From IMG/VR virus record IMGVR_UViG_3300032241_002567, positions 1 through 64,000 of that record: 64,000 nt of DNA. One strand, 5' to 3'. Under the pieces are notes generated by a model. That model made no database searches. It had not been told where the DNA came from and saw only the letters and a program-made list of their open reading frames with translations. Both the position numbers and the translations under genes were made by a program. Of the stretch, positions 1 through 64,000 are shown piece after piece. Source of the stretch: a virus. Within the stretch, counting starts at the first letter, position 1; the number at the start of each line of letters is the position of its first letter.

Positions 1-189
1 GCCATTTAATCCTTGTGGACCCTGTGGGCCATTTAATCCTTGTGGACCAGTAGCGCCATTTAATCCTTGTGGACCAGTAGCGCCATTTAATCCTTGTGGA
101 CCCTGTGGGCCATTTAATCCTTGTGGACCAGTAGCGCCATTTAATCCTTGTGGACCCTGTGGGCCATTTAATCCTTGTGGACCAGTAGT
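1..189. repeat. 27-bp tandem repeat (about 7 copies, two variants) encoding collagen triplets
   Basis: Unit gccatttaatccttgtggacc followed by ctgtgg or agtagc. Confidence 0.9.
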
Positions 190-318
190 GCCAGAATTGC
201 TATTAAAATTTACATTTATTAAATTTCCATTTCCGTCATAAAACTGACCATTTACATATTGTGTAAGTTGTGGATATATTTCTGGTAATAAATTATATAT
301 TTTTAAATTTTGAGGCAT
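1..318 (-). CDS. Collagen-like (Gly-X-Y) protein, 5' part; runs off the window start
   Basis: ATG at 318 reads [17 protein letters not shown]...NSGTT, then ([11 protein letters not shown])n with no stop before position 1; not in the ORF track. Confidence 0.85.
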
Positions 319-378
319 AATCTATATATTAATAAATAAGTTTTTAAACAAATTTATTTATTAAAAATATAAAATATT

Positions 379-2244
379 ATGATTATAAATATACTTACTA
401 GATGCTATAGGATAGACAATTTATTTAAAATATATGAAGGACTTAAAACTGATTTAGTTAATGTTAAGTGGTGGATTCTTTTTGATACAAATATAATACA
501 AACAATTCCAACTTCTATTTTAACTTTTTTAACTTCTATAAATGCCGAAATTCGTTATGCTGGCGGTGATTCTAATAGTTGTGGTATTAATTTAATTAAT
601 AATGTATTGGATGAGATAAAATCTGATTGGATTTATATTTTAGATGATGATAATTTAATTCATGAAAATTTTTTTGAAACTATTTCAAATTTAGTTTCCG
701 AGAATATAAGTAAAAGAGGATTTATTTTTAACCAAAAGGTTGGTGGAATTGATTTTTCTGGACTTGATATAAGAGAAGCAAAACCAGAAATGGTTAGAGT
801 TGGTTATATTGATTCTGCACAATTTCTTTTAAAACGAGATATTATCTCTGATTTAAGATTTAAAAATGACTATAAAGCTGATGGATATTTTATTGAAGAA
901 TTATATAATAATAATAAAAATGAATTTATTTTCTTAAATAAAGAATTATGTTATTATAATAAGATACAAAAGGCTAAAGTTAGTTCTTATCCTAGAATAC
1001 TTGTGCTTGGTTCAGATAAGGAAATAAAATTACAATCAAAACAATTAGTTGATTTTGAGGAAAAAGACATGATTTGTAAATTTTATAAAACAGATAATGA
1101 TATAATTAAAAATCTAAATGAATTTAATCCAGATGCTATTATAACTGTTGGTGAAGATCATGGTAAATTTCCTGTTTTAAGTAGTCAGGCTTTAGATATA
1201 AGAAAACGTTGGATTCATGTTAATGAATTAAATGAAACAATTGGTGAATATGCTTATAATTGTGCTAATTATTATATTTTAGATTCAAAAGATCAAAATA
1301 CTCCATTAGTTAGTTTTTTTACACCAATTTATAATACTGGTGATAAATTATGGAGAACTTATGAATCAGTTAAAAATCAAAATTATAATAATTGGGAATG
1401 GGTTTTAGTTAATGATTCAAATGATTATGGGAAAACTTTGATGATTGCCGAGCAAATTGCTGATATTGATTGTAGAGTAAAAGTTTATGATTTTAAGAAA
1501 AAATCTGGTGGTATAGTAGGAGAGTCTAAATATCGTGCTGCATGTTTATGTTCTGGTGAATATTTAATGGAACTTGATCATGATGATTATTTGACTAATG
1601 AAGCGGCTTTTTGGATGGTTGAAGCATTTAAGAGATACCCTGATGCTAAATTTGTTTATTCAGATTGTGTAGAAATATTTGAGAATCATGAATGTATTAC
1701 TTATGGAGAAGGATTTTCTTTTGGTTATGGCTCTTATCGTGATGAGGTTTGGAATGGAAGAACTTATAAAGTTATGAATACTTCTAATATAAATCCTAAA
1801 ACAATTCGTCACATTGTTGGTGTGCCAAATCATTTCAGAGCTTGGGAAAGAAAGTTTTATCATTCTATAGGTGGTCATAATAGAAGATTAACTATTGCTG
1901 ATGATTATGAATTGATTGTTAGAACTTTTTTAAAAACTCGGATGGTAAGAATACCAAAATTATTATATCTTCAATTTTATCATAATAACAACACACAAAA
2001 TGCAACAAGAGCTGATATTCAAAGGCGAGTAAAATCTATAAAAGATTTTTATAATAAAAAAATATACGAAAGATTTATAGAATTGGGTGTAAGAGATTGG
2101 GCTTATGAAGAAAATCCTTGGGAACCTTTATTAGTAGAAAGTAAATTTGGTGATGAAGAAAATTATGTAAATTATATTTTAGAGGATAAAATAAATTTTA
2201 ATCCTTATCATGTTTATAATCAGGGTGTAAATTGGATAGTATAA
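379..2244 (+). CDS. Glycosyltransferase with two GT2/GT-A domains
   Basis: N-terminal domain WIYILDDDN; C-terminal domain PLVSFFTPIYN...WEWVLVND...ELDHDD...ADDYEL. Confidence 0.85.
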   Translation: MIINILTRCYRIDNLFKIYEGLKTDLVNVKWWILFDTNIIQTIPTSILTFLTSINAEIRYAGGDSNSCGINLINNVLDEIKSDWIYILDDDNLIHENFFETISNLVSENISKRGFIFNQKVGGIDFSGLDIREAKPEMVRVGYIDSAQFLLKRDIISDLRFKNDYKADGYFIEELYNNNKNEFIFLNKELCYYNKIQKAKVSSYPRILVLGSDKEIKLQSKQLVDFEEKDMICKFYKTDNDIIKNLNEFNPDAIITVGEDHGKFPVLSSQALDIRKRWIHVNELNETIGEYAYNCANYYILDSKDQNTPLVSFFTPIYNTGDKLWRTYESVKNQNYNNWEWVLVNDSNDYGKTLMIAEQIADIDCRVKVYDFKKKSGGIVGESKYRAACLCSGEYLMELDHDDYLTNEAAFWMVEAFKRYPDAKFVYSDCVEIFENHECITYGEGFSFGYGSYRDEVWNGRTYKVMNTSNINPKTIRHIVGVPNHFRAWERKFYHSIGGHNRRLTIADDYELIVRTFLKTRMVRIPKLLYLQFYHNNNTQNATRADIQRRVKSIKDFYNKKIYERFIELGVRDWAYEENPWEPLLVESKFGDEENYVNYILEDKINFNPYHVYNQGVNWIV

Positions 2245-2270
2245 AAATCAGTCAAATTTGACTGCTTTTT
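2243..2270. terminator. Probable bidirectional intrinsic terminator
   Basis: cagtcaaa/tttgactg inverted repeat flanked by A and T runs, between convergent genes. Confidence 0.6.
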
Positions 2271-3721
2271 TATTTTATATATTGTGATATTTTATTGGCT
2301 AGTGCATAATCGCCAGAATCAATAGATGCATCCATTAGGTTTTGTAAGTCTTTTTGACTCATATTAGCATAATCTGGTTCTTTTTCTTCTTGTGACGGTG
2401 TTTCTGATTTTACTATATTTTTAGGTTTTTGTGATTTAGTTTTTTGTTTTTCTTTCCATTTTTTTAAATCTTCTTGATATTTTTTTAATTTATGTTCATA
2501 TTCAGATTTCATTCTTTTATTTTCATAATAATTATGTAATTTAATTATAATTTTTTTCAAAATAATATCTCTGGTAATTTTAGATTCATCTGTTTTTCCT
2601 AAAATTCCTCTAAATAATTTTAAAAACTCATCAGCTTCCATTTTAAGCATATGAATCCAAAATTGCTCTCTTATATTTGGATAGGCGTTCAATACTTCTT
2701 GTGTTAGTTTTGAACTATCGTTAATAAAATCTCTTAAATCTGCGGCTATCATTGGTCCCCATTTAAATTCTTCTGGTTCTTCTCTTATTGCATAACCTTT
2801 ATTCAAAACTCTAACAGATATTTCTTTTTCTTTTGGAATACCTATAACAGAAAGAATTAAATATAAACCTTTAATTGTTTCGTGAATAAGCATAGTAAAA
2901 TCAACACCTCTGGCAACAACTTTTGGTGTAAATTTATTTCTAATATAGTTATCAGGAAGATTATTTTGGGTTTGTATTTCTTCTGCTTCTTCTAAATTTC
3001 CACTTTGAAGAGCTTTAAATATTAAATCATCAATATTTTCTTTGGGGGTTTCATCATCATCTTTATCTGGATTTTCCCAAAATTCTTCATAGTCATCATT
3101 TGCTTCATTAGTTTCTGTTTTATCCCATTCTATTTTACAAGCTCCTCCAATAGTATTTTTAACAAAAGATGTATTCCAAGGTCCATTTAACGGACGATTT
3201 ACGTCAATTGCGTCAACTGCTTTCACAATATCAGTCCATAAATTAATTAATTTTCTACCTTTTACTTCACCAAAAATATCATATATACCCTGTGTAAATT
3301 CTTCATTATGAAAAACATACATCATATTTTTAGCTTCACCTTGACCTACTAAATTAATTAGTTTTCTTTTATATTTTTCTGATTGTATAGATTCACTGAT
3401 ATTTAACATATTACCAATGCTTCTTTGATCAGCAAATTTAATATCAAATTTAATATTATATCTATCAACTAATCCTTTATAAATATTATTAAAAACTTTT
3501 TCTAAAAGTAATTCTAATTCAATTTCATGCCCTCTAACTTCTCTTGCTGAAGTATCAAAATCAAAATTGCCTGGACCTTGTTGTCTAATTTGTTGTTTTC
3601 GTTTAGACCAAGATGTAGAAAGATAATCTTCTTCACCTTCTTTACGAGAAGGCTGACCTGGTATGCCAGGATTGCCATAAATCCATTCTTCGGCTTCGTT
3701 GAATTTTTTAATCATCTTCAT
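2270..3721 (-). CDS. Hypothetical protein with HExxxG motif and C-terminal UVR-like helical hairpin
   Basis: MLIHETIKG; C-terminus LQNLMDASIDSGDYALANKI; N-terminus MIKKFNE. Confidence 0.6.
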   Translation of the reverse strand: MKMIKKFNEAEEWIYGNPGIPGQPSRKEGEEDYLSTSWSKRKQQIRQQGPGNFDFDTSAREVRGHEIELELLLEKVFNNIYKGLVDRYNIKFDIKFADQRSIGNMLNISESIQSEKYKRKLINLVGQGEAKNMMYVFHNEEFTQGIYDIFGEVKGRKLINLWTDIVKAVDAIDVNRPLNGPWNTSFVKNTIGGACKIEWDKTETNEANDDYEEFWENPDKDDDETPKENIDDLIFKALQSGNLEEAEEIQTQNNLPDNYIRNKFTPKVVARGVDFTMLIHETIKGLYLILSVIGIPKEKEISVRVLNKGYAIREEPEEFKWGPMIAADLRDFINDSSKLTQEVLNAYPNIREQFWIHMLKMEADEFLKLFRGILGKTDESKITRDIILKKIIIKLHNYYENKRMKSEYEHKLKKYQEDLKKWKEKQKTKSQKPKNIVKSETPSQEEKEPDYANMSQKDLQNLMDASIDSGDYALANKISQYIK

Positions 3722-3965
3722 GAAGTTTTTTATATTTTTTATAAACTTTATGCATTAATTCTTCTTCTCTTTTTTCAGAAGCTTGTGGATCAGGATCTAA
3801 TTCAGGTCTTTCAATTTCCCATTCTCCGGGTTCTTCAGGATAATAATCTGGTTCTTCGGGAGGAAGAGGCATAGTATCTGGTTCTACTTCTGGTTCTACT
3901 TCTGGCTCTTGTGGTTGTATCTTTGTTGAAAATTTAAATTCTTCGTATAATTTTAGGTATTTCAT
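3708..3965 (-). CDS. Small Pro/Glu-rich protein
   Basis: ORF starting MKYLKLYEEF with EPEV repeats; upstream TAATATATA motif. Confidence 0.65.
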   Translation of the reverse strand: MKYLKLYEEFKFSTKIQPQEPEVEPEVEPDTMPLPPEEPDYYPEEPGEWEIERPELDPDPQASEKREEELMHKVYKKYKKLHEDD

Positions 3966-3995
3966 ACTATTATAAAATTTTTATTACCTTATATA

Positions 3996-5489
3996 TTATT
4001 TATCATAATTAAAAAATGACCAATCAGTTACAATTCCTAAATAATTTTTAGCTCTTGTATAAGCAATATATTCAAGATTTTTTTCTTGTTCTTTTTGCCA
4101 CGAAAGTTTTGCCCATTTAGAAGGAAGCGTTTTTTCTTTATCAATTATAAACACTCTATTAGATTCTAATCCTTTGGCTTTATGTATTGTAGAAAGGCAA
4201 ATTCCAGTGCTATTATCTAAAAATATTTGTCTTATTTTTACTATTAAATTATCACATAAAGAAATATTTTCGTCTTTTATTATTGTATTAATAAGTAACC
4301 ATTTTTCATAAAAAAGAATAAAAGAATTATGTCCTTTTATTTCGACGTCATCTAAATAAGGATATTTAGCTTTGATTGCCAATATAGTTTTTTTGATTTC
4401 TACATCTAACCATATTTTTAAATCAGTTGTAGTTTTTGTATTTGATTTTATAATTAATCTTATTAAATCTTCTCCTATATCAGTTCCTTTAACATAAGCT
4501 TTTTTTCCTTCGTGTAAAAATTGTAGACAAAGTTTAACGAGTGGCGCAGAATTTCTACATAAAACCATATCATTATTATTTATTTCTAAATATGAAGCAT
4601 TATAATTTAATTCACCTTCGATTGCATTATCATGAGCTTCAATCTGAGCAACAAATGATTTAGCTAAATCAATTATTTTAGAACCACAACGATAATTAAC
4701 AGAAAGTGGTAGTAATTGTGTATTTGACATATTTGTTAAATTATTAAAACTATCTGTATCGGCACCAGCGAATCCATAAATAGATTGATTTCTGTCTCCT
4801 ACAGCTATTAATCTAGTATTTGAATGTGATATTTTTTCTATTAATTTATGTTGCGTTTTATTTAAATCTTGACATTCATCAACAAATATATAATCATATT
4901 TTTCTAATTGAAAATGATCATATTTAGCAGGCCAATAAATCATATCGGTAAAATCAAATCTAGAAATATCATTATCTGAATCTGAGATAATTTTTAAAGC
5001 TCTTTCAATTTCATTTCCAAGTATGTCTATTTCATGTTTATAACAAATTTCTTTTAACGAATTTTCTTCTAGACACATTGACAATCTAGCTATATCAACT
5101 ATTCTCTTTATTCTAGATTTATAATCTGCATCTATATTTGTTTTATCTAAAAAAGACCATTTTGGAGTTAAATTATTTATATAATCGAATATTTTATTTT
5201 CGTCTAGTTTAGATTTGTCTTTATAACATTTAAATATTGAAGATGCTCCGAGTGAGTGAAAAGTTTTAACTTTAACATTTTCTGGAACTTTTTGTTGTAT
5301 TTCTTGGACAATTGATTTATTAAATGCTAAAAATATAACAGATTTATCTTCTGGAATATAACGAAGTGAAGCAATAATAGTCGTAGTTTTACCAGAACCG
5401 GCAACAGCATTTATGACGGCATTTCCAGTGCCAGTTTTAATAAATTCAAATATTGCTTTTTGAAAAGATGATGGTGTAAGTTTGCTCAT
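3996..5489 (-). CDS. UvrD/Rep-like SF1 helicase
   Basis: AVAGSGKT, FVDECQD, VGDRNQSIYGFAGA, NYRC, STIHKAKGLE, YIAYTRAK. Confidence 0.9.
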   Translation of the reverse strand: MSKLTPSSFQKAIFEFIKTGTGNAVINAVAGSGKTTTIIASLRYIPEDKSVIFLAFNKSIVQEIQQKVPENVKVKTFHSLGASSIFKCYKDKSKLDENKIFDYINNLTPKWSFLDKTNIDADYKSRIKRIVDIARLSMCLEENSLKEICYKHEIDILGNEIERALKIISDSDNDISRFDFTDMIYWPAKYDHFQLEKYDYIFVDECQDLNKTQHKLIEKISHSNTRLIAVGDRNQSIYGFAGADTDSFNNLTNMSNTQLLPLSVNYRCGSKIIDLAKSFVAQIEAHDNAIEGELNYNASYLEINNNDMVLCRNSAPLVKLCLQFLHEGKKAYVKGTDIGEDLIRLIIKSNTKTTTDLKIWLDVEIKKTILAIKAKYPYLDDVEIKGHNSFILFYEKWLLINTIIKDENISLCDNLIVKIRQIFLDNSTGICLSTIHKAKGLESNRVFIIDKEKTLPSKWAKLSWQKEQEKNLEYIAYTRAKNYLGIVTDWSFFNYDK

Positions 5490-5530
5490 ATACTCTTTAT
5501 ATTAAATACTCTTTATTATGTTTTAAAAAT

Positions 5531-5558
5531 AAAAAAGACTCAATATTGAGTCTTTTTT
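5531..5558 (-). terminator. Intrinsic terminator
   Basis: aaaaaagactcaa-ta-ttgagtctttttt inverted repeat. Confidence 0.7.
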
Positions 5559-5575
5559 ATTTTTATTTTTTTATT

Positions 5576-6265
5576 TTAGTTAAATTTTAATCCAGTTAAT
5601 TTTTCAACTTGTTCTTTTGTCGCTTTACATTTATCTAAACCAACTGGTTTATCTGGTGTATTATTAAATACATAATATTCAAAAGTTTTTGTTTTAGATA
5701 TATAAATAACTTTCCAACATTTTTCTGGAATAGTTAATCCATCAACTATCATAAGATTACCAGTTGAACCACACCATATATGTACTGAATCGTCTTGTAT
5801 TGATAGTTGTCTTGTTCTTTCTTCTAATTTTTTCCAATCACCTGCGTTTAAGCTATGATATTGTGGCGCCATATTTGAAAAATAGAAACATTCTGTTAAC
5901 ATTTTCTCTGCTGGTATTTTTACACCATTTTTTGTATAAGTACATTCGTTGTCAGCAGCTGGAGACATATGTCCCCTATCAAATCCTTTTTTATTAGATT
6001 CTTTTTCGGATTTATTAGCAGCATCATAATTTTTTTGAATGCTTGTTTGTTTATATAGATTTGGATCTGGAGCAAACTGATCTTTTCTATCAATTTGCTG
6101 GCAATTACATCTTTCTTTTGTGTCCCACCATTCAACTAAAATAGGATATTTTTTAACGGTATCAAATGTTGTTATATAACCGTTGTGTTCCAATTTTACA
6201 CAATTGGACTGTGCCTTTACAAAGAATGGCAGAATCATTATTAATAAAATAAGTATGTTTTTCAT
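5576..6265 (-). CDS. DNA/RNA non-specific endonuclease (NucA/EndoG family) with signal peptide
   Basis: FDRGHMSPA, SNMAPQ...LNAGDWKKLEE; hydrophobic N-terminus ending VKA-Q. Confidence 0.88.
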   Translation of the reverse strand: MKNILILLIMILPFFVKAQSNCVKLEHNGYITTFDTVKKYPILVEWWDTKERCNCQQIDRKDQFAPDPNLYKQTSIQKNYDAANKSEKESNKKGFDRGHMSPAADNECTYTKNGVKIPAEKMLTECFYFSNMAPQYHSLNAGDWKKLEERTRQLSIQDDSVHIWCGSTGNLMIVDGLTIPEKCWKVIYISKTKTFEYYVFNNTPDKPVGLDKCKATKEQVEKLTGLKFN

Positions 6266-6282
6266 ACTCTATATATCAATTT

Positions 6283-6312
6283 AAAAAAGTAGTTAGGAAC
6301 TAACTACTTTTT
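6283..6312 (-). terminator. Intrinsic terminator
   Basis: aaaaagtagttag-gaa-ctaactacttttt. Confidence 0.7.
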
Positions 6313-6333
6313 ATAATGTTTTTTATTTTGTTT

Positions 6334-6531
6334 TTAATCTTGTATAAAATTGTTATTATTGTCAAAAAATCTTTCAAATTCTAATGAAATTAAATTTTTT
6401 TGTTTATCGACATACCAAAGTAATTTATTTTTAAAATTAACTGCAAATGTTAATTCTTGATCAGAATAATTATTTTTTACTGTGAGATACTTCAATTCCT
6501 TTTTTAATTCCGGTTCCGAATCTGTTTTCAT
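6334..6531 (-). CDS. Hypothetical protein
   Basis: ORF coupled to the upstream gene by a 4-nt overlap. Confidence 0.5.
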   Translation of the reverse strand: MKTDSEPELKKELKYLTVKNNYSDQELTFAVNFKNKLLWYVDKQKNLISLEFERFFDNNNNFIQD

Positions 6532-7352
6532 ATGTTATTTATATTTTTAGTCGGCAGATTATCCCAGTCTATTTTGGTACAAGCATCACATAATTTTTCT
6601 AAAAATGTAATGTTTTGATATTCACACTTTTTATGTTCGTGAAAATAACCTACAGATATATTAGTACATTCTTTTATTAAGCCAATAAAATTGGCGGAAT
6701 CAGTAAATATACCAGTATTATCTTTTTTAAATTTCATTCCTTGTTCTTCAAAGGCTAAACAAATTGAATCCGCAAATGTTTCACTACAACAAGATTCAGA
6801 CATTTGTTCTGTTATAACAGAATAATAACCTCTTCTATCAAAAGATACACATTTTTCTATACCATCAAGATTTGTATGTCCATTATATGCTAAATCAGAA
6901 GAACCAATACCACCAACTTCTTCACCAACAAAAAAGTAATAAAGACCTGGAACATTATGTTCAATCATATATAACATAATTGTAACACCAGCTTTATCAT
7001 CCGCACCTAAAATAGAACCGCCGTCTGTTGAAACGAAAAGGTTATCACCTTCAAAATATTTAACTAAATTTACTTTTTGTTTTTTATCAGTAAATGAATC
7101 AAAATGTGAAGTAAACATAGTATTTGATTCACCAATTTTTAAAAACCAATTGCCGTATTCATCTTGTTCTAAATTGAGATTTATCCATTTTAAAACTTCA
7201 GATTCTGTACCATATGGATAAGTTTCTTTTGTAAGAGAGCAAAATGTATAAAATATATCCTTTGGATTGTAGTTGAAATTTTCATAAATCTTATTATCTA
7301 TTGATTCCTTAATCACAGGTTTATAATTAGTGAAATTATTTAAATATTTCAT
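6528..7352 (-). CDS. M20/M28-family zinc peptidase
   Basis: SHFD, LGADDKAG, GEEVGGIGS, SFDRRG, TNISVGYFHEH. Confidence 0.85.
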   Translation of the reverse strand: MKYLNNFTNYKPVIKESIDNKIYENFNYNPKDIFYTFCSLTKETYPYGTESEVLKWINLNLEQDEYGNWFLKIGESNTMFTSHFDSFTDKKQKVNLVKYFEGDNLFVSTDGGSILGADDKAGVTIMLYMIEHNVPGLYYFFVGEEVGGIGSSDLAYNGHTNLDGIEKCVSFDRRGYYSVITEQMSESCCSETFADSICLAFEEQGMKFKKDNTGIFTDSANFIGLIKECTNISVGYFHEHKKCEYQNITFLEKLCDACTKIDWDNLPTKNINNI

Positions 7353-7382
7353 ATTGTATATATATTATCTCGAAATGTTCGA

Positions 7383-7652
7383 TCATAGCATATCCATGTG
7401 AGATGCTTGTATTTCAAGATATTCAACATATAAATCTATCATATCTAAATAGATGTCAAAAATTTCATCTGCTAAATCTTCGCAAGATTGTCCAGTTTGC
7501 TTTGTTATATTATATAAATCTTCCGAAATCAATTGTAATTCTTCATAACATTCAATTATTTTTTCAGGTAAGTTAGAGTTATAAATAACAATTTGCGTCA
7601 ATTCACCTAAAATATTTTGAACTGTATAATCTAAATTTCTACTCATAAACAT
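7383..7652 (-). CDS. Hypothetical protein
   Basis: ORF in a co-oriented run. Confidence 0.5.
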   Translation of the reverse strand: MFMSRNLDYTVQNILGELTQIVIYNSNLPEKIIECYEELQLISEDLYNITKQTGQSCEDLADEIFDIYLDMIDLYVEYLEIQASHMDML

Positions 7653-7990
7653 AATTTATATTGATATTGCTGGTATTTATTTGTTAATCTATTATAAACA
7701 GATTGGTCCCAACATTCTAATTTTGACCATTCTTCTGCAGTTATATCTTTTATAGAATATGGTGCTTTTGTAACTTCTACATAAACTTTTTTAGAACCAT
7801 TAAAAAATAAAATTATATCGCCTACTCTTATATCAATTTTATTATAAGCCTTTGACATATCTCTACTAGTTCCAGTTCTATGTCCTTCAATAACTAAATC
7901 AATACAAGTTTTGCCTTTAAATTGTGGAAGCATTTTTCTACCACCATCTCCATCTTGGAACCACATAGGTATTTTATGTTTTACTTTCAA
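7643..7990 (-). CDS. ASCH/PUA-like domain protein
   Basis: LVIEGHRTGTSR...IRVGDIILF...VEVT pattern. Confidence 0.55.
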   Translation of the reverse strand: MKVKHKIPMWFQDGDGGRKMLPQFKGKTCIDLVIEGHRTGTSRDMSKAYNKIDIRVGDIILFFNGSKKVYVEVTKAPYSIKDITAEEWSKLECWDQSVYNRLTNKYQQYQYKLCL

Positions 7991-8295
7991 CCTTCAAATT
8001 CTTTTTTTAATTTTAAATAGGATTTATATCTATTTTCTTTCATTATTTTTAAATCTCTTTCTTCTTTTTCTAACCTTTTTTGAAACTCCAAATCTGTTTC
8101 TAATCTATTGCGAAAAATAACGGCGGAATAATAGCCGTTACAAGAATTATCTTCTGAATAATAAGGTTCATTCCATTGAATTTGAAATTCATCTTCATCT
8201 TCAAATTGGATATGTTTGATGTCTTTCCATTTTATAGGATGCTGTTCTTGTAATTCAAGAATAACATCTTTTTTAATTTTTTTTTGCTTACCCAT
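7987..8295 (-). CDS. Hypothetical protein
   Basis: ORF coupled to the next gene. Confidence 0.55.
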   Translation of the reverse strand: MGKQKKIKKDVILELQEQHPIKWKDIKHIQFEDEDEFQIQWNEPYYSEDNSCNGYYSAVIFRNRLETDLEFQKRLEKEERDLKIMKENRYKSYLKLKKEFEG

Positions 8296-8327
8296 TATAG
8301 TAAATTATAATCTGTTAATTTTACTCT

Positions 8328-9005
8328 TTATTCATAAATTATTTTTGCCTCTTTAATTGTTACTTTATTATTTTCTACGATAATTTTACCTCTATCGTTT
8401 CTATCTTCACCTTCCCATTCAATTTGACCATTTAAAATAATTCCCCAAGGAGTAAAGAAATGTTTAATCATATACTTTAACCATTCAGTATAATAATAAC
8501 ACTTTTCACCACCATCCCACTCTAATAAGTTGCCGTCATCAGATATAATCCATTGACACCAAAGACTAGGTTGGCATTCACCAGTTTGGATTCTTCTTTG
8601 GTTTTCTTTCCGCCTATAGCCCCAGTCTAAACTATCACCAGTTAAATGCCCAGGTGCTTCATTATAATCTATAATAGAAGCATCACGAGATTGACCACTT
8701 TGTTTATCGTCCATAGCAAAGTATTCACCATCATTGCCATAGATTTGTTCTGCGGTGCGATTTTCAACTATTTGTTTATATTTAACTTCTAAACCAGTAT
8801 CTTTAAGTTTTTGTAGTAAATCTTTTTGTTCTTGTGTTAGAGAAAAATTAGGAAGGCCATGTTTTCCGTTATAAAGTTCCATTAATTTGTTCACATCTCT
8901 TTTCATTCTGCGAGTGCCTGAGAAAGTATTGATGTAATTTTTTTCTTGTTCGGTTGCTGTGCGGCTTAATTTAAATCCGCCATAAAAATCTGTTGAATAT
9001 CCCAT
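8328..9005 (-). CDS. Conserved phage hypothetical protein
   Basis: MGYSTDFYG...QPSLWCQW...LEWDGGEK.Y.YTEWL...LNGQIEWEGED. Confidence 0.65.
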   Translation of the reverse strand: MGYSTDFYGGFKLSRTATEQEKNYINTFSGTRRMKRDVNKLMELYNGKHGLPNFSLTQEQKDLLQKLKDTGLEVKYKQIVENRTAEQIYGNDGEYFAMDDKQSGQSRDASIIDYNEAPGHLTGDSLDWGYRRKENQRRIQTGECQPSLWCQWIISDDGNLLEWDGGEKCYYYTEWLKYMIKHFFTPWGIILNGQIEWEGEDRNDRGKIIVENNKVTIKEAKIIYE

Positions 9006-9121
9006 ATTTTATTATTTATGTTTTTTTATAAAGTCAATTTGGATAATAGTTTTGTCGAAGATCGGCAACATCATGATATATATAATACTACTATTATAAT
9101 AACATAATTATTATTTTGCGG

Positions 9122-9661
9122 TTAATTATTGAGTATGTCATCTATCCTCGTATCTCTAATATAAGCTTGTTTAACAACTTCTATATCTGATTGCCATAGA
9201 TTTCCAGTTATCTCCATTTTAAGTAATGGATCAATTCTTATTGGTTCAATTTCGGAATCATCTTTGCAATAGAGTAATTTATCATTATTCCATAAAGTTT
9301 TTCTAATGTCTTTGCTTGGTTTATCCGCTGATATATAAAGTATTGTAAAGGATGCTAATTCTTCTACATATTTGATTAATCCTAAAAAATTGGTGATAGA
9401 ATAATCATTAGAAGTCATATTTACTTTTACATAATCATTTTCATAGATTTCTCTATTACGAATGTCGCGAATTCCGATATATTGATCTAGTTCGAAATTT
9501 TTCATGCCGCCATAATCATTGTGCATATGATGTTCCTCAATTTCGGATATAACAGCAGTAGCTCGAATTACTTCACTGGATATAAGCCATTCGACTTTAT
9601 CTATCGGTGAATAGATAAAGTCAGTTTTACGACAATAAGCTCTGTATTTTATTTTATTCAT
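9122..9661 (-). CDS. YopX-family protein
   Basis: IKYRAY...QYIGIRD...EIYENDYV...EITGNLW; C-terminus IRDTRIDDIL. Confidence 0.75.
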   Translation of the reverse strand: MNKIKYRAYCRKTDFIYSPIDKVEWLISSEVIRATAVISEIEEHHMHNDYGGMKNFELDQYIGIRDIRNREIYENDYVKVNMTSNDYSITNFLGLIKYVEELASFTILYISADKPSKDIRKTLWNNDKLLYCKDDSEIEPIRIDPLLKMEITGNLWQSDIEVVKQAYIRDTRIDDILNN

Positions 9662-10136
9662 TTATTTCTAAAATATAAGTTGAAGAATAATTTGGATTTC
9701 CACATTGATCGCAAGATTCAAAATTAGATTCAATTAAAAGTGAATTATGATACATCATAATGTATTCAACTATGTATAGCCAATCCATTGAATCTAATTC
9801 TTCTTTAGAATTGTTTAATTCTTGTAAAATTACATCTGTATTATAATTAAACTTTTGACATAAAAATTTTCCATAAGATTCGTCTTCATCTAACGCCTCA
9901 AATTCTTCTTCTGATAGAGAAAATAATTTATTTCCTCTATAATGTAGTATGTCTGTTAAATGTTCTAATTCTTCTTTAGAGAATTTATTAATTGATTGTT
10001 TTAACCAATTGAAAATTAATTCAAAAATATTTTGATTTAATTTAATTTCATCATATGTTTCTTGCATTAAATTAGAATCATTAATTCTAACTATTGGTCC
10101 AAAACAATGTTCTCCTATTAAAATAGTATATTTCAT
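9654..10136 (-). CDS. Hypothetical protein with C-terminal CxxC
   Basis: ORF; SCDQCGN. Confidence 0.55.
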   Translation of the reverse strand: MKYTILIGEHCFGPIVRINDSNLMQETYDEIKLNQNIFELIFNWLKQSINKFSKEELEHLTDILHYRGNKLFSLSEEEFEALDEDESYGKFLCQKFNYNTDVILQELNNSKEELDSMDWLYIVEYIMMYHNSLLIESNFESCDQCGNPNYSSTYILEINE

Positions 10137-10303
10137 TATCTATGACGATGTTGTGGGTAATAATATTGGTGAAAATAATGTGGATGATAGTATCTATAAT
10201 GTGGATACATATGTCCGTAATATACTGGATGATATGGATTTACTACCATACATGAAGTAAGTGTAGTAGCAATTAGTAAAAAGATTAATAATAATTTTTT
10301 CAT
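10136..10303 (-). CDS. Small His/Tyr/Pro-rich lipoprotein (55 aa)
   Basis: Manual translation MKKLLLIFLLIATTLTS-C-VVVNPYHPVYYGHMYPHYRYYHPHYFHQYYYPQHRHR; lipobox LTSC; stop overlaps the next ATG. Confidence 0.75.
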   Translation of the reverse strand: MKKLLLIFLLIATTLTSCMVVNPYHPVYYGHMYPHYRYYHPHYFHQYYYPQHRHR

Positions 10304-10361
10304 AATGTTTTTCTTTTATATATTTTTAATATAGGTTTGGTATAAATCTATTTTTTGACTT

Positions 10362-11573
10362 CTATATAGAAGCATCTTTAAAATTTCCTTCTTCAAACCC
10401 TAACTTAAAACTTTCAATTCCGGTTAATCCATTTAAAGTTGTTTTTAAATCATTAATACTTGATTGTTTTAATTTTCCATTTAAAGTGTATTGAATATCT
10501 CCTTGTATTTGGTCTAAACAAGAAATAACAATTTTTTTATTAGTCCATTGAGAGAAATTATTATCACATTCAATGGCATAATTTAAAAAATCTAAATCTA
10601 AAATAGATTTTCTAAATATACCTTGAAACGATGTATCAACATTAATTTCATTTTGGTTATTGATTAATTTTGGCTCAGGTAAATCTCTATTAGACATAAA
10701 TCCTAAACCATGACGAGTTTGATACGGTCTTGTAATATAATAAGTATCTATATATAACCAATCTTCTGGATTTAAATCAAATTCAGCATTTAAACCAGTT
10801 CCAAAACGATTTAATAAATTAAATACATTTTTAGAAGTTGTATTAGATCTTGTTACATTTGGGAAGAATCCAAAATCTTGGTCTAGTAAAATACCTTGTG
10901 CTCCTTCAAATATAAGGTGGTCATATCTTTCTTCAAAAAAATCTGCACCTTCGGATAGTTTATTAAACCCTAATCTTTTTTTTGATAAAATGCCTTCATT
11001 AATTAAAGTATCAATCGCATTAAACCAATTTTCTAATATATTATTAGGAATAGAAATTCCTTTATAATAATTTTTTATATTGGTCATTTTGGCTTTTAAA
11101 ACCGTATTATTAAATAAGTCTGAAACATACAACTTATAAAAAGATTCTTGCCTTTTAAGAGTTGTGCCAAATCCAACACCAACAGAACCATGATTATTTT
11201 TTGATTCTAAATCTATGTTTGCGAAAACATCGTAAGGTGTTGTGACAGGACACAGAGGATCAAAGAATATTTGTGGTTGTAAATGTAAGTTATATTCTTT
11301 AAGTTTATTCCATTCATTAAGTAGAGCGATTGGATAAACGGTGCAGTATTCTGACCAAAATGTAGGAACATTTTGTAGTGTGCCTGAACCAAAAGAAGAA
11401 AACGTATGACGCACACCATTATGTAGAACGGTATGCCCTGCTTGGTGCCCACCATTGAAGCGAATAACTAAAGGACGTTGTTTTAATTCTTTTGCTTGTG
11501 TGCATAGCCAATTAGTAAAAGAACCTTTACCTTCGTCGCCAAATTGAGTTCCGAGAATGATTGAATATTTCAT
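10362..11573 (-). CDS. purA: Adenylosuccinate synthetase-like protein
   Basis: GTQFGDEGKG, RFNGGHQAGHT, FEGAQGILLD, PNVTRSNT, TRHG. Confidence 0.85.
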   Translation of the reverse strand: MKYSIILGTQFGDEGKGSFTNWLCTQAKELKQRPLVIRFNGGHQAGHTVLHNGVRHTFSSFGSGTLQNVPTFWSEYCTVYPIALLNEWNKLKEYNLHLQPQIFFDPLCPVTTPYDVFANIDLESKNNHGSVGVGFGTTLKRQESFYKLYVSDLFNNTVLKAKMTNIKNYYKGISIPNNILENWFNAIDTLINEGILSKKRLGFNKLSEGADFFEERYDHLIFEGAQGILLDQDFGFFPNVTRSNTTSKNVFNLLNRFGTGLNAEFDLNPEDWLYIDTYYITRPYQTRHGLGFMSNRDLPEPKLINNQNEINVDTSFQGIFRKSILDLDFLNYAIECDNNFSQWTNKKIVISCLDQIQGDIQYTLNGKLKQSSINDLKTTLNGLTGIESFKLGFEEGNFKDASI

Positions 11574-11610
11574 AAATTACTTTTTGTAAAGATACGAAAT
11601 TTTTCTGAAA

Positions 11611-12036
11611 TTAAGAAACTTTTCTTAATTTATCAGGATTATAACCCATCTTTATAAGAATATTTCGTCTTTCTTGTTCATTTTTTTTATCTTTTACTTT
11701 TTTTGTATATTCTTTTTTATTTTTAGATAAGTCTCTTTTATCAATAATTTTATTTACAATATCTTTAAGATTATCACGACTGGTTGTAGAATGCTCATTT
11801 ATTACTTTTACTTGGTTAGTAGAATAATGTTCGAAACCTTTGCTAATCATTAAATGCTTGAAATTAGCACGCTTCATCACCAGTGAAGCTTTTGAAGTGC
11901 CAATTACGCTTTCAGCTAATTCAGTTTCATCTTTTACCAAGAGACCTTCTGTCCCAAACTTTTGGCAATAAAAAGCAATAAGTTCGTCTTCTTCGCTCCA
12001 GTTATGTGTTTCCACAATTTTAGTTAATTTTTTCAT
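11611..12036 (-). CDS. Hypothetical protein
   Basis: ORF. Confidence 0.55.
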   Translation of the reverse strand: MKKLTKIVETHNWSEEDELIAFYCQKFGTEGLLVKDETELAESVIGTSKASLVMKRANFKHLMISKGFEHYSTNQVKVINEHSTTSRDNLKDIVNKIIDKRDLSKNKKEYTKKVKDKKNEQERRNILIKMGYNPDKLRKVS

Positions 12037-12055
12037 TTTAGTTAAATTTTAATTG

Positions 12056-12199
12056 TTATATTATTGTATAAGGTGGATTTGGATTATAGACACATAATTT
12101 AGCAGTAAAGGTTTTGTCATCATATTCGTTTAAAATTTGTAAATCGCCATGTTTTTTTACCAAATCTCGTAATTTTTTTATCAATTCTGTTGCTTTCAT
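12056..12199 (-). CDS. Small hypothetical protein (47 aa)
   Basis: Manual translation MKATELIKKLRDLVKKHGDLQI...; fills the gap between co-oriented genes. Confidence 0.5.
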   Translation of the reverse strand: MKATELIKKLRDLVKKHGDLQILNEYDDKTFTAKLCVYNPNPPYTII

Positions 12200-12231
12200 A
12201 ATTTAATTATTAGTTATATTGTTTTCTGCTG

Positions 12232-12630
12232 TTAATTCATTTTTCCTTCAATTAACATTTCTCTAACTCTTGTCCAATCAACAAAAGGTCTATCTCCGTT
12301 TTGTGGATAGATAAGAGGGCAACCGAGTGCTGCATCATCGATGTAAAGATTGGCGTAACATTTATTAGATTTAGTCCAATTTCTTTGAGTGGGATTATAT
12401 TGCACTCCCCAAAGTTTTATATCATTATTTTTAAACCAATTAATAGCATCTTGTAATTCTTTACCATCTCTCATGGTAAAGAGTATTAAATCGTGTCCTA
12501 AATTAACTAATTCTTTAAGTACTGGAATAGAGCCGATGTCGGCACCGACTTTTGGATATTCATGTGTGACGCAAGTTCCATCAAAATCGATGGCGATAGC
12601 GAGTTTATCTTTTTGTTTTTGTTTTGCCAT
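12232..12630 (-). CDS. HAD-superfamily hydrolase
   Basis: IAIDFDGT, LFTMR, K.YANLYIDD. Confidence 0.85.
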   Translation of the reverse strand: MAKQKQKDKLAIAIDFDGTCVTHEYPKVGADIGSIPVLKELVNLGHDLILFTMRDGKELQDAINWFKNNDIKLWGVQYNPTQRNWTKSNKCYANLYIDDAALGCPLIYPQNGDRPFVDWTRVREMLIEGKMN

Positions 12631-12645
12631 AATATAAATATTGGT

Positions 12646-12676
12646 TCCAAGAATACACTTTCGTTGTATTCTTGGA
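12646..12676. terminator. Intergenic stem-loop (12-bp stem), possible terminator or processing site
   Basis: tccaagaataca-ctttcgt-tgtattcttgga; no clear U-tract. Confidence 0.45.
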
Positions 12677-12681
12677 GTTGA

Positions 12682-13620
12682 TTAAAGTGCTACTATACCT
12701 GTATTTTGAGAAAAAGTAGTAACCGAGGTATTTACTTTTGCAAGAGCAGTTTTTACTCTATCTGCTGTTATAGTGTCAAAAGATGAAGTAACTGTATCAA
12801 TAGTCACACCATTCATCACTGCTATTGTTGAAGCAATTATTTCAGCGACATCATTATAGTCATCCATAATGATTAATCTTTCACCCAAAAGGTCTTTCCA
12901 ATAGTTTAAAACTTGTGGATCGTCTTTATAAGATGTTTGATTAGCGTGTATATGAAAAACATGATACATACGTTGTGCGCTTTCTAACATTTCTTTATCA
13001 GTCATATCTTGACCTGCTTCATAGCCAAATATTTCTATTTGCTCTTCTGCTGTAAATAGACGATGATTTTTTTCATCACCAATAGTAAATAAGAAACCTT
13101 TTTTACCTCTTATTTCGTAGCAATCAATAGAAGTATGTTTGCCGGCAAAATAGTGTGCAAGACAATATGATTCGCAACTATTTCCACCACCACCACCTTC
13201 TATATAAACAGAAGAAAGGCATTTAATCAATTCATCTGTACCGGATTCAAATTGACCAACTTGAAGTGGATATTTATCTGAACGCATACCTGTATTGTGG
13301 TCACCGATAGCACCAAAGAAAACAGCGGCATCTTTAACTCCGTGGTTAATTAATGTGCTCATGATTTTGTCTAATTTTTCTTTGATTATAATTTCAGGTA
13401 TTTTACCCATAGAACCAGTTACATCTAACCAAACCATTATTGCTAATGATTCTGGATGTACATTTGAATCTCTTGCTTCTCGGAATGTGATTCCTTTTGG
13501 GTCCATTGTTGAAGCAATAGTTCTAGTTTTATTTTGTGTGAAAATGTCGTCAGCTGCTTTTGTTTTAGCGGAGCTGGAAAAGTACGAATAAGCATCGTGG
13601 CTGTAGGATGAACTTCCCAT
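12682..13620 (-). CDS. vWA-domain protein
   Basis: MIDAS LDVTGSMG, GAIGD, EGGGGGN..ESY, FTIGDE. Confidence 0.85.
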   Translation of the reverse strand: MGSSSYSHDAYSYFSSSAKTKAADDIFTQNKTRTIASTMDPKGITFREARDSNVHPESLAIMVWLDVTGSMGKIPEIIIKEKLDKIMSTLINHGVKDAAVFFGAIGDHNTGMRSDKYPLQVGQFESGTDELIKCLSSVYIEGGGGGNSCESYCLAHYFAGKHTSIDCYEIRGKKGFLFTIGDEKNHRLFTAEEQIEIFGYEAGQDMTDKEMLESAQRMYHVFHIHANQTSYKDDPQVLNYWKDLLGERLIIMDDYNDVAEIIASTIAVMNGVTIDTVTSSFDTITADRVKTALAKVNTSVTTFSQNTGIVAL

Positions 13621-13626
13621 AATTGT

Positions 13627-13839
13627 TTAGTTTAATTCTTTAATAATTTGTTTTAAAGATTCTGTTTTATCTTTTGCGTCAGTATATTGTGTGACTAACT
13701 TATCCATTTCTTCTGTGTGTTGTGGATGTTCGCCAATTGCTACTGGATTTTTTGCATAAACTTCGAATCTTGCGATTGCATCATCCATTTCTGCTTGATA
13801 CTTAGAAAGGAGAGCTTTTACTAATCTGTTTTTTTCCAT
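13627..13839 (-). CDS. Small conserved phage protein
   Basis: Y..NPVAIGEHP motif, coiled-coil character. Confidence 0.6.
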   Translation of the reverse strand: MEKNRLVKALLSKYQAEMDDAIARFEVYAKNPVAIGEHPQHTEEMDKLVTQYTDAKDKTESLKQIIKELN

Positions 13840-13952
13840 TTTATTCGTATTTGAATGTTACTTTTTGTTTCTTCGGTAATTGGTTGATAGTCTGTAGCAC
13901 TATTCCACAATTCGTCCCATAAATTTTTGTCAATCATTTTCTATATTTTTAT

Positions 13953-14213
13953 TTAAAAATTGTAATCATCAACTTCACCAATGAAGTATTTTTGAATATA
14001 TTGCCCTCCACCACCTGGTGAGCCTAAACAATAAGTTTCCCAATCATTCCAAGAAAGATCGCCTAAATGGAAACCTTCTTTTTTTAATAATTGGACTCTG
14101 TTATAATAATCTTCGTAAGTTTCTTTACCTTCTTTTGGTGAAGGATATTCTCCTTTATAATTTTCACCAGAAAAGGTTTTACCAACCATACTGCCGTCAT
14201 CGTTTAATTTCAT
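13953..14213 (-). CDS. Hypothetical protein
   Basis: ORF. Confidence 0.5.
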   Translation of the reverse strand: MKLNDDGSMVGKTFSGENYKGEYPSPKEGKETYEDYYNRVQLLKKEGFHLGDLSWNDWETYCLGSPGGGGQYIQKYFIGEVDDYNF

Positions 14214-14214
14214 A

Positions 14215-14421
14215 TTAATATAAAATTTTATTTATTTGTTTTTCTCTAAATTCTGCAAGTGTAATAAACCTATTTTCTGGAAACCATCCTAACTTGTTTA
14301 TTTCATAACCAGGTTTTTTGTATAGATTTTGCGTATATGTTTTTTCTACAAACTGTCCTTCGTAAACTTTTAATAATTCCAATGGTGCTTCATTTACCAA
14401 ACTTACTAATTGTATTATCAT
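14215..14421 (-). CDS. Hypothetical protein with C-terminal REKQINKIL motif
   Basis: ORF; ends LAEFREKQINKILY. Confidence 0.55.
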   Translation of the reverse strand: MIIQLVSLVNEAPLELLKVYEGQFVEKTYTQNLYKKPGYEINKLGWFPENRFITLAEFREKQINKILY

Positions 14422-14636
14422 ACTATTGAATATATTTGCATTCCATTATTAATTATCTCAAACTTTTTCTGAGACATTTCTGTTTCTGAATCAAATTTTA
14501 GAATTTTTAGGATGTTATTTGGATAACTCCAATATTCTATCTTTTTATCAAAATCTTCTTTTGACAATTCACCCCAGTTATGATAACTTGGTTTTGGAAA
14601 TAAGGGATTTTTAATTTCTACTAAATAGTATTTCAT
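14418..14636 (-). CDS. Hypothetical protein
   Basis: Coupled ORF. Confidence 0.5.
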   Translation of the reverse strand: MKYYLVEIKNPLFPKPSYHNWGELSKEDFDKKIEYWSYPNNILKILKFDSETEMSQKKFEIINNGMQIYSIV

Positions 14637-15523
14637 ATATGCAAAGGTATAAATTTTTTCTCAAAATTTTTATCTAACATATCTCTATAATCAAAAAATG
14701 CTTGTATGGGATCAGTATGTTTCTTTTGACAAAAATCTAAAAATGGAATTGAATGGGTTTTTCTTAAACTATTACCTATGCCAGATTTATCACCAAGTAA
14801 CCAAATAGCCGTTCTCTTACATAAATCTATATCTATATCAGGTTTAGCAATTTTATCCTTTTTAACATGTTCTGGATACATATATAGCCATTTGCCAGAG
14901 GCGGTTCCCATTTTTTTCCCTATTTCTGTCATATGATAAAACGACATAACATTTATACCATGATTAATTGGCTCAACGAAAACCGAATCAGGATTTATTC
15001 CAGCATGCACATATCCCTTTTTATGAATATATGAAATAAACTCTAACATTCTTGATAGAATCCAATTGACATGTGCTTGAGTTAATGTTCCAATCGAAGA
15101 AAGAGGTAAGGTGCGTAGTTTTGTTTTAAACTCTAAATTAGTATCTAATTTAGCAGTTTCGGGTAAGTATCTCTGGAAGTCAATATCCATTTTATCTTTG
15201 AAAGACATTAATTTTGAAAAATGTTTTAAAGAAGTTTCTAAAATAGGTTTTATACCTTCTATTGATATAGAATTGATTTTATATGTAATTTGTCCAGCAT
15301 CGTCAGAATAGGTTTTACCTTTTTCTAACTCTTCTTTCCATTGGTTTAATATAGCAAGTGCTTCTTTTGCTCCTGGTTCTTTACAGATGTCAGGATGAAT
15401 AAGTTTTGCCATTTTTTTATATTCTTGAAGCCAATTATTTATATCGTTAAATGCGTCTATATAAGATTTGCCGGATTTAAGTTTTTCGATTGTATCTTTG
15501 GCTCCTAATTCAACAGTAGTCAT
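14633..15523 (-). CDS. J-domain fused to a degenerate protein-kinase-like domain
   Basis: YKKMAKLIHPD (HPD); WILSRML...IHKKGYVHAGINPDSVFV (altered catalytic loop). Confidence 0.7.
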   Translation of the reverse strand: MTTVELGAKDTIEKLKSGKSYIDAFNDINNWLQEYKKMAKLIHPDICKEPGAKEALAILNQWKEELEKGKTYSDDAGQITYKINSISIEGIKPILETSLKHFSKLMSFKDKMDIDFQRYLPETAKLDTNLEFKTKLRTLPLSSIGTLTQAHVNWILSRMLEFISYIHKKGYVHAGINPDSVFVEPINHGINVMSFYHMTEIGKKMGTASGKWLYMYPEHVKKDKIAKPDIDIDLCKRTAIWLLGDKSGIGNSLRKTHSIPFLDFCQKKHTDPIQAFFDYRDMLDKNFEKKFIPLHI

Positions 15524-15524
15524 A

Positions 15525-15752
15525 TTATTTAGTTTGAGTGCAAGATACTAATAATTTTTGATTTTTGAAAAAATCAACCCATTTTTTCTCACATAAATAT
15601 TTTGTTAATTCAATATCAAGAAAGTCGTAATAAACTATAGCACATATATTACAATGACAAATAAAGTCATCAAGTGATTGAAAATTATTTGGTTTCATAA
15701 CACTTGAATTAACAAATTTAATAAAGGTTTCTTTAGTTGTTGTCTTCTTCAT
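15525..15752 (-). CDS. Hypothetical protein
   Basis: ORF. Confidence 0.45.
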   Translation of the reverse strand: MKKTTTKETFIKFVNSSVMKPNNFQSLDDFICHCNICAIVYYDFLDIELTKYLCEKKWVDFFKNQKLLVSCTQTK

Positions 15753-16827
15753 CTATTTTTATGTTAGCAATCTCTTGGATATAACCATTAGTATTTTTTA
15801 AACTATATTTAATTTTTATATTTTCTGGTGTATTATTAAATAATGCTTTTTGTTTAAATGAAATATAATGGAAAGTATCTAAATAAGGATATTTTCTAAA
15901 ATCAAGTTTTTTAAGTGTAACTTTTAATTTATGCTTAATATTATGAGATTTTTTATATCCTAATTCTTTGCAGATATTTGAATAAACATGTTCAAACCAA
16001 TCTTGTGTATAATAAATTCTGTCATGATATAAATTGCCATCGTCACATTTCCAAATTAATGTGCGACCAGCAATTTTATCTTTATCTTCTACATCATAAA
16101 AAACTAATAAAGAAATATTCTCTGGATTATGTGTGTAAAGTTTTAACAAATCTTTTTTATCCGACATACAAGAATTGTGAAGAGTGCCTTTACCTTTACA
16201 GTAAAAAGAATTTGAATAGCCTTTGATAATATCCTGTCCTGTTAAGATATCATATTTAACTTCAGAGGTGTGAGCCGCCATCCATTGGTTGTGTAATTTT
16301 TGAATATCTTTATCTAAAAATTTAAATGGTTGGTTTTTAGGATTTGTTGTAATTTTTTGATTAAAAGCGTTTATTAATTTACCTATAAGACGCCCAAGTT
16401 TGATAGATAATTTTTTATTTCTTTTTTTAGAATGTAATTCAACAAAGCCTTGTTTGTCTGATTCTGAAATTATTTCATATTTATCAATCTCTCCTAATTT
16501 TAGATAGAAAAGTGGATAAAGATTAATTTGATTCGATAAAAATATACGGAAGCCTCTAGTAATTGAATCATCCGGGTGTTTAAAATTTTTTTCAACTTCT
16601 ATTTTATGAAAAATAAAATTATCTGATGATTCTTCTAATCTAAAAAACCAAGCATATTTATATTTTGTTTTAATTGGTGTATCATCATACCAATAAGAGC
16701 GTTCATTATGTAGTATGTAATATTCATCATCATCTGGTATATGAATTTGTCCTTGAATTATTGTATCATTATAAAAAAATGTAATTTCGTCTCCATCATT
16801 AAATTCATTGTTATTAATTTTAATCAT
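15733..16827 (-). CDS. Phage hypothetical protein (SCM...GR.LIW...DRIY...PYLDT pattern)
   Basis: LHNSCM, AGRTLIW, YHDRIY, YPYLDTF. Confidence 0.65.
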   Translation of the reverse strand: MIKINNNEFNDGDEITFFYNDTIIQGQIHIPDDDEYYILHNERSYWYDDTPIKTKYKYAWFFRLEESSDNFIFHKIEVEKNFKHPDDSITRGFRIFLSNQINLYPLFYLKLGEIDKYEIISESDKQGFVELHSKKRNKKLSIKLGRLIGKLINAFNQKITTNPKNQPFKFLDKDIQKLHNQWMAAHTSEVKYDILTGQDIIKGYSNSFYCKGKGTLHNSCMSDKKDLLKLYTHNPENISLLVFYDVEDKDKIAGRTLIWKCDDGNLYHDRIYYTQDWFEHVYSNICKELGYKKSHNIKHKLKVTLKKLDFRKYPYLDTFHYISFKQKALFNNTPENIKIKYSLKNTNGYIQEIANIKIDEEDNN

Positions 16828-16859
16828 ATTTGTTAGTAAACATTTAATTTTTATTCTTA

Positions 16860-16890
16860 CAAATATATTAATTAATTTTTACAAAACAAA
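16860..16890 (-). promoter_or_regulatory. Bacteroidota-type primary-sigma promoter (-33 TTTG / -7 TAnnTTTG)
   Basis: Minus strand TTTG-N19-TATATTTG, heading the long minus-strand gene run. Confidence 0.7.
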
Positions 16891-16921
16891 ATTTTTTTTA
16901 TATTTTTATAAGACTTATATT

Positions 16922-16930
16922 TAATATATA
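16922..16930 (+). promoter_or_regulatory. TAATATATA motif, putative late promoter (representative copy)
   Basis: The same 9-mer lies just upstream of at least 17 gene starts in the window. Confidence 0.6.
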
Positions 16931-16935
16931 AATAT

Positions 16936-18294
16936 ATGCGTAAATATTCAGAAGAATTCATTAATAATTCGGATATACTAAAAGGAGCAATAATTGGTTT
17001 TGAGTTCGAGTTTTACTTGAAAGATTTATCTTTTTATAAAACCTTAGAACTTCTAAATAAAATTTTAAATCCAGTTCAAATTCAAGGCTTTAGACATTAT
17101 CATCCAGATACTAAACCTACTGATAAATTATTTATTTTAACTCCCGACTTATCAGGTGGTTCAAATATGGTTGAGGTAATTACTGGACCACTTTCTTATT
17201 TTGAAGCAAAATATTATATGGTTAAAATTTTGAAATTCATTCAAGATTATGGTTATACAAATGAAAAGGCTTCTATACACTTTAATATATCTTTTGTAAA
17301 TAAAGATTTGAAAGAGTTAAATATATTAAAAATGATTCTTGGAATGAATGAAGATGAGATTTATACTTCATTTCCAACAAGAAAAAATAATGTTTATGCC
17401 AAATCTATTAAAAGAATAATTCCATTTAGAGATTATGATTTTAAAGATATACCAATATCAACTGTTAAAAATAATCTAAGAATACCAGAAGATAAATATT
17501 ATGGTATTAATTTTCTACATATTAATAAGGATAAAGGAGAGCAAAGATTAGAATTTAGATATATTGGCGGAGATGGATATGAGAAAAATATAGGTGAATT
17601 AATTTATTTTTTAGATAAATTTATATTACAAGTATATAGTTGTATTGGTGTTGGATTTACAGAAAAGGATGAAAAAGATTTAGAAAATTATTTAGATAAA
17701 AATATTTCTAATTTCAAAACATTTGCTACTTATGAAAATTTTTTAGTTTCTTTTCCAAAGATTAATTTGCAGGTAAATCAGGTATCTGATTTTGAGATAG
17801 TTAATACTTTTTATAATCGTATTTTTGGTAAATTATATTCATTGGTTGAATCAACAGATAATTTACAGAATTGTATTTTAAATTGGCTTACGGATCAACA
17901 AAGATTAGAGGTAGTTGATGCTGATGTAAAATGTTTAATGAATGTTAATAATGTTGATTTTATAAATTGTAGATTAGAAGGTATTTTTGATAATTGTAGA
18001 ATTATTAATTCAAAGGTTAATGATTCTCAGTTATTAAAATGTCAGATTAATGGTACTGAAATTAATGGATCAAAAATACTTAATTCATCAGTTGAGAAAT
18101 CTGAAGTGAAAGATTCATTTGTAATGAATGGATATTTTGATTCAAATATGGAAGGTGGTGTATTTAGAAGCGGAAAACTTGGACCTTATGCTAATATAAG
18201 TTCGACTACTAAAATTGTTAGTGATTCAGATAATTTCTTTGATACAAAATTCGGAGAAAATGATAAAAATTCAGATAAAAAATCATTCAAATGA
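16936..18294 (+). CDS. Putative amidoligase (COOH-NH2 ligase) with C-terminal beta-helix-like region
   Basis: IGFEFEF, EVITGP, ASIHFN, KYYGIN, RLEFR. Confidence 0.7.
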   Translation: MRKYSEEFINNSDILKGAIIGFEFEFYLKDLSFYKTLELLNKILNPVQIQGFRHYHPDTKPTDKLFILTPDLSGGSNMVEVITGPLSYFEAKYYMVKILKFIQDYGYTNEKASIHFNISFVNKDLKELNILKMILGMNEDEIYTSFPTRKNNVYAKSIKRIIPFRDYDFKDIPISTVKNNLRIPEDKYYGINFLHINKDKGEQRLEFRYIGGDGYEKNIGELIYFLDKFILQVYSCIGVGFTEKDEKDLENYLDKNISNFKTFATYENFLVSFPKINLQVNQVSDFEIVNTFYNRIFGKLYSLVESTDNLQNCILNWLTDQQRLEVVDADVKCLMNVNNVDFINCRLEGIFDNCRIINSKVNDSQLLKCQINGTEINGSKILNSSVEKSEVKDSFVMNGYFDSNMEGGVFRSGKLGPYANISSTTKIVSDSDNFFDTKFGENDKNSDKKSFK

Positions 18295-18707
18295 AATATT
18301 TAAAATTATATGAAAATTATTGGGGAACAATTGGCGCCGGTATTGTTCCATTTTGCAAAACTACAAAAAAGTTTTTAATTGGATTTCGTTCTGCTTATGT
18401 TTATGAACCACATACTTGGGGTGGATTTGGTGGTAAACTTGATATAGACGAAGGAATTGAAGAAGCAATAGAAGAAGCAGCTGTTCGTGAGTTAGAAGAA
18501 GAAACTAGATATGATGGAGAAATTAAATTGTTAAAAGGATTTATTTTTACTGATCCAAAAGCTGGATTTGAATATCATAATTTTATAGGTTTAGTTATTG
18601 ATGAATTTAAACCAATATTAAATTGGGAAAATGAAAAAGCAGTTTGGATGACTTATAAAGAATTAATAGAATTACCAAAAAACATTTTGGATTACAAAGA
18701 TTCTTAA
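18291..18707 (+). CDS. NUDIX hydrolase (C-terminus probably frameshifted; alternative end 18742)
   Basis: GG...EEAAVRELEEET Nudix box; LNWEN. Confidence 0.85.
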   Translation: MKYLKLYENYWGTIGAGIVPFCKTTKKFLIGFRSAYVYEPHTWGGFGGKLDIDEGIEEAIEEAAVRELEEETRYDGEIKLLKGFIFTDPKAGFEYHNFIGLVIDEFKPILNWENEKAVWMTYKELIELPKNILDYKDS

Positions 18708-18760
18708 ACGAGTCCAAAGAAATGTTTGAATCGTTAATATAAATTATTTTTAAGAATTAT

Positions 18761-18791
18761 TTTGAAAATACAAATAGAATCTGTATATTTG
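18761..18791 (+). promoter_or_regulatory. Bacteroidota-type primary-sigma promoter
   Basis: TTTG-N19-TATATTTG, 20 nt upstream of the DHH gene. Confidence 0.7.
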
Positions 18792-18811
18792 CTCAAATAA
18801 TTTTTAAATAA

Positions 18812-20437
18812 ATGTCAGGAATCAAAAAAATCCGAAAAATTAGAAAAAATTACAATGAGGCTGAATTGTATTTTCATCAAGATTTAGATGGTGTCACTTC
18901 TTATTTAGCCATGAAATCTTATTTAGAGTCTCATAGAATTAAAGTTAAAGATTCACATGTGATTCAATATGGTAGTTTAGAGTTTAATGTAAAAAATACA
19001 AAAGAAGGACGACTTCCTGTTTTAGTTGATTTTGCACATATAAAAGATATATTTGTTATAGCAACAGACCATCATGATAATCAAGCAGGTGCTAATTATA
19101 GTATGTCAACTAATTTTAAGAAATCAAGGTCCAATGTTGAAACTATTTCTGGTGAAATTTCATCTTCTGATGTTTTTGAGCCAATTGATATTGAACTAAT
19201 TAAGACCATAGATTCTGCTGACTTTGTTAAATGGAATTTAACCCCAGAAGATATACAAGAATCTTGTTTTAAATTAGATAAAAAATTAACAGCTTCTCAA
19301 AATCGTTTCAAACTTGGATTGGTTGTTAATAGATTATTACTTGCCTTGAAGAATAAGAGAATTAAAGTTTTAAGTTTAGATAAAAAATTAGATCATCATA
19401 ATCGTAATTTATTAGAATGTTTAGTTAGTGATGCTACACCTAGTTTATATTCACTCTATCTTAATTTAAAACATTATATTAATAATGCTATTTGCTTTGA
19501 ATATAACCATGATATGCGTTCTTATCATGACCCGGTAAATCTCCCTACACAAGAGCAAATAAAAGAAAATCTATTTAATTATATCTTAACTAGAAAAGAA
19601 TATGTTTTACAAGGTGAAAACATAGTTAAAAATAATACATTATATTATAATGATGAGTATAAAATAGTTAAGCAGTTTGATATTGGAGAAACTTTTAAAA
19701 CAGGCTCATATGATAGATATGTTGTATTTAAGAATTTTCCAGAATCAGAATGGGTATGTAGTATTTATAAAATGGGATTAATACAAATTGCTTGTAATCC
19801 ATTTAATCCGATAAAACATAATATACATCTTGGTGAAATCACAAAAGAGTTATTGGAAAAGTGGAAAACAGTATTTCAAAATTTTAGAATTCCAATTACT
19901 GCTGTAAAAAGAATTGCTGAAGAAGAATCATTTAAATTAAAACAAAAATATGCTAATTATAAACCTATTGGATTTACTTGGAATGATTTAATTACTTTTT
20001 ATGGTGATTCAATTTTATATCAACCAAATCGGATAGATGGAGATTTAAAAACTATTGCTAATTTAGATATAAATAATTTATCAGACACTGAAGTGCAGTA
20101 TGTTAAACAAACTATGAATAAACTTTATTCAGATTGGAACTTTGTGGAAAGACAAGAAATGATGAATTATAAAATCTCAGCTTATAGTATTTTGAAAATA
20201 ATGTCGGGAGGTCATTCTTCAATAACTAATTTACAAGGATTTAATTATTTAGAAGAAAGACCTGATGCTATTCAAAAATTTTTTGGTGGTATAAAGATTC
20301 AAAAATTTAATCAAAATGGCGAAATGTATTATAAATACATTTCTAATTCTGAAGATTTGTTACATTTTTTTGCTACTGAATACATACAAATACTTAAGTC
20401 TGCTTTGAAACAACCGAAGATTGACCTTGTGGGGTAG
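18812..20437 (+). CDS. DHH-family phosphoesterase
   Basis: FHQDLDG, LVDF, TDHH, IDSAD, SGGH. Confidence 0.75.
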   Translation: MSGIKKIRKIRKNYNEAELYFHQDLDGVTSYLAMKSYLESHRIKVKDSHVIQYGSLEFNVKNTKEGRLPVLVDFAHIKDIFVIATDHHDNQAGANYSMSTNFKKSRSNVETISGEISSSDVFEPIDIELIKTIDSADFVKWNLTPEDIQESCFKLDKKLTASQNRFKLGLVVNRLLLALKNKRIKVLSLDKKLDHHNRNLLECLVSDATPSLYSLYLNLKHYINNAICFEYNHDMRSYHDPVNLPTQEQIKENLFNYILTRKEYVLQGENIVKNNTLYYNDEYKIVKQFDIGETFKTGSYDRYVVFKNFPESEWVCSIYKMGLIQIACNPFNPIKHNIHLGEITKELLEKWKTVFQNFRIPITAVKRIAEEESFKLKQKYANYKPIGFTWNDLITFYGDSILYQPNRIDGDLKTIANLDINNLSDTEVQYVKQTMNKLYSDWNFVERQEMMNYKISAYSILKIMSGGHSSITNLQGFNYLEERPDAIQKFFGGIKIQKFNQNGEMYYKYISNSEDLLHFFATEYIQILKSALKQPKIDLVG

Positions 20438-21986
20438 TTATGATAGTCTGATTATTCTGTGATGTGTCTGACGAATCTGTAGATATAGATACACTGCCAT
20501 CTGGATTCTGTTTATTAACTACGACATTAGTTTGGTTAAAATCTGGCAATCTCTTATAAGCCCTAGCCATACTATTATTAAATTTTGCAAATAATTCATC
20601 TGCTCCAAGTGATCTAGTATTTTCCATAGTAAATTCAGCGGTTATACTTGAAGGCAAATCATTCCAAGAAAGAACCGGACCCATCGTTAGAGTTACTTCT
20701 TTTACATACATATCTCCAGAGCTAAATACTGGTCTTCTTGGATTTCCGACTGATATATGCCAATAGCCAGAAGGTGAGCCTGTTAAAGCATTTATAACAC
20801 CTACAATAGCTACTTTATATTTTCCAATAATTGCCCCTATTGACTTCAATAAATATTGAATTATACTAGGTGCTGGGCCACTTTTTGGGTCACTGGCTTT
20901 TTTTTGTGTAGAATTAAATATGTTAGTTACTTGATCCTTAATTTGGTTGGATAAATTGCTTAACACAGATGTAATTAAAGAAACTATATCTTGTAGTGCA
21001 CTATAAAACGCATTAACATTCCCACTTATAAGTCCAATTAATTTTGATTGAGCTTTTGTGGAAAAATTTTGATTAAACATAAATCTAGCGTTTGACGTTC
21101 CAAAACTTAATATATTAGAAACTATATCCATATAAACTAAGGTTGGATCGACTCCATCAATATATTTTTGTTCATATTCAACCTTCATATTTATATTAAT
21201 TGTTGCTTTTAAACCAGAACCTGCGCTTCCTTTATCTACAGTTGCTCTTCTCTTAGCCTCTTTAATTAAATTCGGGTCACCTATTGGTAATTCATAATCG
21301 CTATTATTTGGGTCCATTAAGCCTAATTTGTCCATAATATCTTTTTGCAATTTTTCAGTTAAACCTGGTAATGGTACGGCATTGAAACCTTGTGCAGCAA
21401 GACTACCTAAATTTCCCATTCCTGATTTATTATCAGAACTGAGTGACAAATCTTTACCCATATCATTTAAAATAGTTTCAAATGAACCAGCAGCATCTGT
21501 CCAGTTTTCACCAAAGGTTATTTTAATAAAATCGCCGTCTGGTGGGACCCAAGAGATTAATGTTGAAAGAGGTCTAGTAGTTGGTGATTGTGCATCTAAA
21601 GCTAATAAATCGTTTCCTACCGGAGTCATAAATCTTCTAGCTATCATTAATCTATTGTTTGGATATACACCTAAATTTTTTAAGTAAGCAAAATCAGCAT
21701 ATGAAAGTTGATAAGCAGAACCAGAACCTTTTTTTGTAGACCAATTAACTATAGTAGTCACCGATGTATCTTCAAATTGTGAAAAATCTGTTGAATTATT
21801 ACCAGATGGATTTCCGTTCGAATCAGGAGAACCTGGAAATGGCGAAAATTGTGTTTGTCCAAATAAAGATTTTAGAAAATTGCTATTACTAGATATGACG
21901 CTTCCGTAACCTTTAACTGTCTGCACATTATTTCCTGATGTTGTGTCAGATGTGAAATTCAAAGGTGAATTAGTTTGATTGGACAT
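20394..21986 (-). CDS. Putative virion structural protein (baseplate or tail-tube-initiator-like)
   Basis: S/G/N-rich, adjacent to the baseplate module, TAATATATA upstream; WHISVGNP..P...DLPS motif. Confidence 0.45.
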   Translation of the reverse strand: MSNQTNSPLNFTSDTTSGNNVQTVKGYGSVISSNSNFLKSLFGQTQFSPFPGSPDSNGNPSGNNSTDFSQFEDTSVTTIVNWSTKKGSGSAYQLSYADFAYLKNLGVYPNNRLMIARRFMTPVGNDLLALDAQSPTTRPLSTLISWVPPDGDFIKITFGENWTDAAGSFETILNDMGKDLSLSSDNKSGMGNLGSLAAQGFNAVPLPGLTEKLQKDIMDKLGLMDPNNSDYELPIGDPNLIKEAKRRATVDKGSAGSGLKATININMKVEYEQKYIDGVDPTLVYMDIVSNILSFGTSNARFMFNQNFSTKAQSKLIGLISGNVNAFYSALQDIVSLITSVLSNLSNQIKDQVTNIFNSTQKKASDPKSGPAPSIIQYLLKSIGAIIGKYKVAIVGVINALTGSPSGYWHISVGNPRRPVFSSGDMYVKEVTLTMGPVLSWNDLPSSITAEFTMENTRSLGADELFAKFNNSMARAYKRLPDFNQTNVVVNKQNPDGSVSISTDSSDTSQNNQTIITTPQGQSSVVSKQT

Positions 21987-22073
21987 TTAATATTTTATTT
22001 TTATATATTAAATGAATTATAATTCATAAGGAGAGAAACTTCATGTAATATATATTTAAAATTAAGCAAAAAC

Positions 22074-22466
22074 ATGAAATTTTTCTGTGTATATGTAAAA
22101 TCAAGGAAAAAACTTGATAAAATGATAAAAGTTAATCATATCAAAAATAAGTATATAATTGATCTTAAAAAAATACAAGAAGAAGAAGAAATTATAGGAG
22201 ATAAAGAAAAAACTTATCTAAAGATTATAATTTTTCAAAAAATACAACAAGCATTAGAAAAAAATAAAGATATTTATTATATACCTGATTTTGATATGGA
22301 TTTTTCCATTGATAAATTACTTAATATTAAGAAAATTTTAGGTGAGGGGAATGAATTTAATGTTTTAGTATTTTATAATGAATTTCGAAAGGAACAAAAA
22401 ATTTTAGATGATGTATATGCTAATTTAAGTAAATTCAATTCAAGTCAAATAATCCGCGATTATTAA
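22074..22466 (+). CDS. Hypothetical protein
   Basis: ORF. Confidence 0.6.
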   Translation: MKFFCVYVKSRKKLDKMIKVNHIKNKYIIDLKKIQEEEEIIGDKEKTYLKIIIFQKIQQALEKNKDIYYIPDFDMDFSIDKLLNIKKILGEGNEFNVLVFYNEFRKEQKILDDVYANLSKFNSSQIIRDY

Positions 22467-22584
22467 TTGGTATGCTTTGAAGAAATTGAAATTAAATAAT
22501 TATATCAATTTACAATTTTTGTGCAGTTATACTAATAGGTATATTAAAATGTATAAGTGTTAAAATAATTAATATATAATTATT

Positions 22585-23055
22585 ATGATGAGTTTTTATG
22601 ATTTAAATAATTTAAAACAAGACCCGGAACAAAATAATTTATATAATTTTTTTGCTTCTACTTTTAACTTTATACCAACATTTGTTTTAAGTCAGTATAC
22701 CGTTAATCCTTGGGAAGAAATGAGAATTGATTTGATTTCTAACAATTTATATTCAAATACAGATTACTGTGATTTTTTATTGGATTTAAATTGCATAGAT
22801 AATCCATTAAATATAATGTCTGGTGATATTTTATATTATGTTACTCAAGAGCAAATGGATTTTTTCCAAGTTGATGAGAGTAGCGCTGTGTCACTTCGTA
22901 ATCAATATCTTAATGCAACTAAACTTCAAAAATCCGATCAGAATAGGCAAAATTATGTTGGAAATAATCTAAGTTTACCACCAACATTTTTACAAGAACC
23001 AGCTGCAGCTGTTAATATAAAAGGAAGTCAAATAATTTTAGGAGGAAATAGTTAA
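22585..23055 (+). CDS. Baseplate wedge gp53-like / LysM-like protein
   Basis: YTV...EMRIDLISNNLY...LLDLNCIDNPLNI..GDIL. Confidence 0.65.
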   Translation: MMSFYDLNNLKQDPEQNNLYNFFASTFNFIPTFVLSQYTVNPWEEMRIDLISNNLYSNTDYCDFLLDLNCIDNPLNIMSGDILYYVTQEQMDFFQVDESSAVSLRNQYLNATKLQKSDQNRQNYVGNNLSLPPTFLQEPAAAVNIKGSQIILGGNS

Positions 23056-24266
23056 TGTCTAATAATAATACATCGGTTAATTATAATGGACAAATTTTTA
23101 AGAAATCATCAGATATAAATAATTTTTTTTCAGGATTATTTGGTGTAGGGTTTCCAGATTGGTTTAATTCACAAATTCAAAGTTTAAATCCATGGACATA
23201 TGATTATTTAAATAATAGAAAAGAATATTTTGTTGATAAAACAAATTGGAATATTTTTTGGAATAATATACCTTTATTATTCCAAAGAGACACTATTAAT
23301 TTGATTGAATTTCTATGTTTAAATTCAATTGTCATAAATGAAACAGGTGGTTCATTTATATCTAAGCTTGAAAGTGTTAACAAGTCAGGCAATCCAACTG
23401 CTCCAGGTATAGCTTATGAGTTTAATGGTAGTGGTGGCAAATCATCTTATAATACTTCTAAGCCTAATTTAACAGCTTATGCTTGTTTTAATGATCCAAA
23501 CTTTATTAAGGTTAATGGTACAAAAGGATTAGCAAATATTTTAAAAAATACAACAGATTCTCGTTGGCAGAGTGAATCTTTTCCTTTAGGATTTTCAGGA
23601 TTAAGTCATGCCGACGAAACTTCTGAAACTGGTAAAGCAAATGGCTTCTTAATAGAAGCAGATTTTTTTAAATTTAGAGGGCGTGGTTATATTCAGATAA
23701 CTAATAGATCTAATTATAAAAATCTTTTAAATTATGTGCTTTCTTATTCTGGAAATGATAATTCTGTGTTATCTATACAATCAACTTGGAAAAAATTTGG
23801 AAAAAATTTAGATACAATTTTAACATGCTCCACTAACAAAGATTGGGATGCTTTATTTCTAAATAAAAATTATAGTTTAGCATTATGGGCAGTCGGTAAT
23901 TACTTAGTAAACCACTATAGAAAACCTTTACCTATTAGTGCTGATTCTTCACCGAACGGATTGCAAGCTAGTATATTAAATTTTGGAGCAAGTATAAGTG
24001 GCGGAAATACTACAGATGCATATCCGAAATTATTTTACCAAAGAGTTATTTCTCAACTAAATTTAATAAATAATGCTCCGACTGTGGCTACACCTTTGCC
24101 GATGGCTGCTTCGATGCCAGTAATTAGCCAAACATCTAGTAGAGCAGTAGAAACAAACAGTCAAAATGCAACAAGTCAAACAACCACAACAGGTCAATTA
24201 TCAAGCATAACTAATATATTTGGCGCGACTATTAAACCTGACCCAATAATAATAGATATAACATAA
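23055..24266 (+). CDS. GH19/lysozyme-fold peptidoglycan hydrolase-like protein
   Basis: INETGG and FRGRGYIQITNRSNY. Confidence 0.65.
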   Translation: MSNNNTSVNYNGQIFKKSSDINNFFSGLFGVGFPDWFNSQIQSLNPWTYDYLNNRKEYFVDKTNWNIFWNNIPLLFQRDTINLIEFLCLNSIVINETGGSFISKLESVNKSGNPTAPGIAYEFNGSGGKSSYNTSKPNLTAYACFNDPNFIKVNGTKGLANILKNTTDSRWQSESFPLGFSGLSHADETSETGKANGFLIEADFFKFRGRGYIQITNRSNYKNLLNYVLSYSGNDNSVLSIQSTWKKFGKNLDTILTCSTNKDWDALFLNKNYSLALWAVGNYLVNHYRKPLPISADSSPNGLQASILNFGASISGGNTTDAYPKLFYQRVISQLNLINNAPTVATPLPMAASMPVISQTSSRAVETNSQNATSQTTTTGQLSSITNIFGATIKPDPIIIDIT

Positions 24267-24280
24267 AAACTATGTAATTT

Positions 24281-26413
24281 ATGCCAATACCAGCAGCCGT
24301 AAATCAACAAACTTCAAATAATCAACCAACAGCTTACCAGAAAGAATTTAGTTCTAATCTAGGTAATATTCCATATGTTTATTATAATGGTTTGCAAATT
24401 GATTTGGAAAATATTGAAAATTTCAAATTATATTATAGTAGAGGTGTGCCATATTTAAGAATTACATTTTATGATGGGCTCAATTTAATGCGTGATAAAA
24501 ATATGCCATTAGATAATTCTAAAATAAAAATATTTATAAATCCAAAATCTAATCAATTAAAAGAAATTTTGCTACAATTTAAAATTATAAACTTCAGTAG
24601 CACAGGTTCGACATTTACTCTAACTGGAATAATTGATGTTGATTTATTACATGTCATACAATATAAATCCTATTCAAATCTTACATCATATAAGGCATTG
24701 CAACAAGTTTGTAAAGAATGTGGTTTAGGGTTTAATACTAATATAGATGACACAAATGATCAGATGACTTGGATAAATACTGGAAGTTATGTTCATGATT
24801 TTATTGATGAGATTGTTGATAATTCATATAAATCGGATACATCTTTTTTAGCATATTTTATAGATTATTATTATAATTTTAATTTTGTAGATATAGCTAA
24901 AGAATTGGAAAGAAATATAGATGAACAGTTAGGTATAACAGATAAATCTTTAACTGATGCTTTTAATGAAATGGATAAAGATGATTTAACCAGTTTATTT
25001 CTTAGTAATGACTCTTCTATGGAAGATACAAATCAATATTTTGAAAGTTATAGAATAATAAATAATTCAACACAAGTTTCTTTAACTTCTGGTTATAAAA
25101 ACATAATAAAATATTATGATGAATTACAAAAAGATTTTCTAATTTTTAATATTGATTCTTTAACTTCTCAGACTGGCAATAATATAATCTTGAAAAGCGC
25201 CCCTCAGGATAATAATTTTTATAATTTGAATATAAATACTTACTATTTAGGTAAATTTGATTCAGATAATGTTCATAAAAATTTTAATTTTGCTTTTGCA
25301 CAAAATGATAAAAATCTTTTTGATTTGCAAAAGATAGTTTTAGAAATTAACATGAAAAATCCAAATTATGCTATTTATAAGTATCAAAAAATAAAATTAT
25401 TTATTTCAAATTTAACACCAACACCTACCGCCAATTTATTCAATAATCGTCTTTCTGGTGATTGGTTAATTACCGATATAGAATTTATCTTTGAAAATAG
25501 AAAATATTATCAAAAAATAAAATTAATTAAGAGAGAATTAGATTTATCACAAGATGAATTAGATCAAGAACCAGAAATCACAAAACAAAAAGAAACAGGT
25601 GACAATACAACAAATCCAGAATTTACTATAAATAATAATCCATTAGTACCACCATCAGCAAATGGTGGAAGCACTAATGCAATACAATCTAATCCGATTG
25701 ATTCTATATTAACCAAAGATATTTGGAGGCAAATTTATCAAGGTCGTGTTAAGCCTCAAATTATTGAAACTATGTATAATCCAGTTGTTGGGGCTATGCA
25801 ACAATATCAAATAAATACTCCAAGTAGAATAGCTGCATTTTTATCTCAAATTAATATAGAAACTGGATTTTTAAAATATGTTACCGAATTGGGAAGTGGA
25901 ACAGAATATGATAATAATCAAAATTTAGGAAATGGTCCAACAGATGGACCCACTTACAAAGGTAGAGGATTAATACAATTAACTGGTAAAAAAAATTATA
26001 AAAAAGCTGGCAATTATTTGAATCAAGACTTTATTGATGATCCAACAACAGTTTCCGCGGACAATAAAACACATATTAATGACGCTGATACAACACAACA
26101 ATTAAACAATTCTGCTCTTGTTAGTATTATTTATTGGTTAAAAATGTCTTCTTGGGGTGATTTGAATAGTTATGCAGATTCATTAAATATAAAAGCATCT
26201 TTAAATACTAATGGTACAATACCTCCAAATTCTCAATTTGATGCTTCTTCTTCTGGATATAAAAGGAAGAAAAATAATAATTTTGCAACAGATGTGAATG
26301 GAGATAGTAATTTATTAAATTTTACTTTAATATGTTTTGGAGTAAATGGTGGATATAATGGATATAATGATAGAATAAATGAATATAACAGAGTAAGGCA
26401 ATTTTTTGATTAG
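24281..26413 (+). CDS. Baseplate hub (gp27-like) fused to a C-terminal GH19 domain
   Basis: Hub-like N-terminus ending LSGDWLITDI; RIAAFLSQINIETG, YKGRGLIQLTGKKNY, VNGGYNG..DR. Confidence 0.7.
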   Translation: MPIPAAVNQQTSNNQPTAYQKEFSSNLGNIPYVYYNGLQIDLENIENFKLYYSRGVPYLRITFYDGLNLMRDKNMPLDNSKIKIFINPKSNQLKEILLQFKIINFSSTGSTFTLTGIIDVDLLHVIQYKSYSNLTSYKALQQVCKECGLGFNTNIDDTNDQMTWINTGSYVHDFIDEIVDNSYKSDTSFLAYFIDYYYNFNFVDIAKELERNIDEQLGITDKSLTDAFNEMDKDDLTSLFLSNDSSMEDTNQYFESYRIINNSTQVSLTSGYKNIIKYYDELQKDFLIFNIDSLTSQTGNNIILKSAPQDNNFYNLNINTYYLGKFDSDNVHKNFNFAFAQNDKNLFDLQKIVLEINMKNPNYAIYKYQKIKLFISNLTPTPTANLFNNRLSGDWLITDIEFIFENRKYYQKIKLIKRELDLSQDELDQEPEITKQKETGDNTTNPEFTINNNPLVPPSANGGSTNAIQSNPIDSILTKDIWRQIYQGRVKPQIIETMYNPVVGAMQQYQINTPSRIAAFLSQINIETGFLKYVTELGSGTEYDNNQNLGNGPTDGPTYKGRGLIQLTGKKNYKKAGNYLNQDFIDDPTTVSADNKTHINDADTTQQLNNSALVSIIYWLKMSSWGDLNSYADSLNIKASLNTNGTIPPNSQFDASSSGYKRKKNNNFATDVNGDSNLLNFTLICFGVNGGYNGYNDRINEYNRVRQFFD

Positions 26414-26439
26414 ACTTGTTATTTATTAATATATAATAT

Positions 26440-28215
26440 ATGGGTTCTCTAATCGGGTCATTAAATAATCTTGGAACTTCTTTAAGTACAAGCACTGGGC
26501 AGCCAGCAGATGTTAATTTGTCTGGCAACTCTTTTTTAGGTGGTAAAAAATTAGATTTAGGTAATAGTCTATTTGCAAATTTGCAAGGCTATAACGGCGA
26601 AACGGTTGAGGGTGGTGCACTATCAATAGTGCAAGCTATACAAAATGATTATTCTTTAAGGAATAATCTAGATGAATGGTTATTTAGACATTATTTAGAA
26701 GATCTCGGAATTTCTTATCCTGAGGGATATAATAATACTACTACAAATACACCAGAAGATAATGAAGACCCTGTTTCTTTTGGATATGATATTATAATAA
26801 ATTTTGCAAATTCTCCATTATTTAATGGTGCAATAGAAGATTTTTGTGATAAATTTAGTAATGTTACAGAAATTAATTCAAGACTTGGAATTATTAAAGA
26901 ATTTAAAAAACAATTTTTTAAATTCTTTAAAATTGATTCACCAAAACTTACATCAAATGATGCTACTTTGGATACTTATACTATTAATAATAGAAATCCT
27001 CAGAAAGCAAGAAGTTATTATATAAAAAAGATTGCTGGTCTTGATAAAATATCAGAGTCTATAAATTCGGATTCACCTTTGCAATTTGTTGAATATAAAA
27101 AAGATTATTTAACTTTAACTTTATATGAAGATGTTAGAATCAATATGGGATATTTAGCATCACTTTATAGAATGTTAAGTTGGTCAAGATTGAATGGGAA
27201 AAATATGTTCCCTGAAAATTTATTGAGGTTTGATATGACAATAGTTGTTACTGAGGCAAGAAAATTTAATCGTGTTAATAATGGAATTGAATTTGCTGAT
27301 GTGATTTCTAGATATGTTTATAATATATATGAGTGTCAAATGTTTTTTGAAAAATTATCACATGACGATACTATTGATATGACAGCACTTGAATTATCAA
27401 GTGGGTTTGATATGAGGATAAATTATAAATACGCAACATTAGAATTTGACTGGTTGAATTTATACGATTTTACTAATAATTATATTTCAAGTATTTATAA
27501 TTCAGGATTAAATATTTTAAATAATGCTCTTGCAGATTTTACAACAATTCCTTCAAATGTTACAAATATTTTTTTAGTATCTGGCTCAGCTTCAATTCAA
27601 ACATCGGTAAATCAAGATGTTTTAAATCAAATTCCCACAAATGGAAGTAGTGATACCATTGTTTATGGTTATTATCATTCTGATTCAGGATGGCGTAATA
27701 CTTCAATGGGGTCAGCTGATTCGACAGTGTGGCAAGATGATAAAGATACTATTCGGTATGAACTTTTGAAAAAGACATTATCTAATATAAAACAATCTCT
27801 TAATCAAAATACTGGATCTTTAATTTCTGGATTTACAAACGATGGTTGGAGCTATAATATCACAGAATCGACGCAGAATAATAATTTATTGGGTTCGTTA
27901 TTAAATCAAGTTATAAGTTCTTTTGTTAGTAATTTAAATTCTGGTTTCACAGATGACGGTTGGACTTATAATATTGCTGCTTACTATGTAAATAGAACAT
28001 TTAATTCAATAAATAATACTATATCAAGTGCTCTAGGTTTAGGCTTAACAAGTTTAAATACTACACAACATGGATCAAATATTTCCGCTGAAACTTTTGA
28101 TGGATTACAAATCGATTCCAAAGATTGGTTATCAACACATCCAGATATTTTTAATTCAAAAATTGCTCCTCAACTTACTTTAGGAAAAGATGGTTGGAAA
28201 ATAAATAGTATATGA
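26440..28215 (+). CDS. Putative virion structural protein
   Basis: Within the baseplate module; TAATATATA upstream. Confidence 0.5.
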   Translation: MGSLIGSLNNLGTSLSTSTGQPADVNLSGNSFLGGKKLDLGNSLFANLQGYNGETVEGGALSIVQAIQNDYSLRNNLDEWLFRHYLEDLGISYPEGYNNTTTNTPEDNEDPVSFGYDIIINFANSPLFNGAIEDFCDKFSNVTEINSRLGIIKEFKKQFFKFFKIDSPKLTSNDATLDTYTINNRNPQKARSYYIKKIAGLDKISESINSDSPLQFVEYKKDYLTLTLYEDVRINMGYLASLYRMLSWSRLNGKNMFPENLLRFDMTIVVTEARKFNRVNNGIEFADVISRYVYNIYECQMFFEKLSHDDTIDMTALELSSGFDMRINYKYATLEFDWLNLYDFTNNYISSIYNSGLNILNNALADFTTIPSNVTNIFLVSGSASIQTSVNQDVLNQIPTNGSSDTIVYGYYHSDSGWRNTSMGSADSTVWQDDKDTIRYELLKKTLSNIKQSLNQNTGSLISGFTNDGWSYNITESTQNNNLLGSLLNQVISSFVSNLNSGFTDDGWTYNIAAYYVNRTFNSINNTISSALGLGLTSLNTTQHGSNISAETFDGLQIDSKDWLSTHPDIFNSKIAPQLTLGKDGWKINSI

Positions 28216-29681
28216 TTGAAAGAATTAGTAATAAATTATATGTAGGTGTTGTGGAAGACAATTCTGATCCAAAACATCTTGGTAGAGTAAGGGTAAGAGT
28301 ACAAACTATTTTTGACAATATACCTACTTCTGACATACCATGGGCTATGCCTTATAAAGATGTAAATGGTAATGTATTTAACATGCCAGAAGTTGGTAAA
28401 GTTGTCGGTGTTATATTCAATAGCGGAACTATTTATAAACCAGAGTATATTTATGCAGAACATTATAATATAAATCTTGAAAATAAGCTATCTTCCTTAT
28501 CCGATGATGATTATATAAGTTTTAAAGCAGTTTTATTTGATCAATCAACTCAAATATGGAGAACTAAAACTGATGGTTTGAAAATTGATCATGAATATTC
28601 AAATATTAATTTAGATTCAAATGGTAATATAAACCTTAATGCAAGAGATAATAATTCAAAGGTTAATATTGGCTCATCAGATGCATCGGAAGCAGCTATT
28701 TTAGGTACTACGTTTTTAGAATGGTTTGATCAAGTAGTACAATTACTGCTTACTAATGCCGCTTTATTATCGGGTGGTTCTCCGGTAACATGCTCACCCG
28801 ATTTAACTAATTTATTAACAGAATATCAAAATTCAAAAGAATTAAAATATTTATCAAATAATGTTTGGATAAATGAAAATGGGGAGATACTTGAGCAAAC
28901 AAGAGATTATATAAATCAAACTGGTGATAACTGGCAATCGACAACAGAAACTAATATCTTGTCTTCTGTTCAGCCTACACCATATACTCCGCAATCAAGA
29001 CCAGAAACTGGAAGACCAATACAAACCGATAATAGTGTGCCTAATGATACTTTTACGCAAACTATCACCTCTGAAGCAAATGGTGGCTCAACTATAACAG
29101 CAGTTTCTAATTATTCTAATGGTCAAATACCTTCGAATGTTATGAAACAAAATAAAAATCTTGCTAAAAATCTTACAGGTGATGCTGCTTATCTTATGTC
29201 AGAAGCTTCAGATTCGCTTGATTTAATGATTGCTGCTTTTAATTTTGCTTCGTTTTCTGGGAAACAAAAAATCACATTTACTGATGGTTACAGAAGTTTG
29301 GCAAGGCAACAAGCACTTTTTGATAAATATGGTTCTACAAGAGCGGCAAAACCAGGAACTTCGAATCATGGATGGGGCATAGCAATTGATATGTATTGGG
29401 GTGTAAGAACCTCTATGTATAAAGACTCAAATAAGAGAACCTCTGGATATAAGCATCCAAATTATATTTGGTTTTTAAATAATGGTTGGAAATGGGGTTG
29501 GATAAATCCGGCAAAATTAAGAGATAATTCTGGCACTGACGAATGGTGGCACTGGGAATATCATCCAGAACAAAAAGGAGTAAATCCATTAATAAAAGAC
29601 CCAGTTGCTCAATCTTATTTGGGCAATTTTACAGCAGATGATATTGCAATTATAAAGGCATCAGGGGGCACATTTACTTAA
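28212..29681 (+). CDS. Baseplate spike gp5/VgrG-like OB-fold protein with C-terminal M15 (VanY-like) peptidase
   Basis: GVVEDNSDPKHLGRVRVRV...PWAMP...PEVG; GYRS..RQ, PGTSNHGWGIAID, EWWHWEY. Confidence 0.85.
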   Translation: MIERISNKLYVGVVEDNSDPKHLGRVRVRVQTIFDNIPTSDIPWAMPYKDVNGNVFNMPEVGKVVGVIFNSGTIYKPEYIYAEHYNINLENKLSSLSDDDYISFKAVLFDQSTQIWRTKTDGLKIDHEYSNINLDSNGNINLNARDNNSKVNIGSSDASEAAILGTTFLEWFDQVVQLLLTNAALLSGGSPVTCSPDLTNLLTEYQNSKELKYLSNNVWINENGEILEQTRDYINQTGDNWQSTTETNILSSVQPTPYTPQSRPETGRPIQTDNSVPNDTFTQTITSEANGGSTITAVSNYSNGQIPSNVMKQNKNLAKNLTGDAAYLMSEASDSLDLMIAAFNFASFSGKQKITFTDGYRSLARQQALFDKYGSTRAAKPGTSNHGWGIAIDMYWGVRTSMYKDSNKRTSGYKHPNYIWFLNNGWKWGWINPAKLRDNSGTDEWWHWEYHPEQKGVNPLIKDPVAQSYLGNFTADDIAIIKASGGTFT

Positions 29682-29705
29682 GATATATAAATAAAAATTA
29701 ATAAG

Positions 29706-31034
29706 ATGGCGTCAACACAACAATCAATCGATAATCAAATACACGGGGTTATGCAGACTCTTGAAAATGATATTTTACTGGGTAAAATATTTGACGGATT
29801 AGGATTGTTATTATTAATTGATGCTAATATATTAAGCCCAAGACAAATTGCCAAAAAAATTACTTCTTATAGTATAAATCCTTCTACAGGTGTTGGATAT
29901 ACAGATCAAGAATTAAATTTGATTTATTATGGACAAGATTTAACACAAGTTTATCCAGAATATCAAATACCTTTTCAAGATGAGCAAGAATATATGGTTA
30001 ATTTTGATGGAAATCCAGTTGATATAAGAGATCAAGTTAAAGATAAAATACATGAAATAATAAGAGAAACTAGAAAGGAATTGATGAATTTTGAAATTCA
30101 ACTAAAACATCTTATTAGTAATATACCAAGAGCTATAACACAAGCTGTTACTTCTATCTTAAGTGTGACAACTCCACAAGTTACACTACCACCTTTACCT
30201 ATGATTGTAAGTAATCCTGCTGCTACTGCACAGGTTGCTGGAAATCTTCATAATACAGCTTTGGTAATTAGGAAAATAGTTTTAGAGGCAATTTTAGCAA
30301 TAAAAATATTTTCAACTTTACCAAAATTAACAGTTGGAGAATCTTTTAATGCAAATATTTTAATTCCGCAAGTTTTACCTAATACATCTTTAAATCGTGC
30401 TAAACCAATTAAAGTTCCAATTAATTTTTCAGTTCCACAAATTCCTAAAATTAAATTTTTATTATCAGACACAATTTTAAATTTATTTTATGATGTTTTG
30501 TCAATAATTTTGTCGATTTTACAATTTGCTGCTGATATCGTGGTTGCTTTAGACACTTTGGCTGTTGCTTTAGAAACTGCCACAGCAGCATTGAATGGTT
30601 CGTTGTCTACACTTTTAGCTGAGCAAGCTTCGCTTTATGCCATGCAAAATGGCATAAGTCAAGTGATTGGTAATCTAAAATCTACTTTACCTGCGGGTGT
30701 TAAACTTTCGTCACCTAAAAATATACCATCACCAAATCCTGTAAATTACTCAGATTCATCATCTGGTCAACCTGGTAATCAATCTGGTAATTCAGGATCA
30801 CAATCAGAAACGGGAGCTGCATTATTAACTAATACTTCAAATGAAGCAACTAATACAATTAATCAAGCATCAAGTGTCACTGCTAGTTTGCCTCAAACGA
30901 TTCTATCTGCTTATACATATGATAAAAGCGGTAATCCGCAATTATATGCTACGTTCTCCAATTTTATCTTTACTGGACAACTTGGAATTCAATTAGGTAG
31001 TGATAAATCAAATCTTGTTATTAGTGCAAGGTGA
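29706..31034 (+). CDS. Hypothetical protein, probably structural
   Basis: ORF following the gp5-like gene. Confidence 0.5.
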   Translation: MASTQQSIDNQIHGVMQTLENDILLGKIFDGLGLLLLIDANILSPRQIAKKITSYSINPSTGVGYTDQELNLIYYGQDLTQVYPEYQIPFQDEQEYMVNFDGNPVDIRDQVKDKIHEIIRETRKELMNFEIQLKHLISNIPRAITQAVTSILSVTTPQVTLPPLPMIVSNPAATAQVAGNLHNTALVIRKIVLEAILAIKIFSTLPKLTVGESFNANILIPQVLPNTSLNRAKPIKVPINFSVPQIPKIKFLLSDTILNLFYDVLSIILSILQFAADIVVALDTLAVALETATAALNGSLSTLLAEQASLYAMQNGISQVIGNLKSTLPAGVKLSSPKNIPSPNPVNYSDSSSGQPGNQSGNSGSQSETGAALLTNTSNEATNTINQASSVTASLPQTILSAYTYDKSGNPQLYATFSNFIFTGQLGIQLGSDKSNLVISAR

Positions 31035-31049
31035 TTAGTCAAAAGATGA

Positions 31050-32048
31050 TTAGAGATTAATTTTAATTAATTTATATGGATATTTTCTTTTTATATAAAA
31101 CTTTTCTCTTTCTAAAAATTGTTTATAAAAGATATTTTTTGGATCTTTTTCAAATATATCCACCAAATCAAAAACATTAGCGGTATTTTTCCCACTAAAT
31201 AATCTTAAAATACGACCTATTGATTGTATTATTATTTGCTCTGATTTAAATGAATCAGCAAAAATCACATTAAAAAGATTTTTAATTGATACACCAGTAG
31301 AAAGAGTTCCAAATGATGCAACAAGTATTCTTATTTTACCATCATTTAATTCCATTTGTTTTTTTATTTCTTCTCTTTTTTTGCCATTAATTTCTCCATC
31401 AATATAAAAAAATTCTTTATCTGATAATTCTTTTTGTAATTTTTCAAATATTTTCTGTCCATATTCAATGGTATGAAAAAGAATTAAAGTATTATTATTA
31501 CATTTTTCAACAATCTTTTTAATAAAATCTAATCTTTTATCAGAAACATGTATATATTCTTTCTCAATTAAATAAGCCGCTTGTCCAGCACCTTGTTTTT
31601 TAACATAGTTAATCTTATCATTAAACTCTTTATCATTATGGTTTAACATAAGCACTTTAATATCCATTGGTGTTATGATTCCTTTTTCAATTAAAGTTTT
31701 TGCTTCTACATTAGAAATAATTGGACCTAAAACAGATTGTATATAAAGTATTTCCATAGTTTCTTCTGTTGGAAAAGTTCCGGATACACCGAATCTATTA
31801 TAAGCATGTCCAAATGTTTTGGATAATATTGATTTGAGACTTTTTGATTTTGCTGTGTGACATTCATCTACGGATACCGTGTGAAATTGTTCGAAAAAAT
31901 CTTTTGGATAATTTACTAATGATTGATAAGTTCCAATACATATATTAGGATTTTCAGAATTAGAATGTTTTCTAGGTCTATCAGACATTATTTCTTCTAT
32001 TCTTATCGGCTCTTCTTTTTTAATTTTGCTAATTCTTTTAATTTTCAT
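31050..32048 (-). CDS. uvsW: UvsW-like SF2 helicase, C-terminal part
   Basis: IGTYQSL, VDECH, GVSGT, STGVSIKNL, QSIGRILR. Confidence 0.88.
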   Translation of the reverse strand: MKIKRISKIKKEEPIRIEEIMSDRPRKHSNSENPNICIGTYQSLVNYPKDFFEQFHTVSVDECHTAKSKSLKSILSKTFGHAYNRFGVSGTFPTEETMEILYIQSVLGPIISNVEAKTLIEKGIITPMDIKVLMLNHNDKEFNDKINYVKKQGAGQAAYLIEKEYIHVSDKRLDFIKKIVEKCNNNTLILFHTIEYGQKIFEKLQKELSDKEFFYIDGEINGKKREEIKKQMELNDGKIRILVASFGTLSTGVSIKNLFNVIFADSFKSEQIIIQSIGRILRLFSGKNTANVFDLVDIFEKDPKNIFYKQFLEREKFYIKRKYPYKLIKINL

Positions 32049-33276
32049 TTGCTAATTCTTTTTTTAAAATTTCATTAATCTTTTTAATATTCCAATATGG
32101 AATTCTAATTAATTTTTCATTATTTACTTTGAGTAATTCTTCTTTTAATACATCTCTGTGTTTTTGATATTCGAATTTTTTTAATCCACCAAAATATTCA
32201 ATCGGTTCAAAATGCTGTTTACCATCAAATTCAATAAATATATTTTTTTCGGGGAGATAAAAATCAAAGTAGAACCCATATTTTGGATATTGTTGATTAA
32301 ATTTATAAAAATTTTCTTCTAGAAATATTCTTATTGTTTTTTCACCCTTTGTTTCTTTACATATAGGGCATCCTTTGCTATAATTTAAATAATATCCCGC
32401 TTTTTGTTTAAAAATTCCATGTTTATCACAAGTTGCACTTATATATTCATTGATTCCTTTATATTCTGTTATACTATGATCTATTTCGGGATATCGCAAT
32501 TTGCAAATATTTAAAAATTCATCATTTGTATATTTTTTACTTTCTATTCCACATAAATTACAACCATGTCCTGATAATAAAATTTCTGGTTTAGATGAAA
32601 AGTCTCCGTGTTTATTACAAGTTATTATTACCTTATTTTTGAAGTCTATAAAATTACATTTTTCAAAAGAATAGTTATTAAATTTATTCTTTAAGCATTC
32701 AATAAAAAAATTATTATCATATTTTTTTTTCTTAGAACATTTTCTACATCCATATCCAAGTAAATGTTTATCTTTTCTTATTGTAAAATCTCCATGTAAT
32801 TTACAGGACACAATTATATTTTCTTTATTTAAAAATCCGTCTTTATACGAATATTTATTATTATGTGTTGTTAATAATTTATTTCTTAAATCATTTTCAT
32901 CCCATATTTTACCTTTACAATAAATACAAGCTTGTCCATCTAAAAGTTGAGTAACTCTTATTAGTTTTTCGCCGTGTTTACATTTCATCAAAATTTTTGA
33001 TTTAGTGTTGACATAACCGGAAAAATCAAATTCATAATTTTTGTGTAAATTTAAAATCTTAATCTTAACCTCTTCTATTGAATATGAATTACTACAAATT
33101 TTACAACCTTGACCTTTTATATGTTTTGCAGCAGATTGTAAAAACCCCCCATGTATTTTGCATTTTATTATTGATTTATTATGATAATTTTTGTAAATAA
33201 AATTATCATAATTATATCTATCACCATGTAATTTAGTGAAATCTATCAGTATTTCTTCTCTTGTTTTTTTCCTCAT
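32038..33276 (-). mobile_element. Free-standing homing endonuclease (C..HG.F zinc-binding repeats plus Vsr-like PD-(D/E)XK domain) inserted in uvsW
   Basis: Repeated IxCxxHGxF...GxGCxxC units; C-terminal FDFYLP...IEFDGKQH...D..K...LIRIPYW; overlaps both uvsW halves. Confidence 0.8.
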
Positions 33277-33998
33277 ATTTCGTCAGTGCTTTTTAATTCA
33301 TAACAGAAAATTTCACCTCTATTTTTTGTTAAAATTTTTTCACCTGGATTTTTTCTTAAAATTGTACCATCTTCCAATTCTAATTCTATTTCATAATCAT
33401 ATATATTATTAATATTATTCTCCCCATAGAAGTTTTTTAGAAAGTCATCATACATTTGTGTCACCAATGAGATGGAAGGCACAATTAACAACATTTTAGC
33501 ATCTTGATTAAGATGTGTTATAGTATAAAAATAAACAATAGAAATAATTAAAGATTTACCACCAGAAGTGGCAACTTCTGCCAAACAATAACGATTTTTT
33601 AAGATTTTAAATGCAGTTTCTATTTGGTGATCATATGGCATAAATGGAATCCATTGTTCGTCTTTTTTAACTTTATGATTTTTAAAAAATTCTTTACAAA
33701 AGTCTTGCACTGATTCTAATGTAACATTTCTATTAATAGGAAATTCTTCTTTATTTGTAATAGTGAATTTTGCACCTATTATTTGACACGCTTTAAGACA
33801 TTCTTTCCATAGACCTTGATTTATTTTACCACCATTAAAAACTGAATCTTTACCGTCCCAATACCCTGCTTTAAATGCAGGTGTAAAGCGATATCCCTTA
33901 GGATTTCTAGTAAGCCATATATCTAATTGATGATATTCGGTTCTTGTTGCTTCTGTCACAACAAGTTTTTCAGTTTTCGGATCATATTTTAGTTCCAT
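33273..33998 (-). CDS. uvsW: UvsW-like SF2 helicase, N-terminal part
   Basis: GYWDG, PYDHQ (Q motif), ATSGGKS (Walker A), IVPSISLVTQM (motif Ia). Confidence 0.88.
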   Translation of the reverse strand: MELKYDPKTEKLVVTEATRTEYHQLDIWLTRNPKGYRFTPAFKAGYWDGKDSVFNGGKINQGLWKECLKACQIIGAKFTITNKEEFPINRNVTLESVQDFCKEFFKNHKVKKDEQWIPFMPYDHQIETAFKILKNRYCLAEVATSGGKSLIISIVYFYTITHLNQDAKMLLIVPSISLVTQMYDDFLKNFYGENNINNIYDYEIELELEDGTILRKNPGEKILTKNRGEIFCYELKSTDEI

Positions 33999-34044
33999 GC
34001 AGATTATATTAAAAAAAGTTATAGTGGTTTAATATATATTCTAT

Positions 34045-34974
34045 ATGAAATATTTAAAGTATTTTGAAGCAAAAGTAATACACTTTAAAACACCATATGC
34101 TAATTACCCAACTTATAGGATAATTAATTTTGAAAAATTAGAACCTTTAAAAGATTCTGATATAATAATTGTTTATCACGGATTTTATAGCAAATCTGAT
34201 GTTGAGATTGCATTAACAAAAGGATTATCTGGGCAAGAAATTGCTAGAAGAGTTTATAGCTACGAATCAGGCAATAATAAAAAAGGATTATTTGTTTCAA
34301 TAGATTTTAATAGTGTTAAAAGATTTGCATCATCTGGTATAATTATAGAATTTGCTACTAAAGTATCTGATTTAGAATCACCTATGTGGGTAGGTGGAAG
34401 ATATTTCAAACAGGGAGAATATACCAAATCTTTTACTGATTGGAATAATGAAACAGGAACTTCTGAACAAAGAGAAGAAGAAAGATTAAGAAAAAGAAAA
34501 GAAGCAAATAATAGTGAATATAATTATATAAGATTAAGTGATAGACCAGAATTAGCGCAATCTTTATATTTAGAATCTGAACACCAAGCACTTTTTACTG
34601 GCAATTTAAATCCAAATATGATAAGAGCAGTTTGGTATAATCCAAAAAACAGATATGATGATAAGTGGGAAAGATTGTCTAGAAAAGAGTTTATTGAGAG
34701 GTTCAATATAAAAAAAGAAAAAGGACAATACCCTAATCGTGAATATTTACCTAATGATGAATTTACAATAGAAGATTTTAGGAAAAGATGTATTGAATAT
34801 AGTAATGATGAGAATGAAGGCGAAGAAATATTTCAAAGTTATTTAAAACACTATCTTAAAGATAGATATGCTAATAGATTTGAATTAAAACAAATGGGGT
34901 TTTTCCCAAAACAAATTGAAGAAATACTTCGTTTAAGAAATAGTGGTGAATTTCAAAAATGGATTAAAAATTAA
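34045..34974 (+). CDS. Possible ADP-ribosyltransferase-fold protein
   Basis: VYHG...GL...GLFVS...F pattern; N-terminus MKYLKYFE. Confidence 0.45.
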   Translation: MKYLKYFEAKVIHFKTPYANYPTYRIINFEKLEPLKDSDIIIVYHGFYSKSDVEIALTKGLSGQEIARRVYSYESGNNKKGLFVSIDFNSVKRFASSGIIIEFATKVSDLESPMWVGGRYFKQGEYTKSFTDWNNETGTSEQREEERLRKRKEANNSEYNYIRLSDRPELAQSLYLESEHQALFTGNLNPNMIRAVWYNPKNRYDDKWERLSRKEFIERFNIKKEKGQYPNREYLPNDEFTIEDFRKRCIEYSNDENEGEEIFQSYLKHYLKDRYANRFELKQMGFFPKQIEEILRLRNSGEFQKWIKN

Positions 34975-35018
34975 ACATTCTAATTAGAATGTTTAATTTT
35001 TAATCCATTTTTCTTTTT

Positions 35019-35861
35019 TTAAGAAATTTTTCTTTTTTTAAGAAAATTATAAACTAATTTTTTATACCAAGGTAAATCATCAATAAGTTTTACATTTATT
35101 AATTCAAACATATATTGTGAAGTTGGTGAGTATTCTTCAATTGCTCCTATCCAGGTAATATGTTTAGTATCAATTTGAATATCATTTTCAATCAAAGCTA
35201 CGCCAGCTAAATTATTTTGACTACTATATCTTCCAACTAAAATTATATCATCATGTGAATCATAATTTACAAAAACAGATAACCCCATTACATTTCCAAT
35301 TTGTGTTATAACTTCATATTCTTTAATTTTGCCATTTGTATCATAAATAAATCCTGGTATATTTTGAATTAAGTGAACTAATTTTGGACTAATAACCATA
35401 AAAGTAGCCGGACCAATTCTATTATTTACTGCTATACTATTACCAACATGCATAATTCTTGTTATTAATCTTTTTGCATCAATATCATTATTACCAATAA
35501 GTATGTCAGAATTACTGTTTATCCATCTTAATAAGAGTTTAGATTTAGGTTTTAATGTAGTTTTTCTTATACTTTTATCGTTAATTGTCGCTAATTGAAT
35601 ATATTTGTTGAATAGTTTAGAAATTAAAGTATTTATTAATATAAAAGTATTTTTTTCATCTTTTGTAAAGATAATTTTATCACAATAAATATCCTCTTGT
35701 TTTATTTTTAATCCAAATTCTTTCATTGGAAAGCCATTTGGACCATTTGTTTCACCAAGATCGATTTGTTCGATATATGAAATTGAAGCTTTTGTTTCAG
35801 GTGCTTTATAAAAATAAGCTGTATTTAAAAATTCGGAATTTAGATAACTTTTTGAGTTCAT
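35019..35861 (-). CDS. Truncated major-capsid-protein (gp23)-like paralog
   Basis: LITRI...NSIAVNNRIGPATFMVISP...IGNVMGLSVFVN...DDIILVGR resembles the gp23 C-terminal half. Confidence 0.55.
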   Translation of the reverse strand: MNSKSYLNSEFLNTAYFYKAPETKASISYIEQIDLGETNGPNGFPMKEFGLKIKQEDIYCDKIIFTKDEKNTFILINTLISKLFNKYIQLATINDKSIRKTTLKPKSKLLLRWINSNSDILIGNNDIDAKRLITRIMHVGNSIAVNNRIGPATFMVISPKLVHLIQNIPGFIYDTNGKIKEYEVITQIGNVMGLSVFVNYDSHDDIILVGRYSSQNNLAGVALIENDIQIDTKHITWIGAIEEYSPTSQYMFELINVKLIDDLPWYKKLVYNFLKKRKIS

Positions 35862-35869
35862 TTGTCATA

Positions 35870-36532
35870 TTATTTTTTTCTTGGTTTAATAACTTCGTCT
35901 ATCATACCATAATTTTTAGCCTCAAGAGAATTCATCCAATAATCTCTATCAGCATCTTGCTCAACCTTTTTAATATCTTGACCAGTTTTTTCTGATATTA
36001 TCTCATATAATTCTATTTTTAGCGTATTTATTTCTTTAGCATCGATAGTAATATCCGAAGCCTGATATACGCCATAAGAGCCAGACATTGGTTGATGTAT
36101 CATCGTTCTTGCACGTTTTAGAGATTTTCTTTTTCCATTTGAACCAGAACAAAGAATTACTGCTGCCATAGAAGCTGCTAATCCAGTATTAATAGTTATG
36201 ATATCAGGACGAATAAAATCCATAGTATCTAAAATGCCAAGTCCATCATAAACAGAACCACCTGGTGAATTGATATACATTTTTATATCCTTTTTATGAT
36301 CTAATTGTTCTAAATAAAGAAGTTGATTTTTAACTAGTTCAGAAGTATAATTATCGATTTCATCGTTTAAAAAAACAATTCTATCATTTAGCAATTTGGT
36401 ATAAATATCTAACATAAAACCTTTTTCGTTGTCTATAATAAAGTTAGAGTTATTATGTATTGATTTCCTAATAATGCTTTCAGGAACTTTGGAGTAAAGA
36501 AATTTTTGATAATCTGATGCTAATTTTCTCAT
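35870..36532 (-). CDS. clpP: ATP-dependent Clp protease proteolytic subunit
   Basis: YINSPGGSV, GLAASMAA (Ser), MIHQP (His), DRDYW (Asp). Confidence 0.95.
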   Translation of the reverse strand: MRKLASDYQKFLYSKVPESIIRKSIHNNSNFIIDNEKGFMLDIYTKLLNDRIVFLNDEIDNYTSELVKNQLLYLEQLDHKKDIKMYINSPGGSVYDGLGILDTMDFIRPDIITINTGLAASMAAVILCSGSNGKRKSLKRARTMIHQPMSGSYGVYQASDITIDAKEINTLKIELYEIISEKTGQDIKKVEQDADRDYWMNSLEAKNYGMIDEVIKPRKK

Positions 36533-36608
36533 ATTTCTTATATTAATGTTTTTTCAAAAGATTAAATTGTAAAATTAATTTTTAATATATAAAAGAAAAA
36601 ATATTAAT

Positions 36609-36911
36609 ATGAAATTAACATTTGAAATGCATGGTTATACTATCGTCATAGAAGAGACTGAAGAAAATTTAATTAAAGTTTCGGCTGAAAAAGATGGCGA
36701 AGAAGTTGAATCTTTTGAGCTTGAAGGCGGTGAAGATCATCCAGGACACGAAGAAGAGCTTCCGGAAGCTGGCGAAGAAAGTGGCGAAGAAATCAAAGGT
36801 GAAACACCTGAATCTGATTTTGAAGAAACAGAAGAAACAGAAGAAACAGAAGAAAAGCCTATGGGTGAATCTAAATTATATAATTTCTCAGATTTCCTAA
36901 AAAGGAAATAA
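36609..36911 (+). CDS. Acidic small protein
   Basis: Glu-rich with EET repeats; C-terminus ESKLYNFSDF. Confidence 0.6.
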   Translation: MKLTFEMHGYTIVIEETEENLIKVSAEKDGEEVESFELEGGEDHPGHEEELPEAGEESGEEIKGETPESDFEETEETEETEEKPMGESKLYNFSDFLKRK

Positions 36912-36922
36912 AAGAATAAATG

Positions 36923-36965
36923 AAAAAAAAATTACGAAAAGTTAAACTTTTCGTAATTTTTTTTT
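36923..36965. terminator. Bidirectional intrinsic terminator
   Basis: A-run, attacgaaaagt/acttttcgtaat, T-run, between convergent genes. Confidence 0.75.
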
Positions 36966-36967
36966 CA

Positions 36968-37384
36968 TTATTCCTCTATCTGTTCAATTATAATTTTTTG
37001 TCCATAAGACCAAGGAGAAATATAAACTTCCAATTCTTCGCCATCTTCATCTTCTGTAATTAAACAGGGCTCTTGTTCAAATACTTCGCCTATTCCATCG
37101 CTCCATTGTCCTTGTGTATATTCAGATAATATCTCTAATTCATCATTTGTTAATTTTTCGTTGCAATGATATTCGGTTATAGTCCATAAATTATTATTCT
37201 CGAAAGAGAAATGCATATAACCATTATTTACTTTTTTATTAATTAAAGATTGCTCATTTTCTCTATCCTTATATTTACCCTGAAAATATTCGGTAAATTC
37301 TTCTTGACAATCAATACCATCAAGTTCAGACAAATCATAATGATCTGTTTTTGCTATTCCTTTTACTATAATTTTATAACTCAT
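36968..37384 (-). CDS. Hypothetical protein (GQWSDG.GE.FEQ motif)
   Basis: ORF. Confidence 0.6.
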   Translation of the reverse strand: MSYKIIVKGIAKTDHYDLSELDGIDCQEEFTEYFQGKYKDRENEQSLINKKVNNGYMHFSFENNNLWTITEYHCNEKLTNDELEILSEYTQGQWSDGIGEVFEQEPCLITEDEDGEELEVYISPWSYGQKIIIEQIEE

Positions 37385-37395
37385 ATTGTTTTATA

Positions 37396-37426
37396 CAAAA
37401 ATAAGAAAATTTTTTGAATTAACAAA
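37396..37426 (-). promoter_or_regulatory. Bacteroidota-type primary-sigma promoter
   Basis: Minus strand TTTG-N19-TATTTTTG, 11 nt before the ATG. Confidence 0.7.
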
Positions 37427-37544
37427 TTTTTGTCATGTATTTTTTAAATTTATATTTAATGGTAATCTTATTATAGATTTTAATATATAAATTAAAATTT
37501 GTTGATTTGATAAAATAATACTATCTTTACAACAAATAAAAAGT

Positions 37545-38645
37545 ATGAAAAAAATAAGCAATTATGCTTCATTCATTAAGCAAAATAAATTAAAGTATTA
37601 TTCATTTGACTGGGATGATAATATTTTACATATGTCGACTCCTATTCATATGGATAAGTTAATTGAAGGTAATTGGGAGCCTATTTCAGTTTTTCCTTCT
37701 GAATTTGCTCATATTCGTAATAATTTAAATTTCAGAAACAGAGAAAATAATCCTCATAAAGCTTATGAAGAATTTAGAGATATAGGACCAAGAGGTAATA
37801 TGGCTTTTTTGCTTGATATGCAAAAATCAATTTCTGAATCAAAATTTGGTCCTTCTTGGAATAAATTTATTCAATGTTTAGTTGAAGGTTCTTTATTCTC
37901 TATTGTAACAGCAAGAGCACATGAATATCAAACACTTAAAGAAGGTGTTAAATGGATTATAGATAATTGTCTTATAAAGCAGCAACAAGATTTAATGTAT
38001 GAAAATTGTCAAAAATTTCTTCAATTATTTGAAGGTAAATCATTTGTAAGAGAAAATAATATAAATATATCGGATACTAAATTAATAAACTATTACTTAG
38101 ATAAGTGTAAGTTTTATGGCGTTGGATTTCCTTTTTCAAATTCATTCAAGTCTGAATTTAATTTAGATCCTTCAATTAAAATTGAAGAAGCAAAGAAAAT
38201 TGCATTAGATAAATTTTTAGAAATTTGCAACTCTTATGGTAAACAATCTAATAGAAATGTTTCTGTTGGGTTTTCTGATGATGATAAAAAGAATATTGAA
38301 CATGTAAAAAAATTCTTTGAATTTAAATCAACTATCTATGATAGAATGAAATTAAATATTTATGATACATCTAAACTATCTAGTCATAAAATTAGATTTG
38401 AGAATGGTATAAAAGAAGATATGGGTCCATCTTCCTCTGGTAAAGAAAATTCTATTTTATTATATATGAGTCCTAATTCTATGCCAAATACATTACAAAA
38501 TGCTACTAATGATTGGAGCCAACCAAATTATACACTTTTACAAAAATCAAAAGTAGCTACTCTGTTAACAAAAGATGTTGTGAAAAAGAAAGCCAAACTT
38601 AAAAAGAAAAATGCAAAATCTAAAAGTAACAATAATCCAGCCTGA
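37545..38645 (+). CDS. HAD-like phosphatase-domain protein
   Basis: SFDWDDNI, IVTAR, K, GFSDDD. Confidence 0.65.
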   Translation: MKKISNYASFIKQNKLKYYSFDWDDNILHMSTPIHMDKLIEGNWEPISVFPSEFAHIRNNLNFRNRENNPHKAYEEFRDIGPRGNMAFLLDMQKSISESKFGPSWNKFIQCLVEGSLFSIVTARAHEYQTLKEGVKWIIDNCLIKQQQDLMYENCQKFLQLFEGKSFVRENNINISDTKLINYYLDKCKFYGVGFPFSNSFKSEFNLDPSIKIEEAKKIALDKFLEICNSYGKQSNRNVSVGFSDDDKKNIEHVKKFFEFKSTIYDRMKLNIYDTSKLSSHKIRFENGIKEDMGPSSSGKENSILLYMSPNSMPNTLQNATNDWSQPNYTLLQKSKVATLLTKDVVKKKAKLKKKNAKSKSNNNPA

Positions 38646-39378
38646 TATTATTTGGGAAAATAAGATTTCTAATTTATTAAAATATGAAGATATTATTAAA
38701 AATATAACATCCAATCCGGATGTTATTATTTTACCTGAAATGTTTACTACGGGATTTACTATGGAAAATAAATTATCCGAAAAATCTTGTGGATATACTG
38801 TTGAATGGATGAAAATAATGTCTATGAATAAGAATGCTCATATAATGGGTAGTGTTATAATAGAAGGTGATGATGGAAACATATATAATCGATTATTATC
38901 AGTTAAGGATAATTTTATTGAATTTTATGATAAGAAGCATCTATTTGCTTATGCAGGTGAAGATAAATTTTACACTGCTGGAAATCAAAGAAAAATAGTT
39001 AATATAAATGGTTGGAGAATACTTTTACAAATATGTTATGATTTAAGATTTCCAGTTTTTTCTCGCAATCAAGATGATTATGATGCCATTGTTTATGTGT
39101 CCAATTGGCCAGAAAAAAGAAACATGTCTTGGAAAATACTTTTAAAAGCCAGAGCAATAGAAAACCAAAGCTATGTAATTGGGGTAAATAGAGTTGGCAC
39201 AGATGGCAATGGACATAATTATTTAGGAGAAAGTCAAGTAATAAATCCACTTGGTAATATAATTTGTATTTCAAATAAACCCGAAATTATAGACGTTGAA
39301 TTGGATTTAGATTATTTAAAAAAAATAAGAATTGAACTACCTTTTCTTAAAGATAGAGATTTTTTTGATTTAAAATAA
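38611..39378 (+). CDS. Nitrilase-family amidohydrolase (omega-amidase/YafV-like)
   Basis: LPEMF, YDKKHLF, QICYDLRFP, ARAIENQ. Confidence 0.92.
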   Translation: MQNLKVTIIQPDIIWENKISNLLKYEDIIKNITSNPDVIILPEMFTTGFTMENKLSEKSCGYTVEWMKIMSMNKNAHIMGSVIIEGDDGNIYNRLLSVKDNFIEFYDKKHLFAYAGEDKFYTAGNQRKIVNINGWRILLQICYDLRFPVFSRNQDDYDAIVYVSNWPEKRNMSWKILLKARAIENQSYVIGVNRVGTDGNGHNYLGESQVINPLGNIICISNKPEIIDVELDLDYLKKIRIELPFLKDRDFFDLK

Positions 39379-39380
39379 AA

Positions 39381-39725
39381 TTAATTTATTTTATCATCTG
39401 GTTCTGGTTTATCATCTGGTTCTGGTTTATCATCTGGTTCTGGTTGATTATCTTTTTTATCATCTGTAACGTCTTTAGCTGCTTCTGCAATTTTTCCGTC
39501 TGATTTTTTAAAAATGCTTTCAGTCATATTAAACCCAAATAATCCAGCTACTACAAGTAATAAACCATTATACATAGTATCCGGGCATATCCATTTGTTA
39601 TGTGAGGCAGCTATAAAAGCTAATATTATACAAGAAAATAATGTTATAAGTGCTGCAAATCTTTTTGAACTTAAAGGGCTGTTGGCACTTAATAAATCAA
39701 GTAAAAACTTTTTCATGTTAAACAA
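39381..39725 (-). CDS. Two-TM membrane protein (holin-like candidate)
   Basis: SSKRF followed by two hydrophobic helices; charged tail with PEPDDK repeats. Confidence 0.55.
   Translation of the reverse strand: MFNMKKFLLDLLSANSPLSSKRFAALITLFSCIILAFIAASHNKWICPDTMYNGLLLVVAGLFGFNMTESIFKKSDGKIAEAAKDVTDDKKDNQPEPDDKPEPDDKPEPDDKIN
39390..39443. repeat. 3 x 18-bp tandem repeat
   Basis: tttatcatctggttctgg x3 (PEPDDK). Confidence 0.9.
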
Positions 39726-39791
39726 TAATTTTTTATATGATATATATTATATAAAAAAAATAAAATTCATGAAAGTGGATTCTGGTGAATA

Positions 39792-40280
39792 ATGTTTGGA
39801 AAATTAAAAGATGATTTCCAAAAATTAAAAAAGATTTTTAAAGCAAAAAACGAACACTTTCTAAAAGCTGATTTCGTTTTTTACAAAAGATGGAAATTAC
39901 TAATTAAATTATTAGTTTATTTTAATAAAAATTATGTAAGTTGTGAAATTGCTAGAAAACGATTCAAATCACATCGTAATTTTATAGTTATTGGTCTTAA
40001 ATGGAATGGTAAAAACGTTAAACGTAGAACGATAGGTTTTGCTAAAGAATTTGTAAATTCTAACAAAAACGCTAAGTGTATTTATTGTGAAACTAAATTA
40101 ACAGAAGAAAATGCGACAACAGATCATATTATTCCAATTGCCTCTGGTGGAAATAATTGTAAAGTTAATCTCATGGTTTGTTGCCAGCCATGTAATTCTG
40201 AAAGAGGAACTATGCCTTTTAATAAGTATTTAAAGTTAAAAAATGAAAAATATAAAAAAAGTAAATACACCTTTATATAA
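39792..40280 (+). CDS. HNH endonuclease
   Basis: CIYC...TTDHIIP...GG.N...NL..CCQPCN. Confidence 0.85.
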   Translation: MFGKLKDDFQKLKKIFKAKNEHFLKADFVFYKRWKLLIKLLVYFNKNYVSCEIARKRFKSHRNFIVIGLKWNGKNVKRRTIGFAKEFVNSNKNAKCIYCETKLTEENATTDHIIPIASGGNNCKVNLMVCCQPCNSERGTMPFNKYLKLKNEKYKKSKYTFI

Positions 40281-40671
40281 ATTAATTTTTCCTTGGAAAA
40301 TTATGTTCGATACTTTTAATATAAAACAACGACAAAAAGATGTTGCTTCACATTTACGCAGTGTTTCACACGATCCATCTGGATATATAACTATTAGATT
40401 TCATAATTCGAACAATATTTCTGAAATTCAGAAGAATTGCATGGATGACTTTTCAATTTATTCAATTTATAAAAAAATTAATATTAATTTATTAATTGTT
40501 AATGATGATTGTTCCTCTACTTTATCTATGTTGGCAGGCGCAAGACTCTGTGATGTAAATTATGATAAATTTGAAATTGAATTTTATTTTGATGCTTATT
40601 TTTATATGGAAGATTCAGTAGAGGCAATACCTTATATTGGGGATATAAAAATTAATCAAGCAATTGATTAA
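40243..40671 (+). CDS. Hypothetical protein
   Basis: ORF. Confidence 0.45.
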   Translation: MKNIKKVNTPLYKLIFPWKIMFDTFNIKQRQKDVASHLRSVSHDPSGYITIRFHNSNNISEIQKNCMDDFSIYSIYKKININLLIVNDDCSSTLSMLAGARLCDVNYDKFEIEFYFDAYFYMEDSVEAIPYIGDIKINQAID

Positions 40672-40674
40672 TTT

Positions 40675-41832
40675 TTATATCCATTTTTTATAAGTTTTTT
40701 GTTTCTTTGGAATCCATTTTAAATCATAAACATCTTGACTGAAAAACTTATCTAATTCTAATTTTTGATAAGGATTTTGCACTAAACATGCTAATTTGTT
40801 TAAATCTTTTACTTGTGAAATCCGATACATTAAGGAATAAGGATCTGTTGCTTTTTTCTTATCAACTATTTCTTCGAATAATTTTTTCCAAAGAAAAATT
40901 TTCCAACCTGCTTTAATCTTTTCTTCTGATTTTAAGAAACCTGCTTCATCATTATCAAAAAAATATTGAACATCTAAATTGTTATTTTCTAACAAACTCA
41001 TATTAGTATTAACACCAACAACACCAACTGAATTAGGATAAAATAAAGAATCTAAATATCCTTCAAAAACAGTTATAGTTGATTCAAAATCTATATTTAG
41101 AATATTAAAGAAATAACTTAATTTATTATAAATTAATAATTGATTCAAATCAACCCCTTCAATTTCTTCTTCATTAATCTTGTTAATCCATTTATAAAGA
41201 GTTTCAAAATTATAGATTTTAAAACTTCTAAATTTACCAGATTTTAGATTTCTAGTTTGAATACCAAGTATTTTATCGTCTTTTCTATTTAAAAGAACCA
41301 TTACCCATTCATATCTATCTTCATTTAACCAATTCTTGGCTTGATAAATATTTTTGTGCATAGATTCAGTAATTCCTCTTTCTAAGAGATAATTATAAAC
41401 TAAACTGCCTCTTATAAGTGGTTTAAATTCGCTAAGTATAGATTCGCCAGAATTAAATAGCATTTCTAAATCGGAAAGGTTTAGAAGTTCGTCTATATTA
41501 ATATCGGACATATCAGATTTGTAATCTGAATTACTAACTACCTGACTCAAATACTCAATCATTTCCATCTTTTTAGCTGGATCAATTTGTATTTTAAATT
41601 GGTTACATAATTTGTTTAATGACGAATTAAATCCACAATTAAAACATTTAAAGAATAATTTATCAAGAAATAAATTACCTCTTTTTTTTGCTGCTGAACG
41701 AGCTGAATCACCACAAACTGGGCAACAAAAATTAATACGATTATCGTATGATATAATATTTCGTCTATTTTCAGCGGTAAATGCTTTATTTAATATTGTT
41801 TGAACTAATGATTTGACGTATGTTAAATCCAT
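40675..41832 (-). CDS. T4 gp61-like DNA primase
   Basis: CPVCGDS...KKRG...CFNCG zinc finger; TOPRIM VFEGYLDSLF, FFDND. Confidence 0.88.
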   Translation of the reverse strand: MDLTYVKSLVQTILNKAFTAENRRNIISYDNRINFCCPVCGDSARSAAKKRGNLFLDKLFFKCFNCGFNSSLNKLCNQFKIQIDPAKKMEMIEYLSQVVSNSDYKSDMSDINIDELLNLSDLEMLFNSGESILSEFKPLIRGSLVYNYLLERGITESMHKNIYQAKNWLNEDRYEWVMVLLNRKDDKILGIQTRNLKSGKFRSFKIYNFETLYKWINKINEEEIEGVDLNQLLIYNKLSYFFNILNIDFESTITVFEGYLDSLFYPNSVGVVGVNTNMSLLENNNLDVQYFFDNDEAGFLKSEEKIKAGWKIFLWKKLFEEIVDKKKATDPYSLMYRISQVKDLNKLACLVQNPYQKLELDKFFSQDVYDLKWIPKKQKTYKKWI

Positions 41833-41882
41833 AAAAATTATATCTTTAAAAATAAGTAAGTTGTTACTTAAAAATAATATAT

Positions 41883-43103
41883 ATGTTTATGAGATATTTA
41901 AAAAGTATAAATGAATTATATAAATCTCCCGGTTATTTGAATAGAATTTCCACACCTGATTCAGAAACAGGTGATATAAATCTATCAAGATTTGTGGAAT
42001 GGACTCCAAAATATACTCAAGGATGGGAATTAATGGGTATGCATGAAGTTGATGAAGATGGTTATGAATTATCAGATAGATATATTGCAATTGATAAATT
42101 TATATTTGAACAAAACTTAAGTGATGAAGAAATAAATACTATTAAACTTTCAATTACGGCTGCATTGGGTCAGATTGGTAATGCTAAATGGATTGATGGA
42201 TTTAAATTTGAATATAATAAAGCCAATGCTATAATATGTCTTGGTAAATTAGGTTTAATTTTTAAAAACAGGTATTATACACCAGTTTTTAGGATTTCAA
42301 AAAGAGAAGGTAGTTTATTTTGGATCGTAGCTGATTTTTATAAAGGTAACCAAATTGCTAGAAGTATTATGGTTACAAAATCAGATATTTCGAATCATGA
42401 ATTAGAGAGAAATTCTATTGAAATACAAAATGCACATTATCGTAAAGAATTTGAAGAAGAAAATAAAGAAAGACGCAAAGAAGGAAAGTCATTATTGTTA
42501 AAACCAAAAGAAGTTAAAGATGAAAGAAATTTTGTTAATCAATTATCAATAGTAAGAGACACAGGTGAAAAACAATTTTTCGTTATTTATATTGATATAT
42601 CAAAATATGATAGAATACAATTTGCTAAAAAAATGACTGGTGCTGATATAACATTAGAATCGCCAAGAACGGTTGCTGTAAAAACATCTAAAAAAAGAGA
42701 ATATGTTAAATCTGGAAATTATTTTTATTTTGATGTAAATAATGATCCTAAATATAAATATCTTTTAGCAAAAAATAAAGATTATCCAGAAAAATTAAAA
42801 GAGGTGAAAGATTTAGGTGGAAGAATGAAAGTTATTTTATATGAAGAAACACCAGGTGTGTTTAAATATGCCACGATAAAAAATATAGCGGCAACTGCTC
42901 AAAATTTAAAATCTAATTCATTAACACTTATTTTAAGTGCAAATAAAGTAGAAAAAATTCTAAAATTAGAATCGGGTGTTAAATTAAGAATACCTGTTTT
43001 AAATACCGATTATACAGATAGATTTGATTTATTTGAAGTTGAAGTTGGAAAAGTTGATCCAAAAGATAAAAAGAAAATACCAGTAATTAGAATACAAAAA
43101 TAA
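41883..43103 (+). CDS. Hypothetical protein (true start probably MRYLKSINE)
   Basis: ORF with upstream TAATATATA. Confidence 0.6.
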   Translation: MFMRYLKSINELYKSPGYLNRISTPDSETGDINLSRFVEWTPKYTQGWELMGMHEVDEDGYELSDRYIAIDKFIFEQNLSDEEINTIKLSITAALGQIGNAKWIDGFKFEYNKANAIICLGKLGLIFKNRYYTPVFRISKREGSLFWIVADFYKGNQIARSIMVTKSDISNHELERNSIEIQNAHYRKEFEEENKERRKEGKSLLLKPKEVKDERNFVNQLSIVRDTGEKQFFVIYIDISKYDRIQFAKKMTGADITLESPRTVAVKTSKKREYVKSGNYFYFDVNNDPKYKYLLAKNKDYPEKLKEVKDLGGRMKVILYEETPGVFKYATIKNIAATAQNLKSNSLTLILSANKVEKILKLESGVKLRIPVLNTDYTDRFDLFEVEVGKVDPKDKKKIPVIRIQK

Positions 43104-43149
43104 ATAATATTTAATTGCTTATTTTTAATCTTCTAAAATCTGATCAATT

Positions 43150-43647
43150 TTATAGTTTCTCAAATAAGCAATTAAATAAATTATAACTTTTGCCATTTAT
43201 TATTTCATATCTATTTTTTGGATTTCTCAATATGTTATTATTCAAAGTCCAGACAGCATTTGAAGCATATAATATCTCAGTTGGTGTTATTCTTAAATAA
43301 GGAGGATTAGTTAAATCTAAATTCATATTTGCTAAGAAAATTGCTATATTATTATAATTAAAACAAAATTTATTCAATTCTACTGAAAAAACCCTTTTAC
43401 CGCCAAAATTTTTTGGGTTTGGCAAATTTTTTAAATCAATTAAAAATACCTTATTTGAAAAATTGTATTTTTCAATATCTTTATATGTTTCTATATTTTC
43501 CAAAGTAATAAATTCTTTTGATTTTAATTTAGAAAAAATATCTTTGAGAAAGATATTTAATAATTCTTCAGACTCAAAAGTAGAACCAAATGTAAAAATT
43601 CCATTATGACAGTCTATTAAGTTTGCTATTTGTATGCTTATTTCCAC
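43150..43647 (-). CDS. Hypothetical protein
   Basis: ORF. Confidence 0.5.
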   Translation of the reverse strand: MEISIQIANLIDCHNGIFTFGSTFESEELLNIFLKDIFSKLKSKEFITLENIETYKDIEKYNFSNKVFLIDLKNLPNPKNFGGKRVFSVELNKFCFNYNNIAIFLANMNLDLTNPPYLRITPTEILYASNAVWTLNNNILRNPKNRYEIINGKSYNLFNCLFEKL

Positions 43648-44053
43648 TACTTTCTAAGATTTGGTTTTGTTTCTCTATTTCGACCATTTTTTCTAAAACT
43701 TTTTCCGAAGCTCTTTTTATTTTACGCATTTGAAATAAAGTTTTTTCTGAACTTTCATAAAGCAATTTGTAATATGACTCTGGATTTGTAGTTTTTAAAT
43801 CAACAGATATATAATCATAAGTTACTTCATCAGGTTGAAAATCAAAATAATCAGAGTTCATTTCTGATTGCATTTTATCTTGCGTTAGATCTAATCCTAT
43901 TGTTTGTGCTGCTATTTTTATATTATTAGGTAATTCTTCTTCAAATGGATGATTAATAAATTTCCATTCTTCTGTAGATTCAGGTTTAACATCATAAATT
44001 AAAATATCGTTTCCTTTTTTTGATTTGAATAAGTTTTTAATTTTTTGTAACAT
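43604..44053 (-). CDS. Hypothetical protein with a capsid-like AAQTIGLDL segment
   Basis: IKIAAQTIGLDL resembles VAAQTLSMG in the 47736-48488 ORF. Confidence 0.5.
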   Translation of the reverse strand: MLQKIKNLFKSKKGNDILIYDVKPESTEEWKFINHPFEEELPNNIKIAAQTIGLDLTQDKMQSEMNSDYFDFQPDEVTYDYISVDLKTTNPESYYKLLYESSEKTLFQMRKIKRASEKVLEKMVEIEKQNQILESSGNKHTNSKLNRLS

Positions 44054-44056
44054 AAT

Positions 44057-44317
44057 TTAAATTTTATTTTGTAAATATAATTGGTTTGAAATATATTCTG
44101 AATAAGCAATAGATTCGTCTATTTGCTTACAAAGATACGAATTAATTCCGTAATAATTCATATAGTTTTTATAAGTATCTGTTTCTTCCACAGTTAATGG
44201 TATATACTCTATATCCTTTAAAATAGAATCTATTTTTCTATCTCTATTAACCGCTTTTAATTCTCTTTCTATTTCTTTAGCAAGAAAAATATCTTTTTCG
44301 TAAATATCAGAATGCAT
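44057..44317 (-). CDS. NRDRKIDSIL-module protein
   Basis: Likely start MHSDIYEK at 44317; AVNRDRKIDSILKD...VEETDTY. Confidence 0.6.
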   Translation of the reverse strand: MHSDIYEKDIFLAKEIERELKAVNRDRKIDSILKDIEYIPLTVEETDTYKNYMNYYGINSYLCKQIDESIAYSEYISNQLYLQNKI

Positions 44318-44324
44318 AGTTATA

Positions 44325-45857
44325 TTAAAATTCCCATTCATCCCATTTTTGTTTGTTAAATTCATCATCTGTATAATCTTCATCAGTTTCTTCTTGTTTT
44401 TTCTTTTGTAATGAACTACCAAATATATCCAATACAACTGATAATCTTTTTGTTATTTCTGGCATTCCTAATGGTTCTATAATTGAATTGATAGGAGATA
44501 AGATACATTTATCAAATTGTTCGTCTAAATCTATTTCAGGCGCAATTTCAATAGGATAAGAACCACGATTAAATGCGAATACCGAATTAATTTTTTTATT
44601 CTTACAATAATAATATTTTATTTTAGAACCAGATTTTAAGAATTCATATTTAGATTGTAAATCTTTATTTTTATATAACAACCAATTATAATAAGCGGAA
44701 GCTTTTACCGCAAAATGAGCACCGTTTACAAATAATAATTTATTTTTATCATCCAAAACTTTTTCATTATAATTAGAGCAACTAGATTGCATACTAATCT
44801 CATCAATTCTATCCGGAACACATAAATCAAATTCTTTTTTAAGATTTTTAACCAATTTAAGTAATTCCCGAATGTTAAAAGTATCTGGGTGACTAAATAA
44901 ATATTTAATAATATCTACGATTTTATCTCTCGCAAATGATGGTGTAGAACGTCTAACTAGCTCAACTCCCTTTGGATAGATATAATTTAATCTTTCATAA
45001 GGTATGCCATCTTCAAATACTATGTGTTGAATATATTTCTTTTTGGCAATATAAATAACAGATTCACTAATTCTTTCTAATTCAAAATCTTCTTTATTTG
45101 TAACTCCATAACTTTCAGCATATTCTTCAAGACATTTCTTAAAATATCCAGCATAACGATAATAGTCAAGTCCATGTATATAATCTAATTCATAAGACCA
45201 GTTCCATTTAAGTTTTGATTCTAATTTATTATCATTGATAAACTTATCAAAATCACGATTTTTGATCCATTTACCATCCGCTATAAATAATTCTATTTCA
45301 TCTAAATTTTGAATATCGGACAAATTTTCATAAATACCTAAACAATTAGGATTATCTGATTTAATTTCTTCTCTACCTTTTAGAATTATATGCTTTTTAG
45401 TTATTTTATCTAAATTAGAAAAGAAAAGATTTTTCCAATCTGAATGTGTTATTGCTGGTTTAAATGATACGAATAAAGAATCTGTGTCAGCGTAAATGCT
45501 AACTGGCTCTTTTTCTATTTGCTTTATTTTTCTAATGCAAACTTTTTGATGTAATTCTGTATCTTTATGCCATTGATTATACCAATAATCTTCGTTAACA
45601 CGATTCATTGTTTTAGTCAAATCTCTACCCTGAGCTGTGATTGAAGATGCCACATGGTTATTAAATAGAACGAAATAGGATGCCGCGAAGGCGCCATATG
45701 ATTTTTGCCCCACCATTTCTGGTGGGGCCATTTAAGATCCATTAAGAACTAACTTGAGTGCTAATTGTAAGGCATTGAAATAATCAACATCCTTTTTCAA
45801 GTTAGCAGCTTGAGTTCTTAATGAATCTAATTGTATTAATTTTTCTTCTTTTGTCAT
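44325..45857 (-). CDS. Family-B DNA polymerase, C-terminal subunit (gp43B-like), interrupted by an in-frame stop and 36-nt element
   Basis: 41-aa ORF 45857-45732 ends QLALKLVLNGS*; the same frame resumes ...SYG...ITAQGR, IYADTDS, KKKY, KGVELVRRSTP. Confidence 0.9.
45699..45737 (-). other. Putative translational-bypass element: UCU take-off, UAA, 9-bp GC hairpin, UCA landing
   Basis: mRNA GGA UCU UAA AUG GCCCCACCA GAAA UGGUGGGGC AAAAA UCA UAU GGC; removing 36 nt restores KLVLNGSYG. Confidence 0.7.
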
Positions 45858-45866
45858 TAAAAAGAT

Positions 45867-46772
45867 ATGTTTTTAACTTATAAAACTAAACTAAAAGAAA
45901 GTTTTTTATATAAAAATATATATTTTATTATTATGTTAAAAAACAAAAAGATTGAAGTTTATATTTCATACAGAAATATAACTCACTATAAAAAATTAGG
46001 CTATAACCCCGAATTAAATGAGAATTTGGAAATCGATGTTTATGATTTACCGACATCTTCACATGTTAAAATTGATGCTATTTGTGAAATCTGTAAAGCG
46101 GAAATAAATATAAGATATCATAAATATATTGAAAATAAGAAAAGGCATGGTTTTTATGGCTGTAAAAAATGTTCAAGACAAAAAGCTTCTTTAACTATGT
46201 TCGATAAATATGGAGTTTATAATGTTTCAGAATTAGAGGAATGTAAGAATAAAAAAGAAGAAACATATTTAAAAAAATATGGATATAAAACCAATTTAAT
46301 TTCCCCAGATTATATTTCACTTATAAAAGAAAAATTGAAAGAAAAATATAATACAGAAAATTGGTATGAGATTAGAAACGGTCAAGGTTCTCCTAAAAAA
46401 TTAATAATTTTTGCAGAATCAAAAGAATATACCGAGATAAGTTTTAATTATGATAATCAATTCATGAATAGTGACTATATTATGTATAGGAATGAAGTTC
46501 GTAGACTTACTAAGACTAATGAAAAATTGTTATTCCAAAATTGGAATGGTGAAGATTTTTATGATAAAGAAATTATAAGTAATAATTTTATTTTAGATTT
46601 TAATGACCCAAATTATCCAACTATCGATCATAAAATATCTATTTATTATGGTTTCAAAAATAATATGCAGCCAAAAGATATCGCAAAAATAGAAAATCTT
46701 TGTATCACAAAGAGAAGTATTAATTCTTCAAAAAATAGTAAAAATGAATCAGAATTTATTCGTGAAGATTAA
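45867..46772 (+). CDS. Putative homing endonuclease (zinc finger, KYGV repeats, HNH-like C-terminus)
   Basis: CEIC...CKKC, KYGVYNVS/KKYGY repeats, PTIDHK...NL...N..K; the start may be MLKN downstream. Confidence 0.65.
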   Translation: MFLTYKTKLKESFLYKNIYFIIMLKNKKIEVYISYRNITHYKKLGYNPELNENLEIDVYDLPTSSHVKIDAICEICKAEINIRYHKYIENKKRHGFYGCKKCSRQKASLTMFDKYGVYNVSELEECKNKKEETYLKKYGYKTNLISPDYISLIKEKLKEKYNTENWYEIRNGQGSPKKLIIFAESKEYTEISFNYDNQFMNSDYIMYRNEVRRLTKTNEKLLFQNWNGEDFYDKEIISNNFILDFNDPNYPTIDHKISIYYGFKNNMQPKDIAKIENLCITKRSINSSKNSKNESEFIRED

Positions 46773-47256
46773 CTGGTTTTGACATCATAGTAAATGGAAT
46801 CACAACGTCTTTTAGAGACTCCAAAGTTTTTAAGGTTTGTTGATAATTTGTAAAAAGATTTATTTTATTTACTTTTGAAGTTATTTCCCATAGAGGAGTT
46901 TTGGTATTATTTAATACAATACCATCAGAAGTCATATTTAGATATTTAATTTTTTTATCACTATCAATAAATCCAATTTTTTCTGGCATTATTTTATCTT
47001 CTAAGTGTTTTTTTAAAATATAAAATGTTCCAGTTAATAAAACTTCATACTGGTCATTTTTGCCTTTTCTGATTTTATCAATTATTCCCATATAAATTTT
47101 TCTTTTACCTTCAAAAATTGGGTTACTTAAAATTAAAACACAACCACTTTCAATTGGTTCAGTATGTGAAGCTTTCATTGTGGAAAATGGATGTTTGGGC
47201 TTTCTAAGATGTTTATAATTCTCATTAAATGATTTGAAATTAAATATATAATTCAT
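46756..47256 (-). CDS. Hypothetical protein
   Basis: ORF starting MNYIFNFKSFNE. Confidence 0.55.
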   Translation of the reverse strand: MNYIFNFKSFNENYKHLRKPKHPFSTMKASHTEPIESGCVLILSNPIFEGKRKIYMGIIDKIRKGKNDQYEVLLTGTFYILKKHLEDKIMPEKIGFIDSDKKIKYLNMTSDGIVLNNTKTPLWEITSKVNKINLFTNYQQTLKTLESLKDVVIPFTMMSKPVNLHE

Positions 47257-47272
47257 AGTATATATATTTATT

Positions 47273-47734
47273 ATGAGATTACAAAAATTTTTGGAACATG
47301 TATTAGCAAATGGACTTACTTTTAAAGTAAAAGAAACTAAAAAAACTATTTTAATAGAATCTTATTCTGAGGAAAAATTAAAATTGGATTCTTGGATTTC
47401 TATGAATAAATTTTATTCTTATGATGATGCAGAGTCAACACTTAAAGGATTAATTGATGAAGATGAATATGAATTATTAACAAATGATAAACCAGTTATT
47501 TTTATTGATAAAATAGGAGTTAGAAAATCTATACAAAGAATAGGAATAGGATCTAATTTGTTAGATAAATGTTTTGAAGTAGCACTCAATAAAAATATAA
47601 ATATTATTTTATTAAATGCATTTCCTCTTGATGATTCAATTACTCCAGAAAAGTTAGTTAATTGGTATAAAAAAAGAGGATTTAAATTAATAAAATCTAT
47701 CGGTAAGAATAATTTAATGATTAAAAGATTGTAA
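47273..47734 (+). CDS. GNAT acetyltransferase
   Basis: IGV....QRIGIGSNLL, LVNWYKKRGF. Confidence 0.8.
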   Translation: MRLQKFLEHVLANGLTFKVKETKKTILIESYSEEKLKLDSWISMNKFYSYDDAESTLKGLIDEDEYELLTNDKPVIFIDKIGVRKSIQRIGIGSNLLDKCFEVALNKNINIILLNAFPLDDSITPEKLVNWYKKRGFKLIKSIGKNNLMIKRL

Positions 47735-47735
47735 T

Positions 47736-48488
47736 TTATTTTTTATCATCATATTTAAAATCCAGATAAAATAATAGATCAGTAGGAGCCGACATTGGTT
47801 GAACAGAAGCTAAACCTGATTTTAAATATTCTTGATATTCTTCTGTATCCTCTAATTTTAATTCTTCATAATCTTCATCAAAAAGAATCGAATCAATTTT
47901 CCTATCACGATTAGTAGCAGTCACTTTTATTTCTGCTTCTTCTAATAGTTTTTCATCACCCATAGATAAAGTTTGAGCAGCAACTCTTCTTACAAGTGGA
48001 AGAACCGCACTAGCAAATGGATTACTTGAAGTTGCGGTATGTTGACTCCATAGTGTTTGTTGCTGTTGCCAAACACTATTAGAATCAGATTCGCTTATTG
48101 AATGTGCTTGTGCATATTCGTGCATCCAATCTGCTCTGCTTCTTGTAATTTCCATAGAATCTAATACAGGTTGCCATTTATCTATTGTTTCTTGTTTATA
48201 TTTTTCTATATGACATGTTGTGTATTTTAGATTTTTAACTGGTTTAAACCAAGTTTCGGAAAATTTTTTATATTCTTCTGTATCTTCAATTTTATATTCT
48301 TGGAATTCTGTATCTTCCAAAATAGAATCAATTTTTCTATCCCTATTTACTGCTATAACTTTTAATTTTGCTGCTTCTAATAGAGGACTTGATATTGTGG
48401 TGGTTGTTAATTGTATAATATATGGAGCATATATTATTTTTGATTCTTGACTTTTATATCCAATTACAATTTTATTTGAATCTTCCAT
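47736..48488 (-). CDS. Mosaic of major-capsid-protein-like fragments with two NRDRKIDSIL modules
   Basis: IGYK..IIYAPYI; KWQPVLD; AVLPLVRRVAAQT; SVQPMSAPT.LLFYLDFKY. Confidence 0.65.
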   Translation of the reverse strand: MEDSNKIVIGYKSQESKIIYAPYIIQLTTTTISSPLLEAAKLKVIAVNRDRKIDSILEDTEFQEYKIEDTEEYKKFSETWFKPVKNLKYTTCHIEKYKQETIDKWQPVLDSMEITRSRADWMHEYAQAHSISESDSNSVWQQQQTLWSQHTATSSNPFASAVLPLVRRVAAQTLSMGDEKLLEEAEIKVTATNRDRKIDSILFDEDYEELKLEDTEEYQEYLKSGLASVQPMSAPTDLLFYLDFKYDDKK

Positions 48489-48801
48489 ATTTTATCCATT
48501 CTTCTTTATATTTATCAGACAATCTTTTAAATTCTTCTGTGTCTTCTATATTAGTTGGTGTAAATTCTTTATCTTCTAAAATAGAATTAAGTTTTCCTTC
48601 TCTATTTTGAGCAGTTATTCCAGCAGCAAATTTTTCAAAATTTGCTGCTATTAATTCAGATGCTAAAATATTTTCTAGTGCAGCCTCTACATCTATTCCA
48701 CATTGTGCATACAATCCAGCAGCCTGTTCTCTTGTAATAGAAGCTTTAATTGTTTGAGTTCCAATTTTTATTTCTTTACTTATATTATTTAAGTTTGCCA
48801 T
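48472..48801 (-). CDS. Capsid-protein-like fragment plus NREGKLNSIL module
   Basis: IKASITREQA..L...GIDVEAALENILASEL resembles gp23 LKA.YS.ELAQDL...GMDADAELSGILATEI. Confidence 0.6.
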   Translation of the reverse strand: MANLNNISKEIKIGTQTIKASITREQAAGLYAQCGIDVEAALENILASELIAANFEKFAAGITAQNREGKLNSILEDKEFTPTNIEDTEEFKRLSDKYKEEWIKYGRFK

Positions 48802-49015
48802 TTTTTATCCATTTTTCTTTATCTTCATCCGAAAGCAATTCAAATAATCTTGTTTCTTCGATATTTATTTCGGTATAATCTTTATCTTCCAAAATAGAAT
48901 TAAGTTTTCTTTCTCTATTTTATGCTTTTACACTAGCAGCAACGCACTACATTTTGTAAAATTACTTTACTATTTCTTGTTGCAGAAGTTGTGAATCAAT
49001 TTTATTACTACTCAT
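48785..49015 (-). pseudogene. Degraded paralog of the NRDRK-module genes with three in-frame stops
   Basis: MSSNKIDSQLLQQEIVK*FYKM*CVAASVKA*NRERKLNSILEDKDYTEINIEETRLFELLSDEDKEKWIKNGKLK*. Confidence 0.7.
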
Positions 49016-49796
49016 CGTCTTCGTCAAATGTTTGTTCGAAGGACAGCATTAAATTAGATATATTGTCCTTTACTAAAATAAATGTTTCAAACATATAAAA
49101 ATCAATCATATCCATGTCATCATTTATGTTTGATAAATATTTCTTATTGAATACTATATTTTGATTAATAGACGAATCAATTTCTCCAAGTTGCAATTCC
49201 CATTTAGAAGTTTCATTGGCTGCTATTTTGCCGTTATCAATTTCAATGGAAAGTATTTTGTCCTCTGAATCAATAGCACATAATTTCTTTATATCGTAAA
49301 AATCCTTTTTACTTATTTGGAAATTATAAATAGAATTATCTATATCTGTCCTTGCTTCTATTAAATCAGAATTAAGATCTTTTATATTAGATTCTTCGCC
49401 ACCAATACAATTAATCTTTAATTTACCGTTTGTAAATTGTGCTGAACGAATTTGCATAACTCCTTTATTTTCATGGTGAGGTTTATAAATAATGTCCATT
49501 TTAACCTGTGTATCTATATCAAAAAATTTTAATGATTTAATAAGTTTTGGAGCATTAACTATTATAAAATCATACATTTCTTCTTGCTCAAAGTTATCGA
49601 AATAATTTGTGGTTGGGAGAATATATGATTTCAAAGCCAAAACAGCTGAATCGTTGGCTTTCATGGAATACATAAGCACTTTATCAGATTCTATTTTCAG
49701 TTTTACAACTTCATTTATATTTGATAAGTCTTGTATTTTAGTAATAAAATCAGGGAAATAACGCTTATTTAAGTTGATTGATAATTTTTTGCTCAT
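49008..49796 (-). CDS. Putative sliding clamp (gp45-like)
   Basis: Size, alternating beta/alpha character, acidic tail, and replication-gene context. Confidence 0.55.
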   Translation of the reverse strand: MSKKLSINLNKRYFPDFITKIQDLSNINEVVKLKIESDKVLMYSMKANDSAVLALKSYILPTTNYFDNFEQEEMYDFIIVNAPKLIKSLKFFDIDTQVKMDIIYKPHHENKGVMQIRSAQFTNGKLKINCIGGEESNIKDLNSDLIEARTDIDNSIYNFQISKKDFYDIKKLCAIDSEDKILSIEIDNGKIAANETSKWELQLGEIDSSINQNIVFNKKYLSNINDDMDMIDFYMFETFILVKDNISNLMLSFEQTFDEDDE

Positions 49797-49828
49797 ACAA
49801 CATGTATTATTAAGTAATAAGAAGTTTA

Positions 49829-50344
49829 TTAGTTTTTAGATAAAAAATTATATAATTCAATAGTATTCTTTACTTGATAACCTACGTCAGATAATAATTT
49901 TACTAAAGATCTTAAATGTTCGATATGTGTTTCTATAATCTCTGTTGCTCTTTTTGCTTCAACCAAATGTCCTTCAATAATAGCCGTCATTTGACCGCCA
50001 CTAACTTTTCCATTAACATTTAATGGAACTTTTCCAAGTGCATACCAAACAATTTTATCTTGCTCTTGTCTTTTGAATTTAACTTTTTCTTTTGAAAGTT
50101 GATTAAGATAAAAAGCAATTTCATTTTGTAATCTTTCTCTATGCACCAAAGCATCAACCTGTAAATCAACTATTTTCTGTGCATTTTCGGCGTTATATTG
50201 TAATTTGGCAATTTCTAAAACTGGATGTATATCTTTTGTCCATTCATCTCTTTTTCCTTTAAAGAATTCTTCCATTCTATTATTAGACTCTTCTTTTTTG
50301 GCAATTGCTTCTAATTCTTCCTTTTCGTATAAACTAAATGTCAT
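49829..50344 (-). CDS. Putative UvsY-like recombination mediator
   Basis: Helical coiled-coil; C-terminus L..VGYQVKNTIE resembles UvsY GF.IKN.IE. Confidence 0.5.
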   Translation of the reverse strand: MTFSLYEKEELEAIAKKEESNNRMEEFFKGKRDEWTKDIHPVLEIAKLQYNAENAQKIVDLQVDALVHRERLQNEIAFYLNQLSKEKVKFKRQEQDKIVWYALGKVPLNVNGKVSGGQMTAIIEGHLVEAKRATEIIETHIEHLRSLVKLLSDVGYQVKNTIELYNFLSKN

Positions 50345-50399
50345 GAAATTTTTTGTTTTTATATATCTAAATTATTCTTTTGTTTTTATATATAACAAT

Positions 50400-50866
50400 A
50401 TGAATTATTTATTAAAATATATTTTGTTTGAAAGAAATAAAAATGATAATATATTATACCATGGAAGTCTTAAAAAATATGATATTTTAAAACCATTTAA
50501 ATCATCATTGATAAATGATGAACAGTTGTTTTTGCTACTAATAAAAAATGGATTGCGTTATGTTTTATAATAAAATTCAAAGATTCTGATATAGAAGTTG
50601 GATTTATAAATGATACTCCATATATAATGGAATTAAAAAAGAATGCTTTTGATATTTTTAAAACAAAAGGGTTTATACATAAAGTTAATAAAAAAGGATT
50701 TAAAAGTAATAAAAATTTAGGATTAAAAGGAACTGAATTTATAAATAAATCACAAGTGAAAGTTATAGATTCAGAAGAAATTGATGATGTTTATATGGCT
50801 CTTAAAAATACAGAAGTGTTTTTAATACCTTACGATATATCTCTAATAATAAAAGAAAAAAATTAG
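50400..50866 (+). pseudogene. Frameshifted gene with ART-like YHGS...VFAT motifs
   Basis: MNYLLKYILFE...LYHGS...INDE, then frame change near 50523 to VVFATNKKWIALCF...MELKK... Confidence 0.6.
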
Positions 50867-51600
50867 TGTTTATCTATAAATTTTAATTCTATATTACCTT
50901 CTAAATCTTCAATTATATAAGAGCATGATTCTACGAAATCTCCTGTATTATAATACTCACCAAGTATTATTTCTGGGCTATGTGTATGTCCTATCATTAT
51001 AGAATCACAACTTTTGTTTTTTACAAGTTCCATAGATGCTTTTTTATATTCAGTTAAGAATTTTATTATATTTTTAACTTTCTTTTTTATATAAGCAGAA
51101 AAACTCCAATAATTTAATCCTAATAATTTTCTTATTTTATTATATACCCAATTTATTTTCATAGACAACTCATAACCTAGATCGCCTATTAAATAAAGTA
51201 ATTTATGCGTGGCTACAAAACCATCAAAACAATCTCCATGAACCAATAATATTTTTTCATTTTTAATTGAGGTGTAAATACATTCATCACATATTAAAAT
51301 ATTTCCAAGATTTATATTTCCTTCCTTTATTAAATCTCTAATGTAGTAATCATGATTGCCTATCAATAGTGTTATTTGAACTCCATTTCTACTATATTTA
51401 AGAACTTTTTGTATAACAGTAGAGTGATCTTGATTCCAATAAAATTTTCTTTTTAAAGAAGTAAGATCCAAAAAATCACCTATAATAAATAATTTTTTAA
51501 ATTCATATTGCTTAAAAACTTCTAATAATTTATCAGCTTGTGAATTTTTGTTACCCAGATGTATATCGCTAATGAATAAACTTTCTATTTTAATTTTCAT
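50863..51600 (-). CDS. Metallophosphoesterase of the LpxH-like/PlcP family
   Basis: FISDIHLG, IGDFLD, YW...H..VIQKVL, GNHD, HGD, YWSFSAY.K.KVK, GHTH, NTGDFVES. Confidence 0.85.
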   Translation of the reverse strand: MKIKIESLFISDIHLGNKNSQADKLLEVFKQYEFKKLFIIGDFLDLTSLKRKFYWNQDHSTVIQKVLKYSRNGVQITLLIGNHDYYIRDLIKEGNINLGNILICDECIYTSIKNEKILLVHGDCFDGFVATHKLLYLIGDLGYELSMKINWVYNKIRKLLGLNYWSFSAYIKKKVKNIIKFLTEYKKASMELVKNKSCDSIMIGHTHSPEIILGEYYNTGDFVESCSYIIEDLEGNIELKFIDKH

Positions 51601-51838
51601 ATTTCCATTTTCTTTTTAATACTGGTAAAGATTTTTCATCTATAAACTTATTTAAATAATCAAATATGGTGTTACCACAAATAGTTAAACTAGCATATCC
51701 TCTATTATTAATTCTTACTTTGGTTCTTACTTTCTTTATTAAATTTATTTTATTTAATATTAAATTTAAAAAATCAAACCATGAACTATGTATAAAATTA
51801 TAATCACTCGAAATAAATAAAGTTTTGATTTTTTGCAT
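51590..51838 (-). CDS. Possible remnant of a LAGLIDADG-type endonuclease C-terminus
   Basis: IHSSW...INNRGYASLTI...LPVLKRKW; no N-terminal LAGLIDADG helix. Confidence 0.3.
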   Translation of the reverse strand: MQKIKTLFISSDYNFIHSSWFDFLNLILNKINLIKKVRTKVRINNRGYASLTICGNTIFDYLNKFIDEKSLPVLKRKWKYEN

Positions 51839-51886
51839 AGAGGACTTTTTATTATCTAATATATATAAATAATAAAGTTTCCAATT

Positions 51887-52843
51887 ATGAAAATTCTTTA
51901 CGGTATACAATGCACAGGCAATGGACACTTAACTAGATCAATTAAAATTATCAATAAATTGAATCTGTTAGGACATAAAGTAGATATTCTTTTGTCTGGA
52001 AAAAATTTCGAATTAGAATTTCCATTTCCTGTTAAATATCGTTTTAAAGGTTTTACTTTTTATAACACTAAAAGTGGTGGTATAGATTATTTAAAAACTA
52101 TTCTATCATTTGATTTAATTGATTTTATTAAACATATTAAATTAGATTTGAAAAATTATGATAAAGTTATAACTGATTTCGAACCAATTACAGCATGGGC
52201 TTGTAAATTACAAGAAAAATCTTGTTATGGTATATCTAATCAATATTCTTTTATTAGTAAAAAGACGCCAAGAAATGGTAAAGATTTATTAGGGGAAACT
52301 ATTTTAAAATGGATGGCACCTGTTGAAACTCCAATAGGATTGCATTATAAAAAATATGATAATTTTATACATAAACCTATTATTAATGATGAGATAATTG
52401 AAATAAAACCAGTAGATGCTGGACATTATACTGTTTATTTACCTTCTTATAGTTTAGTTAAAACAATTGAGGAATTAACATGTTATAATAATAAATTTCA
52501 AATTTTTCACTCTGATATAAAAACAGTATATCGTTTTAAAAATTGCATAATTTATCCAATTGATCACAAAACTTTTGTAGATAGTTTTAGAAATTCACAC
52601 GGTGTAATTACTAATGCTGGATTTCAAACTTCCTCAGAAGCACTTTATATGGGTAAAAAATTAATGGTTATTCCAGTAAAAGGACAATATGAGCAAGAAT
52701 GTAATGCCAAAGCGTTAAGTGATATGGGTATAATAACTGGCAAATTAGAAGATGTAGAATTATTTTTACAATCCGATAAAATTATATTTGATAAATGGAA
52801 CGATCCAACTAATCAAATATTAGAAATTATACTTTCCTCATAA
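51887..52843 (+). CDS. GT-B glycosyltransferase (MJ1255/GT28-like)
   Basis: MKILYGIQCTGNGHLTRS, ITDFEP, NAGFQTSSEALY.GK, P..GQYEQ.CNA. Confidence 0.85.
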   Translation: MKILYGIQCTGNGHLTRSIKIINKLNLLGHKVDILLSGKNFELEFPFPVKYRFKGFTFYNTKSGGIDYLKTILSFDLIDFIKHIKLDLKNYDKVITDFEPITAWACKLQEKSCYGISNQYSFISKKTPRNGKDLLGETILKWMAPVETPIGLHYKKYDNFIHKPIINDEIIEIKPVDAGHYTVYLPSYSLVKTIEELTCYNNKFQIFHSDIKTVYRFKNCIIYPIDHKTFVDSFRNSHGVITNAGFQTSSEALYMGKKLMVIPVKGQYEQECNAKALSDMGIITGKLEDVELFLQSDKIIFDKWNDPTNQILEIILSS

Positions 52844-53759
52844 AAGTATAAAGTTTAAAGATTTTATTTCCTTTTACTATAGAAGAATCTTCGGCAACTT
52901 TTTTTAAATCTTTGCCTGTAATAGTTTGTAAAACTTTAAATTGTCCAACATTTTCAACATTAACTTGATTTCCTTTTTCTCCTTCTGTTCCAAGAATAGC
53001 AATGTAATTTTCACCATAAATAGATTTTAAGAAAGTAATTCTCAAATTAGCAGCATTTTGTTCGTTTTTAATATACTGATTTTCATAAGGTTCATCTAAA
53101 TTAAGTTCAGTATTGGTATTAATAACTTTAATTTTAGTAGGTTGTGTTTTAACTTCTGGTTGAAGTTGAATATCGGTTCTACTTTGTATTTCTTCTGCTT
53201 TTAAAAGAGTTTCTTGATTTCTTCTAATTTCATTAAAGTCGGCACGAGCAATAATTCCACCACGCATTCCTTTATCATACATATTATAACCTGCTGGTGG
53301 TAATCTATAAAATGAGCCAGTAAATATAATAGATTTAATCCTATCATATCTAAACATTCTCCAAATTTTTTCAATATTTCTATTATTTGAAACAGACCAA
53401 CCTTTTAAGTGATATCCTCTAATTAATAATTTACCAACTGATGAGCGACCAAAAACCATAGGATAAATAACTCTTTCGTGTCCTACCGTATGGTCATCTT
53501 TGGCTCCTTTATAAGTAATTAAAAAAATCATACCATATTTAATAGCTTTAATAATTAAATCTTCTGTTGGAGCAATAGGTTTATTTATGGGTATATTTTG
53601 GAAACCTTCAACATTACCTAATGAAAAACGAGGAGCACTAGCTCCACCAGACGGTATGTATTCATTATCTTCGAAAACGAAATATTTTGGTTTTAATACA
53701 AATTCAACTGATTCAGAATTTTCATGAAGAAGAATATTGGATAATTTTTCTAATATCAT
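52827..53759 (-). CDS. WYL-like domain protein
   Basis: ITYKG...ERVIYP...LLIRGYH...WRMFRYDRI. Confidence 0.6.
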   Translation of the reverse strand: MILEKLSNILLHENSESVEFVLKPKYFVFEDNEYIPSGGASAPRFSLGNVEGFQNIPINKPIAPTEDLIIKAIKYGMIFLITYKGAKDDHTVGHERVIYPMVFGRSSVGKLLIRGYHLKGWSVSNNRNIEKIWRMFRYDRIKSIIFTGSFYRLPPAGYNMYDKGMRGGIIARADFNEIRRNQETLLKAEEIQSRTDIQLQPEVKTQPTKIKVINTNTELNLDEPYENQYIKNEQNAANLRITFLKSIYGENYIAILGTEGEKGNQVNVENVGQFKVLQTITGKDLKKVAEDSSIVKGNKIFKLYTFMRKV

Positions 53760-53798
53760 AGATTATATATTAAAAAATAAGATTTAATATATAGTAAT

Positions 53799-54563
53799 AT
53801 GAAAAAGAAAATTTCTAATTCACAAGAATTGAATCATTATTATAATTTGGTTAATACTAAATTAAAAAAATATTCAGAAATGGATATTTCTCCTGAAAGT
53901 ATTGCTAAATATTTAGCACCTGGAACACAAAATTTTAATAATTTTATTAGCGAAGATGATGATTTAAAAGATGTAGATGGTATTGAAGTTGTATTGAAAG
54001 ATATAATACAAGATACTTATGCTGCCTTTAAAGATGGTTTATTTAAAAAGATTCAAAAAGGTTATGTTAAAAAATTTGAAAATTATGCTATAAATGAAAA
54101 TATTTTCAATTTTGAAACTAATGAAGAAGATGTTAAACATCACCAAAAAGCTTTAGCAGATATTTATAAGACTAGTTTATCTTATATAGATATAATTAGA
54201 AAGGATATACATTTATATTATGTAAATGATGAAGGTATAATAAGAAATGTTATGGTATTTACACAAGAAGAATTAGATAAGGTAAAAGAGAATATATTAA
54301 AAGAGTTAGTAAATAGCACTAAAAATAAGTATTATCTTTTTAATGATATACATGCGATTGGATTTGAAATTAATAAAAAAATTAAGATTGAAGATATTTT
54401 AAATTATGATAAATTAAAAGGACTTTTAAATAAAGAAATTACCGAAGATGATGTAGTCGAAACAATTGCGGCTAATTATGGTGGTTTAAATTTAGAAGTT
54501 AAATCTCATAAAAAAACTAATCTTAATTCAAAAAACTATTATTTATTTGAGGTAGATGCATGA
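53799..54563 (+). CDS. Hypothetical protein
   Basis: ORF with upstream TAATATATA; internal VKKFENY. Confidence 0.6.
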   Translation: MKKKISNSQELNHYYNLVNTKLKKYSEMDISPESIAKYLAPGTQNFNNFISEDDDLKDVDGIEVVLKDIIQDTYAAFKDGLFKKIQKGYVKKFENYAINENIFNFETNEEDVKHHQKALADIYKTSLSYIDIIRKDIHLYYVNDEGIIRNVMVFTQEELDKVKENILKELVNSTKNKYYLFNDIHAIGFEINKKIKIEDILNYDKLKGLLNKEITEDDVVETIAANYGGLNLEVKSHKKTNLNSKNYYLFEVDA

Positions 54564-54888
54564 TATGAAATATTTATCAATTTTTGAATTGTATAATCCG
54601 TGGTATGTTCCGTTAGAAAAATGCGAAACAGGTAAAATATGTTATCCTGATAAAAAAACGGCAGAAACTCAAAAGAATTTACTAAATAAAAATATAGAAA
54701 ATAAATCCAAAATGTATAAAAGATTAGGTGGATTTATTAAAAATGTGTATCTATGTAAAATGTGTGGCAATTGGCACTTAACTACAACTTCTGAAGAAGA
54801 AATGATGCAAACAAGAATAGCAGCATTACATCATCAACCCTTAAAACATTTACAAAGTTTTCAAAAATATATGAAACATGAAGATTAA
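54556..54888 (+). CDS. Small zinc-finger protein
   Basis: C..GK.CY...YLCKMCGNWHLTT. Confidence 0.65.
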   Translation: MHDMKYLSIFELYNPWYVPLEKCETGKICYPDKKTAETQKNLLNKNIENKSKMYKRLGGFIKNVYLCKMCGNWHLTTTSEEEMMQTRIAALHHQPLKHLQSFQKYMKHED

Positions 54889-55121
54889 TAGTTAAAATAA
54901 GTATTTTCATGATCTAAAATTTTAGTTTTAAAATCAATTAAAACCTGGCATTTTTCATATTCTTCTAAATCTTCGAAATATAAAACCATATTATCTATAA
55001 TTTTAATATTATATGGTTTTTTATTTATGTCTAAAAATTTACCAGATTTAATTCTTTTAAAGTTACTTTCCATTTGAAAATTGAATGCAGAATCAACAAG
55101 TTTATCTATAAGTTTTTTCAT
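54885..55121 (-). CDS. Small protein with UVR-like motif
   Basis: YFEDLEEYEKCQVL. Confidence 0.55.
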   Translation of the reverse strand: MKKLIDKLVDSAFNFQMESNFKRIKSGKFLDINKKPYNIKIIDNMVLYFEDLEEYEKCQVLIDFKTKILDHENTYFNY

Positions 55122-55202
55122 TTGTTATAATTTTGTTAAAGATACGAAAAATTATATTTAAAAAAGAATATGTTTTTTTAATATATAAAAATAAAACCAT
55201 TT

Positions 55203-56207
55203 ATGTCAACATACGGTGTAACAGGCTCATTAACTTATTCTGTCAGCTATCCTAGTTTAGATGCCATGATGACTGATTTAAAAGATAATAGTAGTGGTGC
55301 CATACAAGCCATTCAATTAAGAAATTCTGTTTTGACATTATGGGATATGTCTGGTAGTGGCTCTGCATCGTCAAATTCTATTTTTTATGGTAGTAATACT
55401 GCTAGCACAATTGCAATAGGTGGATTACCAGTTGGAACTTCTTTTAATCCTGCTATATCATTTCAACAACTATTTGATTCAATGTTTCATCCATATGTTG
55501 CACCAATTATATCTTCTTTAAGTTTAGGCAATTCTATTAGTGGACCTTGGTATAATCAATTATATTTGGAAAATGGAACTTCTTTGTCAAATAATATTTA
55601 TATTAATTGGAATATAATTCAAGGTAGTATTTTATTATCCTCTGTAATTAATAGTATTAAACAAACAGGTAATCCTTATTTCAGATATAATGGTAATGCT
55701 ACACAGTATTATAATGTTTTAGCAACACAAAGTGGTATAATTATTGTTGGTTCGCAATCTAATTCTACTCAATATATAAATTTAATTGTGAATGATGGCT
55801 TAAATTCGATAACAGCAACCGTAAGTGTTACCTTTTTAAATAAATTTTATTGGGGAAATTTTGCTACTAATCCAGCAACTTATAGTTGGAGTAATTCTGA
55901 TATTTCAAATCTTAATGGAGCAAGCGTTAGTTTGCCCGATATTTATGGTGTTTATAATAGTGGAAATATACTTACTAATACAAAAACCCAAACTTTAAAT
56001 GGAATAAATGGTTCTGGAAATTATTTAGTTTTTGCTTTTCCAAATTCATTTGGTACGCCTGTTTTTGTTACTAATGGCTTGGTAAATACAGCCTTTGGTT
56101 TTGCATCCGTTGTTTATACGAATACACATGGTGTAACACAATCATATAGTATTTGGTATTCAAATACTGTACAAAATTCGCCAATTACCTATTTTCAAAT
56201 AAATTAA
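55203..56207 (+). CDS. Putative virion structural / tail-associated protein
   Basis: S/N/T/G-rich beta-type composition; FD.MFHPYVAP and Y..FAFP motifs shared with the 59089-60432 ORF. Confidence 0.6.
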   Translation: MSTYGVTGSLTYSVSYPSLDAMMTDLKDNSSGAIQAIQLRNSVLTLWDMSGSGSASSNSIFYGSNTASTIAIGGLPVGTSFNPAISFQQLFDSMFHPYVAPIISSLSLGNSISGPWYNQLYLENGTSLSNNIYINWNIIQGSILLSSVINSIKQTGNPYFRYNGNATQYYNVLATQSGIIIVGSQSNSTQYINLIVNDGLNSITATVSVTFLNKFYWGNFATNPATYSWSNSDISNLNGASVSLPDIYGVYNSGNILTNTKTQTLNGINGSGNYLVFAFPNSFGTPVFVTNGLVNTAFGFASVVYTNTHGVTQSYSIWYSNTVQNSPITYFQIN

Positions 56208-56217
56208 ATAAATTAAT

Positions 56218-59037
56218 ATGTCTCAAAATACCGGAACACTTGTAACTTCAACTCTTAGACCAAATGATTCATTAGATCCAATAGCAGTCATATTTTCAAA
56301 TGAAGCTAAGGGCGGACATCATTCCTATATAACTTATGCTAGTTTATTAGCCGATCAAGCTTCTTATCCTAATAGATTTGATTTTGGTATGTTGGCAACT
56401 GTTTATGCTGATCCTACTGCTTCAAATAATAATACTTATATTTTACAATATAATTATGCTAGTACAGCTTCTTCTGATCCAAATAACTGGGTTCAGTATA
56501 GCAATATACCACAGATAAATACTTCTGAATGGCAAAATTCTGTAATTTCAAGAACAAGTTCTATACCATCTATAATTAATAATGGTGATAGATATTTAAT
56601 TACAGGTATAATTGGTGGAACATCGACAGACATTAAAAGCTACAATTGGAATGGACATGTTGATAATATTGCTACTTATGATAATAGGGTTAATTTTTGG
56701 AATTTTACTTTTCCAAGAGAAGGTATGACAGTTCGTGTTGATAACGAAAATGATGTTTTATATAAATATATTGGAATATATGCTTCTGGTGGAACTTGGA
56801 TAAAAGAATATGTTAATCAAGTTTATTCATTAACTGCATCATCAACTGATGGTATTAATTTTACCGCAAATGCTAACTTGGTTGGTTATTATAAACCTTC
56901 TGTTTTTTATACAAGATTTTTAACATCTAGTGTTGGACATAACATGTATTTTAATATAAATAATATAGGTTCAGCTTCAGTAGTAAAAATTATTGGAAAT
57001 ACTTTACAACCATCTCTTAGTAATGGTGATTTTAATACTTCAATTGAGTATCAATTAATATGGGACGGAAGTCAATTTCAAGTGCCATTTAATTCAAGTA
57101 TTACAAATATAGGAAATCCAGAAGTTGGAAATACATATTCTGGCGGTGTATATAATTGGAACACAAGTCCAAGTTTTACACCATCTACTTCTATTGGCAC
57201 AGCAATAGACAGATTTAATAAAATTCTAGCTGGTCTAGTTCCATCTCCTTCTCCAGTATTAACAAATATGCAACCTATAGTTGGTTTTAGTGGTAGATTA
57301 ACATTTCCAATAAGTCCATCGCTCGTAAATAATTTTAATCCAGCAACTCCTTCTGTTCCATCTGGCTATGGTTCGGTAGGCATAGATGGATTATTCTCAA
57401 GTAATGGAAATAGAATTGGTATTTTAGCTGCTACAACTAGTAGTAATCGAAATTTAACAATATCCGGTATAATTAATTTGAATAGTAGTGGGACAAGCAG
57501 TGGTATTCCTTATTATCAAAATTCATTTGCCGACGCAAATCATGGATATCTTTATTTAGTTGTTAATGGTTTAACTATATCAACAGCAACTTTATCTAAT
57601 TTAGGTTCAATAGATACTACTTTTGGTTTAACACAACCAGGTTTTATTTTATCAGCAGCAACCGCTTCAAAATTTGCAACTGGAGCTGAGTTTGAGATTT
57701 ATTATGGTAGAACAGGTTCATATTATATACCAAATACTTCATATTTAGGTCCATATTCATATACTTCTTCAATTGGTTTAACAGCTAATCAATTTGGTTT
57801 TACAAGAGGATATAATTATGTAAAAATAATTCAAGATACGACTACTAATATAATAAATGTCCCTGGAATAGATTTTGTTATAGATGATAATCCAACAAAT
57901 ATAACTATAACATCTAATTCAATATCTTCAACTATTGGACCATCATATTATACTTTATCTGGTATAAAATATTATAATTATATACAAACTACTTATACGA
58001 CTAATATTAATAATGGTTATGGAAGCATTTATGCTGATGGAAATGCTATAACTATTACTGATTATTCTAATTCATTATCGACAAATGCTTCACCTGCTAC
58101 AAATTTAGCTGATGTTTATCAAAGTTTTCCTACTTTGAGTTCTAATCCATCTAATTTTAGTAGTTTTCAAATAACACCATATGTTAAAACATGGAATGTA
58201 AGTGGGCCTAATTTAAGAAGAATAAATGATTCTATTGCTTTTTATATTAAACAAGTTAATAAACCAGCAGTTAATAATGGCTATTTTTCATTTAATACTT
58301 CTTCAGGCGGAGGTTCTAATATTACAGGATTAGTATTTGATAATATGATAGGACAACTTTCAGTTGGATATACTGAATATTTCAGAGAGGAAAGTTTTAG
58401 ATTAGCATATATAATTGGATATCCATATGATAATACAAATCAGATTTCTAATAATCCTTATAATCCGACAGCCTCTTTGGCTACAGTTAATACTAATGAT
58501 TTACAGATTTATAATAATGCTTTACAATATCCAACTATTAATTTTTCAACAATAGGCTCTTCTACACTAACTAATTTAAATTATGGAATTAGCAGTGCTA
58601 ATTATTCTGGACTTTCTGGTAATAGATATTATTATCGTTGGTTTTATTTTTCTGGTTATGGCGCTAATTATAATTTTACATTAAATTTTACTGCATCTAA
58701 TACAACTATAGTTCCTTTAACAACTGCATTAAGTGGAAATAATATTCATGTTGAAGTTAAATTGCCATTTTTTGGCAGCAGTAGTGGACCATACGGTGGT
58801 ATAACTGGCTGGTTAGATGCTGCAACTACATTAAATACAGGAACTTATCCTAATCCAATAAATGGGGCTGGATGTATGTCTTCGACTTTGCCAATATTAG
58901 GTGGATATAATATTCAAATTGGTTGGTCTGGAACAAATATAGGTTCTGGTGGAAGTAATGGCTATTTATTAATGAGAATATCGGCTCCTAGTAGTTGGTC
59001 TGGTAATATAAGACAAATAACTGTAACACCTTTCTAA
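56218..59037 (+). CDS. Large virion structural protein with a DUF2793-like segment
   Basis: GDRYLI...WNGH..NIA...W.F..PREG; S/T/N/G-rich. Confidence 0.6.
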   Translation: MSQNTGTLVTSTLRPNDSLDPIAVIFSNEAKGGHHSYITYASLLADQASYPNRFDFGMLATVYADPTASNNNTYILQYNYASTASSDPNNWVQYSNIPQINTSEWQNSVISRTSSIPSIINNGDRYLITGIIGGTSTDIKSYNWNGHVDNIATYDNRVNFWNFTFPREGMTVRVDNENDVLYKYIGIYASGGTWIKEYVNQVYSLTASSTDGINFTANANLVGYYKPSVFYTRFLTSSVGHNMYFNINNIGSASVVKIIGNTLQPSLSNGDFNTSIEYQLIWDGSQFQVPFNSSITNIGNPEVGNTYSGGVYNWNTSPSFTPSTSIGTAIDRFNKILAGLVPSPSPVLTNMQPIVGFSGRLTFPISPSLVNNFNPATPSVPSGYGSVGIDGLFSSNGNRIGILAATTSSNRNLTISGIINLNSSGTSSGIPYYQNSFADANHGYLYLVVNGLTISTATLSNLGSIDTTFGLTQPGFILSAATASKFATGAEFEIYYGRTGSYYIPNTSYLGPYSYTSSIGLTANQFGFTRGYNYVKIIQDTTTNIINVPGIDFVIDDNPTNITITSNSISSTIGPSYYTLSGIKYYNYIQTTYTTNINNGYGSIYADGNAITITDYSNSLSTNASPATNLADVYQSFPTLSSNPSNFSSFQITPYVKTWNVSGPNLRRINDSIAFYIKQVNKPAVNNGYFSFNTSSGGGSNITGLVFDNMIGQLSVGYTEYFREESFRLAYIIGYPYDNTNQISNNPYNPTASLATVNTNDLQIYNNALQYPTINFSTIGSSTLTNLNYGISSANYSGLSGNRYYYRWFYFSGYGANYNFTLNFTASNTTIVPLTTALSGNNIHVEVKLPFFGSSSGPYGGITGWLDAATTLNTGTYPNPINGAGCMSSTLPILGGYNIQIGWSGTNIGSGGSNGYLLMRISAPSSWSGNIRQITVTPF

Positions 59038-59088
59038 TAAGTAAGAGATTTAAAATTTAATATATAAAATAAATAAATTAAATTTTAA

Positions 59089-60432
59089 ATGGGGTTATCA
59101 TCACTTACACTGACAAATATTGCGTTTAAAAATGTAATAGGCAAAGCATTAGGATGGACAGCAAATGATTGGTATGTAGAGCAAAGACCTATTAGCTTTA
59201 ATATTACTTCTGATACGGTTTGGTTAGATACGATTAGTTCGACCCCATCAATTTCTGTTTCTAATAATATTGCCTTATCTGTAACTGCTTCTATGATTCC
59301 TGTTTCAGAATCACAACAAGGAAGCACATATCATGCTTATTTATTAATTTGGCCGCCAACACCACCTTCTGGTATAGATCCATTAACAGATGGAACTTTT
59401 TCTTATGGTTATGGTGTTTTAAGTGGTATATCATCAGGAAATACAATTAGAAATATTATACCAGATAAATTTGGAGTTGGTTATCGCCCAAATATATTAT
59501 TAACAGATAATACTATATTAAATCCTAATGATTCTAGGGCTTGGTATTTGCAATATAATGCTGGTGTATATTATCAGGATTCAATGCCTACCCCTAATCC
59601 AGCAACAGCATCAGTTTATGTCTATATTGGTAACACTTTAAAATCAAGACCAAATATACCTTATAATAATAGTAATTTAACTTCTAATAATGTTGGTGGT
59701 ATTTTAAGTAATACATCATTTAATAATGTTACTAGTAATGCTATATTTGATATGCTGCTTTATCCAGCTTTACAACCTAGTTTTATATCATTTAATATAC
59801 AAAATATTAATTCACCATACGAAATTGGATCCAATTTTTCATCAGGTTCATATACGATGAGTTATGTTATTGCTAATTCAGCAAGCATTATAAGTAATAG
59901 TATATATGCTTATGGACCGACAAATTCTATAATTTATGGACCGACAAATAATAATGGTATAATACCAAATACTTTTTTATCTACTTCTTATAATGTGCCT
60001 ACTAATTTAACTTATAGTATAAGCGCTCAAACTACAGCTGGTATAATAATAGAGACTTATTCAACCATTAGATGGAACTATGGAGTTTACTATGGTAATT
60101 CAACTCAATCTCTATTGACTGATTATCATAATTTTATAAGTTATCAAACTAGTTTGAATGGTTTGTCACTTGGAAGATATACTTTACCAGGTGGAACTTA
60201 TTCAACATATAAATATATTATGGTGCCTGATTCATTTGTAACAATTAGCAATATATTATGGAATGGCTTGCCAGTGGTATTGGCTGACTTAACAGATGGT
60301 TACACATTTAGTAGCAATAATTTGAATTATAATTTTATTAATTTTTCAAATGTTAATGGAATTTCATCGAATTATAAAATATATAGAACTAAGAATATGT
60401 TGGCGGCAACAATGTCAATAAATATTGTATAA
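59089..60432 (+). CDS. Putative virion structural protein
   Basis: Composition and motifs paralogous to the 55203-56207 ORF. Confidence 0.55.
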   Translation: MGLSSLTLTNIAFKNVIGKALGWTANDWYVEQRPISFNITSDTVWLDTISSTPSISVSNNIALSVTASMIPVSESQQGSTYHAYLLIWPPTPPSGIDPLTDGTFSYGYGVLSGISSGNTIRNIIPDKFGVGYRPNILLTDNTILNPNDSRAWYLQYNAGVYYQDSMPTPNPATASVYVYIGNTLKSRPNIPYNNSNLTSNNVGGILSNTSFNNVTSNAIFDMLLYPALQPSFISFNIQNINSPYEIGSNFSSGSYTMSYVIANSASIISNSIYAYGPTNSIIYGPTNNNGIIPNTFLSTSYNVPTNLTYSISAQTTAGIIIETYSTIRWNYGVYYGNSTQSLLTDYHNFISYQTSLNGLSLGRYTLPGGTYSTYKYIMVPDSFVTISNILWNGLPVVLADLTDGYTFSSNNLNYNFINFSNVNGISSNYKIYRTKNMLAATMSINIV

Positions 60433-60446
60433 AAAAAATTAAAAAA

Positions 60447-61184
60447 ATGGCAGGATATACAGGCTCGATACCACTCACAGGATTTATAGCTCCAACAGAT
60501 ACAGCAGATACTTATCCAGTTATTGATCCTTTATTTGGAATCGACGGTTTCAGAAATGTACCTACTGAAACTGATATGAACAACATACCTTTTAATAGAA
60601 GAAGACAAGGAATGGTGGTTGGTTGTAATGGAAGTGGAATTTATTATAAGTTATTACCTGGTCCTTGGACAGGAACAATTACGGATTGGAATAATTTTAT
60701 AACTTCGCCGTTAGCTGGAAATGTATCTAGAACGCAATATTTAATTGCGGGAGGTTCTGTAAGCATACCACAGAATTATCAGTATTTGGTATACGGTGGG
60801 CTTATCATTGGCGCTTCAGGCTCATTACAAAATGATGGTAGAGTAATTATAATCAATGGAACTTTATCTTTTGTAGGCAATGGTACTTACTCAGGAGCCG
60901 GAACATTAACCTATTTAACTGATTTCAGTAGATACAATGATTTAACAGGACCCGTACCAAACTGGAATGCAACACCTCCAAGTGTAAAATATTCAGCAAG
61001 TTTTAGTAGCACTGCTAATGTTCCATTAACTATTACACATGGATTAGGAACTACTGATATAGTATATTCTGTAAGAGAAAATAATAATTTCATCACATCT
61101 AATATACAAATCAATGATTTAAACTCAGTTATATTAACTACTGATGCGACAATAATAAATGGAAGGATAAATATTATAGGATAA
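60447..61184 (+). CDS. Putative tail-fibre-associated protein
   Basis: RRRQGMVV motif; C-terminal ITHGLGT domain. Confidence 0.55.
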   Translation: MAGYTGSIPLTGFIAPTDTADTYPVIDPLFGIDGFRNVPTETDMNNIPFNRRRQGMVVGCNGSGIYYKLLPGPWTGTITDWNNFITSPLAGNVSRTQYLIAGGSVSIPQNYQYLVYGGLIIGASGSLQNDGRVIIINGTLSFVGNGTYSGAGTLTYLTDFSRYNDLTGPVPNWNATPPSVKYSASFSSTANVPLTITHGLGTTDIVYSVRENNNFITSNIQINDLNSVILTTDATIINGRINIIG

Positions 61185-61186
61185 AA

Positions 61187-63523
61187 ATGAGCGTAAATAA
61201 AATATACAATATACAAGAATGGCAACAAATTATCACTGCCTCTACACCAAGTGCTACTGCGAGTATCATTTATCCTAAGATAGATGGCAATTGGTATTAT
61301 ATGAATAGTGATGGAGTAGAAAGAATAATTTCTTTATCGTATAATTTAGGATATGGTTTGACATCTAGCACCTCTTATTCACCTTATAATTATATTTTAA
61401 ATCTTAATATTGATGGCTCAAGTCTAACTTTTTCTAATTCTCAATTGAGAGTTGGATATTTAACTTCTTCAGTTTTTTCACAATTAGGTCCATCAACAGC
61501 AAGTTATATTTTAAGTGTAAATACCACTGGTATTCCATATTGGATTCCATTTTCAGCACCAGGAATAAATGGTAATATAAATTATATTTCAAAATTTGGA
61601 ACTTCTACTTCTTTAACTAATTCAAATATTTACGATGGTGGTACTTGGATAAGCATGTTTACATCGTCTAATAGTGCTATATCACCTAAATTATTTATAA
61701 ATGGTGGTATAGACGCAACAACTTATTATGTAAATTCTAATGTTACTTCAAATATTAATATAAGTTCGAATTCAGGAATTAATAATTTATTAAAAATACA
61801 AGCTCCTAGTTTTAATATATTTGACCCTTCTAATTTTAGTTTTGTTTTAGGAACAGATAATTCTAATGGTAATTCTTTATCATTACTAAGCAATCTTATA
61901 CAATTAACAGCTACTTCATCTTCTAATTTAACAGCATCTGTAGTTATGCCATTTGTTAAAGTTATTGGAATTGGAACAGCAAGCCCCACACATCTATTAA
62001 CTATATTTGCAACACAATCAGCATTTAGATTAATAGATGGTTCACAAGGTGCAAATAAATATTTAGTTTCTGATTCTAATGGTGTTGGAACATGGCAAAA
62101 TTTATTTATATCTGGTAGTGTATCATTGAATTTTGCAACAGCTTCTGGGTTGACAGTAAGCAATTATCAATATTCCATATTACTTGCTCCTAATTCTGGT
62201 TTAACTTTGAGCACTTTGGGTATTTCAATAAATCCATCTTCTGCTGGATATGGCTTGACTTATAGTTCTGGAAGTTTTAGTGTAATTAGAAATTTTTTCA
62301 ATTTTGGAAATGGTTTAACATTTTCTGGTAATACTTATTCTGTGAATCTTGGAATTAATAGTGGTTTGACATATAGCAATTCAAGTATAATAGTAGAAAT
62401 AGGAAGTGGGTTGACTATATCTAATGGAATAATTATTTCTACTAGTCAAATTCAAGATGGCATAACTTATTCTTTTCCTTATTATAATACAAGTTCTTTA
62501 TTTACAAGTTCAGTTATTTCACAAATATCAAACAATATATTAATAGGGGCTACTTCAAATTTTGGTTATAAACTTTATATTGCTGGTTCTTTTAGCTCAA
62601 CGGGTGACGCTTTTATAAACAATATTAATATTGGTAGAGGTTTAGGTATTAATAATTTAATTTTTGGAAATACTAATTTTGCAACAAACATTACACCAGG
62701 TAGTCAAAGTATAGCAATAGGTGATAATACATTATCAATTAGCAGTGGTGGCAGCGGTGCCAATATTGCAATTGGGTTTAATTCATTAACGAATCTAACT
62801 TCTGGTGTAAATAATATAGCAATAGGAAATAATTCTGGTGAAAGTAGTAATTCAAATTATTCAGTAGTAATAGGTTATAATAACACAAATTTTGGAAATA
62901 ATAGTGTAATAGTTGGTGCTGATTCTGGAAATAGTGGTGCTAATAATGTAACAATTGGTTATAAAAGTGGAGCTAATTCTACCAATTCTCAAAATGTATT
63001 TTTAGGATATAAAGCTGGGACAAGTTTTAATGGTAGTTATAGCGTATTTATAGGTGGTTATGATTCTAGTGTTAATGCTTCCAATAATATATTTATATCA
63101 GATGGTCAGGGAAATTTAAGAATTTATTCGCCATCTTCTGGTAATGTTTTAATTGGCACAATGTCTGAAACTGGTTCAAAATTAGTAGTTTCCGGCAGTG
63201 CATCTTTTTATGGTTATCTAAATATTGTTGATGGAACGCAAGCAAGTGGTAGAGTATTAACATCTGACGCAAATGGTATATCTACTTGGCAATCTTTAAC
63301 CGCTTCTGGTGTTGCGTATAAATATGCTTCTACACAATCGTTTATATCTTCTACACCTAATGTAATAACACACAATTTGAATACTATGTTTTATATTATT
63401 CAATTATTTGATTATTTAACTGGCGACGAAATAATGGGTTCTTATACTAATCGCGGATTAACTCAAGCAACAATCACATTATCATCTAATGTATCAAATG
63501 TTGGGATAATAATTATGGGATAA
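61187..63523 (+). CDS. Tail-fibre-like protein with trimeric adhesin-head-like repeats
   Basis: G.GLT repeats, N.AIG repeats, IGT..P, VLTSDANG..TW, ITHNLNT. Confidence 0.7.
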   Translation: MSVNKIYNIQEWQQIITASTPSATASIIYPKIDGNWYYMNSDGVERIISLSYNLGYGLTSSTSYSPYNYILNLNIDGSSLTFSNSQLRVGYLTSSVFSQLGPSTASYILSVNTTGIPYWIPFSAPGINGNINYISKFGTSTSLTNSNIYDGGTWISMFTSSNSAISPKLFINGGIDATTYYVNSNVTSNINISSNSGINNLLKIQAPSFNIFDPSNFSFVLGTDNSNGNSLSLLSNLIQLTATSSSNLTASVVMPFVKVIGIGTASPTHLLTIFATQSAFRLIDGSQGANKYLVSDSNGVGTWQNLFISGSVSLNFATASGLTVSNYQYSILLAPNSGLTLSTLGISINPSSAGYGLTYSSGSFSVIRNFFNFGNGLTFSGNTYSVNLGINSGLTYSNSSIIVEIGSGLTISNGIIISTSQIQDGITYSFPYYNTSSLFTSSVISQISNNILIGATSNFGYKLYIAGSFSSTGDAFINNINIGRGLGINNLIFGNTNFATNITPGSQSIAIGDNTLSISSGGSGANIAIGFNSLTNLTSGVNNIAIGNNSGESSNSNYSVVIGYNNTNFGNNSVIVGADSGNSGANNVTIGYKSGANSTNSQNVFLGYKAGTSFNGSYSVFIGGYDSSVNASNNIFISDGQGNLRIYSPSSGNVLIGTMSETGSKLVVSGSASFYGYLNIVDGTQASGRVLTSDANGISTWQSLTASGVAYKYASTQSFISSTPNVITHNLNTMFYIIQLFDYLTGDEIMGSYTNRGLTQATITLSSNVSNVGIIIMG

Positions 63524-63602
63524 TATAAACAATTATATTTTATTTTAATATAGATAGAGGAACAAAAATAACTTATATATATTAAAAATAAAATATAATT
63601 CT

Positions 63603-64000
63603 ATGGAACAAGAACAAAAAGCTATGACCGAAGAAGATTATCTTAAAAGACATTTTGAGAAAATTGAACACAAAAAAACATTTACAGAACCTCAACAAAA
63701 TTTACCAAAACAACAAAAGGATAATTCCCGTTTTACAGATTTACAATACCAATCTTTTGATTGTAGTATTTTTCCTTGTGGTATGTTTTACCCAATCGGT
63801 ACTACTATTAAAATTAGACCAGCTTTAGTTAAAGAAATACAAGCTTATTCTATGGTTGATGATAATAATTTTCCAGATATTATTGATAAAATGAATGATA
63901 TGTTAATGGCTTGTGTAAGAGTCCAATATCCCAATGGTGATGTTGCATCTTATTTAGATATTAAAGAGCAGGACAGAATTTATATTTTATTTCTAATTAG
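63603..64000 (+). CDS. Baseplate hub assembly protein (gp26-like), partial
   Basis: FPCGMFYP...IKIRPALVKEI...DR.YILFLI; runs off the window end. Confidence 0.55.
   Translation, partial: MEQEQKAMTEEDYLKRHFEKIEHKKTFTEPQQNLPKQQKDNSRFTDLQYQSFDCSIFPCGMFYPIGTTIKIRPALVKEIQAYSMVDDNNFPDIIDKMNDMLMACVRVQYPNGDVASYLDIKEQDRIYILFLI

Follow-up and report, generated by a model that had tools for sequence, protein, structure and literature searches.

A hairpin-containing gap in the motif B codons of a huge-phage DNA polymerase gene is most likely hopped over by ribosomes

The window analysed here, a stretch of 64,000 nucleotides, comprises bases 1-64000 of a 143,836-bp IMG/VR virus record with 26% GC and CheckV completeness of 26%. 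Nearest named relatives of the record are the "uncultured phage" genomes LR745206 and LR756502 (635-642 kb). On the minus strand, positions 45857..44325 form a single frame with one internal stop. This frame is the gene for the C subunit of family-B DNA polymerase (PolB), present in sole copy on this fragment of a huge phage. The gene, the gap that breaks it and the divergent endonuclease gene are listed in Table 1.

Table 1. Features of the interrupted polymerase locus (positions in the window)
Feature	Position	Strand	Description
PolB C-subunit, first coding segment	45735..45857	-	41 codons, MTKEEK...ALKLVLNGS; homologous N pieces in all relatives
PolB C-subunit, second coding segment	44325..45698	-	from TAT GGC (YG of motif B) to stop 44327-44325
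36-nt coding gap	45734-45699	-	TAA, ATG, hairpin, AAAAA, TCA; missing from uninterrupted homologues
Proposed take-off codon TCT (Ser41)	45737-45735	-	last codon of the 41-codon segment
TAA stop	45734-45732	-	directly 3' of TCT
ATG	45731-45729	-	adjoins TAA, in frame
Hairpin GCCCCACCA-GAAA-TGGTGGGGC	45728-45707	-	9 perfect pairs, GNRA loop
AAAAA tail	45706-45702	-	between hairpin and TCA
Proposed landing codon TCA	45701-45699	-	last triplet of the gap
TAT GGC, proposed resumption of decoding	45698-45693	-	continues GCC TTC
Putative free-standing HNH-like homing endonuclease gene	45933..46772	+	PHROG 12131, DUF7487; divergent from polymerase gene
Divergent intergenic region	45858..45932	.	between endonuclease and C-subunit start codons

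Relatives encode their family-B polymerase in two genes that are 40-130 kb apart. The exonuclease domain and motif A belong to the N subunit (~500 aa); the C subunit (~474 aa) begins with MT(K/R)EEK and comprises motif B, motif C and thumb. The second segment of the window gene contains motif C (YADTDS) followed by the thumb, and it is 66-88% identical to its relatives along the whole length. PF00136 matches the downstream 468 codons (E=9e-15), and a PF00136 match also extends across the break. Comparison of the C subunit with PDB sequences by phmmer gave no match, and the N-terminal exonuclease/palm subunit was not found within the 143.8-kb record. In relatives of the C-subunit gene, a split intein fractures the polymerase further, at motif C.

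The initial annotation of this DNA, made from its letters, had interpreted the break as a putative gap that ribosomes hop over, and every coordinate and sequence statement in it was found correct. The 41-aa ORF at 45857-45732 does end on the minus strand with KLVLNGS-TAA. Removal of 36 nt in silico restores KLVLNGSYG and yields a product of 498 aa, in which KLVLNGSYGAF is letter-identical to uninterrupted homologues. Uninterrupted reference genes are those of L003 (3899-5323), which reads ...ALQLALKLVLNGSYGAF..., and L060 (78% identity). From these homologues it follows that the insertion in the window is exactly 36 nt long and lies between Ser and Tyr of K-x3-N-G-S-Y-G. The "degenerate duplication" proposed for the flanks is real as a two-codon repeat, TCT-TAA at the left end and TCA-TAT at the right.

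The perfect 9-bp, GC-rich, GNRA-capped hairpin stands out as had been claimed. Zero shuffles matched it within 3 mismatches, and its folding energy in context is -30.3 kcal/mol (z = -3.35). It is the sole GC-rich perfect hairpin of such strength in the 143.8-kb, 26% GC record, where three weaker 7-bp hairpins occur. Terminator-like sites were not detected on either strand of 45300-46100. An intrinsic terminator was rejected, since the hairpin has no T-run on either strand.

To place the gap among related loci, 38 viral and 80 metagenome loci were collected, 114 of which were classified, 54 as uninterrupted and 60 as interrupted. Among the ~120 related loci there are 41 distinct inserts, each 36-48 nt long; in this tally, a spurious zero-length insert of L068 was dropped and the double insert of L101 was split. 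All are situated in motif B (codons 34-43), after Ala, Leu, Val, Ser or Tyr of A-L-K-L-V-L-N-G-S-Y-G, that is at five codons. L101 bears two inserts 30 nt apart, both in motif B. The site after Ser (site D) was seen in the window contig only. The exact 22-nt window hairpin was found elsewhere only in L007, which was considered as a second site-D allele and rejected, as it is an unrelated viral contig with the hairpin in intergenic position.

Hairpin geometry is the same at every insertion site. The spacer between take-off codon and C-run measures 6 nt in 36 of the 41 inserts and usually reads NNN-TAR. It is followed by a hairpin with a C4-6/G4-7 clamp and mean energy of -21 kcal/mol. Inner stem pairs are variable and fully compensated, as counted from individual folds (MAFFT misaligned the 3' arms of the hairpins). 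Weak A-U extensions of the hairpin reach the take-off codon in some relatives only. An A-rich tail of 5-9 nt, separating the G-run from the landing codon, is present in 39/41 inserts and consists of 67% A. The landing codon is constant while the preceding tail varies.

Take-off and landing triplets agree in their first two bases in 34 of 41 inserts, leaving 7 unmatched. Matched pairs are CTT>CTA, GCT>GCT/GCA, GTT>GTA/GTT and TAT>TAC/TAT/TAA, together with TCT>TCA in the window. An unmatched landing triplet was noted for seven site-C inserts and L112; L019 and L088 are among the natural variants of this kind. In 34/41 inserts, the first in-frame stop comes one or two codons past take-off. It directly adjoins the take-off codon in only three; an ordinary sense codon (TTT, GTT, GCT and others) stands between the matched codon and the stop in 31/41. 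The window has an in-frame ATG right behind the stop, unlike most relatives. Insert lengths modulo three are distributed 12/17/12, so that 29/41 are not multiples of three, which excludes reading through the gaps. The window is the neatest case of the family, with an adjacent stop, 6 nt to the first G-C pair, the AAAAA tail and the two-codon duplication.

Other CCCC..GGGG hairpins examined in a relative of 464.6 kb are intergenic and mostly terminator-like; two pattern matches inside an ORF of this genome do not form hairpins. Intergenic hairpins of relatives, or the 22-mer copy in L007, may be the evolutionary source of the inserts.

We further examined the gene divergent from the polymerase. 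Its ORF is open from 45867; homologues begin with MLKNKKIEV, which corresponds to 45933, probably the true start. Promoter-like hexamers occur in the intergenic region at chance level. The 279-aa product matches PHROG 12131 "homing endonuclease" (E=8e-7) and also DUF7487, which covers a zinc ribbon in its N part. The C part contains D-H-K...N-L-C-x-T-K...N-S-x-K, invariant in 19 homologues, including residues D232-H233-K234, N255 and N264. A structure model of the protein has pLDDT of 82, and its best fold matches are HNH domains of Cas9 and Gme, both weak (E ~0.01-0.5). Pfam did not recognise the nuclease domain even at E = 10. Judging from conserved residues, the protein is a putative HNH endonuclease, having the catalytic His and Asn of the beta-beta-alpha-metal motif.

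When interrupted loci with enough flanking sequence were counted, a homologue of this endonuclease was present in the same divergent position in 42/56 of them versus 1/44 uninterrupted loci. From other interrupted loci the endonuclease has been lost. The closest relative, L008 (88% identity), has a GIY-YIG/NUMOD3 endonuclease instead, and its gap is at a different codon. This replacement mirrors the endonuclease swaps reported for gene 60 cassettes (bioRxiv 10.1101/2022.08.31.505936). A link to homing endonucleases had been proposed in the initial annotation, and the linkage supports this part of it. Protection of the site from homing endonucleases was there suggested as a possible role of the gap; a more fitting view than such a shield against foreign enzymes is that the gap belongs to a selfish cassette moving together with its own endonuclease.

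Several features indicate in which molecule the gap acts. GNRA or UNCG tetraloops are found in 19 inserts on the polymerase sense strand versus 1 on the antisense strand, and 39/474 stem pairs on the sense strand are G.U. The sense fold is the more stable one in 33/41 inserts (Wilcoxon p = 1.3e-6), although the compared sequences are related, and our counts and p-values therefore overstate independence. Such sense-strand loops and G·U pairs point to a gap that would act in mRNA. Both flanks of the gap are under purifying selection, with dN/dS among insert bearers of 0.14 upstream (33 codons) and 0.13 downstream (66 codons). In the 464.6-kb relative, 98% complete, the only C-subunit gene is an interrupted one. 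Insert-bearing alleles show an enrichment of Ser12 and Leu20 in the N piece, which may hint at a nascent-peptide signal; co-conversion explains this enrichment equally well.

As the best explanation we propose, with probability of roughly 0.6, that the insert belongs to a homing-endonuclease-linked coding-gap cassette, analogous and not homologous to T4 mobA/gene 60, and that it is expressed by translational bypass from UCU to UCA. The bypass step itself, with take-off at UCU41, is considered probable to the same degree. The selfish cassette would have two parts, the upstream divergent endonuclease gene and the 36-nt untranslatable gap in motif-B DNA. By analogy with mobA/gene 60, the endonuclease would cut gap-free alleles during mixed infections, repair would copy endonuclease gene and gap jointly, and the gap would disrupt the endonuclease's own target.

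In the proposed mechanism, the ribosome would translate 41 codons until UCU (Ser41) occupies the P site and UAA the A site, with the stable GC-clamped hairpin starting 6 nt on. Peptidyl-tRNA(Ser) would then detach and mRNA would slide along with the compact hairpin. Past the 5-nt A tail the tRNA would re-pair at UCA, and decoding would restart at UAU-GGC, giving one 498-aa chain with KLVLNGSYG intact. A single tRNA-Ser presumably reads both UCU and UCA; Aragorn detected no tRNA genes in the 143.8-kb record. Nothing was found in favour of a regulatory gate, a role that had also been suggested for the hop.

Comparison of 41 variants sharing one geometry argues that the gap is skipped, most likely by a hop. 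Bypass is favoured because in-frame stops and synonymous duplicated codons have been kept through much divergence with the tail drifting, and because the 3' distance is flexible and the landing zone A-rich and unstructured, like in gene 60 and yeast byps. Also in favour is the fixed 5' spacing from the codon: the mRNA channel holds 11 nt beyond +1 (PMC7282821), and this spacing puts the GC clamp inside it. Against bypass counts the sense codon that usually precedes the stop, since the A-site codon is then usually not slow and take-off relies on the hairpin alone. The unmatched landing triplets of seven or eight gaps, the occurrence of the site after Ser in one contig only the in-frame ATG behind the window stop and the lack of Shine-Dalgarno use in this phage count against it as well. 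Further, the matching of codons could have arisen through target-site duplication (2-3 nt) by a mobile hairpin instead of a decoding need, and the constant spacing could reflect common descent; both would weaken the case for bypass.

The most serious alternative, which we nevertheless regard as unlikely, is removal at RNA level, where an RNA endonuclease and a ligase of phage or host would excise a hairpin-marked mini intervening sequence from mRNA. Selection of structure in the sense RNA agrees with it, and neither gaps that are not multiples of three nor the 7/41 unmatched codons would then need special decoding. In some relatives (L025, L017, L043) an extended helix even joins both junctions. 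The junctions themselves are, however, unsuited to a structure-measuring enzyme, the 5' one being fixed at 6 nt and the 3' one lying 5-14 nt from the helix. Moreover, an intron needs neither the in-frame stops nor the synonymous duplicated codons, each found in 34/41 inserts. Rfam intron families gave zero matches in the window and 13 loci. We know of no RNA excision system of such kind in phages, and all self-splicing introns known to us are far longer than these inserts. A group I/II self-splicing intron was accordingly rejected, with no Rfam match and 36-48 nt being too short.

For the window only, translation may be thought to terminate at TAA and, by coupling, to reinitiate at the adjacent ATG in the same frame, which we consider quite improbable. 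Products would be a 41-aa peptide and a 468-aa chain MAPPEMVGQKS-YGAF, resulting in a three-piece polymerase together with the N subunit. This possibility agrees with the existing division of the polymerase between N and C genes that lie far apart, as well as with the split intein of relatives, which implies that the enzyme tolerates pieces; elements of the gene 60 type likewise split their host gene. On the other hand, the dNTP-binding helix would be broken between NGS and YG, with 11 foreign residues added. At least 8 loci lack ATG, GTG or TTG in the downstream frame before motif B, and there a stop immediately ahead of the landing codon often closes the frame. Reinitiation therefore cannot be the general rule, and the window follows all geometry rules of the family, including matched TCT/TCA.

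It is very improbable that the window represents a dead allele in a defective genome or an assembly error. The single contig with site D would fit, and a second copy elsewhere is possible in view of the 26% completeness of the record. Yet both the downstream frame of 468 codons and the endonuclease gene are unbroken, the insert conforms exactly to family rules, and inserts of the same kind occur in forty other independent assemblies. In addition, the insert-bearing class is under purifying selection on both sides, and one near-complete genome has no C-subunit gene other than an interrupted one. Reading of TAA as sense was rejected: with table 11 the genes of the window show long, unbroken frames, and in most members of the family the two sides of the gap differ in frame.

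Translational bypass remains our preferred reading. In this phage, a Shine-Dalgarno-like motif is present at only ~1-3% of 103 gene starts, and start sites lack Shine-Dalgarno sequences, resembling translation of the Bacteroidota type. We lean, at slightly better than even odds, to the view that the inserts constitute a second, independently evolved phage bypass family, spread by HNH and GIY-YIG homing endonucleases into polymerase motif B and operating without Shine-Dalgarno. Its rule set would be minimal: 6 nt follow the first matched codon, then come a GC-clamped tetraloop hairpin and an A-rich tail of 5-9 nt, and the second matched codon ends the element.

To our knowledge, only two natural systems of high-efficiency long-range bypass have been described, one comprising T4 gene 60 and its homologues, the other the byps of yeast mitochondria. 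Neither for polymerase genes nor for huge phages did full-text literature searches return a report of bypass. New here are the fifth site after Ser, the rules of spacing, the signals in the sense RNA, the locus with two gaps, the replacement by GIY-YIG and the absence of Shine-Dalgarno use. If our interpretation is correct, this would be a third bypass system, with simpler architecture, dozens of natural variants and no Shine-Dalgarno help. At least 41 natural variants would then be a ready mutational series for testing what is sufficient for a ribosome hop. It would also show that even the most highly conserved catalytic motif is open to invasion by homing endonucleases that carry a translational patch with them. 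Since gene callers split or truncate interrupted polymerase genes, an essential gene seems broken in many huge-phage genomes.

Terminators of the same phage group resemble the inserts in having CCCC...GGGG hairpins of similar size and some shared inner stem words. They differ in being intergenic and flanked by A-run and T-run, whereas the inserts lack a T-run and interrupt a conserved motif of a coding sequence. A further similar system is that of fractured genes that combine split inteins with free-standing endonucleases, reportedly described by Dassa in 2009; there, too, the conserved catalytic motif of a replication gene has been invaded by a selfish endonuclease. Their products are joined by protein trans-splicing of two chains; in contrast, the window has no intein sequence and a gap of only 36 nt.

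Mitochondria of Magnusiomyces capitatus contain byps (reported in Lang 2014 and Nosek 2015), which share several traits with the phage inserts. Their sequence (27-55 nt) is not read, hairpin elements rich in GC stand in very AT-rich DNA, the triplets match with some deviation tolerated, the 3' part is A/U-rich, and Shine-Dalgarno sequences are absent. The mitochondrial genome reportedly has 81 copies over 12 genes; phages have one insert per genome (two in L101), in polymerase motif B only. Byps are mitochondrial, whereas the inserts belong to a bacterial virus and are linked to a homing endonuclease.

The closest counterpart is T4 gene 60. Its 50-nt bypass is said to lie within a MobA homing-endonuclease element, an account that goes back to Huang in 1988 and Bonocora in 2011. 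Both systems affect an essential replication gene that is already split, with the gap ~34-46 codons into the downstream ORF. In both, a stop stands at the take-off codon or beside it, the 5' side holds an RNA hairpin, the 3' part is rich in A/U, and take-off and landing codons match, wobble variants included. Both also have a linked free-standing HNH endonuclease, putative in our case, that is sometimes lost or replaced by GIY-YIG. The T4 pattern comprises a mobile endonuclease with a bypass cassette, loss or replacement of the endonuclease and a gap that prevents self-cleavage (bioRxiv 10.1101/2022.08.31.505936). A 2022 survey found gene 60 homologues in topoisomerase genes only (Manning and Atkins, bioRxiv 10.1101/2022.08.31.505936).

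There are clear differences as well. The host gene of the T4 element encodes the large subunit of topoisomerase II, interrupted in Toprim at Asp45/Gly46, whereas PolB motif B is invaded here. Unlike the 50-nt gap of gene 60, the inserts are 36-48 nt long and use five different codons. Their hairpin is much stronger, GC-clamped and placed 6 nt past the take-off codon, which in gene 60 is contained in the stem. The endonuclease gene is divergent and not located between two gene halves as in the gene 60 layout. In gene 60, a mini Shine-Dalgarno is positioned ~6 nt 5' of the landing codon; in the inserts the G-run ends 5-9 nt before the landing codon, but with no use of such sequences in our phage, this landing aid seems unlikely here. 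The inserts appear to lack a usable Shine-Dalgarno context. Their bypass is predicted, whereas a nascent-peptide signal and a single-chain product have been shown by experiment for gene 60. With no sequence relationship evident, the phage insert would work like gene 60, yet it stands outside that family by host gene, hairpin placement and homology.

Sequence comparison suggests that hairpins of the window type move between contexts, since an exact copy of the 22-nt hairpin that lies in the motif B gap of the window's polymerase C-subunit gene is intergenic in an unrelated viral contig of 4.4 kb (L007), where it is placed 3' of a stop codon and 5' of a promoter-like TTGACC/TATAAT. In the motif B region of a relative (L101; ERZ724522.30, contig of 72.7 kb), a single gene bears two hairpin gaps, one after Leu and the other after Tyr, separated by just 30 nt. 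The second of these hairpins (CCCCACC..GGTGGGG) closely resembles that of the window.

Small stem-loops are predicted on both sides of the window hairpin (see table), the downstream one being built from unusually GC-rich codons (GGC GCC TTC GCG GCA). Two positions stand out in the 33-residue leader of the N piece, the first coding segment upstream of the gap. Counted irrespective of phylogeny, Ser12 is present in 27 of 36 gap-bearing alleles against 5 of 34 others, and Leu20 in 33 of 36 against 14 of 34. Their enrichment would reflect a cassette arm acquired by co-conversion or, alternatively, a requirement imposed by the nascent peptide.

Features in the window and in compared loci
Feature	Locus	Position	Strand	Distance from hairpin
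Predicted upstream stem-loop	window	45747-45766	minus	18 nt before
Predicted downstream stem-loop	window	45680-45697	minus	9 nt after
N piece leader	window	45759-45857
ORF with NRDRKIDSIL-type repeat	window	44057-44437	minus
ORF with NRDRKIDSIL-type repeat	window	47736-48488	minus
ORF with NRDRKIDSIL-type repeat	window	48472-48801	minus
ORF with NRDRKIDSIL-type repeat	window	48785-48892	minus
Exact hairpin copy	L007	1471-1492
IF3 gene	L025	2362-2793
IF3 gene	L029	2272-2790
C-subunit gene split at motif C	L024	1061-4191

Two relatives, L025 and L029, encode translation initiation factor IF3 immediately 5' of the interrupted polymerase gene, and both are devoid of the endonuclease. The sole uninterrupted allele with an upstream HNH-like endonuclease homologue, which is incomplete and cut off at the contig end, is that of L111 (Ga0209777_10032505); it may be a natural example of gap-free immunity.

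A peptide repeat, ..NRDRKIDSIL.D.E(Y/F)...EDTEE(Y/F).., occurs in several neighbouring window ORFs and may be a common targeting or processing signal. One of these ORFs weakly matches the N-terminal region of Gp23 family capsid proteins.

In some relatives (L024, L035 and L038) the C-subunit gene is additionally split at motif C. The first ORF of L024 has an intein-N-like terminus (...YADTDS|CFSETLV) and is followed by a free-standing ORF of 369 aa and then by an ORF with an intein-C-like sequence (...DILVHN|SLFVSF). Judged from such ORF sequences, the motif C arrangement of these relatives is the split-intein "fractured gene" layout.
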